NCBI GenBank assembly: GCA_964016885.1
Contig: OZ024740.1
Coordinates: 401,574,001 to 401,638,000 of the forward strand
Direction of reading: 5' to 3'
Length of the DNA: 64,000 nucleotides
Source of the DNA: Eledone cirrhosa
Taxonomy: Eukaryota
Shown one piece after another: positions 1-64,000 of the stretch. A model generated the notes under the pieces. It worked only from the letters and a program-made list of their open reading frames with translations, did not search any database and was not told the origin of the DNA. How positions within the stretch are numbered: position 1 is the first letter of the stretch; every line of letters begins with the position of its first letter. A program made the position numbers and the translations under genes.

Positions 1-995
1 GTAAGAATAAACTGAGCTACATAATAAGGGTGTTTAAATGATTTCCATGTATATAAAAAGCAGACAGTAAAAGAAGAAATCAAAAACATAATTACAAGAA
101 ATATAGCCCGAGTATTATCAACCGATGGAAATTATAGTAAAACGAAGACAATATGAAAGAAATTGAATAGTCTTTAAAACCAAGTGAGGAAAGCAACCGA
201 CATAATTCGATATTTTTAGAAACGTTGATCGTATACACTCCAATTCAACAAACAGTCAGAAAGACAAATGTATGAGTGGTTGTTCTTTAATCCCAGGTCA
301 CTACAAATTGTGCAGAACTATCATCAAAGGCATTCTTTCATTTTTTATTCATATGTGTTGCATTTTAGGAATATATATATATATTTATACTAGGGGAGAA
401 AGAGAGAAAGAGAAGGAAGCTATATACGAGAGCGGTATGTAGAAAGACAGAGAAGTATAGAGTGAGATAGATAGAGAGGGAGAGAGACTTAAAAGTGATA
501 GTGATACATACATATTAGGCCAGTTATAATAACAATACATGTGAACATACAATTTAGCCACAGAGAAAGGCTATTTTAACATGAAGTATATTACAACACT
601 CGAAACACATAAAAGATATTTATGACTATGTTTTTTTTACTTATTAACTCACCACGCCATAAGCATTTCTGTCTATATTTACATAACATTTCTGATGTCG
701 TTTTTAATTACATTCATATCATATAACATCTATCAAAATCTTGGTGGTAAGTCGGTAAATAGCTTTTCAATTATGAAAGCATTTAGCTTTCATTTCTTCT
801 AGAACAACCCCGTGTAATTAAGAAATAAAATATTCTGCCGTGAATATATAAGCACAGTAGGATAGTTTCCTCTGACTGTCTGGGCCCTTCTTCGTTGTGA
901 AAAAAAAACAGCTAAAAATCTTGCCTAAGTCCGTTTTAATCGACTCTTCAGGGGTTCTGAAGAAATTATGAAGTTTATTGAGATCATATTACAAT

Positions 996-1026
<31 letters not shown>

Positions 1027-1429
1027 ACGTTTACATTTGTACGACAATACAGAGACAATGTTCATACATTTGTATGTTGTTCAATAGACGGGAACATTCA
1101 AGGAACATAGCTGGAATGAAAAATGAATTTCGCGACTAGATGAATCCATTCTATGTTTTAAATAGGGAAAGCGTGTGAAGGAAGAAAAGTTTTCCAATAA
1201 TATTCTCCAACGTGTCATGAATATACTTTGGTTGTGTTCAAGACAATAGGATACATTGTTTATAGATAAGATTCTGTTTACATTTAAAAGATTATTTAAA
1301 CAAATAAAAGCAATAATAATAATTATTATCATTAATAATTTTCATGGTTCATTTTTCTAAATCTCAGTCATTTAGATGTTAAATAATCTGGATATTTCAG
1401 TTAGGGAACAGTAAAAAAAATGTTGACAA

Positions 1430-1850
1430 AGGTCCCTCACAGCATCCTCTCCTTGCATAGATAATACATTCCTTACATTTCTTATTTGTATTAAGAAGTA
1501 CTGTTTTCTGCATGGCCCGTAACTCTGCATCAATTCCAATTCTATTTAGAGTCTTCAAAACTGTACGATATGAATCTCAATGCCCCAATTACCACTGGAA
1601 TCATTAAAATCTTCTTCCCCCTCAACAACTTTCGATCCTCTTCCTTCTGTGTCTCATACTTTTATATCTTTTCGTGCTCTTTATTCTCCACTCTACTATA
1701 TCCTGGGACAGATAATACAATACAATATGGCTGAGAGTTCATGCTTTTTGATTCACACATTCAACATAATGGTGATTCCATCGTTTCGTCAACATGATAT
1801 TCGAAGAGCTTTTCCTGGCTCCGACGCACTCTTCCTGTTGCTTTTAAATC
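1430..1850 (-). pseudogene. Decayed 3' end of an R4/Dong-type RLE non-LTR retrotransposon
   Basis: Manual minus-strand translation gives DLKAT...ESPLC*MC and ILMIPVVIGALRFIS...MQKTVLL, collinear with DLKKAT...SPLCRIC and VKVIPIVIGALGTIS...LQKACLL of the ORF at 29062-30057; stops and deletions present. Confidence 0.7.
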
Positions 1851-1926
1851 AAAACATAACACACTTATATATCATATATATACATATATCTACAAATGTA
1901 ACAACATCTCCACCTCAGCTCAGTAT

Positions 1927-2015
<89 letters not shown>

Positions 2016-2206
2016 AGATTTGAATGGATACAGTTTAGTTGAAAGGAATTTATTGACACGTGTTTCTATAACAGTTACATAACCTAAAACGGATATCTAC
2101 AAACTTTTAGTTATGCAGACATTCAATATTTCAATGTTATTATTTACTGTCATTTCATCAGAATAATATTACTGAGGACCTATTTAGTTTTTATTTGTTG
2201 TTATAT

Positions 2207-2313
<107 letters not shown>

Positions 2314-2403
2314 TAACAAGCAAAGAAAATTTCAATAATTTTTCGGCCCCATGATTTTTCAGCCCCATGGATTTTGTCTATTGTATTCCTTTGTTATATT
2401 TCA

Positions 2404-2462
2404 AATACCTGATGATGTCACCGGATTCATCCTGAACCCGGTCATTGAAATGATCATAGTAT
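2404..2462 (+). ncRNA. Type I hammerhead ribozyme motif within a (TA)n-flanked insert (about 2305-2660)
   Basis: atac-CTGATGA(2409)-stem II accgg/ccggt-GAAA(2447)-t-gatc-ATA-gtat; stem I atac/gtat. Confidence 0.6.
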
Positions 2463-2665
2463 AATAAACCTTTCAAGGAAGTACACCAGTCCAGCCTCCT
2501 TTTATTTTATAATAATTAACTCCGTACTCGCACCACCAACTACACAAACGAAGACGGGTGAGTTGCATTATGTTGAGTGCTCTCCATAATATTACACCGA
2601 GGTTGACCATACGGAATGACCAGTTCTATCCAGTGGTGAACAAACAAACCTAAATAAATAAATAA

Positions 2666-2713
<48 letters not shown>

Positions 2714-2718
<5 letters not shown>

Positions 2719-3028
2719 TTAGTTAAGCAAAGCAAGACCACACATTTCACAAGGAAGACATTATTAAAAGATTGTCAACATAGTTTTAGTTTGATGTAAG
2801 GAATGTAGAGAATAATTATAATAATATTAATAATAATAATGTCCGTTTACAATTGTTTTGCTACTCCATATAATGTTTCTGGATCAAATTATTATAGATC
2901 ATTATTGATCTGGTTCAGTTGAAAATAATTAACTCAGGTACAATTAGAGCAGCTCATCGGAACTTCAATCTTTTAATAATGTCTTCCTTGTGAAATTTGT
3001 GGTCTTGTTTTGCTTAAATAATGAATAT
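2714..3028. mobile_element. Inverted-repeat element (about 60 bp arms) enclosing a degenerate minus-strand hammerhead
   Basis: 2714-2772 is the reverse complement of 2966-3028; minus strand reads ccgatga-gctgctc...gagtagc-aaaac-aatt-gta (core mutated). Confidence 0.55.
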
Positions 3029-3208
3029 TTCCAGGTCTGTGCACCTGACCTCTGCATGAACCCAGCCACCTAGCTGCCTTCCACTGCATATTGCACATTG
3101 AGCACATGCCTTTACGCTTTGGCTTCTAACTAATTCACCAATCTTTCTTCTCCTCTCCTATCTCTTCTACTATCTCCATCTCTCTCTTTAAGATTGGTTA
3201 CTCTTGAA

Positions 3209-3487
<279 letters not shown>

Positions 3488-3601
3488 TAAACGGAATAGA
3501 AACTGCTGACAAATTGTTCACAGTTGAAAAATGGTATAATTAGGAATAAAAGACTATTAGTGATTGTATATTGTATTCCTTTGTTATATTTCAAATACCT
3601 G

Positions 3602-3691
<90 letters not shown>

Positions 3692-3780
3692 TATGTGTAC
3701 ATACATATGTATACAGACGTACAGTAGTATGTATTTTTTTTATCGTTTTCGGTACGTTCAATCGACTGACAGGAAGGTAT

Positions 3781-3824
3781 ACAGTGCTGATGACAGCTAA
3801 TAAGCTAGAAACTAGTTCATCGTT
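3781..3824 (+). ncRNA. Probable minimal hammerhead motif
   Basis: CTGATGA(3787)-c-agct-aata-agct-a-GAAAC-ta-GTT; stem I pairing weak. Confidence 0.45.
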
Positions 3825-5379
3825 CCTTTGTCAGTGTTGAAAAAAAGGGCAACGATGGTTGCCGAACACTGTACGGCTTAATTCGGACTGTTTGTTTACA
3901 AACAAACCGAACATTATAATAAATGTTCGGTAAGCCCATACGTACATATATATATATGTGTGTGCATGTATGTATGTATATACATACTACTGTACGTCTG
4001 TATACATATATGTATGTACGTATACATACTTATATTTAAGTATCAGCCGTACTAAGAGTGAGAAATTAAATTTCATTTTTTCCATTTATATATATATATA
4101 TATATATATAATATTCATATATATAAACATATATATATTTATGTATGCATATATATGCGGGTGTATGTGTGTATTTGTAGATGTCTATTTATATTTATCA
4201 TCTGGTATCGCTGTCTAATGTCATAATTTATATAGACTGGACGTCTCTAAATCCCGTTTTTCTTGTTTTAGTTATATCTTTGTATGTATCTTCATTTCTG
4301 AATATTATCCATTACCAAGAGAAAAAGTACCATACACATTTTAAACACTACAAAACACCAACTTCACAACCTACACTATCAACTAATATTTAGTCGCTGT
4401 AGTTGACAAAAAGAAAGTTTTCAAAATTCATAACAGAGTATTCTGTAAATGGATTTATACGTAGTCTTGCCTGGCTATGTTTTAAAATGTTGAATATTTT
4501 TATACTTGCTCAAAAGTCATGATTTTCAAGACAAATTTTCTATGGGAAAGTAGGTGCCCTATGACTCTAGTAGGCTCCCGTCGGTTGGACGATATCAGTA
4601 ATTCAAACGATCATCTTTATCACATACTGTGTCACGATGATTCTATCTGAGAATGATATTAGTGTTCATGTGTCTGTTTGATATTGAGACAACAGTGCTA
4701 TAGTTAAATGAGATGGCAGTTCATTTAATCATGTATGTGTAATAGCCGACTCGTTGTGCATGTATTTACAAACGCACACGCACACACGCATAAACACATG
4801 CGCGCGCGCACACACACACACACATACTGACACTCTCGCTCACACACATATATTTACGTATACACCATGTATATACTTAAGTGTTTATTCGATATAACTA
4901 TGTTGCATTTCTGATAATACTGTAAGTGTGTCTCTGTGTATGAATGCGTAAATGTTCCTTGTATAGGAAACGATGCTTAAATAAAGGCAATAATATATAA
5001 TGTCAGAACTTCACGCATATGTACACATGCGCAAACGTATACTACATAGAATTATCAATATCACGGCCACCACTAACACTGACACCCCCGACATAAACAC
5101 CCCATGTCCACCCGGACCTTACATAGTGTTGTTTCACTACAATGTCAGTTTACCTCTATCACACTTGCCGTTGTTTTTAGCTCGCATGTAATCCGACGTT
5201 CTTTAGCTGGGCTGGTGAAACATTAGATAACTTCAACAGAATGTTCAGATTAAACGTGAAAAAGTGTGAAGAAATACTGAGGGCTACTGCGGAACGAATA
5301 TGTTAACCTAGCTGGAATCCTATGAATGTTAACCGGAAGAGCAGCTGTAAATAAGAAATTACACTTGAATAAATTCAGT

Positions 5380-5650
5380 CTCGATTCTTTTACTGGGTAC
5401 AAAATAAATATCAGCGAAAGAAAACAAACGAAATAATTACGATAGAAGGAAAGAATATTCCTCTGACGGGTCTTTGGGATAATGTTACAAGATTGCATGC
5501 GTAGCTCGGAGATCGGATAGATCCGCTACTATTCCGAATTGAGAGATCACATCTACGATATTATGGACATGTGGTTAGAATGTCTCGGGAAACAATCGTT
5601 GGACACATTTTACGCATAAAGCCAACGGGCGGAAGACTTTTGGGTATCAT
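5380..5650 (+). pseudogene. RTE-clade LINE C-terminal relic
   Basis: Manual translation RVFGIMLQDCMRSSEI / IDPLLFRIERSHLRYYGHVVRMSRETIVGHILRIKPTGGR resembles the RTE C-terminal LRWxGHVxRM...GxR motif; frameshifted. Confidence 0.7.
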
Positions 5651-5786
5651 AAGCTGCAAAGGATTCGCTTAGAGTACCAGCCACCTCAAATAGAGTTGTT
5701 TGTTTCTGGCAAGAGCTCCTGGAATGCGTGATTGGGCAAAGATGATGTATATATATATGTATAGTATTCTTCATCTGTTCAGCGCA

Positions 5787-5913
<127 letters not shown>

Positions 5914-5929
5914 ATTGTGTGTACATTTG

Positions 5930-6080
5930 GTACACGGCCAGTAATTTGAAAGGAAGTGGAAAGTTGACTGGGATTTTATTTCATCGACCCCGTTAGGATG
6001 AAAGGCAAAGCTGTTTTGTAACCCTAAAGGGCCGTTAATATATGCCAGAAAGCATGCTGTCTATCGTTTTACTAATACTG
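5930..6080 (-). mobile_element. Degenerate tRNA-derived SINE fragment
   Basis: ttcatcgaccccgttaggatgaaaggcaaag matches the SINE core seen in the other copies. Confidence 0.65.
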
Positions 6081-6831
6081 CTCTTACATTACTTTTCTAT
6101 ATATGAAAAAGTAACATAAGAGCTTAGATATACAAAATATATTGTCCGTAGAGCAAAAAATCCCTCTCCTCATACTTCTGTGACAGTAGAGCCCCTGCCT
6201 TTCCCTTCCTATTCCATTGTTTTTAAAAAAATATTTTCGTATTTCTCAATACATTCTTTCTTCTCAATTATAGCAGGAGAATGTTCATTAAATATTTCTT
6301 CATTACGTCAATGTGTGGAGCGAGAAGAACAATTTCTTGCAAAGAAAAACAAAAATTATGTTATGAAATTAGACTATTTAGAATAGCCGATTGATTTCCA
6401 GTTACGAATGTTGAAAATTCTTAGAAGATTTTACAGAAAGAATCATGATTACGTCATTGTTTCTTTTTTTAAAAATTCCCGTGAGATATTCAATAAAGGA
6501 ATTCGGGAAGTTACATTTGCACTGGTGTATAAATGTTACGCATATTGTTATGCATCGAAGTTAAAAATAAATCTACAAACATACACAAACAGCGACATAC
6601 TCACGCGCACACGGAAACACATAGATATATAACTATAATTTAGTTTGAGCTACATATTTTCTTTTTCTTGTGTACTATAGGCAGACACATATATTTTGAA
6701 ATACAATTGGCGCATCTTCAGCCCTTTATTACTATTTTTCTAATATAGCATGATTTGTGCATAATGCTTTAGTTTTTTTCTTTCTCCCTCTCTCCTTCTC
6801 TCCCCCTCTATCTATCCCTCTTTCTATATCG

Positions 6832-6916
<85 letters not shown>

Positions 6917-6950
6917 AGAAAAAAAGAGAATCAGTGTTGCGAATTTATTG

Positions 6951-7046
6951 GACATATTACAATCGTTTCTCTGGCGACCAGCTCCAGGGACGATCGATGT
7001 GATGATCGAACCTGACTCTGAAAGTCGCAAGGTCCTCAGATACGTC
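6951..7046 (-). ncRNA. Hammerhead motif with extended stem II; same family as 57629-57720
   Basis: Minus strand gacgtat-CTGAGGA-..gcgac...gtcgc..-GAAAC-gatt-GTA-atatgtc. Confidence 0.7.
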
Positions 7047-7440
7047 TCGATTATGTTACCTGAAAGGAGGGTATAGTGGTGATGAATGAGAGAAAGGTGA
7101 TAAATAAATTTGGTGGAGAGATGTCACAAGAGAACGGTGTTCAGTGTACATGTGTGGTATTCCGTTTATCAATTTCCAAGGAGGATGTATACTTGTTGAA
7201 TGTGTATGCCTGTGGGTAAGCACTTTCATTACATTTTATCTTTTACGTCATATCGGTTTTATTATGTGGGTGCAAGTAAAACTTGAAAATTAGTGAAGAA
7301 TGGGCATAGCTTGGAGAGGAAACAGCTGTTTTAATCCATGCACATATTTTAAAGTTCATAGATGTTACACCCTCATTTGTCTGACTAATAACATGTCTGA
7401 GTTTACATATATTAAAGAAGAAACATAAGCATATTGATTA

Positions 7441-7606
7441 ATTGGCAGTATCAATAGAGGGTCGGACACCATACTTTGCAGCATAGAGTCCAGAGTTCAA
7501 ATCCCTCCGAGGTTAACTTTACCTTTCATCCTTACGGGGTCGATATAATAAAGTACCAGTAATACACTGGGTAATTTGCTGTCCTTGTGCCAAAAGTAGA
7601 AACAAT
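7441..7606 (+). mobile_element. tRNA-derived SINE with Meta-like central domain (octopus-type)
   Basis: A-box-like tggcagtatc, B-box gagttcaaatcc, core cctttcatccttacggggtcgat..aaagtaccag, tail ccttgtgccaaaagtagaaacaatt. Confidence 0.85.
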
Positions 7607-8318
7607 TAATTAATAGTACGTTTTGTTTAGTTAAATGGATGAGAGATAAACACAATATGAGGAGAAGCACCAGTGTTTCTCCTAGTGGAATTATACATGC
7701 TTCCTTAAACTATATTCATTGTTGTAGTTAGAACAGCATATTATATCGACACATAATTTTCACCCATCCGTCAGTGTGTTTTGAAATTCTGATGAAATTT
7801 AAGGGTAGCCATAAAAATTTGGCAGGGACCATTTCTCTCAATACTTGAACTGAACCAATTACTTCCAGATAAAGACAATGAGGAATAAAGATAAATCAAG
7901 AATTGACTGAATAACTGAATGAGAATTTATGATTTCAAATCGATGAAAGGCAAAGTTGACTTCGTAGAGATTTCATTGAAAACTGTGGCACATTGCAATT
8001 AAGTGAGAAGTTATTCATTATAACCGAAGCCTTGTTAGGAGTAAATGAGATGTTTAGAAACTTAAATATAGATTCTAAAATATATATTTTCGACATCCAA
8101 TATGTATTTAGGGTAAATTTGATCTTTCGACAGTAAATTCGTACCGATTGTACAGAACTGTACGGTACTTTCATGTAGGTGGATGCATACATGTTGAATG
8201 TGAATACATGTGCTCAAGCACTTTCATTATTTTTCATCTATACGTCATATCGTTTTATTATCTCTTGCAGTGCATTCTTGATACACACATAGATAAATAT
8301 ATACGTACACACTTGTCG

Positions 8319-8465
<147 letters not shown>

Positions 8466-8604
8466 GTGTGTATATATATATATATGCTCGGACCTACTCG
8501 TTAGAATCTTAGAGCTTATTTTGAGGGTGATATGGCGCATGTCTTTCTGGCATGACACCCATAATTTTGATTTAGATTAAATTCATTTGATTTATCTTAA
8601 TTTT

Positions 8605-8716
<112 letters not shown>

Positions 8717-8863
8717 ATGGGGGAGGTTGTGTGTGTGTGTGTACATTTATTAGTATGTAATTATCTATATCTGATTTTTTTCACTATCTCTTCCATTCAC
8801 TCTCTAAATCGCTCTCTCACCTTCTCTCTCTCTCCATCTCTCCTTCTACCTCTCTCTCTCTGA

Positions 8864-8903
<40 letters not shown>

Positions 8904-9405
8904 CAGTGTCTATCACAATTATTTGTGTACGGACATGTCTACCTAAATATCTATCATACATGTGTACCTATACAAAAAATGTTTATCTCTTCCGTTCAAC
9001 CTCTACCAAACGAGTTATTCGTGTTTAGTTCTTGTTTTGGCAATGTTAGCTTAGATTCTACAACCATCATCTGTTTCGTATTAAGATCCAAATACCGGAG
9101 CTCGTCTACAGGAGGCGGTGAAAGGTGTATGATATAGTGGCTTGATATATCACTTTTGATTCGTCCCTCGGCAACATGTTTTAGGGACGGTTCTAAGGTT
9201 AAGTAATTTCCTGTTGGACTTTCAACGCTCCTGTTAGTTGAGCTTGTGGGGGTGTTTCTTGGATGTATTTATTCAATTCAATACACACACCCACCCATCT
9301 ACACACCTCTCTCTCTCTGTATATATATACACATACACACACACACATATATATATACATATATATATGTATATATATGTGTGTATATATATGTATACAT
9401 ATATG

Positions 9406-9486
<81 letters not shown>

Positions 9487-9510
9487 ACACGCACACACGC
9501 ACACACACAC

Positions 9511-9561
<51 letters not shown>

Positions 9562-10308
9562 AAGAGTGACAAGGGGAGAGAAATATATCTAGACTTACGT
9601 ATGCGTGTTTTCTTTTAAGCATTTATGTTTTGGTTCTTTATGAAATGTAGATACTACAGATTCTCTCTCAATGAATAGGGAAACGAAATTCTGCCGTGTC
9701 TCATCATATGTACCGCTCCACCAACTTTAGCTCTATGTGACTGTGTGTATAATATAATATATACTGTTTGCTCTACAGTCAGAAACAACTGTAACGGATT
9801 ATTGCTGAAAGGTTAAAAACGCAAAATTGAGTTGGATTTGTTTGTGTGTCTTATGTCATTAAGCCATCGTATCTATTTTCATAAGTCATGTAACTTTCTT
9901 TTATCATTTCTAATCATGTTGCCAATGATTACACTTTTCTGAAAATGACATCAGAGCAATTGTGTAGAAGAAACGTTGGTTTAAGTTATAATTCACTCTG
10001 TGATCAGGTACATAGCAACCATTTTCTTATAAGCAGAAGAAAACAGTGAAAATAATGAACTGAAGATTGTACATAAATACATAAATACACATACATACAT
10101 ACATACAAAAATACACATACATAATACATACATACATATATACATACATATATAGTTGAAAAAGAAGTAAAGTTCTATACAAATCAAATCTATATGTAAA
10201 ACGTTACAGTGAAAAAGCAGCGTGCTATATTCAAAGATTTATATTTCTCTTTAAACCGACAGAATTAAAATAATTATTACAGTTACATTAAATGAAGGAT
10301 ACAATAGA

Positions 10309-10385
<77 letters not shown>

Positions 10386-10422
10386 ATACTTTGGGAGGGT
10401 CATGTTGCCAAATTCAGAAACG

Positions 10423-10480
<58 letters not shown>

Positions 10481-10619
10481 CAATGTATATATATGAGGCA
10501 ATATATTGTATGTTTAATTAAAAACATTTAGAAGACCATTCGCTATGAGTTTTAAAGTAGTGACTATGTCACTTATATAATAGGAGCAAGACCTGAAGAA
10601 TAGAATTTGTTCTGATGCC

Positions 10620-10790
10620 GTGAACGTCCACTCCGACAAAACTGGCTATCTATATCAAGTGGAGTGCAGTACTTACCAAAAACTGCTACATAATGCTGTA
10701 ACTAAGGATTACCGTAAAACTAATCGGAGTGTCATTAATGACATCAACGATGCTATGTGTAAAATCACCTCTGATCTCAACACGTATTAT
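10620..10790 (+). pseudogene. Penelope-like element N-terminal RT fragment
   Basis: SDKTGYLYQV..TYQKLLHNAVTKDYRKT..INDIN aligns with ADKTSNVYTM..TY...KYKKT..LNSIN at 48806-49030. Confidence 0.65.
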
Positions 10791-11156
10791 CTTCGCTTTT
10801 TTCCGTTCATTGCCAGGGAACATCTCCACGAACCAAAATATCGTCTTCCTGTTTTCCTACGGCTGCAACGTTTTTCGAAATATTTACTTCTGCGTTCACA
10901 GATTGGTTTTTTTAGTTTCAGAAGATCCTGTTAAGGATGAAAGCAGCGATTCTTTGCTTAAACTTTAATCTATTATTTTAATAAATATTTGCTCTAGGGT
11001 TCTTATATATTTGATATATATTTATCCTTATCGAGCCCTCGTTGGATTTTAGTCTTCAAATTTATTATTATTACTATATATATATATATATAAGTAGTTC
11101 CAGAACAGTTAGTTCACTATACCGAGAACAAATGTTTCACATTATTCGGATCTTAG

Positions 11157-11230
<74 letters not shown>

Positions 11231-12008
11231 TAAGTATAAGTTATCATTTGGCTATTTAGGTTGATGGATAAATTGATAAATCTAGAAAACATGAAATCGT
11301 AATTTTATTGCCAGGTGTGTATTCTGCTGGCAAAATCAGGGTAGATGTTTACATTTCTATCACATGAAATGAACTATTTTGAAACAGCGAAGTGAAATGT
11401 CGTTAAAATAAGAAATCAAAAAAGTTTTTATAAAGACAAGACGAGAAAAGACACATGTTGTTAAGCTTCTCATAATTTCAAGTAACACTATATACAAAAG
11501 TAATAACCTATATGAATTAGTAATAGGAAATAATTAATTTCAAGGGCTAGAAGATTCTATTTAATACCCTATCTCGATTCTTTTCCTCACATTCCACTGA
11601 ATTACGCCTACACAGTCTTTCCTGCAATAAGTTTCATCTTTAACTCTTCAATATGTGTTAACTCAACTGTTGCAAGTAATATTAACAGTATCCTCCAGTT
11701 CGTCACATAATGCCATATGACGAATAATATAGAACAATAAGAATTGTATATGACTATTTCCTTTTGAGAACAAATGTCTTAGTTCTAGAACAGTCCATGT
11801 TGGTGTATTATATGTTGGTGTATTATATTAAGTTTTCCTCAGGGAATAACGAATCGCTTTAAAATTACGCGGACATATAGATAAATAGATAGATGGAGTG
11901 AAAGAAAGAGAGAGAGAAAGAGAGGGAGAGAGGTTAGGAACGAGTGTACATATATGTGTGTGTGTGTTCATGCGTGTCTGCGCATGCGAAAGTGTGTATA
12001 TATTTATG

Positions 12009-12053
<45 letters not shown>

Positions 12054-12062
<9 letters not shown>

Positions 12063-12601
12063 TAAAAAAATAATGAATAAAACAAAGAAACAGTTCCTTA
12101 TATTAAACAAAAAAAGTTCATTATTTAACGATCGTTTCTAGGACATATATGTGTTAGAATTGGCATGCATATTCAAAAGATCTATGTACAAAATTATACA
12201 AACTATCAAGGAGAATATACATACCATCACATATACAATCTGTCTTCAGAAATAATTATTTCTGAAGACAGCATGTATATGTGATGGTATATGTGATGGT
12301 ATCATGTAATCTCCTTGATAGTTTGTATAATTTTGTACATAGATCTTTTGAATATGCATGCCAATTCTAACACATATATGTCCTAGAAACGATCGTTAAA
12401 TAATGAACTTTTTTTGTTTAATATAAGGAACTGTTTCTTTGTTTTATTCATTATTTTTTTAATATTTTATCTTGACTCTGTATTCCGTTTATCTTTCACC
12501 GAAAGTGATTTTTGAATGCATCTCTTCTTTCCATGATATCCGGATTACATTGAGTTCTTCATACGGATTGGACGCTACCGTAAACTTTTGGTAGATTTAT
12601 C

Positions 12602-12604
<3 letters not shown>
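12054..12604. mobile_element. Palindromic hammerhead element between (TA)n tracts
   Basis: 12054-12255 is the reverse complement of 12256-12470; right arm extends to about 12604; ttattt-CTGAAGA(12262)...GAAAC(12386)-gatc-GTT-aaataa on both strands. Confidence 0.85.
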
Positions 12605-12640
<36 letters not shown>

Positions 12641-12645
<5 letters not shown>

Positions 12646-13731
12646 AATATATCAACTAACATAAGCGCACAGATGTACGCTAATGCCAGAAAATACACAG
12701 GTTATGTCATAGTACCTAGGTGGTTCAATGCAGGAGGATGCAGAACAATAATATAGAAGACGTAAAATAAGAAAATCCTTTAAAAAAAGTTTTTAAAAAA
12801 ACTTTTTAACTTACTTACTTAAATTTTCACTCCAACTAATTAGTTTCTGCAATGGGATAAAGACAGTTACGTAATCTAACTGTCAAGAATTCATTGCGTC
12901 ATCAGGGAGTCTATTCTCAGCTAAGTCTCCAGGCAATGCGCGGACACTGGGGGCTCATATAAAAATAATAATAATTCGGTAGATGGAACAGCTAGCGGGG
13001 ACTGAATTCCATGCACTGAAATCCTCACTGCCTCTAGTCAAATGGCCGATTCTAAAGAATCAATCACGTGACACAGAGGCTAGTCAGTAGGAATGGGATG
13101 GTAAGATGACAGACGCCTACTAACACCCCCAAAAAAAATTTAGAAGTGGTTTTGGCAGGTTTGCTCGACAAATCAGTGATTTGGAGATAAATATAGATAA
13201 TTTAATATATCAACTAACATAAGCGCACAGATGTACGCTAATGCCAGCAAATACACAGGTTATGTCATAGTACCTAGGTGGTTCAATGCAGGAGGATGCA
13301 GAACAATAATATAGAAGACGTAAAATAAGAAAATCCTTTAAAAAAAGTTTTTAAAAAAACTTTTTAACTTACTTACTTAAATTTTCACTCCAACTAATTA
13401 GTTTCTGCAATGGGATAAAGACAGTTACGTAATCTAACTGTCAAGAATTCATTGCGTCATCAGGGAGTCTATTCTCAGCTAAGTCTCCAGGCAATGCGCG
13501 GACACTGGGGGCTCATATAAAAATAATAATAATTCGGTAGATGGAACAGCTAGCGGGGACTGAATTCCATGCACTGAAATCCTCACTGCCTCTAGTCAAA
13601 TTCTCGACAGTTAGATTACGTAACTGTCTTTATCCCATTGCAGAAACTAATTAGTTGGAGTGAAAATTTAAGTAAGTAAGTTAAAATTTTTAAAAAAAAA
13701 CTTTTTTTAAAGGATTTTCTTATTTTACGTC

Positions 13732-13738
<7 letters not shown>
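12641..13738 (-). mobile_element. Retrozyme-like element: about 1.7 tandem 558 bp units plus an inverted arm, in (TA)n
   Basis: Unit starts at 12641 and 13199; 13601-13738 is an inverted copy of about 12753-12890; one hammerhead per unit. Confidence 0.88.
12829..12910 (-). ncRNA. Type I hammerhead ribozyme (second copy 13387-13468)
   Basis: actcc-CTGATGA-c-gcaatg...cattgc-a-GAAAC-taatta-GTT-ggagt; stems I and II pair perfectly. Confidence 0.88.
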
Positions 13739-13803
<65 letters not shown>

Positions 13804-13966
13804 AAATAGTAGAAAGGAAAAAGATTCTTAGTAAATGCTGAAGAGATTTTTTTCAGTGAAATATCAAAACATTAATCTATTTACAATACCGGTTTCAGCA
13901 TTATATGCATTGTCAATTGCGGATATGCATAATATTTTTAAGTTGCATATTTGTACAAATAGTGAT

Positions 13967-14104
13967 AATAATTGTTTCTACTTTTAGCACAAGACCAGCA
14001 ATTATCCCAGTGTATTGCTGGTACTTTATTTTATCCACTCGGTAAGGATGAAAAGCAAATTTAACCTTGACGGGATTTGAACTCAGATCATAAAGGAACG
14101 TAAC
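13967..14104 (-). mobile_element. SINE, 5'-truncated
   Basis: Reverse complement of SINE tail, core and B-box (gggatttgaactcag). Confidence 0.8.
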
Positions 14105-14457
14105 GAAAATAAAAGGGGGAAACAAATTAATTTTCGTATATATATATATCACGCTGTCCTCACAAATCCAGAGTCATTAGAGTGCCGGATTACAATTTCT
14201 TTTGTATTTCTTCCAATCCATTGCTCTCTGCATTCAAACATGCCAACCTCAACTTTGCCTTTCATTATTCCGAGGTCAGTTAACGTACCAGTCCAAAACT
14301 GATGTCGATTCCTACTCAGTCAGTTTTCTCCGGCTTTCTCAATCTTTCTCTAGGTGCCATCGGCTGTTACGATCTGTAGAGTGCTGGGCTCCACCAGGTA
14401 TAAACAGCTCCAAACAAGTCGTGTGTAACGACGTGTCTCTACGTCTCTATTAATACT

Positions 14458-14472
14458 AGCAGCAGCAGAAGC

Positions 14473-14542
<70 letters not shown>
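14458..14542. repeat. (AGT)n microsatellite
   Basis: Direct reading. Confidence 0.97.
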
Positions 14543-14841
14543 ATGATTTCTGACACTTACTAGAGATGACTTGTTCATAGGGGGGAGACAGTGAGACAGT
14601 TGGGGACGGGGGGGGGGGCAATTTAATTATCCTTTCCACCATCTTTTTAGAAGAAGGTATAATTCTTTCTAATATGGATTTTGATTTCATTATAGCTACC
14701 TATTTCGGGCGATCCCATGACAGTCAGTAACCGTGTCATGATTACATTTCTGTATTTTCCCTGCTCATTACGCTGAGCTAAACTTTGATATATATCATTC
14801 CAAATATCGATAACCTAAAATATCTGTCAATTATTAAGGAC

Positions 14842-15222
14842 GTAGAAGGTCGGAGGCCATGCTTTGCAGCATAGAGTTACGCCCCCTTATGATCTGAGTT
14901 CAAATCCCGCCGAGGTTAACTTTGCTTTTCATCCTTACGGGGTCGATAAAATAAAGTACCAGTAATGAACTGGGATAATTACTGACCTTGTGCCAAAAGT
15001 ATAAAGAATTATTAAGGACGACTTGGGCAGTGGATTGTCAGTATCAGTAGAATGTCGGACATGCTTCGCGGCATGAGTTCAAATCCCACCGAGGTTAGCT
15101 TTTCCTGACATCCTGTCGGGGTTGTGATGAAATAAAGTAGCAGTAACCAACTGGGGTCGAGTTAATCGACTCTCCCCTCCCCTAAAATTGTTGGTATTGT
15201 GCCTATAGTAGAAATCAATATT
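14842..15222 (+). mobile_element. Two tandem SINE copies (14842-15012 and 15025-15222)
   Basis: Two B-boxes (gagttcaaatccc), each followed by the core and tail. Confidence 0.85.
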
Positions 15223-16334
15223 AGGGACGACTAAATAAACTGCATCACTCACCGAATTTTGAAAACAGTATAATTCAAATTCAGATATAATTAATTTATC
15301 TCTAACATCATCATATAATCTACAGTAACAAAAAATATTAGTGTTGTAGCAAAAAACATTGTTTACATGTACGGGGATTTCTAAATTCTCTCGTTTGCTT
15401 TCTTATCCAGCATGTTGTGTTTTCTTGAATACTATATTGTTATAGGTTTTCAGTATTTATTGTTATGTGTGTATTATGTAGATGGTGTGGTGTACCGATT
15501 AACATTTGTGTATTCAATACAACAAACTGGAAACCTTAACGCATTCCTCAAGTAATAAACATTCATTCATTCAAATCTAACTATGAGAAATATGTTGTTT
15601 AAGTAAGTGTAAACATATTTAATGTAGGGAGCATTAAAATACTAACTAGAAAGAATTATGCGCTGGCGTAAAAAAAAAAAAACATTAGCCAATGAGTAAT
15701 ATTATTTTAATATTTTCGCCATAATATGTCTCACTTCCCTGTGGTAATGGTAATTAGAAATATTAACGCTCTAACTTCAGTATAATTATTCATACATACA
15801 CTCACACACACACATATATATATATATGTACATGAGTGTCGGTGAGTGTGCGTGTTATTGTGTCTGTGGATATGGGTGTATCTATGTATATGCAAGTATT
15901 TATGTATGAATGTGTTTATATCCATTGATCATCATAGAACTCATGTATGCAAATAAGCAACCATTTTTATAAAAATCCATTGAATTAATTTATATTGATG
16001 AAAGAAAATTACTAAATGAGATATTGTGATTGCAGTATTGATATTATTCCTTAATTTGCACCCACATGAAAATAATTTCCCTTTAAGCAAATTTTGCATA
16101 TCGAATGAGAAATTTAAATACCACACATATGTATTTAAAACTCAGTTAACCTACATTTTCTAAAGTATTTTACACTTCTGGTGATCATTATTAACACACC
16201 AACACGCACTCACATGCACACATAAACATAGATGTATACACACATACAATCACACACACACACACACATATATCGATATATATCAATATATATCGATATA
16301 TATATGTGTGTGTGTGTGTATATATATGGGTATA

Positions 16335-16364
<30 letters not shown>

Positions 16365-16365
<1 letters not shown>

Positions 16366-18330
16366 TGGAATAAATGCTCTGAAATAGCGATATATATGTG
16401 AATATAGACATAGAATATTCGAAAATATTCTGTATGTTTATAATAAACATTTTGAAGACCTAATCGCTATAGAATAGAATACGTCACGTATTACAATTAG
16501 ATTCTCGATAAAAGCAAGGGAAGTAATCTACGCGTTTCATTCTCGTTAGAAATCATCAGGACTACATATCCAGTGCTTTTATCGAGAATGGCACAGCTAG
16601 AGACTTATAGAATACTTAGCTGTGTACAGGAACTGGTTTGAAAGAGCGGTTGCCGGTCCGGCAGAAATTAAAAATTGGAATAAATGCTCTGAAATAGCGA
16701 TATATATGTGAATATAGACATAGAATATTCGAAAATATTCTGTATGTTTATAATAAACATTTTGAAGACCTAATCGCTATAGAATAGAATACGTCACGTA
16801 TTACAATTAGATTCTCGATAAAAGCAAGGGAAGTAATCTACGCGTTTCATTCTCGTTAGAAATCATCAGGACTACATATCCAGTGCTTTTATCGAGAATG
16901 GCACAGCTAGAGACTTATAGAATACTTAGCTGTGTACAGGAACTGGTTTGAAAGAGCGGTTGCCGGTCCGGCAGAAATTAAAAATTGGAATAAATGCTCT
17001 GAAATAGCGATATATATGTGAATATAGACATAGAATATTCGAAAATATTCTGTATGTTTATAATAAACATTTTGAAGACCTAATCGCTATAGAATAGAAT
17101 ACGTCACGTATTACAATTAGATTCTCGATAAAAGCAAGGGAAGTAATCTACGCGTTTCATTCTCGTTAGAAATCATCAGGACTACATATCCAGTGCTTTT
17201 ATCGAGAATGGCACAGCTAGAGACTTATAGAATACTTAGCTGTGTACAGGAACTGGTTTGAAAGAGCGGTTGCCGGTCCGGCAGAAATTAAAAATTGGAA
17301 TAAATGCTCTGAAATAGCGATATATATGTGAATATAGACATAGAATATTCGAAAATATTCTGTATGTTTATAATAAACATTTTGAAGACCTAATCGCTAT
17401 AGAATAGAATACGTCACGTATTACAATTAGATTCTCGATAAAAGCAAGGGAAGTAATCTACGCGTTTCATTCTCGTTAGAAATCATCAGGACTACATATC
17501 CAGTGCTTTTATCGAGAATGGCACAGCTAGAGACTTATAGAATACTTAGCTGTGTACAGGAACTGGTTTGAAAGAGCGGTTGCCGGTCCGGCAGAAATTA
17601 AAAATTGGAATAAATGCTCTGAAATAGCGATATATATGTGAATATAGACATAGAATATTCGAAAATATTCTGTATGTTTATAATAAACATTTTGAAGACC
17701 TAATCGCTATAGAATAGAATACGTCACGTATTACAATTAGATTCTCGATAAAAGCAAGGGAAGTAATCTACGCGTTTCATTCTCGTTAGAAATCATCAGG
17801 ACTACATATCCAGTGCTTTTATCGAGAATGGCACAGCTAGAGACTTATAGAATACTTAGCTGTGTACAGGAACTGGTTTGAAAGAGCGGTTGCCGGTCCG
17901 GCAGAAATTAAAAATTGGAATAAATGCTCTGAAATAGCGATATATATGTGAATATAGACATAGAATATTCGAAAATATTCTGTATGTTTATAATAAACAT
18001 TTTGAAGACCTAATCGCTATAGAATAGAATACGTCACGTATTACAATTAGATTCTCGATTTTTAATTTCTGCCGGACCGGCAACCGCTCTTTCAAACCAG
18101 TTCCTGTACACAGCTAAGTATTCTATAAGTCTCTAGCTGTGCCATTCTCGATAAAAGCACTGGATATGTAGTCCTGATGATTTCTAACGAGAATGAAACG
18201 CGTAGATTACTTCCCTTGCTTTTATCGAGAATCTAATTGTAATACGTGACGTATTCTATTCTATAGCGATTAGGTCTTCAAAATGTTTATTATAAACATA
18301 CAGAATATTTTCGAATATTCTATGTCTATA

Positions 18331-18335
<5 letters not shown>
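16365..18335 (-). mobile_element. Retrozyme-like array: about 5.5 x 310 bp units plus an inverted arm of about 277 bp, in (TA)n
   Basis: Units begin at 16365, 16675, 16985, 17295, 17605 and 17915 and appear identical; 18058-18335 is an inverted copy; one hammerhead per unit. Confidence 0.92.
16523..16565 (-). ncRNA. Minimal type I hammerhead (repeats at 16833, 17143, 17453, 17763 on minus; 18168-18210 on plus)
   Basis: gtagtc-CTGATGA-t-ttct-aacg-agaa-t-GAAAC-gc-GTA-gattac; enclosed by the 16 bp helix attctcgataaaagca/tgcttttatcgagaat. Confidence 0.9.
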
Positions 18336-18388
<53 letters not shown>

Positions 18389-18928
18389 TACATATGCATT
18401 TATATACCTATATATATATATATATACATATGCTTATATATATATATCAATATCGATATATCGATAAAACGATTTTCAATTAATGTTGAGCCTCTCAGCA
18501 TGCATGTATCTATGTCAGCTAATATGTATATGTATACGTACATACATTCATACATACACACGCACGCACACACATAATATATATATATATATATACACCG
18601 ACATATGTTACTTTCGTCAATTCGTTCAGTATTTGCCTTTTTTCCATTCAATATATATCCGCTTAATTTCTACTTCTGTATCATATTAATTTTACACAAG
18701 CTTGTTTATTTAAAATACATAGTTCAACATTAAACTTTAAAATGTAACACGTATATGTTTTTAGAAAGGAATCCAAAGAAAACTGTACATACTTAATTAC
18801 TATTTGAACTAACTGACGCTCCCTAATGAGTTATGAATAATTAATAGGCAAAAAAATAACATAAATATATTTTCCTTAATGAATAACTGAATTTCAACCA
18901 CATGTTACATCGATATGATCTCAAATGG

Positions 18929-19048
18929 TCGTTTTTCCCATATTTTTTAATACACAAACACGTTTATATATATAGGTATATATATATATATATATATATA
19001 TACGTATATACAAACGCGTGTGTGTATTAAAAAATATGGGAAAAACGA
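18929..19048. repeat. Inverted duplication centred on (TA)n
   Basis: tcgtttttcccatattttttaatacaca...(TA)n...tgtgtattaaaaaatatgggaaaaacga. Confidence 0.8.
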
Positions 19049-19069
19049 AGATTTTTATATGTATGTATA

Positions 19070-19156
<87 letters not shown>

Positions 19157-19170
19157 ACATACATATGTTC

Positions 19171-19256
<86 letters not shown>

Positions 19257-19981
19257 ATGTGTGTGTGTGTAGAAGCACATACGCACACATATATATATAT
19301 TTCTATATATATATATATATATTCATAAATTCGACATCTGAAATGTTGAAGAATATTTAGTATGAGTAGCATCCCAGAAGCTGCATAACAGATGTTTACG
19401 TTAGTTTCAAGGAGTGGACTAAAACGAATGCTTCTAGATCCCATGGGATAGTGAAGCAAACAACACATCCTGTCTTTTCGCATCTAACTATGTGTTGACA
19501 ACAATATTTTGTACTTACGTGTAGTAGTTTTATGATATATTGCTTTGATTTGTCGGTATAATATGTTATTTTTTTTATAATATAAGCTGATAACATTAAT
19601 TCATGTGAGGCTTGTATGTATGAGAAACGGAGTTATCTTTCTTGTCTGCATACCTTATTTTCAGGATTGTGTTATAGAAGGATATTTACTATTGTACTTA
19701 TTAAGTGGTAAATTCAATTATTACTCTATAGTTAAATTAGTCTAGATCATTCGATATTGACGACTTACCTCGGATAAAATGACGGGTGTTATATATATAC
19801 AGGGCTAGGTGACTTGGTGAAGTGTCTACTAAAATATTAGCATTGGCTGCGTGGAGGCTACAATCAAAGTAAATAATTTCCGCTGGTTCAGCTGAAATTA
19901 CTCTGAATAACAAATATGAATATCGTGAGACTTATTTCGATAGAGAGTGATGTGTAGAAAATGAGCTGAGTTCAAAATATT

Positions 19982-20360
19982 ATAACTGTTTCTACTTTTT
20001 GGCACAAGGCCAGCAAATAAGCCAGTGCATTACTGGTACTTTATTTTATCGACCCCGTAAGGATGAAAGGCAAATTAAACTTCGGCGGCATTTGAATTCA
20101 GAATGGAAAGGGCCGTAACTCCATACGTCAAAGCATGTTGTCCGACCCTCTACCGGTACTGCCAAATATTATAATTGTTTCTACTTTCGGCACAAGGCCA
20201 GCAATTATCCAGAGCATTACTCGTACTTTTTTTTATTGACCCCGTAAGGATGAAAGGCAAAGTTAACCTCGGCGGGATTTGAACTCAGAACACAAAGGGA
20301 CGTAACTATGCTGGAAAGCATGGCGTCCGACCCTCTACCGATACTGCCAATACACCGCCA
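19982..20360 (-). mobile_element. Two tandem SINE copies (19982-20165 and 20170-20360)
   Basis: Tail, core gaccccgtaaggatgaaaggc, B-box and A-box each present twice on the minus strand. Confidence 0.88.
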
Positions 20361-20813
20361 AATATTATAGTGACCTAGAAGAATGCATTCGGATGGCACA
20401 GCACTAGTCAATAAAGAGTGAGTGATATGTCGCTGAATTGACTTGCATTAAAACTCGATCTTCCTTATTTAGATTTCGTGTAGAAAATTCTAGAAAAACA
20501 AACGGAAAACTTGACAGTAAAATCTATTAGCTGTCACAACACTTATTATACATGCATATATGTATATATGTATGTATGCATGAATATATATATGTACGTA
20601 TGTATGTACGTATGTATGTATGTATGTATATATATATGTATGTATGTATGCATGTATGTATGTATGTATGTATGCATGTATGTATGTATGTATGTATGTG
20701 TGTGTGTATGTATGTATGTATGTAAGTGTGTGTGTAAAGTATATACGTATGTATACGTATGCATGTATACATGAATGTATGAATAAACACACACACATAG
20801 ACACACACACACG

Positions 20814-20863
<50 letters not shown>

Positions 20864-21191
20864 CATATGGATACACATTCACACATGGGGACACACATAT
20901 AGAGATGTCAGAGTGTGCATGTGAATATATATGCATGCATCTGTGTATACAAACGCAAATATTTATTCATATTGCTGGAGAGGCCTTTCCTGTAAACCCC
21001 ATTGACCCTACCACACAGGTGGAGTAATGTTGTGCTGGATGCCCAACTTGTATTGCTGACTATGAGGAAAGATTTCCGCAGTGTTAAGGAGATTGGACAA
21101 CGTGCTTAGTACGTTTTCAGTATGAGAAATAGTAAAGATGTGCATGGCAGAAGTCACAATGAGGTGTGTGCTGGCTTTTAGCTCAGATTAC

Positions 21192-21207
21192 AGTAGTAGT
21201 AGTAGTA

Positions 21208-21257
<50 letters not shown>

Positions 21258-21395
21258 GGTGGTAGTAGTAATAGTAGTAGTAGTAGTAGTAGTGGTAGTA
21301 GTAGAAGTAGCAGTAGTAGTGGTGGTAGTAGTAGAAGTAGTAGTAGATGTAGTAATGGTAGTAGTAGTAGCAGTAGTAATAGTAGTAGTAGTAGA

Positions 21396-21428
<33 letters not shown>

Positions 21429-21575
21429 GGTAGTGGTAGTATTAGTAGTAGTAGTAGTAGTGTGGTGGTGGTGGTGGTGGTGGTGGTTGTAGTAGTAGTA
21501 GTAGTAGTTGTGGTGGTTGTGGTGGTGTTAGTAGTAATGGTGGTTGTGGTGGTGTTAGTAGTAGTAGTAATAGTA
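21192..21575. repeat. Compound (AGT)n/(GGT)n microsatellite
   Basis: Direct reading; source of the poly-Ser and poly-Val ORFs. Confidence 0.97.
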
Positions 21576-21877
21576 GACCAACCACCAGAAAGTGTTGTTA
21601 GCTGTAAGTGAAAGTTTTTCCCATCTGTCAGATGGTCTTTTTAGAGCATTTACATGTGTAATATGTTACTCTAAAGTACCCTTAAACCTTGTGTCAGCAA
21701 CTTTGCACCTTCAAAATAATAATTAATAAATAAATAAATAAATAAATAAATAAATTTAATATAACATAATATAAAACTTTTACTTTTTTTTTTTTATATG
21801 AATAGACAAAATGAATCGATCTTTACCACCGTACATCAAATACAAAGCAAATTCAAAGATATACGAAAACTATTAAA

Positions 21878-21910
<33 letters not shown>

Positions 21911-21916
<6 letters not shown>

Positions 21917-23549
21917 CAAATAACGAAACGAAATTAAATTTCGTTTCGTTTGTAACTCACTTTTGTATGACTGACGCTTAAACAATTAAGTTAGAAGTGT
22001 ACATCCACATATGTATACTGAAATACTAGTATGCATATAAATACACACACGTATACATATGTAGATGTACCGAGTTTTTCACTGGACACTTTACTGTGAG
22101 TGTTCAGCTAGTCTGTATGTAAACACACAGACAAACCGGTTTTTAGAGTCATACTGGTTTTCGAGGAAACACCTTTCCTCTATTCTCCAGAGGGCCAGAC
22201 AGGAATATTGGACTAGTTTCGATGTTGTTACATCTCATCAGCAATATATACCCATCCTCCGGCCCCTCTAGAGAATCGTAAAAGCACATATCGTTATATG
22301 CTTTTTCTATGAAAATTAGTAGTGGGCAGACTAATTTGCATAGAGCGTGAGTACGTACCGGTTCAGCGGAAGCGATAAAAACAAATAACGAAACGAAATT
22401 AAATTTCGTTTCGTTTGTAACTCACTTTTGTATGACTGACGCTTAAACAATTAAGTTAGAAGTGTACATCCACATATGTATACTGAAATACTAGTATGCA
22501 TATAAATACACACACGTATATATATGTAGATGTACCGAGTTTTTCACTGGACACTTTACTGTGAGTGTTCAGCTAGTCTGTATGTAAACACACAGACAAA
22601 CCGGTTTTTAGAGTCATACTGGTTTTCGAGGAAACACCTTTCCTCTATTCTCCAGAGGGCCAGACAGGAATATTGGACTAGTTTCGATGTTGTTACATCT
22701 CATCAGCAATATATACCCATCCTCCGGCCCCTCTAGAGAATCGTAAAAGCACATATCGTTATATGCTTTTTCTATGAAAATTAGTAGTGGGCAGACTAAT
22801 TTGCATAGAGCGTGAGTACGTACCGGTTCAGCGGAAGCGATAAAAACAAATAACGAAACGAAATTAAATTTCGCCCTCTGGAGAATAGAGGAAAGGTGTT
22901 TCCTCGAAAACCAGTATGACTCTAAAAACCGGTTTGTCTGTGTGTTTACATACAGACTAGCTGAACACTCACAGTAAAGTGTCCAGTGAAAAACTCGGTA
23001 CATCTACATATGTATACGTGTGTGTATTTATATGCATACTAGTATTTCAGTATACATATGTGGATGTACACTTCTAACTTAATTGTTTAAGCGTCAGTCA
23101 TACAAAAGTGAGTTACAAACGAAACGAAATTTAATTTCGTTTCGTTATTTGTTTTTATCGCTTCCACTGAACCGGTACGTACTCACGCTCTATGCAAATT
23201 AGTCTGCCCACTACTAATTTTCATAGAAAAAGCATATAACGATATGTGCTTTTACGATACTCTAGAGGGGCCGGAGGATGGGTATATATTGCTGATGAGA
23301 TGTAACAACATCGAAACTAGTCCAATATTCCTGTCTGGCCCTCTGGAGAATAGAGGAAAGGTGTTTCCTCGAAAACCAGTATGACTCTAAAAACCGGTTT
23401 GTCTGTGTGTTTACATACAGACTAGCTGAACACTCACAGTAAAGTGTCCAGTGAAAAACTCGGTACATCTACATATGTATACGTGTGTGTATTTATATGC
23501 ATACTAGTATTTCAGTATACATATGTGGATGTACACTTCTAACTTAATT

Positions 23550-23552
<3 letters not shown>
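21911..23552. mobile_element. Retrozyme-like element: about 2.1 x 465 bp units joined head-to-head to about 1.5 inverted units, in (TA)n
   Basis: Units start at 21911, 22376 and 22841; inversion at 22873; ORF track repeats at 22065/22530 (+) and 23262 (-) confirm the period. Confidence 0.92.
22205..22247 (-). ncRNA. Minimal type I hammerhead (also 22670-22712 on minus; 23286-23328 on plus)
   Basis: atattg-CTGATGA-gatgt-aaca-acatc-GAAAC-ta-GTC-caatat; all stems pair, canonical GUC site. Confidence 0.93.
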
Positions 23553-23631
<79 letters not shown>

Positions 23632-24374
23632 ATTTATATTTGTATTATTGTATTAATCTCCCAAATCAAGCGATTAACCAGTTAATTTTTTGGGGGCTTT
23701 TTAGTTAATTCTATTGACTGATTAATCGCTTAATTTTATTTTTAAAAACAACTCGGTAGAGATCTTAATTGGTTTTGTGCGGTTTTTGCAAATTTTTGCA
23801 ATTAATACACATGCTGAATTCACTGGCCAAAATAAGGGTTTTCTCCCCTTAGAATCTCACAAGTGCTTTCATAACCTGCGAGATTCTGGCGCAAGAAGAA
23901 CAAAACCTGTTGAGAAAGCGATTACTTGTTCGATCATTATACCAAAAGCTTATTTTTTATAAGCAGACAGTATTATTGATTTAGGTGTTGCAGAAACCCA
24001 ATTTCGGAGTATTCCATCTTCCCCGAGAGTCCGGGTAAATATTTCAATCATATCTCATTTTGTTTGACCCGTTTAGCTTGTTCGCTTTTTTGGCTATGGT
24101 GGTTAATGGCTTCTTAACCATCGTCTCAGCGTGTATGACCATTTTAACTTATGTTTATAGCTCTGGTATCTTCTTCATATCCATGGAGCCCTTGTCTGCA
24201 CAATATGGAAGTTGCGTTTCGCTAATTTCTACCCGCCGAAATGCGATTCTCGCTAAATTTATATTTATATTTATATTTATATTTATATATATATTTATAT
24301 TTATATTTATATATATATTTATATATATATAGAATCATTAGAACATCTGAATGATAAAATGACAAGTCAATCAA

Positions 24375-24525
24375 TCATATTGGTGGACTCCCCACAGCCC
24401 CGGCGGACAGAATGGTGAAGGCGTTTCCCCGGAGGACGGCAAGGGAGATGCGCTGGAAAAGCCATTCGAGCTCGTGTGGCTCACACCTGTGGCTGGCCAG
24501 TTCAGCGCCTAAGGTGGTGGGTACT
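24375..24525 (-). pseudogene. CRE-like RLE non-LTR retrotransposon 3' fragment
   Basis: LGAELA..EP.ELEWLFQRISLAVLRGNAFTIL, the C-terminal QRISLA..RGN motif typical of CRE-clade elements. Confidence 0.7.
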
Positions 24526-25264
24526 TTTACTAGGAATATAATTTTATCGCCAATGTATACATGGCTGTACATGCTAGAGCACTGTATTCAAAGGTGTAGT
24601 CGATTATATCAATATGAGTACTTAACGGGTACATACTTTAGCACTGTCAAATTGATGAAAGCTAAACTCGTTTGATGGCTTTCCAACATCAAACCTGATA
24701 ACGCTAATCACAATATGCCAAGTTTTTCCAGCCAACGTTCTATCAATACTGCGTTCCGGCGCAACGTAATATAATCCGTATTATATATGTGTGCATGTGT
24801 GCATGCGTATGTATGTGTGTGGGTGTGTGTGAATGCACGCGTGTGTGTATGTGAGTGCGTGTATGTGTGTGAGTGCGTGTGTGTATGTGCGTATATGTGT
24901 ATTTATTAATACATGTGTGTGTGTGTGTGGGGGGGGGGGGGGGGTGAATGCACGCGTGTGTGTATGTGACTGCGTATATGTGTATGTGTGTGAGTGCGTG
25001 TGTGTGTATGTGCGTATATGTGTATTTATTTATGCATGTGTGTGTGTCTGTGTGTGTGTGTGTGACTATGCATGTACTTATGCATATATAACTATACGAT
25101 ATACAATATATACAAAATATGCTAATAAAAAACAGAACAGGCACAAAGAACGAATGGAAAATTATTTAGCAATTGTATAATAAGTTAACGCAATTGTATA
25201 ATAATGTTTGAGGATTGTAAAAATGTTTATTCATTATTCATAAATTATATATTACCCTCTTTGC

Positions 25265-25790
25265 GCAGCGTGTGGCCCCTCGTCATCCTTTCGCAGATCG
25301 CATCTTCGAATTCGATGCCACAGATTGACGCTGTTCTATGTGATAGGTTCAATGTGTCCAATCACGGAAGAGCCGAACTCCCAGTGTCATCGCCTCCATC
25401 TCTCTTACCCACCCAACTCTCTGTATTATGAGCAAATGATGCCCCACGGCTGGTCGCCCCACAGCCCCGGCGGACCGAATGGAGAAGGTGTTTACCCGGA
25501 GGATGGCAAGGGAGATGCGCTGGAAGAGCCATTCCATCTCGCGAGGCTCACACCTGCACCTGGCCAGCTCAGCGCCTCTAGTGGTAAGCAGGGAGGTAGC
25601 CCTAGGGCCAAGGACACCAGAAGTCTCCACTTCCGGAGAGCCACCGGTACATTATTAGCTTCAGCAGTGCCAGCTAGCCACAGGTGAAATTCCCTGGGAA
25701 ATGTGTTGGCCTCGGCCTCCGTTTCAGATCTGGCACTGCCACCTTAACTCTCCTCTATCTCCTCCACCGCTCAGACTGGGGTCTAGAGTC
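25265..25790 (-). pseudogene. CRE-like RLE non-LTR retrotransposon 3' end
   Basis: ETSGVLGP...EPREMEWLFQRISLAILRVNTFSI; GC-rich; homologous to 24375-24525. Confidence 0.75.
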
Positions 25791-26357
25791 TGTCCCCACT
25801 ACTATTATCCCTTTCTTTCGTTGATGAATTCTGTGTTTTCTTTTACTCGTTTCCCTTTCTTTCTTTTATGTTTTACAAATCGCTAAGGTCTACTTGCGCC
25901 TCCGTAAATTCCGTATTAGACGTTGCTCTTTCTACCTGGAGTTGCGATCGATAGATAATATTAGCAATTGGAAAGACCAACGGAAACATTGTTTCCTCGG
26001 CCCGATTTGACGAAAGTCGATCGACAAATATTTATATATATATATATATATTTAAACTGATCATATATATTCTATCGAAATCCCCTTATCCCTAGAATAT
26101 GTTCCATAAAATTACTTATAAAATATATTTTTACACGTGTTTTTAGGATGATATGGAGAACCGACATTACTCACTAAGTTCAACGTGACTCAAAAGATGA
26201 ATCTTTTGGGCATATAAAAATCTTGAACTACGCGTCGTTTGCGTACCGGGAAGGAGAGAAAACTAATAATGACTCATCCGGACATAAGTTTGAATACACC
26301 CCACGCATGTTCATACACACACATTCACAGTCACATACATACACACATACATGTTCT

Positions 26358-26411
<54 letters not shown>

Positions 26412-27197
26412 CATATATATATATATAAGCGACCGCGTTTGTGCGTGTATATGTGAGTGTGTGTGTCTCTGTTAATGTATATGTCATACATATCTTCTCA
26501 AATATGAAGCTGTATTTACACTAATAGTCTCATGTTTTTGCACCAACATGTAAACAAGAATATATTTACATATAACACTCTTTCTTGTTGTGTTTATGTG
26601 TGGGTGTACCTATACCTATACATAAACAGTCGTACAAATCCGCAGAACCACACGAACATACATATGAATAAATTCACAAAGAAATCTGGTATATAGCACT
26701 TTTGAAAAAGTTCGTGTCATATTTCTTAAATATAATCGCACGCGCCCGCACACATTAACGTATATACATTAACAAAAATGTATACACAAACAAACATTCA
26801 GTAATACACCCCCTCACACATGCATGGTAATACGGAAATGCAGAGGGACATAGTTACATTATGGCTTACTAAGAGGAACGCCTTTCCTATGTGAATATAT
26901 TGATACACGAGTAGATAAGCATACATAAGCTTACACAGAGTTGCTGCCACATGCAAACAAACATATACCAGACAAATAACTACATACAAACATACACAGA
27001 AATGCTTACAAACATATGCAGGCATGGTTACACTTGCACATATGTAAATCATGACTTATCAGCTTCAACTGACAAATAGATATATTACTTTCATACAGCA
27101 AAATGTTTAGAAAAATATGACCCTAAATACAGTAAATGTGCAAAAGTATCAAAGGATGCATGATGATGGTGTCGATGATGATTATATATATATATAA

Positions 27198-27229
<32 letters not shown>

Positions 27230-27360
27230 ATCGCGGGTTCAATCGGGGGTAACCACAGTAAGTAAGGTACTCAATACATAGCAGATTATAAATATTTAAT
27301 TTAATGCTTTCCTAATGATTTCCTCCGAATGAAACAAGTTTCTAGTCCTGTAGAAGCCAT
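27230..27360. mobile_element. Hammerhead family D copy (inverted 3' piece plus degenerate ribozyme)
   Basis: ggttcaatcgggggtaaccac... as at 60626, then cctaatga..GAAAC..ctagtcctGTAgaagc. Confidence 0.7.
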
Positions 27361-27370
27361 TTCGCTCTCA

Positions 27371-27448
<78 letters not shown>

Positions 27449-27462
27449 ATTCATCTTTTTTT

Positions 27463-27521
<59 letters not shown>

Positions 27522-27547
27522 TATGCATATATTATATATATATATAT

Positions 27548-27796
27548 ATAAGGAAAAAAAGATGAAATCGAAAATGCAGCTGGAGTCTTTTTAACAATAT
27601 TTATTTGTTTCCTTTACCGGTTTCAAAATCACAAACCCTCCATCTCAACTCTACTTTTGAAAAGCATAAGAATTGTGAAACAGGTAAAGGAAACAAACAA
27701 ATAAAGACTCCAGTTGCATTCTCAATTTCATCTTTTTTCCTTATACTTTCACTCGTGTAGGACATCTCGTTTTTTTTCATAAAAAAAAACCCTCAT

Positions 27797-27800
<4 letters not shown>
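27548..27800. mobile_element. Palindromic element in (TA)n; relative at 62281-62505
   Basis: 27548-27625 is inverted relative to 27677-27745; GAAAC-cg-GTA half-motif; shared 3' sequence tactttcactcgtgtaggaca. Confidence 0.7.
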
Positions 27801-27885
<85 letters not shown>

Positions 27886-28350
27886 GCATAAGCTCTAATC
27901 AACCCTATACGATCCTGACAATTGCAGGACAGTTATTAATATATTTATATGTTGGTTCCCTCCTGTTGTTAGAACTAAATGTGGCATTGAAGAAATGATT
28001 TCAACGAAGTTAGGTGGAGAGTGCTATATTTTATGTGGTTGGCACTCATCGTGTAACGTTCCATTGAAGATTCTGCTGAAGCTGCAGAGTTAGTGTGTGT
28101 ATTTAACTATGAAAATAATACATGGTAGTTTGATATATCGAGTAGCAGGTAGTGGTTATGTCCCTAACTATTTCTAGTCTCGAAATCCCTAATATATCAC
28201 AGTCATGTTCAGAAGATATATCAATCTACTATAATCACTCAACCCACTGAAATTATCGTTAAGCTATGAACTAATTAACAACCTATCTTTGTCTTTTGTG
28301 TTATTTTCATTGTTAAATACACACACACACATATATATATAATATATATA

Positions 28351-28557
28351 TAACGAAGGAAATGAGGTAAGGAACCAGATGGACCATAACGCACCAAAGT
28401 ACTCAATACTTAGGGTAGTAGAGTGGGTAATAGGAACGAGTAGGACCACGACGGCTGAGCTCAAGCCGTTTCGACGGATAATTCTGGACTAAATTTAGTC
28501 CAGAATTAGCCGTCGAAACGGCTTGAGCTCAGCCGTCGGGGTCCTACTCGTTCCTAT
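28351..28557. mobile_element. Family A palindromic element with hammerhead half-motif
   Basis: Fold-back at ggactaaa|tttagtcc (about 28493); gtc-GAAAC-ggct..agcc-GTC-ggggtc on both strands; (TA)n flanks. Confidence 0.85.
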
Positions 28558-28674
28558 ATATATATATATTGCCAGTTGCTAATCGCTTTACCGTGTCGGT
28601 TGTCACAAACAGTCATGACCGGCGCGGGCCGGTGTTTGGATTCTGTCGATCGAGTGGTTATTGATTAGGCGATA

Positions 28675-28784
28675 CCCGCTGATGAAGCCGCATAAGCCGA
28701 TTGTGCATTGTTGCATAATATATGCAGACAGATGGTGCAGTGCACCTTACTGCTGCATTAGTGCGGCAGAAACTCGAGTCCGGG
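28675..28784 (+). ncRNA. Intact type I hammerhead with extended stem II, within a GC-rich insert (28570-28925)
   Basis: cccg-CTGATGA(28679)-a-gccgca...tgcggc-a-GAAAC(28769)-tcga-GTC-cggg. Confidence 0.9.
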
Positions 28785-28925
28785 AACCTTATAGGCCGTT
28801 TTACGTGTGTTGTGTTGAGGCAAATAACTATGTGTATACTCTGGTAATGTATCTTACATTGCCTATTGAGTGCGCTGAGATACACCCGGTACTGGCATTG
28901 ATAAATATTCTGGGTCCGTCAACCC

Positions 28926-28975
<50 letters not shown>

Positions 28976-30056
28976 GTTATTGTTATTCCTTGAATCTCAG
29001 TCATTGATGTTGGTTAACTGGAAAGTCCGTTGGATTGAATATCAAGCCACTACCTGCAGCCTCAGATATTCAGGACGTATCGGAGGGTTCTTGCCGTTCC
29101 AAGCAAGCATGCCTTTTGAAGCGTTCCAAACAGCATGAAGGGGCCGATTTTCTTTAACCATCCCTGGAAACCTTTGGAGATAGTCCCCAGTGCGCCTATG
29201 ACAATCGGGATCACTTTGACTTCATGGCAGTTCCAAATCCTTTTCACCTCCCACTTTAGGTCCTGGTATCGGTTAATTTTCTCCCTCTCCTTCTCTTGCA
29301 CTCTCGTGTCGAACGGGCAGGCCACATCCACAATCAGGCACGATCTTTTTTCTTTGTCCACAACCACCAGGTCAGGTCTATTGTGTTCCAGTTTTTTGTC
29401 CGTCTGTATCCTAAAATCCCACAGCACCTTCACCTGACTGTTCTCCATCACCGCCTCTGGCCTATTCTCATACCATTTCTCAGAATGTGGTAGATTGTTT
29501 ACTTTGCACAGGTGCCAGTGGATCACCCTGCCCATCACATCGTGTCTCCAGCCCTTATAGTGGGTCTGGGCTAGGTGTTTACACTCGGACACAATGTGAG
29601 CCACAGTCTCCTCTCTCTCTCCACAGATCCTGCACAGTGGGCTAGCCTCCTCCTTGTAGATATGGTGCTTCAACCACTTCGTTTTGAGGGCCTGCTCCTG
29701 CGCAGCCATTAGCATTCCTTCTGTAGCCTTTTTGAGGTCTCCTCTTCTCAACCAGTTCCATGTCTGTGGATCTCTAAATTCAGTTTTCTCAAAGAAGGTA
29801 CTATGAAGGGATTTTCCCTTAAGGCTGCTCTTCCTCCTTGATGTTATTTCCTCCTTGGATATCCCCTGGCCTACTGTCCCCTCCTTCAGTACAGCTCTGA
29901 GCATTGGCTCCTTACTATAGGTCACGTATTTGTATAGGTTGTTTTTCTCCATCTGAACACAGTCCTCTATGCTGATAAGACCTCTTCCACCCTCAGATCT
30001 CCTTAGGTAGAGTCTATCGACATCACTCCTCTTGTGGAACATGTTGTAGATAGTCA

Positions 30057-30057
<1 letters not shown>
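28976..30057 (-). mobile_element. R4/Dong-type LINE copy A, 5'-truncated, open 331 aa C-terminal ORF
   Basis: CCHC knuckle CRICGEREETVAHIVSEC, RHD motif, RLE motif PDLVVVD...D, KY-like motif; (ATT)n on both sides. Confidence 0.93.
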
Positions 30058-30112
<55 letters not shown>

Positions 30113-30113
<1 letters not shown>

Positions 30114-31804
30114 GTTGTTATTACTCTTTGAGTCACAGTCATTGATGTTAGTTAACTGGAAAGTTTGTTGAAATGAATATCAAGCCACTACCTGCAGCCT
30201 CAGATATTCAGGACGTATCGGAGGGTTCTTGCTGTTCCCAGCAAGCATGCCTTTTGAAGCGTTCCAAAAAGCGTGAAGGGGCCAATTTTCTTTAACCATC
30301 CCTGGAAACTTTTTGAGATAGTCCCTATTGCGCCTATGACAATCGGGATCACTTTGACTTCATGGCAGTTCCAAATCCTTTTTACCTCCCACTTTAAGTC
30401 CTGGTATCGGTCAATTTTCTCCCTCCCCTTCTCTTGCACTCTCGTGTCGAATGGACAGGCCACATCCACAATCAGGCACGATCTTTTTTCTTTGTCCACA
30501 ACCACCAGGTCAGGTCTATTGTGTTCTAGTTTCTTGTCCGTCTGTATCCTAAAATCCCACAGCACCTTCACCTGATCGTTTTCTACCACCGCCTCTGGCT
30601 TATGCTCATACCACTTCTCAGAATGTGGTAAATTGTTTACTTTGCATAGGTGCCAGTGGATCACCCTGCCCATCACATCATGTCTCCAGCCCTTATAGTG
30701 AGTCTGGGCTAGGTGTTTACACTCGGATACAATGTGAGCCACAGTCTCCTCTCTCTCTCCACAGATCCTGCACAGTGGGCTAGCCTCCTCCTTGTAAATA
30801 TGGTGTTTCAACCACTACGTTTTGAGGGCCTGCTCCTGCGCAGCCATTAACATTCCTTCTGTAGCCTTTTTAAGGTCTCCTCTTTTCAACCAGTTCCATG
30901 TCTGTGGATCTCTAAATTCAGTTTTCTCAAAGAAGGTACTATGAAGGGATTTTTCCTGAAGGCTGCTCTTTCTCCTTGATGTTATTTCCTCCTTGGACAT
31001 CCCCTGGCCTATTGTCCCCTCCTTCAGTGCAGTTCTGAGCATTGGCTCCTTACTATCAGTCACGTATTTGTGTAGGTTGTTTTTCTCCATCTGAACACAG
31101 TCCTCTTTGCTGATAAGACCTCTTCCACCCTCAGATCTCCTTAAGTAGAGTCTATCGACATCACTCCTCTTGTGGAACATGTTGTAGATAGTCAATAGCT
31201 TCCTAGTCTTCCTATCCATTTCTTTCTGTTCAGCAACATTCCATCTCAGAATTCCCGCTCTGTACCTAATAGACACAGCTCGGGAATTTACTGCACTTAT
31301 GGCATTCCTACTGTTCAGATGTGACTTACTCTCCGAATGTATTCGGTTCTTATCAATTCCTTCATTTTTTTGTTCTTGATGTCATCAGCCTCCAGAACGC
31401 CCAAATACTTGTATCCTTCTTCAGAGTCAATTTCCTTTATCATCTCACCCGTTGGTACCTAGATTCAGTTACTTCTGCTCAACTTACCCCTCTTCATCAC
31501 AATGACTCCACACTTACTAATACCAAATTGCATACATATATCATTGGTGAAAATACGGACAGTGTCAACAAGCACATCCAACTCCTTCTCACTCTTCCTG
31601 AAGAGCTTAAGATCGTCCATGAGAGGAGGTGATTGATGGTAAGTCCTCCCTTTCCCAACCTGTATCCTGCTGTCACTTTTTGCAGTACACTGGTCAGGGG
31701 CATCAGGGCAAGGAGAAACAACAGAGGGGACAGACTATCTCCCTGGAAGATACCTCTCTTGATCTTCACGCTTCCCAAGGATTCTCCAGTTGATGTTAAC
31801 TCTG

Positions 31805-31807
<3 letters not shown>
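30113..31807 (-). mobile_element. R4/Dong-type LINE copy B, 5'-truncated within RT, with a stop and frameshifts
   Basis: RT motifs QGDSLSPLLF and NHLL..MDDLK, then the same knuckle and RLE as copy A; (ATT)n at 30058-30112 and 31807-31861. Confidence 0.93.
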
Positions 31808-31878
<71 letters not shown>

Positions 31879-32764
31879 AATATGAATATTCATATAGCAA
31901 ACTATCGCATTATGAAATTGATAAAGATTCATCATTTATTTTTAAGCTCGAAAGAAAAAAAAGGCTATTGTCTTTGATTTGTTGTATTCATCTTGAATAC
32001 AAATATCTTACAAAATTAGTATGTAGATATATCGTACAAAATTTGAAAGTAAATAAAGATGGATTGAGCCGAAAATATCATACCAAACTTTAATAATATG
32101 GTGACTGTAGTCTTTTTCTTGCAACCAAGCATTTTCGGTATTGATAGCAAAATTTGCGATACTTGACTGGAATATAGATCTAAGTAGTTCGATAGCTATT
32201 AAACCCCACATGATGATATCAGCTGGACTCTTCCATATAAAAGTGATATCAATCAGCCATGTCTTAAAAAAATGGGAAATTCTTAAAATCAGTGTAGATA
32301 AACTTTGAATGTCTTACAATATCCATTGGACAGCCTCTGCAAAATAATGACAGCAGCAATTTAGGTATTATCCAAGTAAATAGGAAACCCAGATAACGTC
32401 GACCCGGAATCTTTACGCAAAATATTATATACACTAGAGTCTGTTCCATGCCAGTATGTTCTGAATGACTGTCGCTGTTGAAATATTAACGAATCTTGAA
32501 ACAGCGTTGTTTGACACTCTCTGAATATACCGGCAATTCTATGATATATTCAAAGAGGAAATAGAGAAACATATTTTTTTCCATTTCGTTTCGTTTTCGT
32601 TTCGATACAAAAATATTTTATTCTGCAGAGAGTCTACCCATGTATTTATTGTATATAAACCTAATATATATGTATTTATATGTCTGCATATACAACTCTA
32701 ATACTATACACATACATGCACACATACATACATACATACATACATACATACATACATACATACA

Positions 32765-33320
32765 TGCAATCCATTGGTGGAACAGTAAAAATATGTAAAA
32801 TATTCCAAAAGTTTTGCATCTAGTAACTGCATATACACATGTACAGATACAAAGCATATACACATGCACACATACAACTCAATACATACACATCCACACA
32901 TGCAGTGGCATCCATATCTACACATGCAGGCATACATACATATCTACCTAGTTGATGTTGTGTAAATTCCAATGAGAGAGTCTTGTGTCTATGTTAGAAA
33001 CCGACTCTCTCTCTATTGGTAAAACTTTGTGGGATTATAAAGCCATACATACAAACCATTAATGGAACTGTAAATATATGTAAAATATTCCAAACATTCT
33101 ACATGTAATAACCTCATAAACAAATGTACAGATACAAAATATATGCACATGCACACATATAACTCAAAACATACACATTCATATCTGCACACACATGCAC
33201 AAAAGTAGACACGCGTACATATCTGCCTAGATGATATTGTTGAAATTCCAATGACAGAGTCTTGTGTCTATGTTAGAAACCAACTCTATTGGTAAAAAAA
33301 TTATAAAATTATAAAACCAG
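32765..33320 (+). repeat. Diverged tandem dimer of about 290 bp
   Basis: gtaaaatattccaaa and ttccaatga.agagtcttgtgtctatgttagaaacc..ctctattggtaaaa each occur twice. Confidence 0.8.
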
Positions 33321-33333
33321 AACATATATACAT

Positions 33334-33387
<54 letters not shown>

Positions 33388-34844
33388 GCGTGTGTGTGTG
33401 TGTGTGTTTATTAGACTATTTTCTTTTCTACAAAATTATATGTAGAATGAAATTATCAATCATTGTCAACGCAAAATTATATTCTAGCTTGGGGCTATGA
33501 GTATTATGCTTTTCAGTTGCTCAAATGTTTTGTGTTTGCTATGTAATACTCGGTGGAATGCTATATTTATTTTTCATTTTGTTTATTTGTCACGTATATA
33601 TCATTTTATACACAGCAGTAATACATCATTTATGATCGGATCGGTGGACGATTATGAAGGTAGCATAGTATTTTACATGCGATAAACTTACAATAAATAA
33701 CTATTCAATTCAATCATCGTGAAAAGTATCCCAAATACTAGAATGTCAGCACTATTGTTTTCGTAGCTTTGAGATGGTATGTGTTTAACACTTTTGGTCA
33801 TTGTCTTGGGCATTTTCTTGGACGTCTGCCTTCCTTTTGGAAGAATTTCAATTATAACATTTCAGTTTTTTATGGAATTACAATGCATTAGCAAAAAGGA
33901 TATTTGGTAGATATTAAATATGTATACTTGTGTGTGAGTGTGTCTGTGCGTTTATTCCCTGCCTCTACAATTTTTTTAGCTATGTCAGAACACAATATAT
34001 TTGTTTTCATCTCCAAGAATTTAGAGTTACTCTAAGCTCCTGGCAAACTTAGCTTGTTATTCATGTCTTCAGATATTCTTTTTGTTTACTTTTATTTTTT
34101 CCGTTTTTTATTCCAAGTTTTACTGCGTAATTGTAAATCGATGCATGGGATTGTTTGTATATTTCGTTTTTTTAATCTTTCAGTCTTTCTCTAGCTGGCT
34201 GTGAACATATCTCAATTTCTTCGTGCACTTGTGGGTGTGTCTGTGTGCATTATTTTGATTTGGGGCATTATATGTGAATGTTTGGTTGAGGCTTATAACC
34301 GATTAAGCAGGTTAAATATTTTACTGGTATACTTTTTTTGTTGGTGTTGTCTCAAGTGACCTAAAACTAAAGTGGACCCAAATAGAATATAAACGGAGAT
34401 ATATTGCAATCATATCTGATAAGTATGTGAATTCATTTAATATAATATTCAAAATCACCAAGACTATTCTTTAAAACAAATAGTGTTCCCGCTGTATTAT
34501 TTGATTTTTCGATAATATTGTTTCAAGTTTTTTTCATGGTTCGATAATATGGTTTTATATTAATCAAGGAAGCTAGATTAACTACCTGGATTAAAATCGG
34601 AAAAATAAGAGTATATCATATACCGACATGACAAAAAGTACGTTTATAATTAATTTACTGGGTGGTTGATGCAAGATAAGCAATGTTGGTGTGGCGTGTG
34701 TCAGGCATTCGCTGTGAATTATGCAAACACTATTTTTAATTTAACAAAGTGGTTTTAGTCTCTCAATGACCAATCTCAGTTTCTCCAAATATTTTGGTGT
34801 TTGAATCATTTGCAAAATCATGGAAATATGTGGAATAAATACTA

Positions 34845-35142
34845 AATAATTGTTTCTACTTTTGGCACAAGGCCAGCAATTGCCCAGTGTATTACTGGTA
34901 CTTTATTTTATCGACCCCGTAAGGATGAAAGGCAAAGTTAATCTCGGCGGGATTTGAACTCAGAATCGCAAGGGCCGTAACTCTATGCGTCAAAGCATGG
35001 CGTCCGACGGTCTACCGATACTGCCGATTCACCGCCCTATACTAAATAATTGTTTCTACTTTTGGCACAAGGCCAGCAATTATCCAATGCATTACTGGTA
35101 CTTTATTATATCGACCCCGGAAGGATGAAAGGCAAAGTTAAC
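34845..35142 (-). mobile_element. Full SINE (34845-35038) plus a partial copy (35045-35142)
   Basis: A-box, B-box, core and tail on the minus strand. Confidence 0.88.
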
Positions 35143-35494
35143 TATACTAAATAATAATATCTAATCTACTGTAATCTGTAAAATATCTTAAACATTTTAT
35201 AAGATTCAATAGTCGATTAAAATAGCCATAGGCCAGTGGATTCTCTCATATAATTAAAAGAAACGGTTAATCTGGTATACTCTCCATGAACACCAATCTT
35301 ATATCAGAACGATGGCCTGAATTGACAGAGATCAGTTTTGTATTCTATCAACACTAGAAATTAAATTCAAAACTGTACACTGCATCAAGTTACAACTTCG
35401 CGTACTAAAACAAAGAACTTTGTCTTCTTCCTTGTAATAGTCCAACACTGGCATTAAAATACGTAGGCTGGTTTTCTGATTCATATTTTGTCAG

Positions 35495-35633
35495 CTAGCT
35501 GAATTCCAATCCCGCCTGGGTTACCATTGCCTTACAGGGTCGATAAAATAAAGTACCATCACGCAATGGGGTCGATTTAATCGACTTTCCCCTTCCCCAA
35601 AATTGCTGACCTTGTGCCTATATAAGGAACCAT
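35495..35633 (+). mobile_element. Degenerate SINE
   Basis: agggtcgataaaataaagtacc...ggggtcgatttaatcgac...ccttgtgcc. Confidence 0.7.
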
Positions 35634-36017
35634 ATTTTCTCAGCTTGCTACGATTTCGTATTTATTTATTTATTTATTTATCATTTTTTTTAAATTAATA
35701 AATTTATATTAAAGTTAAGGAAAGTGCAATCATTGGCCATAACCTTCATAGGCGGATGATATTTATACAGTTGAGATACGAGAAGTAAAGGGCGATATAC
35801 CCGACGACATTGATTTCTCAGTCTACACAAATAAACAAATAAAGAGAAAAATTATAGTAAAATATCTATTTAACTTCTCTCTGTTTCTCTTTCTTTCTTT
35901 TTCCAATGGCCGACTGAATACACACGTGTGTTTTTTTTCTCCCCATTTTTTTCTCATTTTCCCCTTTCCTTCCTCCCATCACTCTTTACTTTCTATTTAT
36001 CTTTTATTTCTAATTCT

Positions 36018-36130
36018 ATCTTTTGATGAAGGACAAGTGCCGAAACGGTAAGAATCTCTTCTATTTCAAGCGTTAAACTTATATATATCCTCCATGTATT
36101 TTGTCGACTTTTTGTTATTTTGTTACCTAC
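36018..36130 (+). mobile_element. Old hammerhead-bearing repeat, degenerate; relative at 38226-38345
   Basis: ttgatga-aggac..gcc-GAAAC-ggta and ctaatga-aggac-tagc-gtcc-GAAAC; shared tcaagcgttaaact downstream. Confidence 0.55.
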
Positions 36131-36419
36131 ATTGGTTTTTCACATTAAGAGCAAAAGATGGTACGAACAATATGACGTATTTCTGTCTAGGTTTTTTTCT
36201 TTCTAGATGTGGGCGGTGATCGGAGAATAAGTGATCCTTTCGGAGTAGCCGCTGTTGTTTAGTGATGCGTTGTAGTAGGGTGCTGCCCTATCAAAATGTA
36301 TTTGCTAGAAGAGAGGTTAGATAACCTTTTGCCAATGTTATTAATGAGGTTTTTAAATACTACTGGCGGTGTGGCTAGAGTCCTTATGAATATAACTAAG
36401 TTTCTAACAGGGTTTGTGG

Positions 36420-36955
36420 AATGGTAAACGTTCAGCAGCTTCGGCATCATCTTCGTACTGATCTTCCGCATACCCAAATCTTCGGTGATAATCTTAAAAA
36501 CGCTGTCCTGTTTCATGCCCAGTTCACTTACGATCAGTTGAACAGTCAGCTGACGATCACTATGTATCAACTGCTTCACTCACTGCTCCTGGTGACTTCT
36601 TCCACACCTTGCGACCCTCTTTGAAGGTTTTCTGCCACTCGAAACCCGAGACCGTGACATCGTTTCATCTCCGATCACTTACTACACTATTCCGAATGCT
36701 TCTAACGGAGATTTCCACAACTGGACCACATACTTCATGCTGGTTCCTTGCTCTGTGCACATAACTCGACGGTGTAAACTTGAGAAGCTACTAACTAAAG
36801 CACGTGAAAACACATACAATGGCTACAGAGCGCTGATATCGCAGCTATATACTCCCCGGATATTACGTCACACGGTGACGCAACCCACTATTCCTTACTT
36901 TGCTCATAACACACACAGCAGAGTAAGAGCTGTTACATTTCTGACATACCTCGTA
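36420..36955 (-). mobile_element. Mariner DNA transposon 5' remnant with TIR
   Basis: TA-cgaggtatgtcagaaa terminal sequence at 36955; GDETMSRSRV.EW..FKEGR and SDRQLTVQLIVSELG..IITEDLGMRKISTKMMPKLL match mariner N-terminal HTH regions. Confidence 0.85.
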
Positions 36956-37551
36956 TATATCTTTCTCTCCATATATTAATATATATATACACACACACAC
37001 ACGTGTGTGTGTGAGAGTGTGGTATGTACGCATACGGCACGCAGACAATCACACACTCATTACTACAAATTAGCTTTCAATATTATCCACTTTAATAGCA
37101 ATTTTTAAACCCATACATTTTACTTGATCTTATTTTATTTTATTCTATTCACTAATTTATTTACTAATTTGTTAAACCAATTGTCCATTTGCTTCTATAT
37201 AAACCACTTTATATTTTATTCTTTACTTAAAAATACTCCTTAAACTTCTAACCCCTCCACTCCAATTCAAATGACCATTTCAGCCCTATTCCTCCTCCAC
37301 TCCTGACCACTAACCCCCCACACACACATTAATTCCTTCACCTAACCCCTTAGTCAGTCTAGATACATTTACCGTTCTCTGCCCTGCAACATTATCATTA
37401 CAATGATAAATTTGAACAGAGCACTACCAAACCAAAAGACCTATTTTGTCAACACCCTGCAAAAATTAACACACCGTTGTAAGGGCCAGTTGAATGCACA
37501 AGCCGAAACCGTTTGGCACCACGCTCAAGAATTTACTTCTCTCATTTTCTA

Positions 37552-37592
<41 letters not shown>

Positions 37593-37593
<1 letters not shown>

Positions 37594-37796
37594 ACGAAGG
37601 AAATGTGGTAGGGAACCAGGTGGACCATAACGCACCAAAATACTCAATACTTAGGGTAGTAGAGTGGGTAATAGGAACGAGTAGGACCCCAACGGCTGAG
37701 CTCAAGCCGTTTCGACGGCTAATTCTGGACTAAAATGTCCAGAATTAGCCGTCGAAACGGCTTGAGCTCAGCCGTCGGGGTCCTACTCGTCCCTAT
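37593..37796. mobile_element. Family A palindromic element
   Basis: Same arms and breakpoints as 28351-28557. Confidence 0.85.
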
Positions 37797-37811
37797 ATAT
37801 ATATATATATC

Positions 37812-37945
37812 AATGATATTAATAAATGGAAACTATATTTATAAAACCATATTTATTCTATTATATATATTTCAAGGGTACCAAAACTTTGGTACACTCT
37901 CACCAGATAAAATACAAAGTTTGTTTTATAAATATTGACATATGC
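37812..37945 (-). mobile_element. Degenerate hammerhead element related to 62650-62851
   Basis: Minus strand tttat-CTGGTGA...gtacc/ggtac-ctt-GAAA-tatat-ATA; shares aaatggaaactatatttataaaac. Confidence 0.55.
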
Positions 37946-38088
37946 AGGAAGGAGATATTAACAGTTCAAGTATTTTTTTGGTAACGGAGTAGTTATATTT
38001 TGTGTTGTTCACTTTCTAATTAAATAGCTCTGTTCTATACATAGAGAACTCTTTTTTTCTTTGCTTTTCCTTTGGAATTACGTAACAT

Positions 38089-38121
<33 letters not shown>

Positions 38122-38130
38122 AATATATAT

Positions 38131-38164
<34 letters not shown>

Positions 38165-38344
38165 ATAGGTATATATATATATTTCCAACCCACCCGTCCC
38201 TTCAATCTTTCTTATTTCTCATTCTTTCTCCTAATGAAGGACTAGCGTCCGAAACATTAAGACCCTCTTCCTGATATATCAAGCGTTAAACTAATATATT
38301 CCTTCGATATACTGTACTGATTGTCTTGTTATTTCTGTTTACCT

Positions 38345-38396
<52 letters not shown>

Positions 38397-38419
38397 ACAC
38401 ACACATATATATATATATA

Positions 38420-38900
38420 TATGCTTCGTTTATAACAAATTATAGATATACTGCTATATATATTTCGGTGACAGCCATCATTGGCTGTGACCTCTTCAGG
38501 CAGTCCGAATTAGTGTGGGAAGGACAGGTTCACATGTTGTTGAAGTGTGTTTTACTCCGTCAATCCATCGATATGTCCTGCTCCTGGTAGTGTTGTTATT
38601 TCTCTTAGGAACTGGAATCATGATTCCAGTTCCTAACACACTTCAACAACATGAGTACCTGTCTTTTCCACACTAATTCGGACTGCCTGAAGAGATCACA
38701 GCCAATGATAGCTGTCACCGAAATATATATAGCAGTATATTTATAATTTGTAATAAACGAAGCCAAATTTTACATATTTGACTTAATTATTTTACATTAC
38801 TCCGGAGTAAACTAACCAACCTGCGTACTTCGTCGAGTGCTCCAATCTGCATACTGAGGTGTCGGTAAACAACCAACATATACTAAAAGAAAAAAAAAAA
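38420..38900. mobile_element. Palindromic element with two divergent intact hammerheads (38450-38504 minus, 38682-38736 plus)
   Basis: actgc-CTGAAGA-..acagc/gctgt..-GAAA-tatat-ATA-gcagt; perfect 32 bp palindrome at 38605-38636. Confidence 0.82.
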
Positions 38901-39417
38901 ATATATATATATATATCTATTAGATATATATATACCATTTCCTGGTATAGTCCATAAAACTAGACGGATCTTTCCAATGTCCTGCAATAATATATTTCGT
39001 GATTGTAGGAAATTATTAATTTAAAATATAAATGCTTTATCTAAATTTGCATAAAACTGTGTCAGGTATGCGCCTCTTCAAGATCTGCTTAATTACCTGA
39101 TCGTAGCGCCAGCCCTTATCATAAGCAAATTAAAAATAGAGATATAATTATTATTTGGCTACCATTTTATTCGGCATTAGGTTGAACTGTAAAATATATT
39201 AGTCTTATTCCTGATTCAAACATGGTAAAAAGCATAAAATACTATTTTCTGATAAAATAATCATTAACGTTAGTCAGCACCATTTCCGGTCTGAACCTAC
39301 TTCTCATTATTTCCTTTTTCTCTCTCTCTCTCCATCTCCCTCACTCTCTCTCACATTGCAGTGAAACAATATATATATATATATACACAAAAAATATGGA
39401 TTGAGGAAGGCGAGGCT

Positions 39418-39457
<40 letters not shown>

Positions 39458-39689
39458 CGTACAAGCATATAAGCACTTCCCCTCATTCTTTTCTAACTTT
39501 CTCTTTATCTGTCACTCTCCGATTTCTTATTCTCTCTCCCACCCGCAAGAACATATTACACACTGAATAAATACTAGATTTGTATTTAAATTACAGACAC
39601 GGGTTTTAGTTTTGTTTGCCTGATTTGAATTATAGGCAGGATGTTGCCTCACTGTTAGTTGGTTTTATATCATTTTATATTATACTTTA

Positions 39690-41110
<1,421 letters not shown>

Positions 41111-41540
41111 AACTTTGGTGTTATTAACAATGGTACAACATAAATATTTCTCGCGTTGCCCTGTTGATAGGTGGCTCTGATATTTTGTCCGACAGACAGT
41201 TGCTTCACTGCGACTATATATCTCCCACTGCGTCGTTAATATTGCCGTTGTTAACTCGACTCCATCCTACCATTTTATATGGGAGTGGCGCATACGTTGC
41301 CAGATAATACGAGGTGTAAGTTGATAAATAATATATACAGAGTACAAACACATAAACATAAGTGAAAACAAATATTTGTTTGAAAATTAATAGACAATGC
41401 AAATGACAAAGTGTTTGAGAAACGGGGAATAGAGAATTAACAAGACGTATACAAATAATAAAAAAAAGTGGAATATGTAGAAGCACAAAAGCCCATATGC
41501 ACTGGCACAGATATACACACATGGATACACACACACTCTC

Positions 41541-41587
<47 letters not shown>

Positions 41588-41589
<2 letters not shown>

Positions 41590-41730
41590 TTCGGATTAAG
41601 CTGTCGAAACGGTCGGAGCTCAGCCGTCGGGGTCGTGACTATTTTCTTACTACCCACTATACTACCCTAAGTATCGAGTACTCTGGTACGTTATGGTCCA
41701 CCTGATTCCTTACCACACCTTGTTTGTCAT
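41588..41730 (+). mobile_element. Family A single-arm copy
   Basis: gtcGAAACggtc..agccGTCggggtc...ttatggtccacctg. Confidence 0.75.
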
Positions 41731-41746
41731 ATATATATATATATAG

Positions 41747-42075
<329 letters not shown>

Positions 42076-42860
42076 CTATATTGTAGTACTTCACTGTTTT
42101 CATTGGTAAGCTCGATGCACTTTACCGTCTTCTGTTCATCAGGAGTGAAAAGAACTGAATGAAAAGAAAATGAATTAAAGACAGCTCAGGTAGTTGAGCA
42201 TTTAATATTCAAAGTTTAAGAAAGCCAATGGTAGAATGTTATTGCTTATTTATAAATCTCTACGGTATCTAGGACGATATTATCTATTTCGACCTCTCTT
42301 TTAAAAAGATTTTAGATGAGATTTGAGAATTATTTTGCTAGTTTTATGATGTCGAACGACCACCAAGAAGCAATTATCAAGGATTGTGAATGATGTGCTA
42401 TATTTGTAGCTGTATTCTTTCTGGGATGTATTTGCGAAATATTCTCCATCAGCTGGTTTAGTCGGGATATCAGGAAATAGCAGTTAGACTGAGTGAGCAT
42501 GCGTGGTTTTTAACTGCACCGGAAATGAATGAGACCCAACACCGTCAAAATCACAATCTTGCATTATTAGACACATATGTTTCTCAAGTGGTTACAACAC
42601 TAATAGTATGGCTCAATATGTATATTTAATTAAACCATGTGGACTATGATGTGGTAAATAATTTACCTTAATAATAATATGAAAATATGCCGGCAGCTGT
42701 ACAAATTGATACACACACACTGTCACACACCTACCAACCCACACACATATACATGTATATCTTTATACCTACTTCAAATAGACGTGCTTTCTATGTGAAA
42801 TAAAATGAGGTACCCGTATTGAAAATATTTCTTTAGCTTTAACTGAAATCCTTTCCATAT

Positions 42861-42950
<90 letters not shown>

Positions 42951-43499
42951 TCTCTCTCTCTATCTCTTTCTCTCCCTATCTATATATATATACATATATA
43001 TATCTGTATATATATATCTTGGCTGAAGGTATCGGTTTTTGCAGCGTTCAATATCTGCCATCGTGTGATGCGGTAAGCCGTCGAGGTAGGAACTGAAGTC
43101 AACTATCATCTCCCGAACTCGCCCCGAAAAGCCGAGCCAAGTGCTGGCGAAAACTTTTGAACAATAAAGTGGTTATACTTCTACAATATACAAGATATTT
43201 AAAATATTTTTAATACAATTTCTAGTAATATTTAATTATAGAAAGATACAAGAAGATTTTGTTAAACATCAAAGGGCTATGTGCGTCCGCAAGAATAAAA
43301 TTGGTATCCATGGGATTTATACGTAAAACAAAAAGGTTTAGAACCACTTATCTAATGTGATCAGTCATAGTAAAACTTTAAAATACTTTGAAGCAAATAT
43401 ATCCAGTTTATGAAATAATTACCCGAGTAAGATTTCAAGTATGTATGAAACTATTAAAAATGTTCATATATGCAATGTATTATACATATATAAAGGTGA

Positions 43500-43935
43500 A
43501 TATTGGTTTCTTATATAGGCACAAGGCCAGCAATTTTGGGGGAGGGGAAATTCGATTAAATCGGCCCAGTGCGTGACTGGTACTTTATTTTATCGACCCC
43601 GTAAGGATGAACGGCAAAGTTAACCTCAGAGGGATTTGAATTTAGATCATAAAGGGCCGTGACTCTATGTTGCAAAGCATGGCGTCCGACCCTCTACCGT
43701 TACTGCCAATCCACCGCGCTTCAAATTTCAAACATTATTTCTTATAAATGGAATGGCTGTATCGGTAGAGAGTCGGACACCATGCTTTGAAGCATAGAGT
43801 TACGTCCCTTTATGATCTGAGTTCAAATCCCGCCGAGGTTAACTTTGCCTTTCATCCTTACGGGGTCGATAAAATAAAGTACCAATAATGTACTGGTTAA
43901 TTGCTGGCCTTGTGCATAAAATAGAAACAATTATT
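43500..43935. mobile_element. Head-to-head SINE pair (43500-43718 minus, 43750-43935 plus)
   Basis: Both copies carry A/B boxes, core and tail in opposite orientations. Confidence 0.88.
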
Positions 43936-45189
43936 TCTTATAATATCTGAGTTTCAATGCTATCAATATATTTTCGAACTCATATATATCTATATGAAAC
44001 AAAATAAATTCTACAAACCCATAAAAAATCGAATTGCTGCAAAATAACTACTTTGACGGTTAAAACACTGAGCATCTACAACTCCTGTTTGTTTACTGCT
44101 CAATATGATACTTATATTGTCCAGTATTATTTTACGTTGAAAATATTAACACATTAAACATTCATGAAAAATCAGTAGTAGTAGTAGTAGTAGTAGTATC
44201 TGTTGTTGTTTTTGTCGTTATTGTTGATGTTGTTGTTACTAAAGATGCTGCTATTTTACACTTTCACATTCAATCAGTTACATGTCACCAAGATATTCTT
44301 CCTTAATCAGTTCGTTAATGAAGTAGGTAAGTAGATGATTAAAAAGGTTCCTTAACGACCGCTAATTTAACTAAAGTAATTAGCTAATGTTAATGAAACT
44401 AGAAAATAAATTTAAATAAGAAGTAAATGAGTAAACGAATTATATTAATTAGGTCTCCTTCATTGGAAGACTTCATTGTTTAAATAGACAAATTACTGAA
44501 CCTCATGTCATATTCATGGAGTAGCTTGTCGTTCATGATAGGTAAACTGAGTTCAGGTTTTTTTGCAAGCTCTTAACTTTTAACACGTAATTAAAACTAT
44601 AATAATAATATCTGACATAGACACAATGCCATAGATTTTGAGGAGGCAAATTAATCCCAGAGCTTTATATGATTTAAAGCTGTTTTGGCTGCTATTTCTA
44701 GCTTGCAATGTACCTTTCATGTCACCGGGACAATGCTTAGACGTAGAGGTTTAAAACCACATGCGTTTTTCTTCAGTACCGGATTGGTATTAAAGGTGTG
44801 AGTTCATTGTTCGATTTACCTCATACATTAATTTGGCTATTGAACTTCGCCATTTAATTGGTGAAATATATTCTTAAGCAATAATAGAATATGTATACGA
44901 GGTTATGAATAATTACTGAATGTCAGGTATTTACGATTTAAATATGCCACCATTTGGAATTACAAATATCTCCTGTTAATGTTTGATATATTTATGTATT
45001 TGTCAATCGTTTTTTTTTATTTTATAATAAATTCTTGAATTCATTCTTTTGAATCTTCCTTAGAGCTTTCTTTGCAGGTGATATCGTACGTGTCTAAAAT
45101 GTTTACAGGCATGACATCCTTGTTCTTGTTCGAAATACATACAAACACACACACACAGACACACATATATATATATATGTATATGTATG

Positions 45190-45257
<68 letters not shown>

Positions 45258-45261
<4 letters not shown>

Positions 45262-45416
45262 AACCAGTAAGACCCCGACAGCTGAGCTCAAGCCGTTTCG
45301 ACGGCTTGAGCTCAGCTGTCGGGGTCTTACTGGTTCCTATTACCCACTCTACTACCTCAAGTATTGAGTACTTTGGTGCGTTATGGTCCACCTGGTTCCT
45401 TACCACATTTCCTTCG

Positions 45417-45419
<3 letters not shown>
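45258..45419. mobile_element. Family A palindromic element
   Basis: Fold-back at gccgtttcgacggc; same outer ends as the copies at 28351 and 37593. Confidence 0.85.
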
Positions 45420-45500
<81 letters not shown>

Positions 45501-45912
45501 TGGTAAAAGGAAAAGAAAATGCTGACAAATTGTTCCCAGTGAAAAATAGTTTAATTAGGAATAAGTAAAAATTAGTAATAAGTATTGGTTAGTATTCAGT
45601 TTTGGTTTTGAGTTTTTACCGGTTGCGCATTTCTAATGCTTTTCAAAAATAATTTTGAGATAGAGTGCCCGTGATGTTTGCTCTAGATTAAAGCAAACAT
45701 TACGGGCGCTCTATCTCAAAATTATTTTTGAAAAGCATTAGAAATGCGCAACCAGTAAAACTTAAAACCAAAACTGAATACTAACCAATACTTATTACTA
45801 ATTTTTACTTATTCCTAATTAAACTATTTTTCACTGGACACAATTTGTCAGCATGTTCTATTCCTTTTACCAATATATCACAACTCGTGTGTTACACCTC
45901 TATTCTTTTAAA
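45501..45912. mobile_element. Family B palindromic element (arms about 185 bp)
   Basis: 45501-45682 is inverted relative to 45692-45873; right arm extends to 45912; (TA)n flanks. Confidence 0.85.
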
Positions 45913-45954
45913 TATATATATATATCAACAGTACAAAAAAAGAGGAATTTATTT

Positions 45955-46050
45955 ACAGTCTAACAATTGTTTCTCTGATTGCTGAACACTAGAAGCAGTG
46001 CCACTCAATTTTAAATATTATGCTAGCTCAATCATGTCATCAGAAACTGT
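45955..46050 (-). ncRNA. Hammerhead at the 3' end of the Penelope-like element; solo relative at 61402-61511
   Basis: acagttt-CTGATGA-...-GAAAC-aatt-GTT-agactgt. Confidence 0.8.
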
Positions 46051-46162
46051 TATAAAAAATATATATAACAGGCAAATCTACAAATTCAAATTACAGCATC
46101 AATAATAATATTAGTAATAAAGATAGAGAGAGAACAAAGGAAAGAAACAGAGATAGATAAAG

Positions 46163-46164
46163 GA

Positions 46165-46204
<40 letters not shown>

Positions 46205-46295
46205 AAAAGGAAAAAAGAAAAAGAAAAAGAAAAAGAAAAAGAAAAAGAAAAAGAAAAAGAAAAAGAAAAAGAAAAAGTAAAAGTAAAAGAAAAAG
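46163..46295. repeat. (GAAA)n/(GAAAAA)n tract in the PLE 3' region
   Basis: Direct reading. Confidence 0.95.
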
Positions 46296-49227
46296 GAGAA
46301 ATGAAAACAGAGAAGGATATAGAGAGAAAAAAAAATGTAGAAAAAGGAGGATAGAAAGAGAATAGAAAAGGATAGAGGAGAAATGACGTAAGAGAAAAAA
46401 TGATATGAACAATGAATGAATAAATGTTAATACATGAATAAATATAAATAAATAAATAAATAAATAAATGAATAACTAAACAAATTATATCGAGTATGAT
46501 ACAAAATGATAGAAAATATGAAATATGAAAATATGAAAATATGAAAATAAATAAGTAAAATGTGCGAAGAAATTTAAACATAAAGATTATTGAAAGTGGT
46601 TAAAATATAGAGAGATGCGAAGGTATAAATATGATAATGTTAAATATATTTATGTGTATTGGTTATTTTAATAAATTAATTACATAATTAATTAATTATT
46701 TGATTAATTAGTTGTATGTTATATTAGAAGTGAAAATGATATGATAAGATAAAATACTAGGGATGAAATAAATTTAGGGAGAGAAATATAAAATATGAAT
46801 GTAAATATAAGAGGTTTTGATGTTGGTTCATTGATAGAGGGTGATAATTATAACAATAATGATGATGTGATATTATAATAGTTCTAAGTGGTACAATTTG
46901 GGTTATGGAATAGATAAGATGAATTAAGCTGGTCTAAAGTTCTCAAATTTGGTCGCCATTTTATGCCTACAGTAAATAGTTCTTTCAATTTTACTGTTAA
47001 GTAGCATTTTGTTGTACTTTAAAATTTAGAAAAGCTCCATATTACAAAGACCACAGTGGGACATACCAATTCGATAGGCCGTTGTTGTTGATAGCTTCGT
47101 TCAACTGTTTTTATATTCAATGTTTGCATCTCTAAGTTGCCAGATTTTTTTGGCGAGATTTATTGTATTTATGAGCTTCCTGTTAATCATAGTGTGTCTG
47201 TGGACACACCACATTTTCTTAAATTCTCCAGCTGTAGATCCTATGTAGTGCCATGCTAAGCTGCCTGAATTTATAGTACATAGGTATACTATAATAGACT
47301 CTAGGCATCCATTTTGTAATGGGCATTTGTCAGGTAGATGACAATTACATTTAGATGCTTTTCTATGTGCCGGTTCTTCAATATGGTTTTGTAAATTGTT
47401 ATGTATGGGCTGAGAATTGGGTTTGTTGATGTATTGTGGTGATGTGTTCTGACGTGAGTTTGGTTGTGATGATGTTATATGTTTATGTTTTGTATTTGTG
47501 TTATGGTACTTATTTGCGGGCTACTTGCATTATACATTCTTTTATAGTTAATTTTATGTATGTGCGATTCTATGTTGTTGGTAGTTTGATAGTTTTTCTA
47601 TTAAAGATTTTATGAATTTTAGGGAAGTGTTTGTCAACTAATTTGAAGAAAGTATAAGGTAGTTTTGTTTTTATAGAGGAGTTAAACACTTGATTGAACC
47701 ATAAGTACTTTCTATCTCTACATCTTCTATAGTTATTAGTGGTCTTTCTATTAGTATTCTGTTCAATTAATTCACGTGCTTGTTGCCAATTTCTATGTTT
47801 AGTCCTAGATTTGTTGCTTCTATAGGTGTGGATAGTGTTATTTCTATTAAGTGTGTTGTTATTTTTTGTATTCGGTATGTATTTGAGTCTCTCTTTATGG
47901 CCTGCCTTAAGTAAAGCTATGTTGTAGTAGTTAGCATGTTCATTAAAAATCTCTAGATTAGAATATAGGTGTGAGATTCTAAGGGATATACTACGTGCTA
48001 TGGAATTAATTATGGGTCGAGGGTGTTTAGAGTTATAATTATTGTAAACTAAATGTTCATTATTTTTATGGAAGGGTTCTATTAGACCTGTGTTTAGGTT
48101 AAGCGATACATCTAAGAAGTTAGCTTTTTTAGAATTGAGTTCAAAAGTGATGTTAAGGCCTAATTTATTAAAGAATTTTCTAATCTTTTCCCGTAATCTT
48201 TCTAAGTCCTGATTATTTAGGTTTCTAGCAAAAAGCAATTTATCGTCTCTATAAATTCCTCCTTGTAGGTTATCAAATTCCTTATGTAAGATGTGTGCTA
48301 TATAAATTCCGACAATGTCTGTAATTTGGGCTGAATCATTTGATCCCATAGTTATATCGAAGTTATTCTGTCTATTTTTTCTTTCCCAGTAACTATTGTC
48401 GAATTTAATGATTGTTCTTCTAGCAGCTAGCATTATTTCAATTTCCTCTGGTGATAGGTCAGAGTTTTTTTGTGCAAAGGATAGTGCCTTATTTAGGGTT
48501 ACTGGGGAAATAGAGTAGGGGAATAGTAGTCATTAATGTCAAACTGTATGAAGTCGGAAGATTCTCTATTGTCTAATTTATTAAACCAATCTATTGCTTC
48601 ATTAGTGTTATCCCAGAGTTTGATTATTAGTTTTTCTTTAATTTGTGGTATTATCCTATCTAGTATAAACTTGCTAATTCTGCCTATATCTGATTTTGAT
48701 GGATATATTAATCTAATAGTAGGGTCAGTTTTGAAGTTACATTTATGATCCTTCAGATTAAAAGTGGGTTTACAAGGCGTTAGAGGTTCGGTTCTATCAG
48801 ATATTTTAGTTTTTTTTTACTATGTTAAGACCTTCCTTGTTAATGCTATTGAGTGTAGACTCTGTAGTTTTTTTGTATTTTTCATGTAATTCCCGGCGCA
48901 TAAAGTTGTATGTATTAAGGCTCATGGTATATACATTTGATGTTTTGTCTGCCTTCACTATTATACCGTTTGTGTTACGTAATTCTTTTAGTAGCGCATT
49001 GATGTTATTTTGCAGTTTGTTATGATACATTCGTTTTTTTTAAATTTAGTTTCTTTTATCATGTTCATGAGGTCAAGTTCAAAGGCATGAAGTTGTGGGT
49101 TGCCCGATGAATTTTTGCAGGATCTAAACCCATATTTTTCATTGGTAGACTCACTATTTCTATCATTATTATTATGTCCTTTATTGTAATGATATGCTTT
49201 CCATCGTAATGATATGCTTTTGTTATC

Positions 49228-49294
<67 letters not shown>

Positions 49295-49329
49295 ACCATA
49301 TATATATATGTATATAAATATCACCATAT

Positions 49330-49391
49330 TACTTGGACAGTCAGCTTCCTGATGATTGAAACAGGTCTAGTCATGTAGAAGCTTTTCTATA

Positions 49392-49439
<48 letters not shown>

Positions 49440-49566
49440 TGTATATATATATATGAAAATGTATGACCCCGACGGCAGAGCAGCTCAAGCCGTTTCGACT
49501 CTACTACTCTAAGTATTAACTACTCTGGTGCGTTATGGTCCACCTGGTTCCTTACCACAACTCGTT

Positions 49567-49572
<6 letters not shown>
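49330..49572. mobile_element. Family D fragment (49330-49392) and family A copy (49455-49572)
   Basis: gcttcCTGATGAttGAAACaggtctagtcatGTAgaagc with stem II deleted; inverted gaccccgacgg..tttcgac joined to the family A 3' end. Confidence 0.7.
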
Positions 49573-49618
<46 letters not shown>

Positions 49619-50030
49619 ATGCATGTATGTATATATGCATGTATGTATATATGCATGTATGTATATATATAAACTTCTCCCTCTCTCACCCCGGTTACAG
49701 TACCTTACAAGTTGTCTCGTGTTTCCCCTTTCTCTATCGCTATGTCTTTTTCTTTTGTCTTTCTCTTCGTTATCTGTGATTTTTTCCCGGATATCTATCC
49801 CTTTTAGTTATCAAAATATTCTTACTGCCTAGCACTCATTTTTTCTAGAGGTGTTTATGAGCCTGTAAGTTGGTGTGTAAAATCCGATTTGCGATCATTC
49901 AGCGTAATAAAAGCATCATGCTCAGCAAATCTTTCTAGTCTATTGACAATTTTAAAATTTCTAACTAGTTCTTTGGCTTCGTCGTTAATAGAATTGTAAT
50001 AGTTAGGTTTCACATATTTGTTATATTTGT

Positions 50031-50620
<590 letters not shown>

Positions 50621-50749
50621 TATATATCAGGGGCGAATGGTCCGTGCATGCGTTATAGAATCTTTATTTGATCAATTGCGTCGGTTGAAGCAAGCAGAAT
50701 TTTCGCTGCTTACTAAAACGTATAAACACAAAATAAGATAACACACACA

Positions 50750-50945
<196 letters not shown>

Positions 50946-51688
50946 ACGTGCTTATGTTCCAAAAGTGTTAATCATTTGTCTATTTAAAAAAAAGTCGATT
51001 AATTTTTCAATTGTTTCATTCAATTTCTCTGAATACCTTGGCAGCTACTCATTCGGATGATTTCTTCAGACAGAACCAATTGCAAAGATTTTCTAGAAAA
51101 GTTAAACAACAGATACAATATCTGAACTTCATGGTGTTTCGATCTTCATTTATCACTTTTTCTTCTACGTTTTTCATCTTAAGTTATCAAAAAATATTTG
51201 TTTTTAATGTGATGTGCTTTCTTGATAGTTTTTTATTATTTAGTTCTCTATTAATTGGTTTTGGCAATGGATATTAATTCGTATTCTTAGAGCCAAACGC
51301 AATGAAATGGTGAAAAAATGAATAATTAGACTAATTAAAAGAAATTACTTGAAATATGTTCAGCGATAGAAAGTGTAAATGAAATAGAAAAAATCTACAA
51401 ATTCACCCATAATTGAAAGAAAGGATATCAGTTCTAAAATTGCGAGATATTCATTATTTTATCACGGTAATGGTATGATTCGATCTCGTTTTTCTGGATA
51501 CTTTCCAACTTTATTGAAGACCCATTAATTGAATCTAGTTACAAAATGTGAACAAAGTAACATAAAGACCATCAGTATTTTGAATCAAATTTTCTGCAAC
51601 CTAAAATAGGTAAGTTTCACCTCCCTCGTGGTTACATTCAGCGTAGTTTCTTTTTATATTTTTTAACCTTCCACTTCAATTTTGTTTC

Positions 51689-51804
<116 letters not shown>

Positions 51805-54564
51805 ATATATATATATATATATAGTTCAATGAAACAACAAACAGGGTACAAAAAGTCTCTCTCTCTCTCTCTCTCTCTCTCTTTATATATATATATACAC
51901 ACACAAAAGCACAACAGTAAGTGTGCCTGCACAATATAAGGTTTCGAGGGAAAACAGGCTATTTTGGAAGCAATACCGTGAGAGAAAAGGAATAAAAAAA
52001 CAACAAAATATATCCATTTCTAAATTTGTCTGGATGCCAAAATTTCTAGGAAGGATTATTATTGAATGAATTCTCCTGGGTTTCTGCTTTATACTAATTT
52101 ACATCACCTCCCACCCCCAACCTCCCCTGTGATAGTAGAAGAAATATATGATGACGGGATTAGAACATAAAACCTGTAGATGAGAAATTATAATTTGCAG
52201 TGTGTTATATTATCTGAGCTCCAGACCTTCTCTGTTTGAGCAAATTCACACGCTTTATATATATATATAGATATAGGATTTTATTTGGCCAATGCAGGCG
52301 TCCATTTTTGAAGGCTAGTATGGTGTTATTCGAAGGATACGTAACATGTTTCTCGCAAAGTCGCCTACCGCATACAAGTTCTTGCTCTCATTCAAAATAC
52401 TTCGGTTTGTCCTTATAGTTGGACGACGGACTGTTCAGTTTAGACAAGCCAACATGAAAAGGCATAGTCTTTTTTAATTACATTTTTAAATGTCCCTTCT
52501 TTAAGAAACTTAAGGAAAATTTATCTCCTATATTTGCAGGTCGACCGCATATAGTGTGAAGCATTAGGTTTATAGATAATAAAAATAATTGATGTTACTC
52601 TATAATAGTATTAGATAACATACGCTAGTGACATTGTATAAGATACCAGCTATCGGCCAGTCGGGTCAATCCCAGCGAAATCAAATTTTCAATATTAGAA
52701 CAATTTTACTCAAAGAAAACATTTTTTCGCGATCAGAAGTACTCATATGTGGGTACTTCTCTCATGCTTTCTAAATGTGTGTCTCGTTAAACAATAGCCA
52801 TGGTACAATTTGACCCTAAGAAGGCTTACTGTCAGAAATCTGATATAAAGAATTAGTAAATCTGAATTAGAAACAGATTACGAAATATTTCAACAGAAGA
52901 TTTTCACATGAAGCAAATGATTTTGTAATCTAGAATGCACACAGTTCCTTCGCCAATGTACCTATGTATAGGCGTCCATATTTGTGGGTGTTTGTGTGTG
53001 TGTGTGTGTTTGCGTGCGCGCGTGCGTGCATGTGTGTGTGTGTGAGAGAGAGTTTGTGTGCGTTTGCATGTAGGTGTGGGTTTGTTCGTGCATGTGCGTG
53101 TGATGGAAAAACCATGCTAGATAAGTAGGGAGATTTTGCTCTTTGCATATGCTTAGCATTTAACTCAGCTAACACGTTTTAGTGATGTGCTCTGGAATAA
53201 AATGTTTTGGATTGTTGTGGTATGTGACAAACATAATGTGTAGGCTACAATAAGGCTCTCGCTATGTAGGGTGTTGTCATGCTAGAAATGTCAAGCAAAT
53301 CTCCGGTTCTACCTTAAGACAGGATATTCGTCCGAGGCTAAGCAAAGACGTCAACAGCAACAAATACATATCAACAGTAAAAAAAGGAAAAAGAATAATG
53401 TGATGAGTACGATGATAATGATGATAATGATGATCAAAAACAACACCAGCAACAACAACAAAAACATTAGCAACAACAACAGCAACAACAACAACAAAAG
53501 CAGCAACAACAAAAAACCATAGCAACAACAACAGCAGCAACAACAAAAACATTAGCAACAACAGCAGCAGCAACACAATAACAACAATATCATAGACTCA
53601 TGCGTGCTGTGAATAGCCGAGTTGATAATGTGTCGGATATATTATTCAGCGGTCAGTGGAATGTTCCCTTCGCAATCACTTCTCTTTCTCTAGGAATATG
53701 ATGTTTAACTCTCAATGGTTCAGATTAGATTCCTGTTAATTTAGCCCAATGTTCTAAATAAACTGGCCAGAATAAGACATAATTTAGAAGCACATCTGAA
53801 AATATTTGTATCACTCTACTTAAAATACAGCCATACTTTCCATCTCATCACCACACTGAATAAATAAATAAATACATACATAGATGTACTATGTTATGTG
53901 CTAAACATCTTGTATGTAAAAAGAAAATGAATCAGAAAAAACAATAAGGAAAATAAAACAAAAAATATATTTGCCTGTTGTTTGTAACTAAACAACACAA
54001 CCATTGCACAGCTTTAACTAAATACATGACCAGTTGGTTTCCTTTAACATTGGTGTTTACTAATGAATTACATACTTACAGAAACACATAAAAATAAAAT
54101 AAAAAAACTACAAGGACAATAACTGAGAACAAATAACGACAGTATGAAAATCTCGATTAAATGTAGTGAACCAGAAATTTCAACAGTGTGCTAGTATTTG
54201 TAAATCATTTCCTTGAATTGGTTAAGCAATTTTATCTACACGTTTAGTTCACATATTATGTGCCTATTCATGGTAAACACACTATGTTTCTTCAATGTAG
54301 TTTAGTGTGTATATTTTATTTGCTTCTTTTTCTCTTTAACATTTACTTCGTTCATTCTTCAGTGACATGAGTTTGAATAAATTAAAGTAATTGGATTCAG
54401 CCATCACGATTAAATATAGAAAGACGGCTACCTTAATTAATGTCAGCTTAAAAGCAAAATATGCGCATATAAGTACGTAAACATGCTTACAGACAGACTC
54501 ACTTCCACGCACTCATAGATGTATACATGTATATACACACACACAGACACACATATCTATGTAT

Positions 54565-54626
<62 letters not shown>

Positions 54627-57026
54627 ATGTTGTTTTTGTTATTGCATGTATGTATGTTTATGTTTTATGGCACGCGTACGCACACATACAATTATATTTC
54701 TCTCTCTCTTTCTCTCTCCCTCTCTTTCCCTCTCGCTCTCTCTCCCTCCTCTCTCCCTTTCTCTCTTCCACTTTCATTCTTTACTTTTCTCATATTTCAG
54801 TTCACCCATCTAACATTCTTCATCTAATCTCATCAACTCAAATCTCTGTTTTGGTTTCAATTGGTTTATTTAGTGAATATTTTCAAATGAATTGTCGTCC
54901 AGGCTTAGTAGCTACTCAATTATCTGCTTTCTAAACTTTACACAATTAATGTATTATTTTTTTAACAACCAATTCATTTTAATTTTTTTTTATTTTTCAA
55001 ACCCAACCCATATTTTGAAATAATATTTGTTGCTCAAGTGATTTGATCTAAGATAATGAATCTGAAACAGAATATAAAGAAATGCATAATATTCTAGACA
55101 GTCGTGATGTTAAACATAGGTATAGACAAATGAGGAATGCCATGACTTTTAAATAATTATGAGTTAATAAAGCCGGCTTTCATACACCTTATATTAATGG
55201 ATAGATCCTTGTTTCCAAATTATCAAACCCTCATAATCTCCATTTCCTGCTTATTGCTACTATTGTTTTACCTTCCATCAATCTCGCTCGCTCACATTTA
55301 GGGATTTGTATCCAAGAAGATACATGATTGTGGATATGATGTACATTATTCTTCGCCTGTTTTGAATCTTCTCTCCTCTTGCTATCTTACTATTCTGATC
55401 GCATCCCATGCTTGTCTGGAGGCTACAAAAATTACGAGGGACGCCATTTTGACAAATATATCACATCATCCCACGATTAACCAGTAAAGTAAGGCCATGC
55501 GTAGATGAGCTTCCAAATAACTATACAGTATATATGTTTTTAGTTTTTCTGAAGTTTTCTGGTGTAATTATTTAAACAATTATCCCTTAAGAATTGTAAA
55601 GCTTAGGGTTTCACCAAATTTTTATCCGGGAATACGGCGAAGACAGCTATTTCTACGTCTGGTCATTCTAAATTTCAACTAACCAGCCGAACGGTATCTT
55701 GGTGAGGCATAGCCCATCCATTCTTGTGTGACGCAAGGCTCGCTTATTTCTTCCACATTTCGGCATCCTATACATTAATTAACTGCATTCTCTCAGTTCA
55801 AATACTCACTTCTAAGTATGAGCAGCAACATATTATCCCTTCTTAACCTTATACAAACATTTTATACACAGGCAACCTAGATTCATATTTGCATACAGCA
55901 ATTGAATTGTCAAGACTACTGCTTATGAGAATGTACTCACCCCGAAAACACGACTGTCACCTTTTAACAGCTTGACAGATTACCGTCTTTCAAAGTCATC
56001 CAGATGTTTTTATTACGCATTTCAAGAAAAATAATTTTCTGACGTGAAGCAATGATCGTGTCTCACGGGTTGCTTCGATGCACCTGTCAATGTAACGTCC
56101 CTTGTAATTTGGTTCCCTGGCTCACTAATGCTATCAGAATATAGTAAAATAATAAAAGGAGTGTAGATTAAACAAACAGATAAAAGAATACTATACATCA
56201 TATTCACAATCATGTATTTACTTGGATTTAAATCCTTAAATAAAATTGATCAGCTAGATCACTCAATCACCTAAGGCAGGGACAAACTTTTCAATTTGAA
56301 CACTATTTTCTTTTAATCGTAGCAGCACACCTGGCGTAATGTAATACTAAACATGCTGTATCGGAAAAATGACTGGGTTATCAAGGCTGTTATGTCTTTG
56401 ATCACAGGTCTACTCAATGATTACATGAGGCTATCCCCAGTAATACTTTTCTAGATAAAACTTCTCTAATATTGTACAGTTCACGATTAAATCTGTCAAC
56501 AAATGTCACGACAACCCACGTTAACGCAATATACATATATCTTGTATAGTAATGTAGATATACACAAATGTTCCTTATACCCCAGTTAGCGGGAGACTAT
56601 TAGACGATTGACGAATTTTCATTCCTAACATTGTTACAGGCACTGAATATTTGTTCAGTTCCGCTCTCATAATTCTACTGCAACGGTCACTGTTTCACAG
56701 ATTTACCTATTTTGCTGTACTTTGTCTCATTTCCTGTAGACATAATATACATTTCCTACTTCATCTCTTCATACTGGACCTGCAGCATTCATTAGCCTCA
56801 TAGTAATTTGTGTGTGCAACGATCAACCTGTGCAAACGAAATATTACTAAATTCAATATCTAAGAGCGATTTTACACAATATTTACACTATTACCAATAC
56901 TGAGATATTTCATCAGTAAATGTTGTCTCTCATCTAATAACGTATAACATTAATAAATGAATAAATATGTATATATACGCGTATATACAGACACAAACAC
57001 ACACATAGGTACAGACAGACAGATAG

Positions 57027-57119
<93 letters not shown>

Positions 57120-57628
57120 TATATATATATGTGTGTGTGTATATATATATGCGTGTGTGTGTTTGTGTGTGTGTGTGTGTATTATTTGTGCATGGAGTTT
57201 TAAGGACATACCTCCCGTATCTGTAGGACCTCAAGATTATAAATGAAATTGGATAGGAAAATTTAAAAGCCTCAAAATGTTATTTATCAATCTGAAAATA
57301 CGTTAAATGAAATTAATTCAAATGAGGACAAATTGGATTTTATAAACAACCTCGTTTTACCCATTAACATGATATAACACACTCAAACATAACTTAATAT
57401 AACTTATTTCCCAACTCTGGAAAATAAAGTCACATTCAATCTTTCAGAAAATATATATTTACACTAATTTAAACATGATTTTAATCCTGATAGAAGTACT
57501 TAATGAGAATATTTTTGGTGTTTATCAATGTTTATCGTCTACATTATATTGATTATTTAATTATATATATATATATATATAATATGGAAGACGAAGAATC
57601 AGTGCTGCACATCAAACAGAATTTATTA

Positions 57629-57720
57629 ACGTATTACAATTTTCCTCCGGCGAAGAGCTCGAGGTACGATCTATTTGTGGATCGATCCTGACTCTGGATT
57701 CGCAAGTTCCTCAGATACGT
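57629..57720 (-). ncRNA. Hammerhead motif, family of 6951-7046
   Basis: acgtat-CTGAGGA...GAAA-att-GTA-atacgt. Confidence 0.6.
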
Positions 57721-57762
57721 CTAGCGACTTCGAAGCAAATCTTCTGGACGCATCCAAGCAAC

Positions 57763-57816
<54 letters not shown>

Positions 57817-57881
57817 CAACCTTATATATAGCAACCTTACTACATATATATAGAGAGAGCAACCTTATATATATATAGCAA

Positions 57882-57960
<79 letters not shown>

Positions 57961-57970
57961 CAGCCTTACT

Positions 57971-58034
<64 letters not shown>

Positions 58035-58035
<1 letters not shown>

Positions 58036-58158
58036 TTTATACCGGGTTCAATCGTTGGTAACCCCAGTAAGGTACCCAATACAGATTACTTGAACAGTCA
58101 GCTTCCTGATGATTTCTCACGAATGAAAGAGTTGTAGTCCTGTAGAAGCTTTTATATA
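58035..58158. mobile_element. Family D copy with hammerhead at 58101-58149 (+)
   Basis: gcttc-CTGATGA-t-ttc-tcac-gaa-t-GAAA-gagttgtagtcct-GTA-gaagc, preceded by an inverted 3' piece. Confidence 0.75.
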
Positions 58159-58159
58159 T

Positions 58160-58201
<42 letters not shown>

Positions 58202-59189
58202 AAAAAAAAAGGAAAAAGAATGACTTCATTTGTAGTTCTAAATAATTTGATTTAATTTTATAATATTATAATATATATATATATATTATATTTATATAAT
58301 ATTAATGCATACAAAACTGAAGATTTCTCCGTAATCCATTATATTGTAAGTGAATAATATTTAATATATATTTCTCATGTGTAAGTGAAATCATTTTCTA
58401 TGATATGATCCGCTGTTTCGTTTAATTCACGTATTTGGTATATAAACATAAATATAAACATAAATACATGAATAAAAAAGAAAATATTCGTAATCTGTCA
58501 GACGAAACCCTTCGTCGGAGATAAAATATTTATATTATGTATTACGACAACACGTACACACACACACGAACGCACGAATATATTTACAAAAATATATTTA
58601 CAAAAATACATAGACACACACGGTGAAATTAGTCGTTAGAGTATCGGATAGAATACATTGCAGTTTGAGTTCACCTCTCAACAAAGTCAAGTTTGACTTT
58701 ATAGTCAGGTTAGATAAATAAAATACAAGACATGGACAGAGGGTTTGTTCAGTTTTTAGGTAGAATAGACAGGTAAATATCAACGGAAATATAATTAAAG
58801 CAATGTAAAGTTTGTAATGGAGAGGAAAAGTACAAAATAAGGCAGTAGCTATTGGAAGTCCAAACAGAAGTGTCCTCTTTGACTATATATGTAACATTAC
58901 AATTCCACATCGCTACTCCAGTGATACGGACGTGGACTGTATATGAGTGCGTTTCCTTGAGTATAAAGCGGACAAAATAGAGAAATCTTTATCCCGAAGG
59001 TTGGCGAGAGAGATCCGTTGGAATAGACATTTAAGCTTGCAAACCTTTATCACCTATCTTCCTACTGCCACCTGAATTTGTTACCTGGAAATTGATCCAT
59101 CGGAATTATAGACGCTTCCAAAACGACCACATTTATATATATATATATATATATGAAAAGTGTAATTTTCTACACAAAACGAAGGTTAT

Positions 59190-59560
59190 AGAGAAAATTG
59201 AGGTTGGTAATGGCACATGGAATATATAAGAGACAGAATACTTTTTTGTGAAAAAACATAATTTTATAAGGTAAGGAAATAATAAAGGGTATAAAAAATG
59301 ACCGGTTTCGATGGGTCTGCAAAAGCCATCTTTTCAAATGTTGATTAATATTAAGAAAAATTAATAATACGAAGAGTTCTCTTCGTATTATTAATTTTTC
59401 TTAATATTAATCAACATTTGAAAAGATGGCTTTTGCAGACCCATCGAAACCGGTCATTTTTTATACCCTTTATTATTTCCTTACCTTATAAAATTATGTT
59501 TTTTCACAAAAAAGTATTCTGTCTCTTATATATTCCATGTGCCATTACCAACCTCAATTT

Positions 59561-59565
<5 letters not shown>
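59190..59565. mobile_element. Perfect palindrome of about 376 bp carrying a core-mutated hammerhead
   Basis: Centre gaagag-tt-ctcttc (59377); ttgaaaa-gatgg...ccatc-GAAAC-cg-GTC in both arms. Confidence 0.85.
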
Positions 59566-59596
<31 letters not shown>

Positions 59597-59641
59597 CAAT
59601 CGGTCCTGGCATTGGTAAATATGCTGGGTCCGTCAACTCCT

Positions 59642-59691
<50 letters not shown>

Positions 59692-59695
<4 letters not shown>

Positions 59696-59880
59696 AATCA
59701 GGATTCCAACGGCTGAGCTCCGGCCGTTTCGACAGCTAGATCCGAAAGTTCGGATCTAGCTGTCGAAACGGCCGGATCTCAGCCGTCGGGGCCCTGTCTC
59801 TTTTTCTATTACACCCTCTACTACCCTTCGTATTGAGAACTCTGGTGTGTTATGGTCCACCTGCTTTCTTACGACACCTA
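59692..59880. mobile_element. Family A palindromic element, diverged subfamily
   Basis: Centre gacagctagatccgaa-ag-ttcggatctagctgtc, then GAAAC-ggcc..agcc-GTC. Confidence 0.8.
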
Positions 59881-60486
59881 TACATATATATATATATAAT
59901 ATGTGGGTTGTATGTGAGAGAGAGTACTTTCAAACATACGTACTAGCATTCATATATACATACACATATACATATAATACATATATACAAACAAACATAT
60001 ACTCACAATCAGATATTCATATGGCGGCATATAGAAAATATCAGAATGACACTGAAAGTGATGTTGAGGTGGAGACAGGCTAAGTCAAATGTCAGAATCC
60101 AGAGACTTAAGCAATGCTTTAGCTGATGCTGCATATGGCATCTTGATATATGGATAGTAGTTAGGTAAATTTCCTCTGCTTTGGCCGTAATTCTCAGACG
60201 TTTCAAACGACATTGACTCGAAGCCTTCAAACGGAAGTTCGGCAGACATTTGGCTTATAGCCGAAGGACTATTTTTCACATTTAATAACATCCTATTTTG
60301 TAATATATTAGTTTATGTATGAATGCATATGTGTATAGGAATATATAAGCATACGTGCAGACATACATATACGCCATCATTTCCTCACACACATATATTG
60401 TGTGTCAAACACACACAAACACCACCCACTCACATCCACACCCATATATATGTATGTAGATGTGTATATATATTTATATATATATA

Positions 60487-60592
<106 letters not shown>

Positions 60593-60625
60593 TATTTATA
60601 TGTATATATATATATATATATATAT

Positions 60626-60800
60626 GTTATTACTGGTTCAATCGGGGGTAACCACAATAAGTAAGTTACTCAATACATAGCAGAGTAGAAATGTTTTAAT
60701 ATAGAAAAGCTTCAACAGGACTATAACTGTTTCATTCGTGAGAAATAATCAGGAAGCCTGATGATTTCTCACGAATGAAACAGTTCTAGCCCTGTATAAG

Positions 60801-60884
<84 letters not shown>

Positions 60885-61081
60885 TATATATATATATATA
60901 TATAAGCTTCTACAGGGCTAGAACTATTTCATTCGTGAGCAATCATCAGGCTTCCTGATTATTTCTCACCATTGAAACAGTTATAGTCCTGTAGAAGCTT
61001 TTCTCTATTAAAACATTTCTACTCTGCTATGTATTGAGTAACTTACTTACTGTGGTTACCCCCGATTGAACCAGTAATAAC
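60626..61081. mobile_element. Nested double palindrome of family D with four hammerhead motifs, centred on (TA)n
   Basis: 60626-60805 is inverted relative to 60903-61081; each half is itself a palindrome centred on gaagc/gcttc. Confidence 0.88.
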
Positions 61082-61118
61082 TTATATATATATGTATATA
61101 TTTATATATATATATATA

Positions 61119-61178
<60 letters not shown>

Positions 61179-61200
61179 TATATATATGTATGTATATATA

Positions 61201-61304
<104 letters not shown>

Positions 61305-61344
61305 CATATATATATACATATATATATAAATATATATATATATA

Positions 61345-61615
61345 TAAAATTGAAAAAGTGGAGAAAGACATGGTCAACAGTACAAAAAAGGAGATTAATT
61401 TACAGTCTAACAATTGTTTCACTGATAAAGTTGTCTAAAAATTACTAAACACTGAAAGTAGTGCCACCCAATTTAAAATACATGTTAGCTCCATCATATC
61501 CTCAGAGACTGAGAGAAAATATAAATATATGCGTAACCGGCAAATTTACAAATTCAAATTACCACATCAATAATAATATTAATAATAAAGCTATAGAGAG
61601 AAAAAAAGGAAGGGG
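61345..61615 (-). mobile_element. Solo 3' end of the Penelope-like family, with hammerhead (CTGAGGA) at 61402-61511
   Basis: Collinear with 45926-46140. Confidence 0.8.
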
Positions 61616-61711
61616 ATAAACCTCCTGTTAAGTCATACAACACCGCACACTAAAACTATCATGAGTATTATTCTCAACCTCTAATCGCATTACCTATAAC
61701 GATAACCTGTT

Positions 61712-61828
<117 letters not shown>

Positions 61829-61884
61829 AAATATCGCTCTACATGGCTGAACACAATAAATGTAATCTGAGTTTTTCGAATATT

Positions 61885-61992
61885 AATAATTGCTTCTATT
61901 TTCGGCACAAGACTAGCAATTATTCCAGTGCATTACTGGTACTTCATTTTATTTACCCCGTAAGGATGAAAGGCAAAGTTAACCTCGGCGGG
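61885..61992 (-). mobile_element. SINE 3' half
   Basis: ccccgtaaggatgaaaggcaaagttaacctcggcggg. Confidence 0.8.
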
Positions 61993-62171
61993 TGTTTGCA
62001 ATTTTATAGACATGTCAGTAGGATGAACACTTCATTGTTGGTCTTATGTTCGCATACAAGAGGAAGAATGAAGGGTTCATTCTACTGACATGGCTGTAAA
62101 TTTGAGGCTTGTTTGCATAATTGCAAATGAATCGAATGTTATTATTGATATTCGAAAAGCGCAGAATACAG

Positions 62172-62248
<77 letters not shown>

Positions 62249-62500
62249 CATATATATACATATATATACATATATATATATAAGGAAAACAGTTGTGATA
62301 AAAACCACAAAACCTCCATCTCAATTCTACTTTTGAAAAGCAGAAGAACTGCGAAACCGGTATAAGAACCAAATAAATATATATTTAAAAAAAAAAGACT
62401 CCTGTTGCATTTTCGATTTCATCTTTTTTCATTATACTTTCACTCGTGTAGGACACTTCAGTTATTTTTCATTTTGTTAAAAAAAAAATCAGTTTCTAAT

Positions 62501-62540
<40 letters not shown>

Positions 62541-62649
62541 AGTGTGTGTGTGTGCGTAGAGGTTATATTTAATTTGTTGGGATATAACAAGAAAAATATA
62601 TTTATAACTGATATAAAGCACTCAACAAATTATTGGAGTAAATATACAA

Positions 62650-62851
62650 TATATTAACAAATGGAAACTATATTTATAAAACTCCAACCGTGAAGATTGC
62701 AATTTTCAGGGTATCTCAATATTTATTTATAAAACTAATCTATATTTTATTTTATCTGATGAAAGCGCACCATAATCTGCCTTGGTGGTCCTTGAAATAT
62801 GTATAATGAAATAAATATGGTTTATAAATATAGTTTCCATTTGTTAATATA
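62650..62851. mobile_element. Inverted-arm element with hammerhead at 62750-62811 (+)
   Basis: ttttat-CTGATGA-aag..cacc/ggtg..ctt-GAAA-tatgt-ATA-atgaaa; 62651-62682 is inverted relative to 62820-62851. Confidence 0.7.
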
Positions 62852-62854
62852 TTG

Positions 62855-62915
<61 letters not shown>

Positions 62916-63860
62916 GCATACATACATATATACTTGTTTCTAGGCGAGTTTGTGTGTGTATGTCTGTTTGTCTGTGCATCTACATTTGTACATAAAATAC
63001 ACTCCTTTCCACATATTGAACCAAGTGTAATGAACACACAAATACTTAGTGATGCTCATATAAATATATCTAATGATACACATGGGCTTATTTATACCTT
63101 CTAATCAGTCTGATTTTATTTGTATGCCTTTAGTTCTCTTTTTAAACCTCTGCCTCTTACCAGAAATTCTGGATGTATAGTAAGAAAGAAAGCAAAGATA
63201 AGGAGAAACATTTTAACTGATGGTCATGTAAAGGAGTGATAGCTCTGTGTATACTTGTACAAGTTATGTTTTATTAATAATTGCAGCTGTTAAACTTGGC
63301 AAAACATCTGAATATAGGGTGTTTATTACGTTTGAGTGTTCTTTAATATCGCTACTGGTTATATAATCGGTTGTTTAACAGGCGTGTTTATCAAGTTCAT
63401 CTGATATATGTTTAACAAGATGTTTAGTCAAATATATATAATACACATATATATAATACACATATATATATTTCATATGTAAAGATGTGCTACGGACAAA
63501 GTTCCTATATTATCTAAGGTTCAACATTATTTTATTATAAACGTTACACAGACTTCAACATCAACTGGTGACCTATTGAAATGCATCGATCTCTAAATTT
63601 CACATTTAGCGTCCAGGTAGCTTTGACTTCCTGTCTGTCAACGGAAGGATTCCGTCATCTTGCCTTTCATTGAATACTTAGGTTTCATTGCACTAATATT
63701 TTTCGAAATATAGAACTGAATCACGTTACAGGATTTGAATCTAATCAAATTTTACATTTATTTTTGCTATGAAGTTCTCACACACACACACATACGCGCA
63801 CACACCAACACCTACACACACTCACACACAATCACATTTAAATACATACATACACACACC

Positions 63861-63937
<77 letters not shown>

Positions 63938-63944
63938 TTAATAT

Positions 63945-64000
63945 AGAACTGGCTTCTACAGGACTAGAATTATTTCATTCGAAGGGAATAACCAGGAAAG
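63945..64000 (-). mobile_element. Family D fragment running off the window edge
   Basis: gcttctacaggactagaa..tttcattcg. Confidence 0.6.

Follow-up and report, generated by a model that had tools for sequence, protein, structure and literature searches.

How does a 310-bp hammerhead-bearing repeat come to lie in several identical copies, most in tandem and one inverted, between two (TA)n tracts? The question is raised by a locus in the window, by which we mean the whole 64,000-nt stretch of the Eledone cirrhosa assembly that was analysed. The locus lies on contig OZ024740.1 (C1) of a 3.0-Gb genome in which many further copies occur at 97–100% identity, and we approached its origin through the locus itself, its family and the variants that the family carries.

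A two-armed array of a hammerhead-bearing unit

The long arm of the window locus contains no mismatches among its units, and the inverted piece matches them exactly over 277 nt, or over 286 nt allowing one mismatch (Table 1). Both sides of the array are flanked by (TA)n and, by ribozyme polarity, the RNA 3' ends of both arms face outward into these flanks. RNA positions are numbered along the ribozyme-carrying strand of the unit. The initial annotation had described about 5.5 identical units read through five predicted cleavage sites; both observations stand, and a sixth site is read through in the short arm. It had also proposed that the array inverts by 2-nt microhomology inside a 16-bp helix. 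The overlap is present and the inner end of the long arm does fall within that helix, but the arms are not one continuous run, and the helix is only mildly favoured in the family (37 of 228 inner ends versus 23.5 expected, p 0.004).

Table 1. Positions of features of the hammerhead array in the window
Feature	Position	Strand	Remarks
Left (TA)n-rich target flank	16268–16365	.	Likely primer of the long arm at site B through its 3' end, overlapping that arm by 2 nt (AT)
Arm B, 5.47 identical 310-bp units	16364–18059	RNA strand minus	Family start site B (RNA 2) forms the 3' end, RNA 167 the inner end
35-nt 'tail' (RNA 278–312)	16364–16398	-	Ends arm B, missing in arm A; Penelope-type tail between the two start sites, as described in parts of PMC8557442 and PMC11167929
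Stem-loop region (RNA 206–301), in every unit	16375–16470	-	75–78% common to older sister family
Type I hammerhead motif, first unit	16523–16565	-	Recurs each 310 bp up to 17763–17805
CTGATGA, long arm	16559, 16869, 17179, 17489, 17799	-	
Predicted cleavage after GUA, long arm	16529, 16839, 17149, 17459, 17769	-	
Head-to-head arm junction	18058–18059	.	2-nt microhomology (AT)
Arm A, 0.89 unit (RNA 1–277)	18058–18334	RNA strand plus	Family start site A forms the 3' end; allowing one mismatch, the match extends into the TA flank as far as 18343
Hammerhead domain, arm A	18144–18232	+	16-bp closing helix 18144–18159/18217–18232
Hammerhead helix I, arm A	18168–18173/18205–18210	+	
Core CTGATGA, arm A	18174–18180	+	
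Predicted cleavage, arm A	between 18204 and 18205	+	Palindromic ACGCGT replaces helix III
Right (TA)n-rich target flank	18334–18447	.	Likely primer of arm A through its 3' end

The 16-bp helix is perfect (RNA 87–102 pairs with RNA 160–175) and encloses a type I hammerhead, a call that rests on the core motif and the helices read from the sequence. The layout comprises helix I (RNA 111–116/148–153), the core CUGAUGA (RNA 117–123), a helix II of 4 bp over a U-U pair followed by GAAA, and predicted cleavage after A147, with the palindrome ACGCGU instead of helix III; the core CUGAUGA...GAAA...GUA and the 6-bp helix I are present in all six covered units. Rfam gave 0 matches at gathering score within the window. 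Counting against cleavage are the U-U mismatch at the base of helix II and the inability of helix III to form in the monomer, although in a co-folding prediction two hammerhead motifs pair via the ACGCGU palindrome. The unit folds with a z score of -4.98 as a linear molecule and of -4.6 as a circle (59% paired), and in neither case were any of 100 shuffles as good. None of 33 locus-fixed substitutions in the family fell at an invariant hammerhead core base, where about 1.4 were expected, a shortfall that is not significant alone; two fell at the variable N7 position.

By these sequence features the window element is a member of the non-LTR retrozymes, with predicted self-cleavage. Its size (310 bp), tandem arrangement and GC content (34.5%) agree with those of the class (about 150–450 bp and under 50% GC), as do the presence of at least two consecutive type I hammerhead units, a highly self-paired monomer and, from the junction counts given below, dispersal in many copies. 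No open reading frame (ORF) of 120 aa or more overlaps 16364–18334, and we found neither an LTR nor a primer-binding site, the copies being bounded directly by (TA)n. Plant LTR retrozymes, with a type III hammerhead in two LTRs and a 4-bp target duplication, are a poor match to an element of type I topology that has no LTR; a target duplication is unreadable in (TA)n. The insertions do have Penelope-type anatomy, with an inverted 5'-truncated arm and a 30–40 bp tail at one end, but the element has no ORF for a reverse transcriptase (RT) with a GIY-YIG endonuclease, as an autonomous Penelope-like element (PLE) would. It behaves like a PLE passenger, yet is no PLE.

Start sites, arms and junctions across the family

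Across the genome, site B ends were found at 1,006 (RNA 2) and 297 (RNA 7) exact junctions and site A ends at 1,178 (RNA 277–286), whereas reversed controls gave 0 for either site. From the B counts, the family comprises at least 1,300 insertions. We drew 140 anchored loci from the junction listings, following genome order. Of these, 118 were anchored on a B end, 20 on A ends that lacked an exact B partner, and 2 were taken because of one suspected exception. Another 20 loci were fetched by similarity to the window unit and kept out of all rates, because their single-unit T5 and C85 alleles reflect selection by similarity. L-numbers denote fetched loci elsewhere in the assembly. Two rows were dropped (L100, the same insertion as L070, and L236, whose anchor was unmatched), L254 and L255 were treated apart, and we also left out 4 loci incomplete at the edge of the fetched sequence and, from variant counts, 2 loci with more than two pieces.

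Among the 118 complete multi-arm anchored loci, 116 had one A end and one B end (49 of 49 and 67 of 69 by subset), 2 combined B with some other end, and none was A/A or B/B. Coordinates alone gave the same pairing within the first 222 Mb of C1 for all 54 pairs that face outward, a sample that overlaps the anchored set, and all 15 two-armed loci of the similarity-picked set were A+B as well. The sole B/B locus, L255, which stands outside the count of 118, shares its junction and right arm with L254, 7 kb off, and is probably a rearranged duplicate. Sites A and B lie 35 nt apart, and these 35 nt are the 'tail' of Penelope-like elements. With regard to the initial annotation, the array indeed starts directly from (TA)n, but at fixed family start site B and not at an arbitrary point within the unit, and its supposed end at an internal TATATA is instead start site A. 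Given the near-universal A+B pairing in complete multi-arm copies, we read the right end as a second site of priming and not as a stop. Which of the two arms is the longer varies.

Arm A was the longer arm in 51 of 114 loci; an excess of more than one unit was seen for arm A in 32 and for arm B in 47. The two lengths correlate weakly (rho 0.28, p 0.002). Most arms (208 of 233) exceed one unit, and the longest arrays reach 27 units when complete and 31 or more when truncated. Single-arm copies of both kinds occur, with A-only copies at 6 of 59 sampled loci. Five similarity-picked cases had raised the suspicion that arm A stops preferentially at site B; the anchored set gave no support to this, with 8 of 249 inner ends within 7 nt of a start site and 12 expected. 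Inner junctions contained inserts in 30 of 114 cases, and 81% of the 84 insert-free junctions had microhomology of 1 nt or more, compared with 47% for random joins.

An older sister family (L112:2440–2864, L151–L175), 75–78% identical over RNA 206–312, has the same two start points and the 35-nt tail, together with a different hammerhead and mostly short arms. Its site A is followed by no TA run, so that the start is likely set by position and not by microhomology. To judge from its sequence, the stem-loop at RNA 206–301 is likely the element recognised by the reverse transcriptase.

The window contains other repeats of related build. A second, unrelated hammerhead array at 21910–23554 is built from a 465-bp unit; its two arms, of 2.07 and 1.47 units, meet head to head within (TA)n. 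Its tail measures 69 nt, its helix III is a palindromic ACTAGT, and its copies show 3 mismatches. Short elements embedded in (TA)n, at 58033–58160, 60626–60795 and 60905–61080 of the window and in L136, L140:8510–8710 and L147:4130–4330, carry a hammerhead core very like that of the 310-bp unit (CTGATGATTTC...GAATGAAA) and make up a related small family. Hammerhead-like motifs also occur in small or inverted elements beside TA tracts, at window 3690–3945 and 38420–38760 and at L141:9068 and 9579; the L141 pair, 511 bp apart, is perhaps a third array family. At window 29062–31381, between (TTA)n tracts, pieces of the C-terminus of a non-LTR retrotransposon (weak zf-RVT match), with what we take to be a restriction-like endonuclease motif, are arranged both in tandem and inverted. 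Near-perfect palindromes with little or no spacer (59190–59565, 50031–50620, 60444–61263 and about 12055–12470) are also present, and the genome seems prone to fold-back duplications. Finally, a short tRNA-like repeat, presumably of SINE type, occurs in pairs at 14845–15160 and 19975–20350, one pair being tandem with a period of 187.

A circular monomer as the probable template

Variation within the family is strongly partitioned by locus. Minor alleles within loci amounted to 257 in 355,646 bases (0.072%; 134 anchored loci), compared with a between-locus difference of 0.95%; the 118 fully covered loci carried 43 haplotypes, and only 633 of 6,903 locus pairs were identical. Private fixed variants filled both arms in 14 of 16 cases, and a fixed arm-to-arm difference was found at 1 of 77 testable loci. 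Substitutions within arrays were fixed or, in 139 cases, singletons; multi-copy minor variants numbered only 16. The window locus itself carries private variants, T5 and C85, in all six copies and both arms, and these are fixed in no other sampled locus. As about 1.4 variants would be expected in 2 kb at the mean rate, the absence of variants among its units is commonplace, and 26 of 59 sampled loci were likewise variant-free; the very recent origin that the initial annotation read from unit identity applies to the family as a whole and is not special to the window copy. Because haplotypes are fixed across arrays and both arms, we infer that the formation of a new array always goes through a single monomer.

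The predicted cleavage site was crossed 1,181 times in the family with 0 scars. Of 209 minor alleles in all, 0 fell at RNA 144–147 and 6 at RNA 148–151, and only 2 of 228 inner ends fell at RNA 146–150. Scar-free crossings and the scarcity of inner ends there suggest that cleaved linear RNA is a poor template and that a closed circle is the simplest one. These sequence patterns favour repeated copying of one monomer circle. Of the rolling-circle reverse transcript first proposed for the locus, the circular hammerhead RNA is thus retained as the best reading, with family-wide support, while the single run is replaced by two separately primed cDNAs.

We consider it likely that the window locus, a non-LTR retrozyme copy and one of at least 1,300 family insertions in (TA)n, has arms that share a haplotype and start 35 nt apart because a trans-acting Penelope-type RT made repeated copies of a single monomeric RNA circle from both cut (TA)n ends. 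Under this model, arrays would be transcribed and their hammerheads would cleave as dimers via the ACGCGU palindrome, in the manner described for metazoan hammerheads in part of PMC4209133. Monomers would then be ligated to 310-nt circles, by analogy with material in PMC7229834, and a GIY-YIG endonuclease would cut both (TA)n strands, by analogy with material in PMC11167929. Synthesis would be primed at site B on one DNA end and at site A on the other, consistent with the observed pattern of ends. Each cDNA, as read in the sequence, would pass the ligation point several times without a scar, and the two cDNAs would join head to head through the 0–5 nt microhomologies or short inserts found at family junctions. 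With a single monomer per round, rare variants, perhaps including A-to-I edits, would become fixed in all units of a new array, which is the pattern observed.

Open frames with RT and GIY-YIG domains are present in the genome. GIY-YIG frames are many (150 scored of 10,595 candidates), and L131 and L134 combine an RT with a C-terminal GIY-YIG domain, preceded in L131 by a CxxxxCxxC motif. No terminal repeat or autonomous element sharing the 310-bp unit sequence was found among 40 GIY-YIG loci; unit matches at these loci, from the same 150 scored of 10,595 candidates, are neighbouring small elements and not pLTRs. L131:2800–8200 is an approximately 5-kb, partially tandem Penelope-type element; its terminal repeat contains a degenerate hammerhead-like motif, and the element has an open stretch of 938 codons. 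In the window, broken frames on the minus strand at 47101–48529 look by their motifs like a Penelope-type RT with a cysteine-rich GIY-YIG region after it; Pfam gave no match at 47570–48529. The CxxxxCxxC motif is described as a feature of the Neptune and Nematis clades linked to (TA)n targeting (PMC8557442, in part).

The locus-fixed substitutions point to a possible modification of the template. With direction taken from the majority allele on the RNA strand, 12 of 33 fixed changes were A>G, in comparison with 10 of 139 singletons (Fisher p 6e-5), and A>G exceeded T>C (4) with a strand bias of p 0.015. Nine of the 12 A>G sites are paired at a probability of 0.96 or more, the mean for all A being 0.60. 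Selection for changes tolerated as G-U pairs accounts for the pairing, but it should favour C>T too and so fits poorly with C>T being the commonest singleton (28) but only 2 of the fixed changes. ADAR has a 5'-neighbour preference, for which the 5' neighbours of the fixed A>G sites (5 U, 3 A, 3 C and 1 G) are too few to test. A-to-I editing of the putative RNA circle is a plausible cause of the fixed A>G changes and, if it is the cause, RNA edits become heritable DNA changes in this family. In L072, the first four arm B units carry A at RNA 113 (UAG context, helix I) and the other nine copies, including arm A, carry G, a switch that may stem from editing as synthesis proceeded, from a template that was mixed or from conversion afterwards. 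A more tentative proposal, which we regard as possible but somewhat doubtful as a whole, is that a Penelope-type enzyme dimer sits on one 310-nt RNA circle with a subunit at each start site and makes two rolling-circle cDNAs from both (TA)n break ends, and that the helices of the circle undergo A-to-I editing which is then copied into genomic DNA, in L072 perhaps between laps four and five. If true, the dimer on a circle would account together for the Penelope-like tail, the inverted arms and the tandem arrays.

Not every locus is what copying of a pure monomer circle would give, L072 with its change of allele within an arm being one exception. In L081, L109 and L183, variants lie in register in the first unit or units only, of both arms, which suggests that both arms begin in the same unit; in L183, where three sites are linked, the opening two units of both arms have one common haplotype and the units after them another. 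A multimer template fits these three loci better, as does a joint switch of template or conversion between the arms. In the first case, the template would be a long uncleaved multimer transcript of the source array, primed internally at A and B, with a dispensable hammerhead and later homogenisation of arrays. Unprocessed RNA is favoured in part of PMC11167929, and scar-free read-through would be equally expected from such a transcript, but the 93,215-bp zone covered by both arms has only 9 shared variant columns (4 loci, one of them an indel artefact) versus 83 unshared. Moreover, homogenisation was not caught under way, the minor variants being the singletons and few multi-copy cases noted above, yet 43 haplotypes are fixed throughout. 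We therefore regard a multimer template as unlikely in general. If the RT jumped from end to end on a linear self-cleaved monomer, much as in DRT2-type repeat synthesis, no covalent circle would be needed, and a single haplotype per locus would be explained equally well. Template jumps, however, usually leave bases added or lost, and run-off ends; no base was added or lost between RNA 147 and 148 at any of the 1,181 crossings and inner ends were not enriched there, which makes jumping a very unlikely route.

A DNA circle also yields one haplotype and seamless repeats. Amplification at the DNA level, whether through 310-bp extrachromosomal DNA circles or by satellite expansion following a short insertion (a satellite-birth route is discussed in part of bioRxiv 10.64898/2026.07.22.740005), could further account for block duplications in a few long arrays (L063, L085). 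Repeated minor variants in the long arrays L062, L063 and L085 do suggest that part of the length of some arrays over 20 units may be later expansion. As an origin for the family, amplification of DNA is nevertheless highly improbable given a fixed polarity in which every RNA 3' end faces outward, a Penelope tail delimited by two fixed starts, insertions dispersed in (TA)n, private variants that fill both inverted arms and the strand-biased A>G excess. The window locus alone, with its short inverted arm, 2-nt overlap and junction in a strong helix, would fit a single cDNA that folds back or switches template at the helix, copies itself and anneals to the other target end at TATATA, an idea akin to the self-priming in part of PMC3846280. 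A fold-back copy cannot outgrow its template, so the 32 of 114 loci in which arm A is longer by more than one unit, together with the 47 in which arm B is, contradict copying of one arm from the other at most loci; the existence of both kinds of single-arm copy and a sister family that ends at A without a TA run add to making fold-back a remote prospect. That unit number and identity are assembly artefacts is scarcely credible. No contig bridging the window junction was among those listed from short-read runs X1, X2, X6 and X5, but other arrays in the assembly retain single-unit variants and locus-specific junctions, and in run X1 the summed unit depth was, roughly, about 100,000 or more versus 3.7 on the flanks. 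Single contigs of the unit, 340 nt long (X3, X4, X5, X10), were rejected as evidence of RNA circles, as a tandem repeat yields such contigs in assemblies of this kind; no RNA run was among the 24 runs listed.

The window locus is ordinary within its family, and its value lies in what the family shows about mechanism: a young family of more than 1,300 near-identical insertions is a natural experiment. The one-A-one-B rule, the single-monomer bottleneck and the scar-free laps make the question of circular versus linear template directly testable with 310-nt RNA. An RT that writes multimers of a small circle into (TA)n is also of interest for gene-insertion work.

Relation to known elements

The non-LTR retrozyme class, its link to PLEs and the circle model are already in print. 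Animal non-LTR retrozymes, as described in parts of PMC7229834 and bioRxiv 10.64898/2026.07.22.740005, resemble the window family in their tandem 150–450 bp units, low GC, type I hammerhead in each unit, strong self-pairing, lack of LTR, primer site or ORF, and co-occurrence with PLEs; axolotl HHR_Amex2 shares the short palindromic helix III and the U-U pair at the base of helix II. In these accounts they are tandem arrays, whereas in the window family the two-armed form is constant, starts A and B are fixed and haplotypes are specific to the locus. Retrozyme circles and cleavage were demonstrated for coral, mussel and axolotl (PMC7229834, in part), and among frog retrozyme dimers only 1 of 9 was cleaved in vitro (bioRxiv 10.64898/2026.07.22.740005, in part).

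Endonuclease-containing PLEs (PMC8557442 and PMC3846280, in part) have head-to-head inverted arms, an inverted pLTR with a one-sided tail of 30–40 bp, and a bias for (TA)n; the origin of tandem, inverted, tailed insertions is called undefined in PMC8557442. In the anole Poseidon element PAc (PMC11167929, in part), the tail is bounded by two internal start sites that lie, as here, downstream of the hammerhead. The anole protein, a predicted dimer, cuts and extends both strands, and in vitro hammerhead cleavage was unnecessary, with unprocessed linear RNA judged the main substrate. In contrast to PLEs, the window family has no ORF and both of its arms are multimers of one small unit. A tail is optional in PLEs as these sources describe them, whereas all but two complete two-armed copies of the window family have one start of each kind.

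Circle-templated, 'more-than-unit' retrotranscription has been a tentative proposal since 2014 (PMC4209133, Discussion, in part). This model predicts head-to-tail arrays copied by a PLE enzyme from ligated, hammerhead-cleaved RNA, as we envisage; to it the window family adds genomic tests, namely a haplotype bottleneck, no scars and no run-off ends. Our literature search, which covered main texts without supplements and few subscription papers, found no statement of the one-start-of-each rule and, within the same scope, no per-locus haplotype fixation or editing write-back for such elements.

LINE-1 twin priming starts two cDNAs on a single RNA, one from each target end, and their joining by microhomology creates an inversion; the second primer uses a variable site beside the stop of the first cDNA. 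Classic twin priming of this type was considered for the window family and rejected, because in the family both starts are fixed and it is the inner ends that are scattered.

Follow-up and report, generated by a model that had tools for sequence, protein, structure and literature searches.

How a 465-bp non-coding repeat with a hammerhead ribozyme came to lie as two mirror-image arms inside a (TA)n microsatellite is the question raised by this locus of Eledone cirrhosa. Features of the insertion are collected in Table 1, in coordinates of the window, which is the whole 64,000-nt stretch of contig OZ024740.1 that was analyzed. The right arm is the reverse complement of the left arm's 465-bp unit, and Tandem Repeats Finder reported a period of 465 with 2.1 copies and 99% matches across the left arm. 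The original prediction had described a retrozyme-like 465-bp element with head-to-head arms of about 2.1 and 1.5 units; the period, the presence of a hammerhead in each complete unit and the measured arm lengths, both above one unit, bear this out, and every observed detail that was checked (unit, arms, junction, flanks, and substitutions) held. Retrozymes are recognized in part by a short unit of low G+C content that is non-coding and repeated head to tail; this was found here, with a G+C of 37.8% and a longest stop-free stretch of 90 amino acids in a tetramer of the unit.

Table 1. Positions of the insertion's arms, junction, palindromes, and ribozymes, and of the flanking microsatellite, in the window.
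Feature	Position	Strand	Basis or remark
(TA)16, left remnant of target microsatellite	21881-21912		Tandem Repeats Finder, sequence
Left arm, 964 bp, 2.07 units	21910-22873	ribozyme sense = minus	
29-nt palindrome copies	21922-21950, 22387-22415, 23118-23146		Sequence, self-matches of unit 10-38, fold
Hammerhead, type I topology	22189-22259	minus	Rfam HH9
Second left-arm hammerhead	22654-22724	minus	Rfam HH9; 465 nt from first
Palindrome copy cut by junction	22852-22873		
Head-to-head junction	22873		Unit 31 joined to unit 283, 1-nt overlap (G)
Right arm, 682 bp, 1.47 units	22873-23554	ribozyme sense = plus	
Right-arm hammerhead	23274-23344	plus	Rfam HH9; GUC at 23320-23322
(TA)38, right remnant of target microsatellite	23553-23629		Tandem Repeats Finder

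With unit position 1 set at window position 21913, the two arms meet the microsatellite at different TA words, as had been proposed. The outer end of the left arm is of A type (unit position 1, ...GCGATA/AAAAC, with ATA common to the arm and the (TA)n), and that of the right arm is of B type (unit position 67, TGTTTA/AGC, with TA common to both). The inner end of the left arm, at unit position 31, lies within the hairpin in which it had been said to stop, a 29-nt perfect palindrome, AACGAAACGAAATT-A-AATTTCGTTTCGTT (unit 10-38; 14-bp stem, 1-nt loop), which is situated between A and B, the putative start sites discussed below. The junction is known from the assembly alone and, taken with 31 nt on each side, was unbridged among the listed 50- to 100-nt unitigs of runs X1, X2, X3, and X5.

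About three substitutions had been noticed among the copies in the window, and exactly three were counted (22521, with T against C at 22056; 23166; and 23259). The two window units differ at 1 of 465 bases, and the two arms form a 682-nt inverted repeat that contains 2 mismatches and is far beyond chance. The idea that arm-specific variants might match different source loci did not survive comparison with other copies. The variants at 23259 and 22521 were each found in a single copy (1 of 59 and 1 of 73, respectively), and that at 23166, a CpG site, in 4 of 54. Being private or CpG changes, they therefore give no pointer to different source loci. Private variants common to both arms of a locus were few, from zero to two per locus.

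All three complete units matched the Rfam HH9 model (32.3 bits; E value, 1.8e−5), below its gathering score of 52. The core, CUGAUGA...GAAA...GUC, is intact, helix I is open, and cleavage is predicted after the GUC at unit position 299 (window position 22211 in the first hammerhead of the left arm). Helix III consists of just A-[CUAG]-U, the palindrome ACUAGU, and the description of the ribozyme as canonical therefore applies to its core and GUC site and not to this helix. Going by the sequence, cleavage of a minus-strand transcript at both left-arm hammerheads would set free a 465-nt monomer. The extended helix I carries two compensatory changes, with GG/CC in 16, GA/TC in 8, AA/TT in 33, and a mismatch in 2 of 59 copies. 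Across about 61 copies, the 14 core nucleotides were almost invariant (minor-allele fraction of 0.002, versus 0.017 elsewhere) and the cleavage site had no indels, the nearest being one insertion ten bases off. Judged by these substitution patterns, the hammerhead core and helix I are under RNA-level selection. Folded as a circle, the unit has a predicted ΔG of −163.5 kcal/mol, with a z score of −12 relative to mononucleotide-shuffled sequences, and 69% of its bases are paired. A co-fold of two hammerhead domains did not recover an ACUAGU/ACUAGU helix III, active folds often not being those of minimum energy.

Taken by itself, the window locus is an ordinary member of its family, which consists of roughly 2,000 short, often young insertions that are dispersed and have defined ends. 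Outer ends fall into two types, A (unit 1-4) and B (unit 67-75). Genome-wide, 2,020 exact A-type ends adjoining (TA)n were found, together with 691 of a B67 type and 612 of a B72 type; control searches with reversed patterns returned 0, 0, and 2 matches, respectively. Flanks were (TA)n at nearly all loci displayed. Pairing of the ends was followed in three samples. The first comprised 33 unique loci drawn from the best matches of a search after removal of 5 duplicate loci; 28 were two-armed, 24 of these with one A and one B end (A+B) and 4 (L020, L022, L048, and L050) with one truncated or non-canonical end, and 5 were single-armed, with an A end only in 3 and a B end only in 2. Taking every fifth locus among the first 100 A ends of contig 1 (n = 20) gave 16 A+B, 3 A only, no A+A, and 1 locus that extends past the stretch examined. 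In a census anchored on B ends (contig 1, 0 to 142.6 Mb; 64 matches), 33 matches paired with an exact A end by coordinates and 16 further ones were A+B by sequence; the others comprised one B+B locus (2 matches), one complex locus, 2 B only, 5 matches adjoining non-TA DNA, 3 unclassified, and 2 outside the family. Altogether, 65 head-to-head junctions were inspected: 51 were A+B, 1 was B+B, none was A+A, and 13 had a damaged or cut end.

The inner junctions, by contrast with these fixed outer ends, vary by locus and are not mirror-symmetric (unit 31 joined to 283, 230 to 376, or 91 to 32, for example), with inner ends clustering at unit 27-46. The junction of 31 with 283 is present at three loci, the window and two others, a recurrence that needs either strong pause sites or an inherited composite. 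Both arms exceeded one unit in 17 of 61 two-armed loci, and tandem source loci carry arms of up to 13 units in which nothing other than the 465-bp unit was found. Exceptions to the general plan included the B+B locus (L088), a locus that has four arms and folds back at the palindrome (L097), and two loci (L048 and L099) whose second arm ends at unit 412-418.

The enzyme for such insertions most likely comes from Penelope-like elements (PLEs). A GIY-YIG search of the genome gave 10,594 first-look candidates, and all 150 that were scored exceeded the Pfam cut-off. Five reading frames with an RVT_1 domain were identified; Pfam recognized GIY-YIG in three, and the endonuclease motif was visible in all five translations. 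PLEs with reverse transcriptase and GIY-YIG domains are thus abundant in this genome, and the many dispersed copies of the retrozyme reside in a PLE-bearing genome, as is expected of a retrozyme. BLAST of the unit against 15 loci fetched via the endonuclease search (L031 to L045, a small fraction of PLE copies, five of them confirmed PLEs) yielded only TA-rich, low-complexity matches as shared sequence. The five PLE loci had no hammerhead at an Rfam E value of 0.01 or better, and no PLE was found in the window, where just weak zf-RVT matches were seen at 29062-30814. Two other identities for the unit were rejected: it is not the end of a PLE at the loci seen, the arrays being pure 465-bp units, and it is not an autonomous PLE, having no long reading frame.

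The integration mode of PLEs is still termed undefined in the literature consulted. In the text available for two studies (PMC8557442 and PMC3846280), their insertions are described as tandem and inverted copies with a one-sided tail that favor (TA)n. A PLE protein studied in vitro cleaves each of the two strands, extends them, and starts at two internal sites on the RNA, with the tail being the segment between these sites and the target being AT-rich (PMC11167929). The same features were found here, with a tandem and an inverted, 5′-truncated copy in the window and at the 65 inspected junctions of other loci, a tail at one end, and an AT-rich or (TA)n target.

The sense RNA of each arm has a central 5′ end and a 3′ end that abuts the flank. 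Hammerheads of the left arm are on the minus strand and that of the right arm is on the plus strand; both outer ends therefore represent 5′ ends of cDNA and hence priming sites. The geometry supports two cDNAs primed from both ends of one (TA)n break, as the original prediction held. Its further claim that the two cDNAs were independent has to be given up, since A was paired with B in 51 of the 52 junctions having two canonical ends. Most likely, this is one retrozyme insertion in (TA)n for which a PLE reverse transcriptase-endonuclease cut both strands and each 3′ end then primed a cDNA at its own internal site on the RNA. Start site A (unit 1-4) would serve one DNA 3′ end and start site B (unit 67-75) the other. 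Stretches of (UA)2 or longer occur nine times in the sense RNA, and no outer end coincides with any of them, which means that pairing with a (TA)n primer does not determine the start sites. The template would be longer than one unit and is therefore predicted to be circular or multimeric. The antisense cDNAs may then have been joined at their 3′ ends via 0 to 11 nt of microhomology or a short filler, after which each could template the other strand to give the head-to-head repeat. Ends of cDNA would accumulate at stable RNA hairpins, which may be why the window junction lies inside the palindrome. The 66 to 74 nt between A and B, with the 29-nt palindrome, would correspond to the PLE tail, and the A+B pairing may reflect one coordinated complex, perhaps a dimer, and not two free choices. 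In the main text of PMC11167929, no strand-specific start was observed in vitro when the top and bottom strands were compared, so that this work does not predict the A+B pairing. This near-strict pairing is the one point for which no published description was found. That completed insertions split two PLE-type internal start sites in each event, with A at one DNA end, B at the other, and the tail between them, is a tentative proposal whose chance is put just below even.

Dual priming could be right and yet have used as its template a multimeric RNA, read through from a tandem locus and left uncleaved, with no rolling circle involved; this is a serious possibility, somewhat short of an even one. 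It suits the tandem nature of the genomic source loci with their long arms, as well as the in vitro observations that hammerhead mutants leave PLE insertion unaffected and that multi-copy RNA, still unprocessed, is the chief substrate (PMC11167929). Poor cleavage of monomers is also expected because helix III is minimal, as stated in the available part of a review. It is at odds with the accumulation of metazoan retrozymes as circular RNAs in the species covered by the accessible text of PMC7229834, with the apparent selection on the hammerhead core and helix I, and with the few arms that stop at or beside the cleavage site (unit 296, 297, 298, 301, and 302). In addition, internal initiation requires no free 3′ end, and a circle would therefore serve as template.

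The remaining alternatives do away with dual priming itself. Snap-back self-priming at the palindrome by one cDNA or RNA molecule, the origin proposed for inverted PLE copies in the portion available of Arkhipova et al. 2013 (PMC3846280), would fit the position of the window junction within the 29-nt palindrome, the clustering of inner ends nearby, the true fold-back in L097, and the near mirror-symmetric junctions of L100 (185 joined to 176) and L103 (402 joined to 383). Such priming predicts a mirror-symmetric junction and identical outer ends, however, whereas the window joins unit 31 to 283, most junctions are far from symmetry, and the outer ends differ in nearly every junction where both could be typed, and it is therefore considered very unlikely here. 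Two opposite-orientation insertions made at different times in one (TA)n are conceivable in that (TA)n is a hot target, with neighboring independent insertions at L017 and L026 and an element X alongside a retrozyme in L094. Yet no (TA)n lies between the arms, both are 5′-truncated at a common junction, and their near identity speaks against this history and against a later DNA-level inverted duplication of an arm alike. Separate insertions would make A+A, B+B, and A+B equally common, against counts of 0, 1, and 51, and a DNA-level copy of the left arm would bear an A end in place of the B end observed; both versions are highly improbable. An assembly artifact is scarcely credible. Palindromic chimeras are known in long-read data and the junction rests on assembly, but artifactual fold-backs are mirror-symmetric and this junction is asymmetric, both flanks are different unique sequences, and the same architecture recurs at dozens of loci on many contigs.

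A 59-nt retrozyme piece beside element X was considered as part of X and rejected, as the other listed X copies begin 77 nt later; X itself starts only past that piece. On contig 1, 6 of the 26 "504-type" ends of element X within the range of the listed "611-type" ends pair with a "611-type" end by coordinates. By coordinates, too, contig 1 has two candidate pairs of the 611+611 kind, and contig 3 has one of the 504+504 kind.

The link between retrozymes and PLEs in animals has so far consisted of co-occurrence and, recently, pLTR phylogeny. This retrozyme family was likely inserted by a PLE enzyme copying RNA from both cut DNA ends. Its approximately 2,000 short insertions, with ends readable to the base, add to the evidence on PLE integration and show the PLE signature in its entirety for an element that is ribozyme-only. 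The family argues against mirror-symmetric self-priming as a general source of the inverted copy and for two start sites used one per DNA end, and it includes young insertions, such as that in the window, in which multi-unit arms exist already. If two-ended priming at A and B is correct, a single asymmetric complex, probably dimeric, would hold the palindromic-hairpin RNA module together with both break ends. As initiation would be internal, this complex could also go round a circular ribozyme RNA again and again while copying it; tandem arrays of retrozymes would then arise at integration and not via later unequal crossing-over. At 465 nt, and having both a defined hairpin and a pair of start sites, the RNA makes a convenient biochemical substrate.

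Among known systems, LINE-1 twin priming comes to mind, in which both ends of a break reportedly prime on the RNA and the cDNAs are said to be joined by microhomology into an inversion with the 5′ ends central. The second priming is reportedly at varied internal sites of a linear poly(A) RNA, giving non-overlapping segments. Here, both sites are fixed, poly(A) is absent, and the arms share content and are each longer than one unit; a LINE-1-type twin priming product was ruled out on the lack of poly(A) and the overlapping arms. The satellites of newts, Schistosoma, and cave crickets are tandem repeats with a type I hammerhead that has a weak helix III and is thought to act as a dimer. Those satellites are described as arrays, unlike the dispersed short insertions with defined ends found here.

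Metazoan non-LTR retrozymes, in the text available for PMC7229834, PMC7761336, and the Li, Clavereau and Pollet 2026 preprint, share with this family a non-coding tandem unit some hundreds of base pairs long, a single type I hammerhead in each unit, a low G+C content (38% here), a highly self-paired predicted RNA, thousands of dispersed copies, and co-occurrence with PLEs. The unit is longer here (465 bp, versus 170 to 400 nt quoted for their circular RNAs), and helix III is of the minimal palindromic type, unlike theirs as described in those texts. Metazoan retrozymes are there described as tandem arrays, whereas each insertion of this family has two arms in inverted orientation, ends at fixed sites, and (TA)n as its target; the terms "inverted," "microsatellite," and "target site" occur zero times in the available text of Cervera and de la Pena 2020 (PMC7229834), and the preprint, in its available part, ascribes retrozyme tandems to local amplification. 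Of the PLE systems compared (Arkhipova et al. 2013, PMC3846280; Craig et al. 2021, PMC8557442; and the Anolis PLE "PAc" of Frangieh et al. 2024, PMC11167929), the endonuclease-bearing elements show, in the portions available, the same partial tandem with an adjacent inverted, 5′-truncated copy, the same extension at one end, the same (TA)n or AT-rich target, and palindromes near the junction. "PAc" in vitro likewise cuts and extends two strands from two internal start sites without homology to the target. PLEs encode a reverse transcriptase and an endonuclease, whereas the unit described here has no reading frame for either; its tail is 66 to 74 nt, versus 30 to 40 bp in the PLE reports as available, and its arms are built as whole multiples of the 465-nt unit, unlike PLE insertions. 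Finally, whereas no start-site difference between the strands was observed in vitro according to the main text of that study, the two ends of an insertion in this family almost always differ.

Tandem Repeats Finder identified a 465-bp period at 21910-22873 (2.1 copies, 99% matches), and a repeat finder paired this left array with 22873-23554 as a 682-nt inverted repeat. Base-by-base comparison agreed with the repeat finders in delimiting the two arms of the retrozyme-like structure originally predicted, which have a single base in common (G at 22873) and are flanked by (TA)16 on the left and (TA)38 on the right. When the unit is numbered from window position 21913, the outer end of the left arm lies at unit position 1 (...TATATA|AAAAC) and that of the right arm at unit position 67 (...TTGTTTA|TATATA), confirming that the arms are anchored at different TA words. 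The inner ends lie at unit positions 31 and 283, respectively, the former within a perfect 29-nt palindrome (unit 10-38), the hairpin in which the left arm had been said to stop. Copies differ by three substitutions (22521, 23166, and 23259), the number first estimated.

Arms of the retrozyme-like insertion as delimited by base-by-base comparison
Feature	Position in window	Ribozyme-sense strand	Length
Left arm	21910-22873	-	964 bp (2.07 units)
Right arm	22873-23554	+	682 bp (1.47 units)

The surrounding DNA is dense in microsatellites, with (TATG)55, (AC)29, (AGT)128, (ATTTAT)12, and a TG-rich tract at 20559-21576 and 24257-25064, and (TA)n was very plentiful throughout the genome sample. Two reading frames at 29062-30814 (minus strand) gave weak zf-RVT matches below the cut-off (E values, 7e-4 and 7e-3) and probably represent a decayed reverse-transcriptase-bearing element.

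Rfam searches at gathering thresholds returned zero matches over the whole window. Under the curators' threshold of 52, three hammerheads matched HH9 with 32.3 bits each (E value, 1.8e-5); the left arm carries two of them, both minus-strand, and the right arm carries one, plus-strand. The alignment revealed type I topology (open helix I), a helix II of 5 bp, and a helix III reduced to A-[CUAG]-U, such that ACUAGU is palindromic. The description of the hammerhead as canonical therefore stands for its complete core and GUC site but not for this minimal, palindromic helix III. A weak helix III is typical of the hammerheads of amphibian retrozymes and Penelope-like elements (PLEs), which cleave as dimers, according to the available text of PMC7761336; because co-folding did not recover the dimer helix III, dimer action remains an expectation here. 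The 14 nucleotides of the core were nearly invariant over about 60 copies, and compensatory change was seen at two pairs in the extended helix I (GG/CC in 16, GA/TC in 8, AA/TT in 33, and mismatched in 2; n = 59 copies). The circular fold of the 465-nt sense RNA was predicted to be very stable, at -163.5 kcal/mol (z = -12 versus mononucleotide shuffles), with 69% paired. No reading frame was identified in the unit, the longest stop-free stretch being 90 aa.

The ribozyme-sense strand is the minus strand in the left arm and the plus strand in the right, and therefore the RNA-sense 5′ ends are central and the 3′ ends at the flanks in both arms. Under target-primed reverse transcription, the outer ends of the arms are the cDNA start points. 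They were designated A (unit 1-4) and B (unit 67-75).

The 3.0-Gb genome contained 1,213 first-look candidate regions for the 465-bp unit. Thirty loci were fetched, 5 duplicates were removed, and 8 loci from the same table were added to the remaining 25, giving 33 unique loci, 28 of them two-armed and 5 single-armed. The two-armed loci paired A with B in 24 of 28 cases and had one truncated or noncanonical end in 4; the single-armed loci had an A end only (n = 3) or a B end only (n = 2). Since this sample was selected by score, two further samples were drawn by position. Exact A ends adjoining (TA)3 had 2,020 matches genome-wide (reversed control, 0), and the two commonest B ends had 691 and 612 (controls, 0 and 2). 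From the first 100 A ends on contig 1, every fifth was taken (20 loci): 16 had A+B, 3 had only an A end, none had A+A, and the remaining locus extended past the stretch. All 64 B ends at 0 to 142.6 Mb of contig 1 were also classified: 33 had, by coordinates, a correctly oriented exact A end as partner, and a further 16 were A+B by sequence. One B+B locus (2 matches) and one complex locus were found, and the remainder had B only (2), adjoined non-TA DNA (5), were unresolved (3), or were non-members (2). Across all inspected loci, 51 of 65 head-to-head junctions were A+B, 1 was B+B, 13 had a damaged or cut end, and none was A+A. Of the 61 two-armed loci, 17 had both arms longer than one unit, and thus the feature that headed the original prediction is common.

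The sole B+B insertion seen (L088; G000:C1:141066605-141068005, 307-1051) has both outer ends at unit 67. At two loci, L048 (1754-1830) and L099 (1842-1895), the second arm runs to unit 418 and 412, respectively, 48 to 54 nt past site A, where a rare third start site may lie. One unrelated sequence (...gcttaaactttaatctgtta...) adjoins two retrozyme loci, in the right flank of L004 and the left flank of L020, and is probably another repeat landing in or near (TA)n.

Inner junctions vary between loci, are not mirror-symmetric, and carry 0 to 11 nt of overlap or short fillers; the filler in L014 is a 13-nt piece of the retrozyme itself, and L008 shows several switches. Four clusters of inner ends, at unit 27-46 (the palindrome), 75-130, 274-289, and 354-387, coincide with the feet of predicted hairpins. 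The 31|283 junction of the window joins two of these hot spots. It also occurs at two other loci, about 9 to 10% diverged from the window, and L063 has a near-identical junction (30|279). As young loci whose junctions differ are 99 to 100% identical to the window units, the window junction most likely formed anew.

L106 (G000:C3:125527500-125534500, 2627-3809), an older insertion with about 91% identity to the window, has the 31|283 junction, a left arm of the same length (2.08 units), a right arm one unit shorter, and flanks unrelated to those of the window. A four-armed structure (L097; G000:C1:67841835-67847135, 309-3048) has outer ends B72 and B67, a central fold-back on the 29-nt palindrome, and also the 31|283 junction. 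Arms ending at unit 296-302 were seen in L091 (381-679), L056, L058, L030, and L097; that of L091 ends at precisely the position, unit 298, where hammerhead cleavage would leave a 5′ end. These ends, which are weakly enriched, may reflect run-off on self-cleaved linear RNA.

The suggestion that variants at 23166 and 23259 could be matched to different source loci was not borne out: the 23259 variant is a singleton (n = 59 copies), and that at 23166 is a CpG transition present in 4 of 54 copies. The 22521 variant is likewise a singleton (n = 73 copies), and all three look like postinsertion changes or copying errors. Arms within a locus differed at 0 to 6 positions, and at 11 in one locus.

The locus is most likely a trans-mobilized retrozyme insertion made by PLE-type integration. 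A (TA)n tract would be cut on both strands, with one DNA 3′ end starting cDNA at A and the other at B on a template RNA more than one unit long; the two antisense cDNAs would then be joined by their 3′ ends, and each would be filled in with the other as template. The RNA has nine (UA)n-like runs, and no outer end uses any of them, which fits initiation independent of pairing with the primer, and a short U-run precedes every start site. The earlier interpretation, two rolling-circle cDNAs primed from the two ends of one break, appears largely right: outer-end geometry and asymmetric junctions agree with dual priming, but the template may have been circular or multimeric, and dual priming on multimeric RNA is quite possible.

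Snap-back self-priming could also yield an inverted arm but is very unlikely, as it fails on both the asymmetric junctions and the A+B rule. The same two observations make it scarcely credible that two separate insertions, or DNA-level duplication of one arm, produced the locus, and they leave misassembly of the inverted structure the most improbable reading of all.

A GIY-YIG search of the genome returned 10,594 candidates, and 150/150 of those scored exceeded the cut-off. RVT_1 was identified in five reading frames, all five with a visible endonuclease motif in translation (Pfam GIY-YIG in three) and with the CX2-5CxxC linker, which the available text of Craig et al. 2021 (PMC8557442) connects with (TA)n bias. 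None of these five PLEs had sequence in common with the retrozyme. A further young PLE family, X, found in L022 and L107, has 2,409 candidate regions and copies 96 to 99% identical. Its reading frame aligns with PLE reverse transcriptase and the GIY-YIG motif, and no Rfam hammerhead was identified in X at an E value of 1 or better. X inserts in (TA)n as inverted arms (L094; G000:C1:63039245-63044545, 1025-4131), with outer ends of two types (716 and 185 exact matches) separated by about 105 nt, and is a tentative candidate partner of the retrozyme.

In L107 (G000:C3:345092900-345101900, 73-4409), and also in L022, a retrozyme A arm (1.27 units) lies head-to-head with a full X copy. The L107 copy consists of a pLTR, reading frames of 264 and 538 aa, and a pLTR, linked to the A arm by a 59-nt retrozyme sense fragment (unit 368-310) and an 18-nt filler, and the composite sits between two (TA)n tracts. 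It could be one chimeric integration event or a later insertion of X with deletion. At 1382-2043 of L042, (TA)n tracts flank an inverted repeat of 231 nt (99%) whose copies are separated by a 200-nt spacer. This repeat adjoins a Neptune-like PLE having 4.98-kb direct repeats and may be another small two-armed insertion.

Retrozymes are described in the available text of PMC7229834, PMC7761336, and a preprint (Li, Clavereau and Pollet 2026) as tandem arrays that depend for mobilization on an unknown partner, probably a PLE; the terms "inverted," "microsatellite," and "target site" do not occur in PMC7229834. In the literature covered, with subscription journals mostly outside it, no paper was found that described retrozymes as having inverted arms or fixed ends or as targeting (TA)n, or that explained the inverted PLE copy by dual priming. 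PLE insertions, in the available text of PMC8557442 and PMC3846280, favor (TA)n and comprise partial tandems with an adjacent inverted 5′-truncated copy, a 30- to 40-bp "tail" at one end only, and palindromes where the inverted copy joins; self-priming on an antisense template was proposed by Arkhipova et al. 2013 (PMC3846280, available text). Purified PLE protein cut and extended both strands of an AT-rich target, with the hammerhead dispensable in vitro (Frangieh et al. 2024, PMC11167929). Synthesis began at two neighboring sites inside the RNA, neither of them homologous to the target, with the tail corresponding to the sequence that separates them, and the start sites showed no difference between strands (PMC11167929). 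The family to which the window locus belongs, as an ordinary member, is large and has an insertion signature of a known kind, and the part worth pursuing is the near-strict allotment of one start site to each DNA end.
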